Source of the DNA: Candidatus Methylomirabilis sp.
GTDB taxonomy: Bacteria > Methylomirabilota > Methylomirabilia > Methylomirabilales > Methylomirabilaceae
Reading direction: 5' to 3'
DNA: 10,849 bases
Assembly: GCA_041498975.1 (NCBI GenBank)
Contig: JBGQJI010000082.1
Coordinates: forward strand, 1 to 10,849
This document shows, piece after piece, positions 1 to 10,849 of the stretch. Position 1 is the first letter of the stretch. Each line of letters starts with the position of its first letter. Both the position numbers and the translations under genes were made by a program. The notes under the pieces are model-generated. The model saw only the letters and a program-made list of their open reading frames with translations, did not search any database and was not told the origin of the DNA.

Positions 1-50
1 CGTTGCAGCTCGCAGGCTTCGCCAGGGGAGGCACTACAATCGTGATCGAG

Positions 51-79
51 AAAAAACCCGCCCAGTTGAGCGGGTTTTC
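51..79 (-). terminator. Rho-independent terminator downstream of the 130-768 gene (possibly bidirectional)
   Basis: Minus strand reads CCCGCTC-AACT-GGGCGGG-TTTTTT: a GC stem with one G-U pair followed by a U6 tract, about 50 bp after the stop of 130..768. The plus strand also has TTTT after the stem. Confidence 0.85.
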
Positions 80-129
80 CCTCAAACCAAATTGATTACG
101 CCTGCTTTGTGGGGAGCCTATCAGAACTG

Positions 130-768
130 CTACTTTCCTGCCTTGCCGAACTTAACGTTGTTGACTGTCCAGATCGCAGACGGTTCGCTCGGTGTCCGTT
201 CCGCGACAATGAACACGAAGGCATCTGTAGCAACTTTCGCGCCCGGATTCGCCGCGAGCATTGCCGCCCAGTTTGCGCGGAATGTAACACCCCCTTCATA
301 GATCCCGCAGGCTGAATCATTGACGATGTCCACGACCCCGTTTTTGCCAGGGCAATAGAAAGTGTCGACGAACGCGTAGAAATCGGTAGCACCATCACCG
401 TTCGTGTCGATCGGAATGTTGTAGCTCAGGTTCCCCGGCTGCGGAGCGATAGTGCCCGTGTAGTGGTACGAAAGCTGAGTGACGTCGGTGAGCAATGCGC
501 CGTACAGGTTGCTGTCGAGCGTGTAAACACCCGCGTAGTCGCCGTTGGGATTGGTGCTGCTAAGGTTGAGTGTCGCTGAACCCTTCGCACCGCTGGAATT
601 AAGCGTGCATGTCCCGCTGAAACCAACGTTGTCGGTGACCCCATCAAAGCATTGGATCTTATTCTGGCCTGGCGCTGTCGAGGGTGCACCCGCGCTGACG
701 GGCATTGGCAATGCCAGCATGACAGCAAGTGCTCCAAATGCGGTTACTGTATACATTAAGTTCTTCAT
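130..768 (-). CDS. Secreted hypothetical protein (212 aa)
   Basis: ATG preceded by a strong RBS (GAAGGAGGAG). The N-terminus looks like a signal peptide (MKNLMYTVTAFGALAVMLALPMPVSA|G). The mature part is Gly/Thr/Asn-rich with four Cys, and a terminator follows. No family recognised. Confidence 0.85.
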   Translation of the reverse strand: MKNLMYTVTAFGALAVMLALPMPVSAGAPSTAPGQNKIQCFDGVTDNVGFSGTCTLNSSGAKGSATLNLSSTNPNGDYAGVYTLDSNLYGALLTDVTQLSYHYTGTIAPQPGNLSYNIPIDTNGDGATDFYAFVDTFYCPGKNGVVDIVNDSACGIYEGGVTFRANWAAMLAANPGAKVATDAFVFIVAERTPSEPSAIWTVNNVKFGKAGK

Positions 769-1434
769 TGAGTTCTCCTCCTTCTTGGTTTCGGCCAGCT
801 CGTTAACACGCTGCTCATTTTCGTGAAACTCCTTGTTAGTGCGACTGTGTTCACGTCAACGCACCAACTGTCGTACTGGCGGACTACGCCTCCTTTCCGC
901 GAGCGACTTCGCCGTGCCGCAACCATCCACACACATAGGGCACGACAATCGCTTGCTTAGGAAACCTTAGGGGAAGCAGTCCAAGACCGTGGCTGGTTTC
1001 GGTATCCCCCCTTCCCGCCTTTTCGGGTCTCACCTCGCTGTCGGTGTCCACGAGCTACGCAAGAATTGTTCCCACACTTTCATCGACCGGATCGGACTCG
1101 CCCAAGCCATAATAGTGGTGAAACATTCGCCAATTCCGCAAGGCCTTAACTGCGATGTCCAGCGGAAGTGCGGTCACCCACAATCGACCTCCCAATGCGA
1201 AGAGGCATGTAACTGTTACACGTCGAACGCCAAAAGTTCATTGCGTGACAGGCGACGGGGACGCTCGACGAAAGCTGACGTGGCCCTGGCCTACCTGCCC
1301 GGCCTTCGCCTAGGATAGGCGGGGCCATGGATCCAGCCGCCAGCGTGCCCTGCGCCCGCTCGCCCCTGCCGCGCAACTCGCCTGCTACAGCGAGTGGGTC
1401 AAGCCAATAACACACTCCTTTCCACTGTCACAGA

Positions 1435-1499
1435 AGTGTAGGTTACAACCACTACTCTGCCGTCTGGGGAGTCCACATTACGGGGGTGTAATCTGCACC
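1435..1499. repeat. Four-arm putative site-specific recombination site 1 (A1 + B1)
   Basis: A1 = AGTGTAGGTTA-CAACCAC-TACTCTGCCGT (1435-1463), 6-bp linker, B1 = AGTCCACATTA-CGGGGGTG-TAATCTGCACC (1470-1499). 18 bp are identical to 6761-6778 and 20 bp are identical to 5354-5373. Confidence 0.75.
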
Positions 1500-1631
1500 C
1501 TTGGGTGCATCCAACCGGCCCTGAAGCGACTGGTCATCTTTCGTCCCTCGCGCATTTGCAGCCAGCTTCCAATGGAGCCGTGTAGAGACCTTGATGGCAC
1601 CACGTCGAGACGGGAACTTGAGCACCCTGGG

Positions 1632-4600
1632 CTAGCGGTAGAGTGACTCGAGCACGTCTTGGTACTTCTCGGCCACCACCTTGCGCTTCAGCTTCAGGGT
1701 GGGGGTGAGCTCCCCGCTCTCCGGGCTGAAGTCAACGGGCAGCACAGCGAACCTCTTGATCTTGGCGTAGGAGGCGAGCTGCGCGTTCGTCTCTTCGATG
1801 GTGCGCCCGACCCGTTCGACCACCTTCGGGTGCGTGGTCAGCTCGGCGTAATCGGTGAAGGGGATCCCATGTTCCCGAGCGAAGATGGCAAGCTCCGCCT
1901 GGTTGACGGGGATCAATGCCACGGGATACGGCCGCCGATCGCCGTAGACCAACACCTGGCTGAAGAAGGGATCGTCCTTGAGGAGATTCTCGATGTGCTG
2001 GGGCGCGATATTCATCCCCCCGGCGGTCACGATCAGATCCTTCTTCCGATCGGTGATGAAGAGGAATCCCTCCTCGTCGATGTGCCCGATGTCCCCGGTG
2101 TGAAACCAGCCATCGGGGTCGAAGGCCTCAGCGGTCGCCTCGGGCTTCTTGAGGTACCCCCGCGTCGCGATGTTGGGGCCCCGGGCGAGGACCTCGCCGT
2201 CTGGGGCAACCCTGAGCTCCACGCCGGGGAGCGCCTGGCCCACGGAGCCGAACTTGAAGTGATCGAGCCGGTTGAAGGTCAGCGCCGGGCAGGTCTCGGT
2301 GAGACCGTAGCCCTCCAGAATGCAAAGGCCGATGGCGTGGAAGAACTCGGCGATCTCCTGGGACAGCGGAGCCCCGCCCGACACCGCAAACCGGAGGCGG
2401 CCCCCCAGGGCGTGGTGCAGCTTCGCAAAGACCAGCGTATGGGCGACCCAGCGCTTCAGCCTGAGTCCACGAGCGATTGGCTTCTTCTCCTGCTCACGCC
2501 CTGACACCTCTCGGCCCACCCCCAGCGCCCAGGAGAAGATCTTCCGTCTGAGAGGCGGGCACGCCTCGACGTTGGCCAGGATCTTGCCGTAGACCTTCTC
2601 GAAGAGGCGGGGGACGCCGAAGATGAAGTGGGGCTTGACCTCTCGGAGGTTGTCGGCCACCTTGTCCAGGTGTTCGGCAAACGCGGTGATGAGCCCGCGA
2701 TGGACCCCGATGAACGACTCGAGCCGCGCGAAGCAATGCGCGAGCGGGAGGAAGAGCAGGTGGACGTCGCCGGGCTTCACTGGGGTGGCCAGGGCCGAGG
2801 CGGTCAGCGCCGCCAGGTGGTTGCCATGGGTCTGCACGACCCCCTTCGGTGACCCCGTAGTCCCGGAGGTGTAGACAATCGTGGCCGGGTCCTCAGGGCG
2901 GATGGCGTTGAGCTGGTCGGCCAGGGCGGTCTTCAGCCTCTCGGCCTCCGCCCGGCCGCGCAGCCGGAGTTCGTCCCAGGTGAGGACCGACGGCTCCTGC
3001 CCCGCGGACCCGTCCATCAGCACGATCTGTTGCAACCGGTCCATCTTCTCCCACATCTCGAGAACCTTGCTCAGCTGGCCTGCGTCCTCGACGATCAGGG
3101 TGCGGGCCTCGGAATCGTTGACGATGTAGGCAATCTGCTCGGGGGGATACGTGGAGTAGATGGGGACCGTGATGGAGCCCGTGGAGAGGATGGCGAAGTC
3201 GGCCTGGACCCACTCGGCGCGGCTCTGCGAGAGGAGGGCCACCGCGTCCCCCGGCTTCCGGCCGACGGTCAGGAGCCCCAGGGCCAGCTCACGGACGATC
3301 TCGCCGACCTCGGCCCAGGTGAGGGTGTGCCACTCGCCGTCTCGCTTGACCATCTGGGCCGGGAGGCTGGGGCTCCGCTCGATCCGGCTCCAAAACATGC
3401 GCCCAAGGCTCTCGTCCCCCTTGAGGCCCTCCGTCTGCTCTGTCGTGACAGGCTCGCTGCTCCAGCGAGCGCCCTGATTCAGCGAGGGAGTCGAGAGACG
3501 GCTGGTCACGCGATGGACTCGGCGCGCGACAGGCTCCAGGGCCGGTCTCGCCAGGCGTGTCTTGGAGCCATGGTGCTCCTCTGTTCGTGGAGTACCGCTC
3601 TTTTTGTTGGTCGGCATGGGCGGGGTCGCTTCCGCGTCAGGGGTCGTGCTTTTGTTTCCCGAGGAGCTCTCCGTGTGCCACCCATCAACACCCGCTTGGG
3701 CTAGAAGGATTAGATTCACTGTCTGTGGCCGACATCCCAAGTGCGGTCTCGGGGCCTCCGACGGGACGCCAGGGTGCACCCTCGGCTCCCCGGGGCGAGG
3801 TGCGAGCGTGCCTCCATTCCGATCCCTTCCGCTCTCGGTGAGCCGGCGAATCACCACGTCCATGTCCGGCGCATTCCAGGCCGCACAACAGGGGATGCCG
3901 CCATTGTAGCCGCGGGGGAAGCGCGGCCACGCCCGGGCTTTCACGCCCACGATGTGGTAGACCGGGACGCCGATGCCGGAGAGGAAAGCAATCTCCTCCG
4001 CGCTCGGCTCAGGGTAGACCTCGTTAAGGAGCGCCAGGCCCTTCCAGAAGAGCCCGAGATAGTCCGAGAGGACGGCCTTCTTGGTCAGGTTGATGACGAT
4101 GGCCGCGGCGCCCTGGAGGTGGCGAGGCCAGGTGGCATGGTTGACTCGCCGCCCCGGCAGGAGGTCGACGACGTAGGTCTCCCGTTGCGCCAGTCGCTCG
4201 GTCAGCCGACGGCCGACGTACCCCTTACCGCCGAGGAGGATGAGCGGGGTCTCCTCTGGCCAGCCGAGTTCCGCGCGAAGTTGCGCCTCGGCCCGGATCA
4301 CCGCTTCGACGGTGACCTCGAGTTCCGGCCCCTCGGTGCGGAGGCCACGGGCCTGGAACAGGCCCGGCAGGATTCCCGCGAAGCTGAGCTGCTCGGCCCG
4401 TAGGAGCTGCCGGAGGCCCTCAGCACGCCGGAGGAGGGCCTCCAGGTGCGGCCGGTTGTAGGTCGGGTCGCCAGGGTGGAAGAAGTCTTCCTCGACGCTC
4501 GAGATGATCGTCATCAGGCCCACCCGGCCGTTCTGCCGGTAGAGGCCGACCAGCCAAGGAGACCAGCGGCAGCGCCGTTGCACCCAACAATAGGTATAGG

Positions 4601-4859
4601 CGTCGGCATAGTCTTGCGTCACCGGATAGGCGACGAAGACGCGCCTGAGGAAGCCGAAGCGACCATTGAGGCGGCCGATCAACCAGAGCAGCGCGTCGTG
4701 GCGGAGGAGAAGGTTCAGCAGGAGCATCCCGAGTCGCCGAAGCTGGGCCGTACGTCCGCCGCGCTCCTGCCCCCTGCTCTCCGAGATCCCTTCTTGCCGG
4801 CCGAGCACCGCTGGCATCGATCTGGCGCCACCTACCGCAAGCGACTCAGCGTCACTCAC
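1632..4859 (-). CDS. fadD: Long-chain-fatty-acid--CoA ligase (about aa 480-1075) joined through a ~140-aa linker to an N-terminal Rossmann-fold NAD(P)-binding-like domain (about aa 40-340)
   Basis: The C-terminal part has AMP-binding/FACL motifs TIVYTSGTTGSPKG, EGYGLTE, GWFHTGDIG, DRKKDLI and ELTPTLKLKR. The N-terminal part has a glycine-rich LILLGGKGYVG motif. The GTG start is preceded by GAGGTGG. The ligase call is solid, but whether the fusion is translated as one protein is uncertain. Confidence 0.85.
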   Translation of the reverse strand: MSDAESLAVGGARSMPAVLGRQEGISESRGQERGGRTAQLRRLGMLLLNLLLRHDALLWLIGRLNGRFGFLRRVFVAYPVTQDYADAYTYCWVQRRCRWSPWLVGLYRQNGRVGLMTIISSVEEDFFHPGDPTYNRPHLEALLRRAEGLRQLLRAEQLSFAGILPGLFQARGLRTEGPELEVTVEAVIRAEAQLRAELGWPEETPLILLGGKGYVGRRLTERLAQRETYVVDLLPGRRVNHATWPRHLQGAAAIVINLTKKAVLSDYLGLFWKGLALLNEVYPEPSAEEIAFLSGIGVPVYHIVGVKARAWPRFPRGYNGGIPCCAAWNAPDMDVVIRRLTESGRDRNGGTLAPRPGEPRVHPGVPSEAPRPHLGCRPQTVNLILLAQAGVDGWHTESSSGNKSTTPDAEATPPMPTNKKSGTPRTEEHHGSKTRLARPALEPVARRVHRVTSRLSTPSLNQGARWSSEPVTTEQTEGLKGDESLGRMFWSRIERSPSLPAQMVKRDGEWHTLTWAEVGEIVRELALGLLTVGRKPGDAVALLSQSRAEWVQADFAILSTGSITVPIYSTYPPEQIAYIVNDSEARTLIVEDAGQLSKVLEMWEKMDRLQQIVLMDGSAGQEPSVLTWDELRLRGRAEAERLKTALADQLNAIRPEDPATIVYTSGTTGSPKGVVQTHGNHLAALTASALATPVKPGDVHLLFLPLAHCFARLESFIGVHRGLITAFAEHLDKVADNLREVKPHFIFGVPRLFEKVYGKILANVEACPPLRRKIFSWALGVGREVSGREQEKKPIARGLRLKRWVAHTLVFAKLHHALGGRLRFAVSGGAPLSQEIAEFFHAIGLCILEGYGLTETCPALTFNRLDHFKFGSVGQALPGVELRVAPDGEVLARGPNIATRGYLKKPEATAEAFDPDGWFHTGDIGHIDEEGFLFITDRKKDLIVTAGGMNIAPQHIENLLKDDPFFSQVLVYGDRRPYPVALIPVNQAELAIFAREHGIPFTDYAELTTHPKVVERVGRTIEETNAQLASYAKIKRFAVLPVDFSPESGELTPTLKLKRKVVAEKYQDVLESLYR

Positions 4860-5033
4860 CTTAGTCCACCTCTACACTTAGCTAGGAACGGGATTCTGGG
4901 TGCTGTGAGGGCACCCCAGCCAGAGAAGGGGAAGCGGGGAGAGCGCGAACCCAGGGCCGAGCAAGCAACCATGCCCGCCGCTCCTTCCTGGAGGGTGGCG
5001 TTTTGGTGGAGGTCGCGTCCCGCTCCTCCTTCC

Positions 5034-5112
5034 TTTGGCAGCCCGGCTGTCAGCCCTTGCGATGCCCTGTGAGGTTGCGTCCCAGCCTCCGGCCGAGTAT
5101 GTGCCGCTACCG
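5034..5112 (-). ncRNA. GEMM-I (c-di-GMP-I / 3',3'-cGAMP) riboswitch-like element, apparently degenerate
   Basis: Minus strand reads CGGCACATACT-CGGCC-GGA-GGCTG-GGACGCAA-CCTCACAGGG...GACAGCCGGGCTGCCAAA. It has the GGGACGCAA and GACAGCCGGGCTGCC hallmarks of GEMM-I RNAs, and GGCA/TGCC can form P1. It lacks the usual AAAC after ATACT and has a 3-nt loop instead of a GNRA tetraloop. It sits in the 5' leader of 1632..4859. Confidence 0.6.
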
Positions 5113-5146
5113 GAAGCGACCTTTGTACTATGGTGCAGAGGTGGTA

Positions 5147-5163
5147 AGCAATTGCTGTGCCAA
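5147..5163 (-). promoter_or_regulatory. Sigma-54 (-24/-12) promoter
   Basis: Minus strand TTGGCAC-AGCAA-TTGCT matches the consensus YTGGCAC-N5-TTGCW. It points toward the riboswitch-like element and the 1075-aa ORF. Confidence 0.75.
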
Positions 5164-5312
5164 GGGTGTCAACAGTTGAGCATCAGAGGCGTAATGGGAG
5201 GGCGAGTGTCGAGGGGGCTGTGACGATAGTGGGAAGATGGGGAAAGCTTCCTCGAGGGCTGGACACGCTTGAAAGGAAATCAGGGGCAGTTGCTAGAACG
5301 TCGTCGGCTGCT

Positions 5313-5378
5313 CGTGCAAATTTCAACTCCTAATCTTCTGTGTCGTTGAGTGAACATTACGGGGGTGTAATCTTCACC
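5313..5378. repeat. Four-arm putative site-specific recombination site 2 (A2 + B2)
   Basis: A2 = CGTGCAAATTT-CAACTCC-TAATCTTCTGT (5313-5341, diverged), 7-bp linker, B2 = AGTGAACATTA-CGGGGGTG-TAATCTTCACC (5349-5378). B2 is 27/30 identical to B1 and the layout matches site 1. Confidence 0.72.
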
Positions 5379-5505
5379 ACACTCGGTGGCAGACGCGGTT
5401 CCCGTGGGGCACTTCGGCCTTGGGCCTTTTAAGGGATCCGAACTCCTCACATTGCTGCTGCGAGGTGAAATTTTGGAAGATTTCGCACTCGATGGGTCGA
5501 AAACT

Positions 5506-5571
5506 TGGGCCTACTATGGGCCTACTGGGCATGTTGCATAAAAAATGGGCTAGGCAAAATCGCCTAACCAA
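5506..5571. repeat. Tandem 10-bp repeat plus hairpin resembling the end of an integrative element
   Basis: TGGGCCTACT occurs twice (5506-5515, 5517-5526), followed by AAAAATGGGCTAGGC-AAAATC-GCCTAACCAATTGAAA (TAGGC/GCCTA stem). Confidence 0.4.
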
Positions 5572-5688
5572 TTGAAAACGCTTGACGTTTCCCGCTTCAT
5601 GTACTCCTCCGCCTGGTCTGTCAGCCCGGCCTGCTCCAGTGCCCGCTGTGCTCCGCTTACACCATCTTCCGAATGTAACCTTGTATAG

Positions 5689-5826
5689 CTACCTCCCCAG
5701 CAATATCAAAAGTCCTGCCACGATCGCCACGACCGCCAGGACTTGGCTGGGAAGTCTCAGATTCACCAGCGATGACAGGCCCGTCAAGATCAACCAGATC
5801 GCTAACACAATAAACCCGATAGACAT
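5689..5826 (-). CDS. Small two-helix membrane protein (45 aa, MSIGFIVLAIWLILTGLSSLVNLRLPSQVLAVVAIVAGLLILLGR)
   Basis: ATG at 5826 with a strong RBS (GAGGAGGAG) and two hydrophobic segments. It is the 3' part of track ORF 5689..6063, whose upstream extension looks non-coding. Confidence 0.75.
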   Translation of the reverse strand: MSIGFIVLAIWLILTGLSSLVNLRLPSQVLAVVAIVAGLLILLGR

Positions 5827-6084
5827 GCTCTCCTCCTCTCGCGGGCACGTATGGCCCGCCGTGTTGATGGAAACTCCTGCAAGACCGCGCGCCAGTACAG
5901 CGCCGTCCTGATCACCTGGAGCAGCGGGGGAAAGAGCGTGTCGGCCGTCCTGATCTCCACCTGCCGCCACTGCAGGTCCGCCTCGCGCAAGTCGTTCACT
6001 GCAATCGGGAGCTGCTGAATCGTGCGCTCGATCCCCTCCTCCGTCATCGGTCTTGTGCCTCATCGCGCCCTGTGCTACCTTCCA

Positions 6085-6495
6085 TCAGCCCGGAGGCGCG
6101 GCCGCCGGTTGGGCCCTCCCCCTGGGCGGTCTGCAGCAGTACGCGGTGCCGCTGCCTGTGAGGCCGCATGTGAGATTCCAGCCGGCGCTTATCGTCTGGA
6201 ACTTCAGCCTACCCAAGACGGGGACGGGTGATGTGGCGCAGGGTACTCTATTACGGCCGAGATCACAGCCCTCGGTTGTCGAGTCGTTCCCGAGTTGGCC
6301 ACTTTGGTTGGAACGCCAGCAGTAGGCGAGTCCCTCCGCAGTGATGGCACACGTGTGATCCTTGCCGACGCTCACCGACAGGAAGGCCGGCGGCTTCGGG
6401 GTCGTATTGGCTGGCGCTGTGTGACCAGTACTGGCGCTAGCAAGTGCCACCGCCGCGGCAAGCAGTAGGAGTGAGGGCCGTCCAATATCACGCAA
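6085..6495 (-). pseudogene. Truncated RCC1-repeat (beta-propeller) secreted protein
   Basis: A signal peptide is followed by RCC1 motifs VSVGKDHTCAITAEGLAYCW(R)SNQSGQLG and ISAGWNLTCGLTGSGTAYC. The pattern breaks off near 6135, within the second repeat, whereas a full propeller has about 7. The conserved CWG is altered to CWR. Confidence 0.7.
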
Positions 6496-6628
6496 GAACC
6501 ACCCTTCAGGTCGTCAGCCGGTGAGAGTCGTCAACTGGGAGCAGTGACCCGATATTACCCCTTTTTCGGGAAGATGGCCAAAATTTCTTTGCTTGGAGGA
6601 TTGGCTGCGACGAGACCCTTCCGGGTCC

Positions 6629-6760
6629 TGTAGTAGCAAAGTAATTCTGTCAGGGGTTAATGGCCATGTGATGCTGTCAGGGTATGGACACCCTAGCCCT
6701 GACGATGAAAGAGCAGCAGCGAGTCGCCGTCATTGAGCGCGTGTTTCGCGGAGAGGCCAC
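6629..6760 (+). mobile_element. Left end and transposase 5' fragment of an IS1202/ISNCY-type insertion sequence
   Basis: Starts with TGT (6629). It has two 22-bp direct repeats 27 bp apart (TAGCAAAGTAATTCTGTCAGGG 6634-6655 and TGGCCATGTGATGCTGTCAGGG 6661-6682, 17/22 identical). ATG 6684 encodes MDTLALTMKEQQRVAVIERVFRGEAT, which resembles the HTH-leading N-terminus of IS1202-group transposases. The frame runs into site A3 and stops at 6777-6779. Confidence 0.65.
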
Positions 6761-6787
6761 TGTAGGTTACAACCACTAACCTGCACT
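6759..6787. repeat. Simple palindromic putative recombination site A3
   Basis: ACTGTAGGTTA-CAACCAC-TAACCTGCACT with near-perfect inverted arms. The spacer is identical to A1. Confidence 0.75.
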
Positions 6788-7023
6788 AAAGATTATGAAC
6801 GCCCGTGCATGTACTTGCGAAACTGGAATGTCATCGCACGCCTTCGACACGCACTTCCACACTCCGAGGCCACTAGGAAGCGTTTACACTTCAAAAGACA
6901 GAGTTCGTTTCGAGTAGAATTTGGCTAGGCTCTGCCACGCATTTGGAGATCGCCTACTGCGCTGCAATGAGAAGTTGGTGTGCCGGGCCGATCTTGGGTA
7001 CAATTCGTTGAGGCGAAAGAGAG

Positions 7024-7485
7024 ATGGCCCCGACACGCCTAATCATCGACACCGACCCCGGCATCGATGATGCTTTGGCGTTGATCCTGGCGTTCGCCTC
7101 TCCGGAACCGCGTGTGGAGGCGATCACCACTGTGGCCGGCAACGTCGAAGCGGAGCTGGCGGCGCGAAACGCCTGCGCGATTCTGGACGTGATCGACCCG
7201 CACCCAAGACCTCCGGTGGCGGTAGGCGCTGGACAGCCTTTGAAAAGGGGGCTTCGCACGGCGCACGAGTACCACGATGAAGACGGATTGGGTGGCCTGT
7301 CACGCTTGAAGACCAGAGAGGGGAAGCCCCGATACCCTGAACCCCACCAAGTCCAGGCACCGAGGAACGCCTCGGGACTGTTCGCCGAGCGGATCGCCGG
7401 ATGCGGGAAGCAGCAGCAAGCCCGACACGGGCGAATCCTTAATCGGTTTCATTGTCCACCCCTCGCATGTGCCATGGTTGCATGA
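7024..7485 (+). pseudogene. Truncated inosine/uridine-preferring nucleoside hydrolase (N-terminal ~125 aa only)
   Basis: Contains the signature IIDTDPGIDDALA, plus ITTVAGNV and H(D)EDGLG. Similarity ends near 7400, before the expected xGPLTN motif. Full-length members are about 310 aa. Confidence 0.75.
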
Positions 7486-7934
7486 GACCAGCGGATGCTA
7501 CGTGAAAAATGCGAAAAGGCAGTCTTGCGGAGAGACACTTGCCAGATTTGAGACGGCTTGGAACACCTATCGTGTAATTCGCTAGACGAAAGAGCGCTAC
7601 TGAACCCGGCGTGGAAAAGCGGACTGAGAGACTTGCTGTATTCCAGTTCGTGACGCGGAGAATAGATATTCTTCACAATAAGTCGAAGATCCCGCAAGGG
7701 GGCGCGAGACAGGAAACATAATATTCAGCGAAGCCCCACCGGTGCTAGATTTAGGGTGATGGTCTAGTTGTGAATGTTACATAATAGGTGAAGTGGAGAG
7801 GATGATTGGCGAGCAGTACACCCCCCCTCAGGCCTGTCAGTGCACGGTGAGTATATTGACAAGGTTCTTGCCAAGTCGTGGTTCGTGCGCAGCAAGGCAT
7901 GCCGACATGCCGCCTCACTGGTGTTTCCGCACGT

Positions 7935-7986
7935 TGTCGCGCTCTTTGGCAGTCATGTCAAGGCTCTCAACGAGCATCAGCTCCTC
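7935..7986 (-). repeat. 52-bp direct repeat, downstream copy (paired with 9201-9252)
   Basis: 42/52 ungapped identity to 9201-9252, with shared core GAGAGCyTTGACATGACTG on the minus strand. Confidence 0.75.
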
Positions 7987-8020
7987 GGTTCAAAAGGCGC
8001 AAAACCTCAAAGCGAGACGC

Positions 8021-9151
8021 CTAGCGCGCGCAGCGGAACCCGATGTCTTGTTCCTGAATATTCGGGGAGGCAGTGCTGCTCACGAAAAAGACTCCGGCGC
8101 CGGTGCCGTCGACCCAGGCGCCGCCCCGACGCAATGCGCCTGGGAGGGAATCGTTGCTGCCCACGTCGCCGATGGCACTGCGATCGTTCCCGAACCCCGC
8201 GGGGAACCAAACGGTGGCGCCGTCCGCTCGAGCGCCCCAGTCGCCCACCCACTCAGAGACATTCCCCACCATGTCGAAGGCCCCCCACTTCGACACGCAG
8301 GCCGAGCGAGAGCCGGTGTTGACCACACCAGTCACAGGGGTGATGTTGCAGTCTGTCGTGAGGTTATCGGTGCCCGGATCGGGAGTGCCAGCTGCCGCCG
8401 CCTGCCACTCCTGGTTAGTCAGGAGGCGCTTGCCGGAGAGCCGGCAGGCCTGCTCGGCTTGGAACCAGGAGGCGCAGGCGCTGGGGAGTATCCCCGGGAT
8501 GGAGACCGCGTAGAGGGGTGCCGTCCAGTTGCCGGTCACGGGGAAGGTCGAGGGGTAATCGGTGTTGCTGCAGGAATTGGTTCCCACGGCGCCCTGCTGC
8601 GTCGCCCCGTCAGTCATCAGGTCGGCCAGGGTCGCCTTGCCGTCCTGCACCATCTTGATCAGGCCTGTCTGCTCCGCCGGGATGGCCCAGACGCTCGCCT
8701 CGTACTTGTCGATGCAGGTCGTACCCGTCAGCACCGAATCAGGTGGGCACGTGATCGGGAACGCGGGCCCGGGAGGGCCAGCCACGCCCTGGGGGCCCGT
8801 GGGACCCTGCGGGCCCTGGACCCCCGCCTGGTTCCAGTCGAGGGGCGTCTCCTTGGCCCCGATACAGGTCTGGCAGGCGCCGACGATGCGGAGCGTGCCC
8901 CTGGCGGGTTCATAACAGGCGTGGATGAGGCTCGTGTCGCAGCCATGGGCCTGGACGAGCAGGGCCGTGCCGCCGACGAGCAGCGCGGTGACGACCGCGG
9001 CAATGAGGCCGGTCACAACATGGGGGGTGACCAGCCCCGTCAGGACGTGCAAAAGACCGCTCCCGTCATTCTCGGCGCCACTGGTGCTCAGTCCCATAGG
9101 GCCGGAGGGGGAAAACCCCACTACGCTCCACAGGAATTTCTTCGCTTTCAT
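8021..9151 (-). CDS. Exported protein with a short collagen-like repeat and a C-terminal FGE-sulfatase/CLec-fold domain (SUMF1/EgtB/PvdO-like, DGR-target-like)
   Basis: RBS GGGGAGG before the ATG. A hydrophobic segment ends in VQA|HG, followed by seven Gly-X-Y triplets (GVQGPQGPTGPQGVAGPPGPA). FGE-type motifs are CIDKYEAS, GKRLLTNQEWQAAA, FDMVGNVSEWV, RGGAW and terminal IGFRCAR. Confidence 0.88.
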   Translation of the reverse strand: MKAKKFLWSVVGFSPSGPMGLSTSGAENDGSGLLHVLTGLVTPHVVTGLIAAVVTALLVGGTALLVQAHGCDTSLIHACYEPARGTLRIVGACQTCIGAKETPLDWNQAGVQGPQGPTGPQGVAGPPGPAFPITCPPDSVLTGTTCIDKYEASVWAIPAEQTGLIKMVQDGKATLADLMTDGATQQGAVGTNSCSNTDYPSTFPVTGNWTAPLYAVSIPGILPSACASWFQAEQACRLSGKRLLTNQEWQAAAAGTPDPGTDNLTTDCNITPVTGVVNTGSRSACVSKWGAFDMVGNVSEWVGDWGARADGATVWFPAGFGNDRSAIGDVGSNDSLPGALRRGGAWVDGTGAGVFFVSSTASPNIQEQDIGFRCAR

Positions 9152-9200
9152 CTGTCTTTCCTCCCCATACCCATAAAATTGTTTAAGGCTCTTCAGATGC

Positions 9201-9252
9201 TGTCGTGCTCATTCCCAGTCATGTCAAAGCTCTCTAAGAACAGCACCTCCTC
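9201..9252 (-). repeat. 52-bp direct repeat, upstream copy (paired with 7935-7986)
   Basis: 42/52 identity to 7935-7986. It lies 50-100 bp upstream of the 9151 start and contains TTGACA. Confidence 0.75.
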
Positions 9253-9325
9253 CATGAGACAATCCTAGGTTTCTGGACTTTTTTCTAGTGTTTCGCCACA
9301 CACTCGTATACTGTCCGGAACATCT

Positions 9326-9748
9326 TCACGGGGTCGCGAAAACGCTTATCGGGCACGCCAAGCGGCTGCGCGCCGTGGCGCCGATGCTGTCGGCAAACGT
9401 CGTGCTCAAGGCACCCGGCCCGTTGCTGGTAGAAGGGAGGATGATGATCGCGCTGAAGAGCGCCGTGGAACCGAACGCCACTCCACTTTGGTCCTGCCGA
9501 AAGCCGATCTGTGTGATCGTCCCGGAGCCGACCTCGGAGGCGCGGTACACCTCTTGGACACGAATGACTTGTGGAGAGACTACACGATAGCCAAAGGGAA
9601 AGGCATTGTTCCTGTTTCCCTCTGCGTTTGTCTGAGCGTTCGGGGCGACCACCTGAACGGTCCCGCCAACTGCAGGGACGACGCTCAGCAACACAGCGAT
9701 GAACCCCAGCCACCCGAGCACCCACCCAGTTCTTGTCGCGCTTCGCAT
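9326..9748 (-). pseudogene. Secreted protein, probably C-terminally truncated
   Basis: ATG at 9748 with RBS GAGGAGGG and a signal peptide (MRSATRTGWVLGWLGFIAVLLSVVPAVG). The mature sequence (APNAQTNAEGNRNNAFPF...QEVYRASE...ITQIGFRQD...LSTTFADSIGA) looks like an extracellular beta-rich domain and becomes non-protein-like near 9380. Confidence 0.55.
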
Positions 9749-9842
9749 GGCCCGTTCCCTCCTCGTTATTGGTCGTACGCGCTCAAGCTTTCTCCCGCAA
9801 GACCACAGAGATGCCCACGACACGAACGCTTCTTCCGGCACT

Positions 9843-9888
9843 AAAACACGAACGCCCTCTCAGGCCGAACGAGACCCGAGGGGGCGTT
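9843..9888 (-). terminator. Terminator/attenuator-like hairpin in the leader of the 9748 gene
   Basis: Minus-strand AACGCCCCCTCGGGTC-TCGTTC-GGCCTGAGAGGGCGTT forms a 16-bp stem with 1 mismatch and 2 G-U pairs, followed by CGTGTTTT. Confidence 0.5.
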
Positions 9889-9973
9889 GCTAGGTAGCGC
9901 GCCGACCGAATTGCAAGGGATGGCGGAAGTCTTATGGTCACCCCGGGTGCATCACGATCACCTATACGGGGCG

Positions 9974-10002
9974 AGCATGTCGACGGCTACCCGGGATGTC
10001 AA
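9974..10002 (-). promoter_or_regulatory. Putative sigma-70 promoter
   Basis: Minus strand TTGACA-N17-CATGCT, about 30 bp inside site A4 and pointing into the module. Confidence 0.5.
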
Positions 10003-10034
10003 GCTTTTTCTGGAACCCCTCCCCCGATCATGGG

Positions 10035-10063
10035 AGTGTAGGTTACAATCACTAATCTACACC
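10035..10063. repeat. Simple palindromic putative recombination site A4
   Basis: AGTGTAGGTTA-CAATCAC-TAATCTACACC, 17/18 identical to the core shared by A1 and A3. Confidence 0.75.
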
Positions 10064-10533
10064 AGCCATGCTATGGCCGACCTGACTAGACAGACCGTGA
10101 GCGATGGAAAGGCAAGAACCGGGGACGGCTCGGTGGGGATTCTGATATGCCACTGCAGCGGGTGTTGTGGCTGTAAAGAATTAGCAGAAATTAGTGGAGC
10201 ACATGTCACAGTGTAAAGAACTCACACGGGCTTTTCGATTTGTGTTCAAGTAGAAGTGATCCAGGGGCGCCACAGGGGTCGGCTGACGGTGCCTCCACGT
10301 TGAACACGGGCACGGTGCCCGTGGCATGGCGACCCGCTGCACCAGGCGCAGGAGGTCCTGCACTACGGGATAGGGCTTCACGACGCAAGCTCCCAGCGCA
10401 CCGCACCTAGGGAATTGGCAAACCCATCACGAGAAATCCGGTACTTAGCCCCTAATTGGTGTCCGGTACCTTTTTGCGCGGGTCCGGGCCGCGGCCTGAC
10501 CATCCACGACGGGGGAGCAACACCACTTCATGC

Positions 10534-10848
10534 TCAGCCGCGGTGTCCCGTAGGATCGTCGGCGGGACAGAGACTCCCCTCCTCGCGTTCCCACTCGAAG
10601 TGACGGCGCGTCCGAAGGACGTAGTCCGCAAGTGGGAAGACCACGTTGAGGTTCTTCGCGTGCATCCGGTGGTGCCCGCGATGGTGAGCATCCAACCACT
10701 GGAAGACCTTGGTCCTTTCGATCCACCGCTTCTTCCGCACGTGCATGCACCAGTGGCCGTACTCATAGAGAAAATAGTAAAGGCCGAGGATCGCCACACC
10801 AGCCCACAGCACTGGCACACCGCTCAGTATCTCCACGCCCCACAACAC
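10534..10848 (-). CDS. Fatty acid hydroxylase / sterol desaturase family protein (C-terminal part; 5' end is outside the window)
   Basis: A hydrophobic helix is followed by His boxes YEYGHWCMH and HHRGHH and a terminal NLNVVFPLADYVLRT motif, typical of the FA_hydroxylase di-metal membrane family. Confidence 0.8.
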   Translation of the reverse strand: MLWGVEILSGVPVLWAGVAILGLYYFLYEYGHWCMHVRKKRWIERTKVFQWLDAHHRGHHRMHAKNLNVVFPLADYVLRTRRHFEWEREEGSLCPADDPTGHRG

Positions 10849-10849
10849 C

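Follow-up and report, generated by a model that had tools for sequence, protein, structure and literature searches.

Short palindromic sites of two spacer classes at segment junctions in a Methylomirabilota chromosome, possible core sites of a site-specific recombinase

Gene content of the locus

The window, i.e., the whole stretch of 10,849 nucleotides of Candidatus Methylomirabilis sp. that was analyzed, contains gene fragments and an insertion sequence (IS) remnant. Six short palindromic sites separate blocks of 1.4-3.9 kb that have their own -35-like boxes and in some cases hold several genes or gene fragments. Pfam confirmed the AMP-binding (acyl-CoA ligase) open reading frame, the RCC1 fragment, an FGE-sulfatase protein and a hydrolase fragment (IU_nuc_hydro). 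The riboswitch proposed for the block at 1500-5312 found no match in Rfam at E-values up to 1, and the promoter claim was not borne out, as a simple sigma-70 scan called no full promoter beside any site. The window was said to lack a recombinase, and a domain scan of 111 reading frames from it agrees. With 39 ORFs selected from the 78 listed for two related contigs (L001 and L002, see below), about 28 kb were covered overall, and none of these frames gave a recombinase, integrase or transposase domain.

Two classes of palindromic sites

All six sites are present at the predicted coordinates, all strictly intergenic, as imperfect palindromes of 29-30 bp on the + strand. The four A sites have an 11-7-11 geometry (two 11-bp arms around a 7-bp spacer) and the two B sites an 11-8-11 geometry, which supports the claim that they are built like recombinase core sites. 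A1 (1435-1463; AGTGTAGGTTA-CAACCAC-TACTCTGCCGT) has a weak right arm and arms complementary at 6/11 positions, and A2 (5313-5341; CGTGCAAATTT-CAACTCC-TAATCTTCTGT) is degenerate, with 5/11 complementary positions and an E-value of 1.3e-5 to the A profile. A3 (6759-6787; ACTGTAGGTTA-CAACCAC-TAACCTGCACT) and A4 (10035-10063; AGTGTAGGTTA-CAATCAC-TAATCTACACC) are singlets with arms complementary at 9/11 positions. B1 (1470-1499) and B2 (5349-5378) both carry the spacer CGGGGGTG, their arms being complementary at 8/11 and 9/11 positions, respectively. A1-B1 and A2-B2 form doublets in which A is the left member and 6-7 nt lie between A and B; owing to their low arm complementarity, both of these B-adjoining A sites are poor palindromes. 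A second palindrome, TGCACCC-TT-GGGTGCA at 1494-1509, overlaps the right arm of B1.

With up to three mismatches, the degenerate 11-7-11 pattern has no match in the window other than the four A sites, and the 11-8-11 pattern none other than the two B sites; the chance expectation is 0.01 for each pattern (200 shuffles). As predicted, all A spacers read one way on the + strand, and so do all B spacers. The idea that A resembles an inverted B fared less well: the A profile ranks B1 and B2 directly behind the six A sites, on the minus strand, with E-values of 0.57 and 0.94, which points only faintly to an inversion. All 18 half-sites of the nine sites known from three genomes belong to one family, with an arm close to AGTGNAGRTTA. 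In A sites, the left arm and the spacer are almost invariant and the right arms are all different (6/6), as expected if the two halves of a site travel with different flanks. A1-A4 carry three different spacers, and the A4 orthologs from three metagenome sequences differ from one another at two positions of the spacer.

Folding of single sites gave no strong hairpin (-1.8 to -5.1 kcal/mol, mostly no better than shuffles), and neither A-B doublet folds, as a single strand, into one long hairpin. No target-site duplication was seen by eye around B1...A2, B2...A3, B...A of L002, or the doublets.

Occurrence in other genomes and ends of similarity

Among 185,579 species genomes scanned, the 21-nt A core turned up outside the window on only two contigs, L001 and L002, both from Methylomirabilota, which indicates a lineage-restricted site family of low copy number there. 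Each of them has a single A core, and L002 also has a B site. The window holds three A cores within 8.6 kb, which suggests a local cluster rather than a repeat dispersed in those relatives; in both, the sites are rare and not scattered genome-wide. The two spacer classes hold up and each is retained across genomes, CAACCAC being common to A1, A3 and the A sites of L001 and L002, and the B spacer being identical in 3/3 B sites (B1, B2 and that of L002). Both sites of L002 are enclosed in 4.8 kb of DNA that has, at either end, a copy of a perfect 51-bp repeat derived from the 3' part of tRNA-Asn.

A block of 220 bp to the left of A4, of which A4 forms the right end, is shared with L002 and L001. 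Window positions 9851-10069 align to L002 9812-10032, and the match ends 6 nt beyond the A site. To the right of A, the window encodes an FA_hydroxylase, L002 a tRNA-Asn and recR, and L001 selB; no protein-coding gene is common to the three loci. Similarly, the B site of L002 matches B2 and 15 nt rightward, and no match extends to the left of B2. A whole module was not seen in two contexts in these comparisons, in which only the ends recur (220 bp by A, 15 bp by B). The A site, identical at 25-27/29 positions between genomes, is the best-conserved part of the block, which is preserved in islands: A site 27/29, -35 box 12/12, terminator hairpin 30/38 and, next to the site, a linker at 14/31. 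Since the flank of a conserved element diverges fast, the end of similarity at a site places the true breakpoint only loosely. The block includes a conserved non-coding stretch (9843..9970, minus strand) that is read away from A4 and ends in a terminator-like hairpin of 16 pairs at 9851-9888. This stretch, possibly a small RNA or a leader, had no match in Rfam.

Sequence motifs and an IS remnant beside the sites

A TTGAC -35-like box lies downstream of 5/6 sites of the window and of all three sites of the relatives. The gap from the box to the nearest site is 32 nt for A1 and A4, 33 nt for A of L002, 69 nt for A of L001, 70 nt for B of L002, and 140 nt for A2, with B1 and B2 located just beyond A1 and A2 relative to the boxes. 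On the minus strand of the window, these are TTGACA at 9997..10002 (A4; invariant in three genomes), TTGACC at 1397..1402 (A1; read by eye), both uncalled by the promoter scan, and TTGACA at 5167..5172 (A2). A fixed distance to promoters had been named as the mark of an operator; the sites do lie upstream of TTGAC boxes, at distances that vary. Another motif, CTCGGTGG, is found on the + strand at 5382..5389, 3 nt to the right of B2, and at 10129..10136, 65 nt to the right of A4; it also follows the B site of L002.

The IS remnant predicted in the block at 5379-6758 proved to be a truncated ISNCY-type transposase gene of 31 codons (6684..6779, + strand), whose final three codons and stop codon correspond to the A3 spacer. 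All 12 longer relatives align solely to residues 1-27 or 1-28, and the first 3 nt of A3 encode the last shared residue. A second public sequence (P0121) presents the same fused transposase-A3 end. At the edges of the sites, similarity between the genomes breaks off, as does an IS gene. The IS junction falls in the outer part of the A3 left arm and not in the spacer, where tyrosine recombinases cut, which counts against the reading as recombination sites; a deletion that stopped at the base of the palindrome would also explain the junction. The rest of the interrupted transposase gene was not found beyond A4.

Possible role as recombinase core sites

We tentatively favor, at somewhat less than an even chance, the view that A and B are recombinase core sites whose enzyme is encoded at another place in the genome. 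This site-specific recombinase would be dimeric, most probably a tyrosine recombinase, and would bind both as double-stranded sites made of two inverted 11-bp arms around an asymmetric spacer, 7 bp (CAACCAC-like) in A and 8 bp in B, and the two spacer versions should not recombine with one another. We infer strand exchange and the mobility of whole segments: exchange between sites may have brought unrelated segments together in variable regions of Methylomirabilota chromosomes that resemble islands, so that the sites would now mark segment junctions. Inverted arms around an asymmetric 6-8-bp spacer are the architecture of the loxP, FRT and dif cores, in which spacer variants define pairing, and the A and B sites share it. 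They differ from these cores by the absence of a known recombinase, by three A spacers in one region, which would hamper exchange between A sites by a classical tyrosine recombinase, and by an IS junction in the outer arm. The close A-B doublets have no role in this recombinase model, and two further observations speak against it: the lack of a recombinase in the frames scanned at the three loci, and the TTGAC boxes downstream of most sites, three of them at 32-33 nt. The original reading of the region as a module-capture array is partly sustained, by site geometry, spacer classes, rarity and ends of similarity, and not by dif likeness or whole-module recurrence; with such mixed support, a new cassette system is a possibility.

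Alternative explanations

It is somewhat unlikely that a dimeric transcription factor uses the sites as operators or upstream activating sites to control a set of leftward promoters in the island; the "modules" would then be ordinary operons, each driven by a regulated promoter of its own. Such a role would fit the TTGAC(A/C) box found downstream, in the sense of minus-strand genes, of every site but A3, and the separate islands of conservation in the shared block, which resemble a regulated gene. Tandem palindromes like the A-B doublet are also common in regulatory regions, and the scanned reading frames hold no trace of a recombinase nearby. Global regulators of mobile elements offer a parallel: their operators, such as the KorB sites of IncP plasmids, are palindromes repeated within one element at varied distances upstream of several promoters. 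In contrast to these, the A and B spacers are conserved, at least as well as the outer arms, and the same arms occur with two spacer lengths, which a rigid dimer would rarely tolerate. Gaps of 32-140 nt, unequally conserved left and right arms, boxes that the sigma-70 scan did not call as promoters, and the absence of a regulator gene from the window (Pfam) also speak against operators, as does A3, which lacks a box to its left and directly adjoins the truncated transposase gene. Small extragenic palindromes akin to REP/BIME or REPIN, spread by a RAYT-type or other trans-acting enzyme or kept as structural elements, are an unlikely source of the sites; the "array" would then represent several intergenic insertions. 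The two sequence types of about 30 bp, present as singlets and as probably inverted doublets 6-7 nt apart, recall such elements, and A sites contain GTAG, a REP hallmark. Deletions are known to end at palindromes, which would explain the A3 junction. However, the two related genomes have a single A core each and other species representatives none, folds are weak and doublets yield no single long hairpin, and neither RAYT nor another Y1 transposase was found in the frames scanned at the three loci. One A copy, moreover, has been under long-term constraint, kept at 25-27/29 while its linker decayed, unlike a decaying selfish copy.

Very unlikely, in our view, are transposon or MITE ends, with B...A as terminal inverted repeats of cargo elements or the 65-bp A-B doublet as a miniature element. 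The weak inversion of B versus A, the conserved inner ends with differing cargo, and the TGT at the start of the A arm, where the IS gene is interrupted, would agree with this, but each "end" is itself palindromic, target-site duplications are lacking by eye, no matching transposase was found, and the remainder of the interrupted gene is absent beyond A4.

Finally, we regard as extremely improbable that the sites are attC of an integron array lacking an integrase (CALIN) or Xer sites of the dif type, like those of pdif modules. Like attC, the sites are repeated between gene blocks, and a doublet comprises two inverted pairs of arms, four in all, around spacers of 7 and 8 bp, a layout that recalls the two "simple sites" of the 59-base element. 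However, they have no R''/R' boxes and no intI in the window, and the blocks differ in their size (1.4-3.9 kb), in their own -35-like boxes and, for some, in holding several genes or fragments. As predicted, the sites are not canonical attC, pairs of RYYYAAC...GTTRRRY 50-150 nt apart being absent from the window (shuffle mean 1.0). The predicted match to dif arms (7-8/11 per arm) is correct as a count, B1 and B2 scoring 15/22, and not in its significance: 47/200 Markov shuffles of the window reach at least 15, which places the likeness to dif and cer at chance level. The folding, dif-shuffle and attC-box results largely refute both identifications.

Compared to the pdif sites and dif modules of Acinetobacter plasmids, served by XerC/XerD, the A and B sites are chromosomal, belong to Methylomirabilota, and have spacers of 7 or 8 bp instead of 6. 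They lack the inner ATAA/TTATG motif, which almost every one of the 25 dif-like sites in a published table carries (Table 8 in PMC10132070). In addition, two sites lie side by side here whereas neighboring dif modules share one, and modules do not recur as a whole. The resemblance lies in short sites with 11-bp inverted arms, located between unrelated gene blocks, with probably inverted neighbors (B versus A) and, as proposed here, a recombinase encoded elsewhere. It extends to an association with IS, which was described for IS1202-family elements next to dif-like sites (PMC10132070) and is also seen here.

Architecture of the palindromic sites

Six palindromic sites occur in the window exactly where the original prediction had placed them. 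The four A sites, at 1435-1463 (A1), 5313-5341 (A2), 6759-6787 (A3) and 10035-10063 (A4), consist of 11-bp arms around a 7-bp spacer, and the two B sites, at 1470-1499 (B1) and 5349-5378 (B2), of 11-bp arms around an 8-bp spacer. A1 and B1 form a doublet with a gap of 6 nt, A2 and B2 a second one with a gap of 7 nt, and A3 and A4 are singlets. When degenerate 11-7-11 and 11-8-11 patterns were searched with up to three mismatches, these sites were the only matches in the window, against a shuffle expectation of 0.01. The motif AGTGNAGRTTA fits all 12 window half-sites, and strong matches to a half-site PWM, built from 18 half-sites of the window and of two related loci, fall nearly all within paired sites.

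Arm palindromy is good in the singlets A3 and A4 (9/11) and poor in A1 (6/11) and A2 (5/11), both of which lie 6-7 nt from a B site; left and right arms are kept to unequal degree. The inner bases read ATTA/TAAT in B and GTTA/TAAY in A. Three different spacers are present among the four window A sites, CAACCAC being common to A1 and A3, with one base changed in A4 and two in A2, and the spacer CGGGGGTG is common to B1 and B2. Applied to the B sites, an A profile scores best on the opposite strand, with weak E values of 0.57 and 0.94; by eye, the reverse complement of the B spacer agrees with the A spacer at 5/8 positions, as compared to 1/8 in direct orientation. Single sites fold weakly, at -1.8 to -5.1 kcal/mol, and in most cases shuffled sequences do at least as well. 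A second palindrome, TGCACCC-TT-GGGTGCA at window 1494-1509, shares bases with the B1 right arm; CCAC...GGTGG stands at the corresponding position after B2 and after the B-like site of a related contig (L002, below).

The sites had been announced as distinct from integrons, and this holds, as the window shows neither attC boxes nor a long hairpin. Pairs of RYYYAAC...GTTRRRY spaced 50-150 nt apart were absent from both window strands (shuffle mean 1.0). One strand of an attC site forms a single long hairpin pairing its two halves, whereas the A-B doublets form separate small hairpins, with doublet folds of -7.7 to -12.8 kcal/mol (z -1.5 to -2.7). The proposed likeness of the B sites to the arms of E. 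coli dif did not survive, since the agreement of 15/22 positions with the quoted dif arms is reached in 47/200 shuffled windows, i.e., at chance level. Moreover, dif and pdif sites are 28 bp long with an 11-6-11 layout, whereas the spacers here measure 7 and 8 bp, and the inner motif ATAA/TTATG, kept in nearly all dif-like sites of Table 8 of PMC10132070, is absent from both A and B. The sites are thus not demonstrably dif-like, and it is extremely improbable that they are attC or dif. In M. oxyfera, a group IIC-attC intron is described, in the passage of PMC3001079 that deals with it, as not located in an integron array.

Related loci in Methylomirabilota

A 21-nt A core matching A1, A3 and A4 was used to scan 185,579 species genomes (representatives), a collection in which the window's own genome is either absent or masked. 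It was found in two contigs only, L001 and L002, both from Methylomirabilota MAGs, which indicates that the site family is lineage-restricted and low-copy in those genomes and counts against a dispersed REP family there. L001 carries a single A site (L001-A, 1119-1147). L002 carries a single A site (L002-A, 9998-10026) and a single B-like site (L002-B, 8464-8493) with the spacer CGGGGGTG, B being left of A, in the same order as in the window.

By nucleotide comparison, the sequence common to these loci is restricted to the sites and their immediate surroundings; translated comparison of the loci revealed no shared genes and, elsewhere, just short, low-scoring matches. Window 9851-10069 aligns with L002 9812-10032 (73.5% over 223 nt), and part of it also aligns with L001. 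From left to right, the shared block at A4 comprises a terminator-like hairpin, about 110 nt, an invariant CTTGACAT box and the A site, and it ends 6 nt past the site. The genes to the right of A are unrelated, namely FA_hydroxylase in the window, tRNA-Asn and recR in L002, and selB in L001. At the other type of site, B2 and the 15 nt that follow match L002-B, with no match left of B2. Across the two related loci, what recurs is therefore restricted to module ends (the 220 bp that precede A and the 15 bp that follow B), and the cargo is different every time.

The A site and the -35 box are the best-conserved parts of the shared block. Three pairwise comparisons gave identities of 27/29, 25/29 and 26/29 for the A site, and the adjoining linker is conserved at 14/31 positions; conservation so far above that of the linker indicates that the site, spacer included, is under selection. 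An ORF running across A4 has three metagenome relatives, all of which represent this one locus and share its right flank; in them the site is kept and two spacer positions are variable. The same ORF-based search for further site contexts returned no relatives of the frame across A1-B1.

Two perfect copies of a 51-bp 3' portion of tRNA-Asn(GTT), in direct repeat at L002 5335-5385 and 10149-10199, bracket 4.8 kb containing both sites, and ARAGORN calls the partial copy a tRNA as well. Genes for SRAP, a phosphoribosyltransferase-like protein, an AhpC fragment and a cupin are encoded in this stretch, in which no integrase was found. Repeats of a tRNA 3' part without an integrase between them are typical of decayed tRNA-linked islands, and the 4.8-kb stretch shows this feature.

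An insertion sequence remnant joined to A3

A transposase remnant, a 31-codon ORF at 6684-6776, runs into A3 and has 13 relatives (E up to 0.001) among 1.84 billion representatives. The 12 longer relatives align to residues 1-27 or 1-28 only and go on as ...LTMAEAAMVLGVSERQ..., whereas the window reads ...ATVGYNH-stop; the longest of all matches the NCBIfam ISNCY transposase model with an E value of 3.5e-33. The first three bases of A3 encode the last shared transposase residue, and the A3 spacer accounts for the last three codons and the stop of the remnant ORF. An identical fused end is present in P0121, a second public sequence, so the junction was inherited and is no assembly artefact.

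Window 6630-6776 resembles an ISNCY-type insertion sequence at its left end: it starts with TGT at about 6630, and two 25-nt direct repeats (6631-6655 and 6658-6682) precede the first 26-28 transposase codons. The remnant has no match in the plasmid collection. IS1202, a published relative family, targets dif-like sites, and PMC10132070 reports elements of this family next to such sites; here, however, it is the IS interior and not the IS end that abuts A3. A continuation of the transposase after A4 appeared similar by eye, and tblastn and a local-alignment null model gave nothing above chance.

Promoter-like boxes and a conserved non-coding unit

Viewed along the minus-strand genes, a TTGAC(A/C) box is located downstream of every site except A3, with site-to-box gaps of 32 nt for both A1 and A4, 33 nt for L002-A, 69 nt for L001-A, 70 nt for L002-B and 140 nt for A2. 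None of these boxes is called as a promoter by a simple sigma-70 scan because their -10 regions are poor, and the box adjoining A4 is invariant in three genomes. The original prediction had considered that copies scattered genome-wide at a fixed distance from promoters would denote transcription-factor operators; a link to promoter-like boxes is seen here, with gaps of 32-33 nt at three sites and wider ones at the others.

A conserved non-coding unit lies beside A in the window (9843-9970, minus strand), in L002 (9802-9933) and in L001 (882-1016). After the invariant CTTGACAT box come about 110 nt that are partly conserved, a 16-pair terminator-like hairpin and a T-rich run, a succession that gives the A4 block the look of a leader or small RNA gene preceded by a palindrome, the latter having an operator-like appearance. 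The unit may function as a small RNA or, ahead of unrelated small-protein genes, as an attenuator-type leader. It has no Rfam match, and no further copies of the RNA block were found near A1 or A2. The riboswitch predicted in the acyl-CoA ligase block was not recovered, Rfam identifying no riboswitch or other RNA family in the window at E up to 1 apart from a single weak, unrelated match at 50-100. No tRNA was found in the window.

The short motif TCGGTGG occurs within 100 nt to the right of 5/7 site loci, at offsets of +3 to +94 (window 5383 and 10130, L001 1165, L002 8496 and 10120), a count reached by 0/2000 random segment sets. L001 also has an inverted copy at 1069, left of its A site. 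Decayed B copies right of the singlet A sites seemed plausible by eye and were unsupported by MAFFT and by the B profile at E up to 50; the motif alone remains after these tests.

Nature of the sites

In the generic core site of a tyrosine recombinase, two arms of 9-13 bp in inverted orientation enclose an asymmetric spacer of 6-8 bp, and the sites show this geometry. Together with it, we weighed in the same direction the combination of common arms with two conserved spacer classes, the unequal arm conservation, the rarity and clustering of the sites, their island context, and the fact that both sequence similarity and an IS gene end at site edges. On these sequence features, recombinase core sites are the reading that we favor, at somewhat less than an even chance. 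The association with TTGAC boxes, the diversity of spacers among the window A sites and the variable spacers at the A4 locus complicate a cassette reading. As had been noted originally, the window itself is devoid of a recombinase: the 111 reading frames scanned in it, including 68 stop-to-stop frames from non-coding stretches, contain no recombinase, integrase (intI/Phage_integrase included) or transposase domain, and the latter 68 gave nothing relevant as recombinase remnants. Similarly, the ORFs that were scanned in the window and related loci, about 28 kb in all, revealed neither a recombinase nor a Y1 transposase, the type that a RAYT gene flanked by REPs would encode. This negative search speaks for the sites being operators, to which the link with -35 boxes and the footprint-like pattern of conservation also point; since A3 lacks a box, the gaps elsewhere spread over 32-140 nt and the boxes escape the sigma-70 scan, such a regulatory role would be rather unlikely.

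The pattern of doublets and singlets is also reminiscent of REP elements. A REPIN is made of two inverted REPs, as stated in the part of PMC3337134 that defines it, and doublets 6 and 7 nt apart fit a layout of two REPs and a short spacer, the inverted orientation being weakly supported. However, the copy number is low, with one A core in each of the two related genomes and none in any other of the 185,579 species representatives, the folds are weak, and the site is under long-term sequence constraint, so we regard a REP- or REPIN-like element as unlikely. Transposon or MITE ends, another origin that had been envisaged as contradicting recombination, are highly unlikely, given that by eye no target-site duplication is present at B1...A2, B2...A3, the L002 B...A pair or the doublets.

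If the sites are indeed recombinase core sites, they could belong to a segment-exchange system of Methylomirabilota, distinct from integrons and Xer/pdif modules, with promoter-bearing cassettes and two core classes. In such a system, A (7-bp spacer) and B (8-bp spacer) would not recombine with each other, a single recombinase encoded elsewhere would act on both, and each exchangeable segment would carry its own promoter and leader at the A end. This more specific scheme is doubtful as a whole. Recombination sites of this kind would represent a new way of shuffling chromosomal gene blocks, without integron integrase or canonical dif sites, in a poorly studied and uncultivated phylum of nitrite-dependent methane oxidisers, and they might serve as markers for the enzyme and for a mobile gene pool. 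Operators would instead delimit a small regulon of Methylomirabilis, together with a leader or small RNA that lacks annotation. Rfam has no match for the site family, and no description was found in the Methylomirabilis literature on integrons or palindromic repeats; the plasmid collection yielded no match for the T-A block, and the A1-B1 doublet was absent from plasmids and phages alike.

Gene content

Pfam confirmed several genes of the region. The AMP-binding (acyl-CoA ligase) domain forms one half of a 1075-aa ORF (1632-4859, minus strand), in which an N-terminal portion of about 450 aa without Pfam family, bearing a GGKGYVG Rossmann-like motif, is joined to a FadD-like acyl-CoA ligase; this frame may represent a gene fusion or the read-through of two genes. 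The RCC1 fragment (6085-6495) and a nucleoside hydrolase truncated to the first 107 of 297 profile positions (7024-7485) have break points that do not coincide with A or B sites, indicating that other rearrangements also hit the region. The end of a fatty-acid hydroxylase gene starts from 10534. The FGE-sulfatase protein (8021-9151, minus strand), of C-type-lectin-like fold, includes a short Gly-Pro stretch resembling collagen. Diversity-generating retroelements frequently target proteins of this type, and neither a template repeat nor a reverse transcriptase was found in the window.

A 212-aa protein encoded at 130-768 on the minus strand belongs to no Pfam family and has 202 relatives, the 120 listed being 55-97% identical. 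At least three relatives are named from Gammaproteobacteria, Parcubacteria and Saccharimonadales MAGs, many are on contigs of 1-2 kb, and the gene looks widely transferred. Finally, a 52-nt direct repeat, 81% identical and containing CATGTCAAG, is present at 7935-7986 and 9201-9252; the second copy is located just upstream of the minus-strand FGE-sulfatase gene, and the repeat is probably a duplicated promoter region.

Follow-up and report, generated by a model that had tools for sequence, protein, structure and literature searches.

Six palindromic sites in Candidatus Methylomirabilis at which gene blocks are most likely exchanged by an unnamed recombinase

The stretch of DNA analyzed here (the window; 10,849 nt of Candidatus Methylomirabilis sp., GCA_041498975.1, contig JBGQJI010000082.1, positions 1-10,849, forward strand) contains six related palindromes, raising the question of whether they serve as recombination sites. 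Two systems that build gene arrays by site-specific recombination are well described, integrons and dif modules. A previous sequence-only reading proposed that the palindromes are tyrosine-recombinase core sites bounding exchangeable modules. This proposal is supported by the reshuffling of flanks at the sites, by changes of cargo between them, and by a recombinase gene found between such sites in related genomes. Most likely, gene blocks in this methane-eating bacterium are swapped at the six palindromes by an unnamed cut-and-rejoin enzyme.

All six sites were recovered where that reading had placed them, with the same spacers and in a single orientation (Table 1), and a low-threshold rescan of the window revealed no seventh. 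Inverted 11-bp arms are present in all of them but are imperfect at 1435 and 5313: arm complementarity is 6, 8, 5, 9, 9, and 9 of 11 for the sites at 1435, 1470, 5313, 5349, 6759, and 10035, respectively. Type A, with a 7-bp spacer, and type B, with an 8-bp spacer, are two classes of the same 11-bp-arm core site. An arm-only matrix gives 16 matches with scores above 25 in the assembly that holds the window (G000; 241 contigs, 85% complete) and none in three shuffles, indicating that the sites are not due to chance; 18 of the 20 best arm-only matches have a spacer of 7 or 8. The suggested matrix scan of this genome and its relatives did find further copies. The final matrices, built with the window's own sites included, detect 26 sites in G000 (14 A and 12 B, on 13 of the 241 contigs) versus 1 to 2 per shuffled genome.

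Table 1. Sites and other features of the window
Position	Strand	Feature	Basis
130..768	-	212-aa secreted-type ORF, cargo of the module ending at A 1435	no Pfam/NCBIfam match
1397..1402	-	-35-like hexamer TTGACC, directed away from A into cargo; putative promoter	sequence
1435..1463	+	site A, spacer CAACCAC	site scan, matrix scan
1464..1469	+	6-bp A-to-B linker, commonest linker class, in place of recombinase gene	neighbor-pair survey
1470..1499	+	site B, spacer CGGGGGTG	site scan, matrix scan
1632..4859	-	cargo ORF, 1075 aa (longest frame), A-to-B direction	ORF list, Pfam
5034..5115	-	weak c-di-GMP-I-like leader, below cut-off, unproven	best match 13.4 bits vs cut-off 35, E 5.2
5313..5341	+	site A, degenerate, spacer CAACTCC (two changes vs consensus)	site scan, matrix scan
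5342..5348	+	7-bp A-to-B linker	neighbor-pair survey
5349..5378	+	site B	site scan, matrix scan
5379..5404	+	start of commonest B-downstream flank (whole ~270 bp), shortened here	cluster of 20 B sites
5689..5826	-	small hydrophobic ORF, final ~45 codons in a 124-codon frame	no Pfam match
6085..6495	-	RCC1-repeat gene fragment	Pfam
6629..6757	+	IS left end and first 24 codons (TGT start, internal repeat)	relatives' copies
6759..6787	+	site A	site scan, matrix scan
6788..7343	+	paralogue (72%) of the flank and 5' part of a nucleoside hydrolase gene	comparison with G000 contig C51
8021..9151	-	376-aa cargo ORF, FGE-sulfatase-like domain	ORF list, Pfam
9326..9841	-	secreted-type cargo ORF, no match	ORF list, Pfam/NCBIfam
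9843..10034	-	conserved ~195-bp non-coding leader, TTGACA at 9997-10002	cluster of 10 A sites
10035..10063	+	site A	site scan, matrix scan
10064..10248	+	recurrent A-downstream outer flank	relatives' A sites

Among 20 Ca. Methylomirabilis genomes, A is found in 18 and B in 15; the spacer measures 7 bp in the 86 A sites and 8 bp in the 81 B sites, lengths as set by the site models used. All 167 sites examined are intergenic, and the members of all 80 neighboring pairs have the same orientation. These pairs include 34 B-to-A spans, 20 A-to-B linkers of 6 to 7 bp, and 20 A-to-A or B-to-B neighbors. The two segment types alternate in 59 of the 80 and, as previously noticed, A reads as an inverted B, an arrangement like that of pdif modules. 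The nearest cargo-side gene points from A to B in 108 of 115 cases, and B sites adjoin gene 3' ends. For 33 of 85 A sites, the 70 bp upstream contain a -35-like box (downstream of A as the cargo is read), compared to 3 to 6 of 80 to 85 on the other three flanks. Such boxes agree with the idea that modules carry their own promoters, although a strict promoter scan made no call at the hexamer in the window. They would also suit transcription-factor operators, but the distance from A to the box ranges from 17 to 54 bp, the spacers are conserved and asymmetric, B lies at gene ends, site positions are not the same from genome to genome, and the sites coincide with changes of cargo, all of which makes the operator explanation barely credible.

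The site pairs are related, so that the following counts are of non-independent pairs: those with one flank in common outnumber those with both by 111 to 4 for A and by 130 to 7 for B. In flank-sharing pairs, similarity ends at the site, with the arm on the shared side more alike and the far arm at baseline. Where the A-upstream flank is common, right-arm identity is 0.63, the same as the baseline of 0.63, which puts the break inside A. Flanks are shared in 285 of 14,136 comparisons within one class and in 1 of 28,512 between A and B; by this measure, the two classes almost never mix. At one orthologous locus, three genomes carry different cargo between B and A. In line with the expectation that relatives would differ at breakpoints in the sites, the flanks are reshuffled at the spacer. 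Such exchange inside the sites is unlike what IS ends show, and separate IS-like ends are found outside the sites. It is at these ends that filled and empty alleles differ, suggesting that the platform arrives by another route.

Contigs assembled from four of 24 sequencing runs contained no circle or empty-site junction of the window. They start at 1469, 5344, and 6778, as expected from repeats, and have loose ends at 5404. In run X1, coverage extends over 1469-5569 and is lacking over 5793-6516, which is uninformative because no contig spans the joint. Joints of 6787 to 5354/5356, considered as circles of the window, have different linkers and are most readily explained as other loci. A paralogous module on G000 contigs C1 and C170 (about 75% identity) shares only the A end.

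An unnamed tyrosine recombinase gene of about 279 codons is located exactly between A and B at three independent loci (L075/L087, L167, and L168) in relatives. The A-to-B units that contain it are 1,047 to 1,064 bp long, and their homology ends inside the sites; their outer flanks are mutually unrelated, yet match flanks of recombinase-less sites. A lies about 200 bp before the first codon and B 37 to 48 bp after the last, and all three complete units have a single gene rather than two or three in tandem. The Methylomirabilis gene contains a conserved frame break and is under purifying selection, suggesting that recoding might occur at the break. The protein shows the catalytic residues and fold of the tyrosine recombinase superfamily: in the R-K-H-R-H-Y set, R105, K132, H190, R193, and Y226 are invariant and H217 nearly so among 33 sequences, PF00589 scores 64 bits against a cut-off of 27, and fold searches match XerA, Cre, and IntI. 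The family, 279 aa in length, includes 1,166 homologues at E≤1e-20, for which ESM Atlas and PHROGs offer only generic integrase names.

As the sequence-only reading noted, the window itself has no recombinase gene by ORF list and Pfam. The PF00589 recombinase that it expected next to the sites exists in the relatives' loci listed above but not in G000, whose four PF00589 matches (XerD, XerC, a phage-type integrase, and a fragment) all lie away from site-bearing contigs. The candidate was not found in this 85% complete assembly; it occurs in 2 of 19 other genomes of the genus, in one as a fragment, and the single-contig genome G008 has sites without a recombinase match. On plasmids, tblastn gave no match to it at 1e-25.

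The presence of XerC and XerD in G000, without the candidate enzyme, raises the alternative that A and B are divergent pdif-like sites of the host XerC/XerD and that the recombinase between them is a passenger module. The earlier count of 7 to 8 of 11 matches between B and E. coli dif arms is arithmetically right, but four inner bases differ (ATTA/TAAT in A and B versus ATAA/TTAT in dif). According to PMC13141974, Acinetobacter plasmid dif modules have 11-bp arms around a spacer, alternate in type, require matching spacers, and are exchanged singly by two crossovers at two site pairs, all of which resembles the A/B arrays. In those modules, two distinct arms, bound by host XerC and XerD, flank 6 bp, whereas A and B have near-symmetric arms unlike host dif and spacers of 7 and 8 bp in two fixed classes, lie in chromosomal arrays, and enclose a dedicated recombinase gene; of the pdif features examined in the sequence, the alternating modules with inverted sites are seen, and the 6-bp spacer and the distinct arms resembling host dif are not. 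A canonical dif with a 6-bp spacer is separate and single-copy in 4 of 5 genomes of the genus searched (it was not found in G000, where it was probably left unassembled), and related sites accompany the candidate family in other phyla. The Xer alternative therefore has a very low probability; a separate canonical dif in the genus makes the dedicated family, not XerC/D, the likely enzyme.

Another alternative treats B and A as the left end and the right end, respectively, of a non-autonomous tyrosine-recombinase transposon, with the 6- to 7-bp linker as its coupling sequence. In elements of the Tn916, Tn554, or RIT style, strands are exchanged at the coupling sequence. The 20 A-to-B junctions with short variable linkers and the 34 B-to-A spans fit this picture, as does a Tn554-sized recombinase pair between A and B at locus L076. 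However, linkers recur in classes and stay with the adjacent arms, the arm identities quoted above put the break inside A, A-to-A and B-to-B neighbors exist, and the candidate gene sits between A and B, outside the B-to-A span. The L076 pair was rejected as the cognate enzyme, having been encountered a single time and as an insertion in a SRAP gene. Transposon ends thus appear very unlikely.

These comparisons show the sites, their co-orientation, the breaks at the spacer, the separation of the classes, and a recombinase gene between A and B. They make it probable that A and B are core sites of a single dedicated tyrosine recombinase, the ~279-aa family, with A×A and B×B exchange; this candidate enzyme would act on them. 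One monomer would bind each 11-bp arm, with strand exchange across the spacer, and A would not recombine with B, as their spacers differ in length and sequence. B-to-A segments would hold the cargo genes, directed from A to B, with a putative promoter just inside A; A-to-B segments would hold either the recombinase gene or a 6- to 7-bp linker without a gene. A presumed circle of the form A-[recombinase or linker]-B-cargo could integrate at a resident A or B, and a second crossover at the other class, in the likely order of events, would swap the cargo and let the recombinase leave again. Repeated single integrations might produce arrays such as the A-B..A-B..A..A of the window.

The cargo labels given earlier (AMP-binding, RCC1 fragment, nucleoside hydrolase fragment, and FGE-sulfatase domain) were all confirmed by Pfam. 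ORF 1632..4859 combines an unassigned N-terminal part, with 77% nucleotide-identity paralogues on G000 contig C77 and contig C293 of genome G016, and an AMP-binding domain of the acyl-CoA ligase type. The riboswitch proposed for this module was not upheld: Rfam at E≤1 returns only a chance-level Leu leader, and the best c-di-GMP-I match falls short (Table 1). The IS end, by inference IS1202-like, recurs in 9 loci of 6 other genomes, with a longer frame in several; it is cut not by site A 6759 but by a deletion just before it. The stretch 6788-10034, previously treated as one block, is composite rather than a single cassette: on contig C51 an intact nucleoside hydrolase gene follows an A site and, by this comparison, 6788..7343 appears to be a captured outer flank, not a cassette. 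The leader at 9843..10034, just inside many A sites, has many matches in the genus and none in Rfam. The flank at 10064..10248 also follows A in L192, L206, and L244 and a damaged A on G000 contig C158.

The claim of distinctness from integrons is supported. As described in PMC4889954, integrons and CALINs resemble the A/B arrays in having co-oriented cassettes, often without a nearby enzyme, and a tyrosine recombinase. Unlike them, A and B are conserved 29- to 30-bp sequences in two classes; the six site stretches fold at z -1.95 to +1.15, with no attC hairpin and none pairing A with B, and the cassettes appear to carry their own putative promoters. The enzyme scores 33.4 bits against 265 for the integron integrase (TIGR02249) and, at 279 aa, lacks the extra domain of ~35 residues in IntI. 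Cre/loxP, with engineered recombinase-mediated exchange between heterospecific sites (PMC10250229), is similar in that one enzyme acts on palindromic arms, the spacer sets direction and partner, and two non-mixing sites permit cassette exchange; the target site is likewise within 1 kb of the recombinase gene. It differs in its 13-bp arms (11 here, versus 13 to 15 around an 8-bp spacer for Cre-type sites, with proteins of 300 to 400 aa), and here multi-site arrays are natural. Identity to Cre is about 16 to 18% in fold matches, and PDB sequence matches at E≤1e-5 include no Cre chain. The best sequence and fold matches are XerA, Brujita Int, and other arm-less single tyrosine recombinases, which share two domains without an arm-binding one; the candidate, at about 21% identity, differs in being mobile and multi-copy and in its tie to cassette arrays in place of a prophage or chromosome resolution. 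Mobile elements based on tyrosine recombinases also include the Tn554-like, RIT, and SE types (PMC8138268, PMC3414803, PMC10214605). Those have two or three recombinase genes, whereas here one gene fills the entire ~1.05-kb A-to-B unit.

It is fairly probable that these arrays belong to a third kind of system, next to integrons and XerCD dif modules, by which bacteria gather gene cassettes. A mobile ~279-aa enzyme with double-stranded 29- to 30-bp core sites would assemble self-expressed cassettes in Syntrophales, Nitrospirota, and Ca. Methylomirabilis, in arrays that reach 20 or more. The enzyme-flanking sites of Methylomirabilis would have diverged into non-mixing 7- and 8-bp classes, a natural form of recombinase-mediated cassette exchange, and a programmed frame shift would limit the dose of the enzyme. 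The chemistry is familiar; the new part is the system. If this is true, sediment anaerobes build part of their accessory genome by a route that integron tools overlook, and a living intermediate between Xer/dif and integrons allows a test of the origins of cassette systems. An enzyme with two natural non-mixing sites would also be a candidate for cassette exchange in genome engineering.

Recombinase homologues in Syntrophales and Nitrospirota adjoin related sites with 7-bp spacers, with 54, 91, and 97 held-out matches versus 6, 4, and 3 in shuffles; in genome G255, 24 kb contain 23 sites with single genes between them. Six array loci gave no Rfam matches. Of 117 shared-block ends at the distant loci, 13 are no more than 10 bp from a site versus 4.5% expected, a weak excess, and the cargo geometry differs, with the next gene on the site's strand in 122 cases versus 92. 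Viral contigs contain three recombinase-homologue loci and no exact B match. A 99.8% identical duplicated cassette in G255 has one end inside a site and the other 28 bp from one.

The A and B sites very likely belong to a site-specific cassette system with a recombinase of its own. All six that the sequence-only reading placed in the window were found as described, four of class A (at 1435, 5313, 6759 and 10035) and two of class B (at 1470 and 5349). Their arms, 11 bp each, are close to AGTGTAGATTA and its reverse complement and enclose a spacer of 7 bp in A (consensus CAACCAC) and 8 bp in B (CGGGGGTG). The source assembly, G000 (2.68 Mb, 85% complete), in which the window is one entire contig (C82), contains 26 sites on 13 contigs in a matrix scan, compared with 1 or 2 in a shuffled genome. 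Pattern searches across the genus detected A in 18 and B in 15 of 20 genomes (0 to 1 with reversed-pattern controls); a stricter B pattern was found in 13 of 20, versus none of 21 genomes from other families of the order. One retrieved locus (L087), which has A/B sites, also encodes a protein that occurs unchanged in a genus genome.

A non-redundant set of 167 sites (86 A and 81 B) was drawn from G000 and 73 retrieved loci, which were picked for containing pattern matches; the site matrices were derived from the G000 sites. In our own gene calling, all 167 are intergenic. Neighboring sites are co-oriented in 80 of 80 pairs, comprising 34 B>A, 20 A>B with a 6- to 7-bp linker, 12 A>A, 8 B>B and 5 long A>B pairs and one that is probably mistyped. 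The nearest genes on the side of the cargo (the genes between B and A) are directed from A to B in 108 of 115 cases. As to the proposal that the modules carry their own promoters, 33 of 85 A sites have a -35-like box facing the cargo in the adjoining 70 bp (17 to 54 bp away), versus 3 to 6 of 80 to 85 for the same type of box on the three remaining flanks, but a strict promoter scan of the window does not call the boxes beside A sites, so the cargo promoters are only putative. The riboswitch claimed upstream of the ligase ORF comes down to a weak c-di-GMP-I-like leader (5034-5115, minus strand), far below the Rfam cutoff. The conserved leader inside many A sites across the genus, which has no match in Rfam, is possibly a novel regulatory RNA.

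Site pairs with one flank in common far outnumber those sharing both (23 + 88 versus 4 for A, 51 + 79 versus 7 for B). Sequence similarity does not continue past the site. Where the upstream flank is common to a pair, identity exceeds the baseline in the left arm (0.79 versus 0.74 for A, 0.86 versus 0.64 for B) but not in the right one; pairs sharing the downstream flank show the opposite pattern, which places the crossover in the spacer. Among 171 sites, flank sharing was seen in 285 of 14,136 within-class comparisons but in only 1 of 28,512 cross-class ones, direct or inverted; thus, A and B do not mix. Because the compared pairs are mutually related, all of these counts serve as description and not as a statistical test. 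Breakpoints between relatives, which the sequence-only reading expected exactly at the sites, do lie there, and at one orthologous locus in G008, G012 and G019 (genus genomes) the sequence is shared as far as B and again from A's first bases onward, with different cargo between. This locus, bordered by what we take to be ahcY and metK, lacks the island in five further genomes. There, filled and empty alleles differ outside the sites, at IS-like ends (presumably IS21-like, and a second inverted repeat), indicating that the platform was brought in by another route.

No recombinase was found near a site in G000, whose XerC, XerD, phage-type integrase and a further fragment all lie away from the sites. 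The adjoining tyrosine recombinase sought in relatives turned up between A and B in three complete units, one in the genus genome G016 and two among five metagenome loci with close homologues (L167 and L168). In the partial loci L170 and L171, B lies 37 to 43 bp past the gene; L169 has A upstream of the gene and, on its downstream side, an A-like site in inverted orientation. The complete units measure 1,047 to 1,064 bp, and their homology stops inside the sites; their outer flanks, though mutually unrelated, correspond to flanks found at sites lacking the recombinase, in one case in G000. The family has 1,166 members at E ≤ 1e-20, mostly of 279 aa and with the catalytic residues kept. It forms a single clade (99/99 support in a 17-sequence tree) with ~27% identity to host XerC/D, and among solved structures XerA, XerD and Brujita Int come closest to it. 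Of 251 genomes of the phylum, it was detected in two, once in fragmentary form; G000 and G008 gave no match. In G251, G253 and G254, the next-best hits of the family profile are multicopy tandem recombinase genes ~850 bp apart, presumably RIT-like. Separately, another retrieved locus (L076, 4522-7958) carries 368- and 659-aa tyrosine recombinases in tandem, Tn554-sized, interrupting an SRAP gene.

The 13 closest database proteins are shorter, 244 aa in 12 and 228 aa in one; the 12 that were aligned share the start position. All four loci read contain an N-terminal frame that has a GGAGGT ribosome site and is broken at an identical A7 run, the remainder lying in the +1 frame. The long frame has a dN/dS of 0.14 to 0.24 (dS up to about 1) and the short one about 0.2 to 0.3 in three distant comparisons, three close ones having too few changes to tell. 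From these sequences, the break is likely a site of recoding; the alternative is a TTG start.

A single enzyme would serve both spacer classes. Integration of a circle made of A, gene or linker, B and cargo would use A×A or B×B, and a further crossover between sites of the opposite class would then exchange the cargo. That second step could also take out the gene for the enzyme and so account for orphan arrays. The window is consistent with two integrations of this kind, together with debris in the form of the IS stub at 6629-6757 and the flank copy at 6788-7343; no circle junction of it was found in four contig sets. Host XerC/D may also act on A/B sites. A canonical dif-type site with a 6-bp spacer occurs singly in four of five genus genomes searched; the probable chromosomal dif of the genus (L249, 1481-1540, in G008; also L247, L250 and L251) is single copy with spacer GAGAGA. 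In pdif modules, as described in PMC13141974, separate XerC and XerD arms surround 6 bp, in contrast to the 7 and 8 bp here. The claimed distinction from integron attC holds: the recombinase fails the integron integrase model, and A/B sites do not fold into attC-like hairpins as defined in PMC4889954. The proposed exchange resembles the route via cointegrate and resolution that has been put forward for dif modules (PMC13141974) and engineered recombinase-mediated cassette exchange (PMC10250229). Our verdict is that the system falls outside integrons and XerCD dif modules by membership and would function like both. Searches of the main texts of open-licence papers yielded no earlier description; the recombinase may possibly be an unnamed cluster in a supplement of PMC8138268 or PMC3414803.

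Related sites with 7-bp spacers accompany distant homologues in Syntrophales, Nitrospirota and other groups: 79 loci (the best 79 of 560) give 267 matches, versus 5 to 14 in shuffles. Of these, 250 are intergenic at 70% ORF cover, and 45 of the 79 loci have at least three sites. A model seeded with the A site, trained on half of the loci and tested on the other half away from the gene, gave 54, 91 and 97 matches versus 6, 4 and 3 in shuffles. Homologue loci contain 24 sites per 100 kb, versus 1.9 in 13 control stretches, hand-picked away from known matches. The more distant genome G255 has 54 pattern matches; in one 24-kb stretch, 23 sites bracket 20 genes, 20 of the sites and 18 of the genes lying on the same strand. 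The contig with this stretch encodes no member of the recombinase family. Distant spacers are variable (160 types in 254 sites), and a reversed partner often lies about 75 to 120 bp off. Shared-block ends near a site (13 of 117; 4.5% expected) hint weakly at exchange.

Features of the window and of related loci (L, retrieved locus; C, contig)
Feature	Position	Remarks
Long ORF	1632-4859	Acyl-CoA ligase domain joined to an N-terminal domain whose paralogues occur elsewhere in the genus
Commonest B-downstream flank (~270 bp)	5379-5404; L008, L066, L069, L074	Degenerate A half-site ~30 bp past B
Repeat	5430-5582	Copies on G000:C196, G000:C177 and in other genus genomes
IS stub with TGT ends	6629-6757	Inferred IS1202-like; cut by deletion; further copies L187, L227-L233
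Copy of chromosomal flank	6788-7343	
52-bp direct repeat, 81%	7935-7986, 9201-9252	Flanks FGE-domain gene on both sides
Conserved ~195-bp leader with hairpins	9843-10034	
Fragment of a gene, weakly matching fatty acid hydroxylase	10317-10849	Copies (86-94%) on G000:C8 and in several genomes of the genus
224-aa gene, presumably FKBP-like	L072 13166-13840; L281	Accompanies island outside site A; second copy in G012

The window copy of the TGT-end IS is without a reversed TTGACA-like box. Among eight copies in other genomes whose left flank showed such a box, most lie ~17 to 20 bp from it, as if the element targeted -35 promoter elements.
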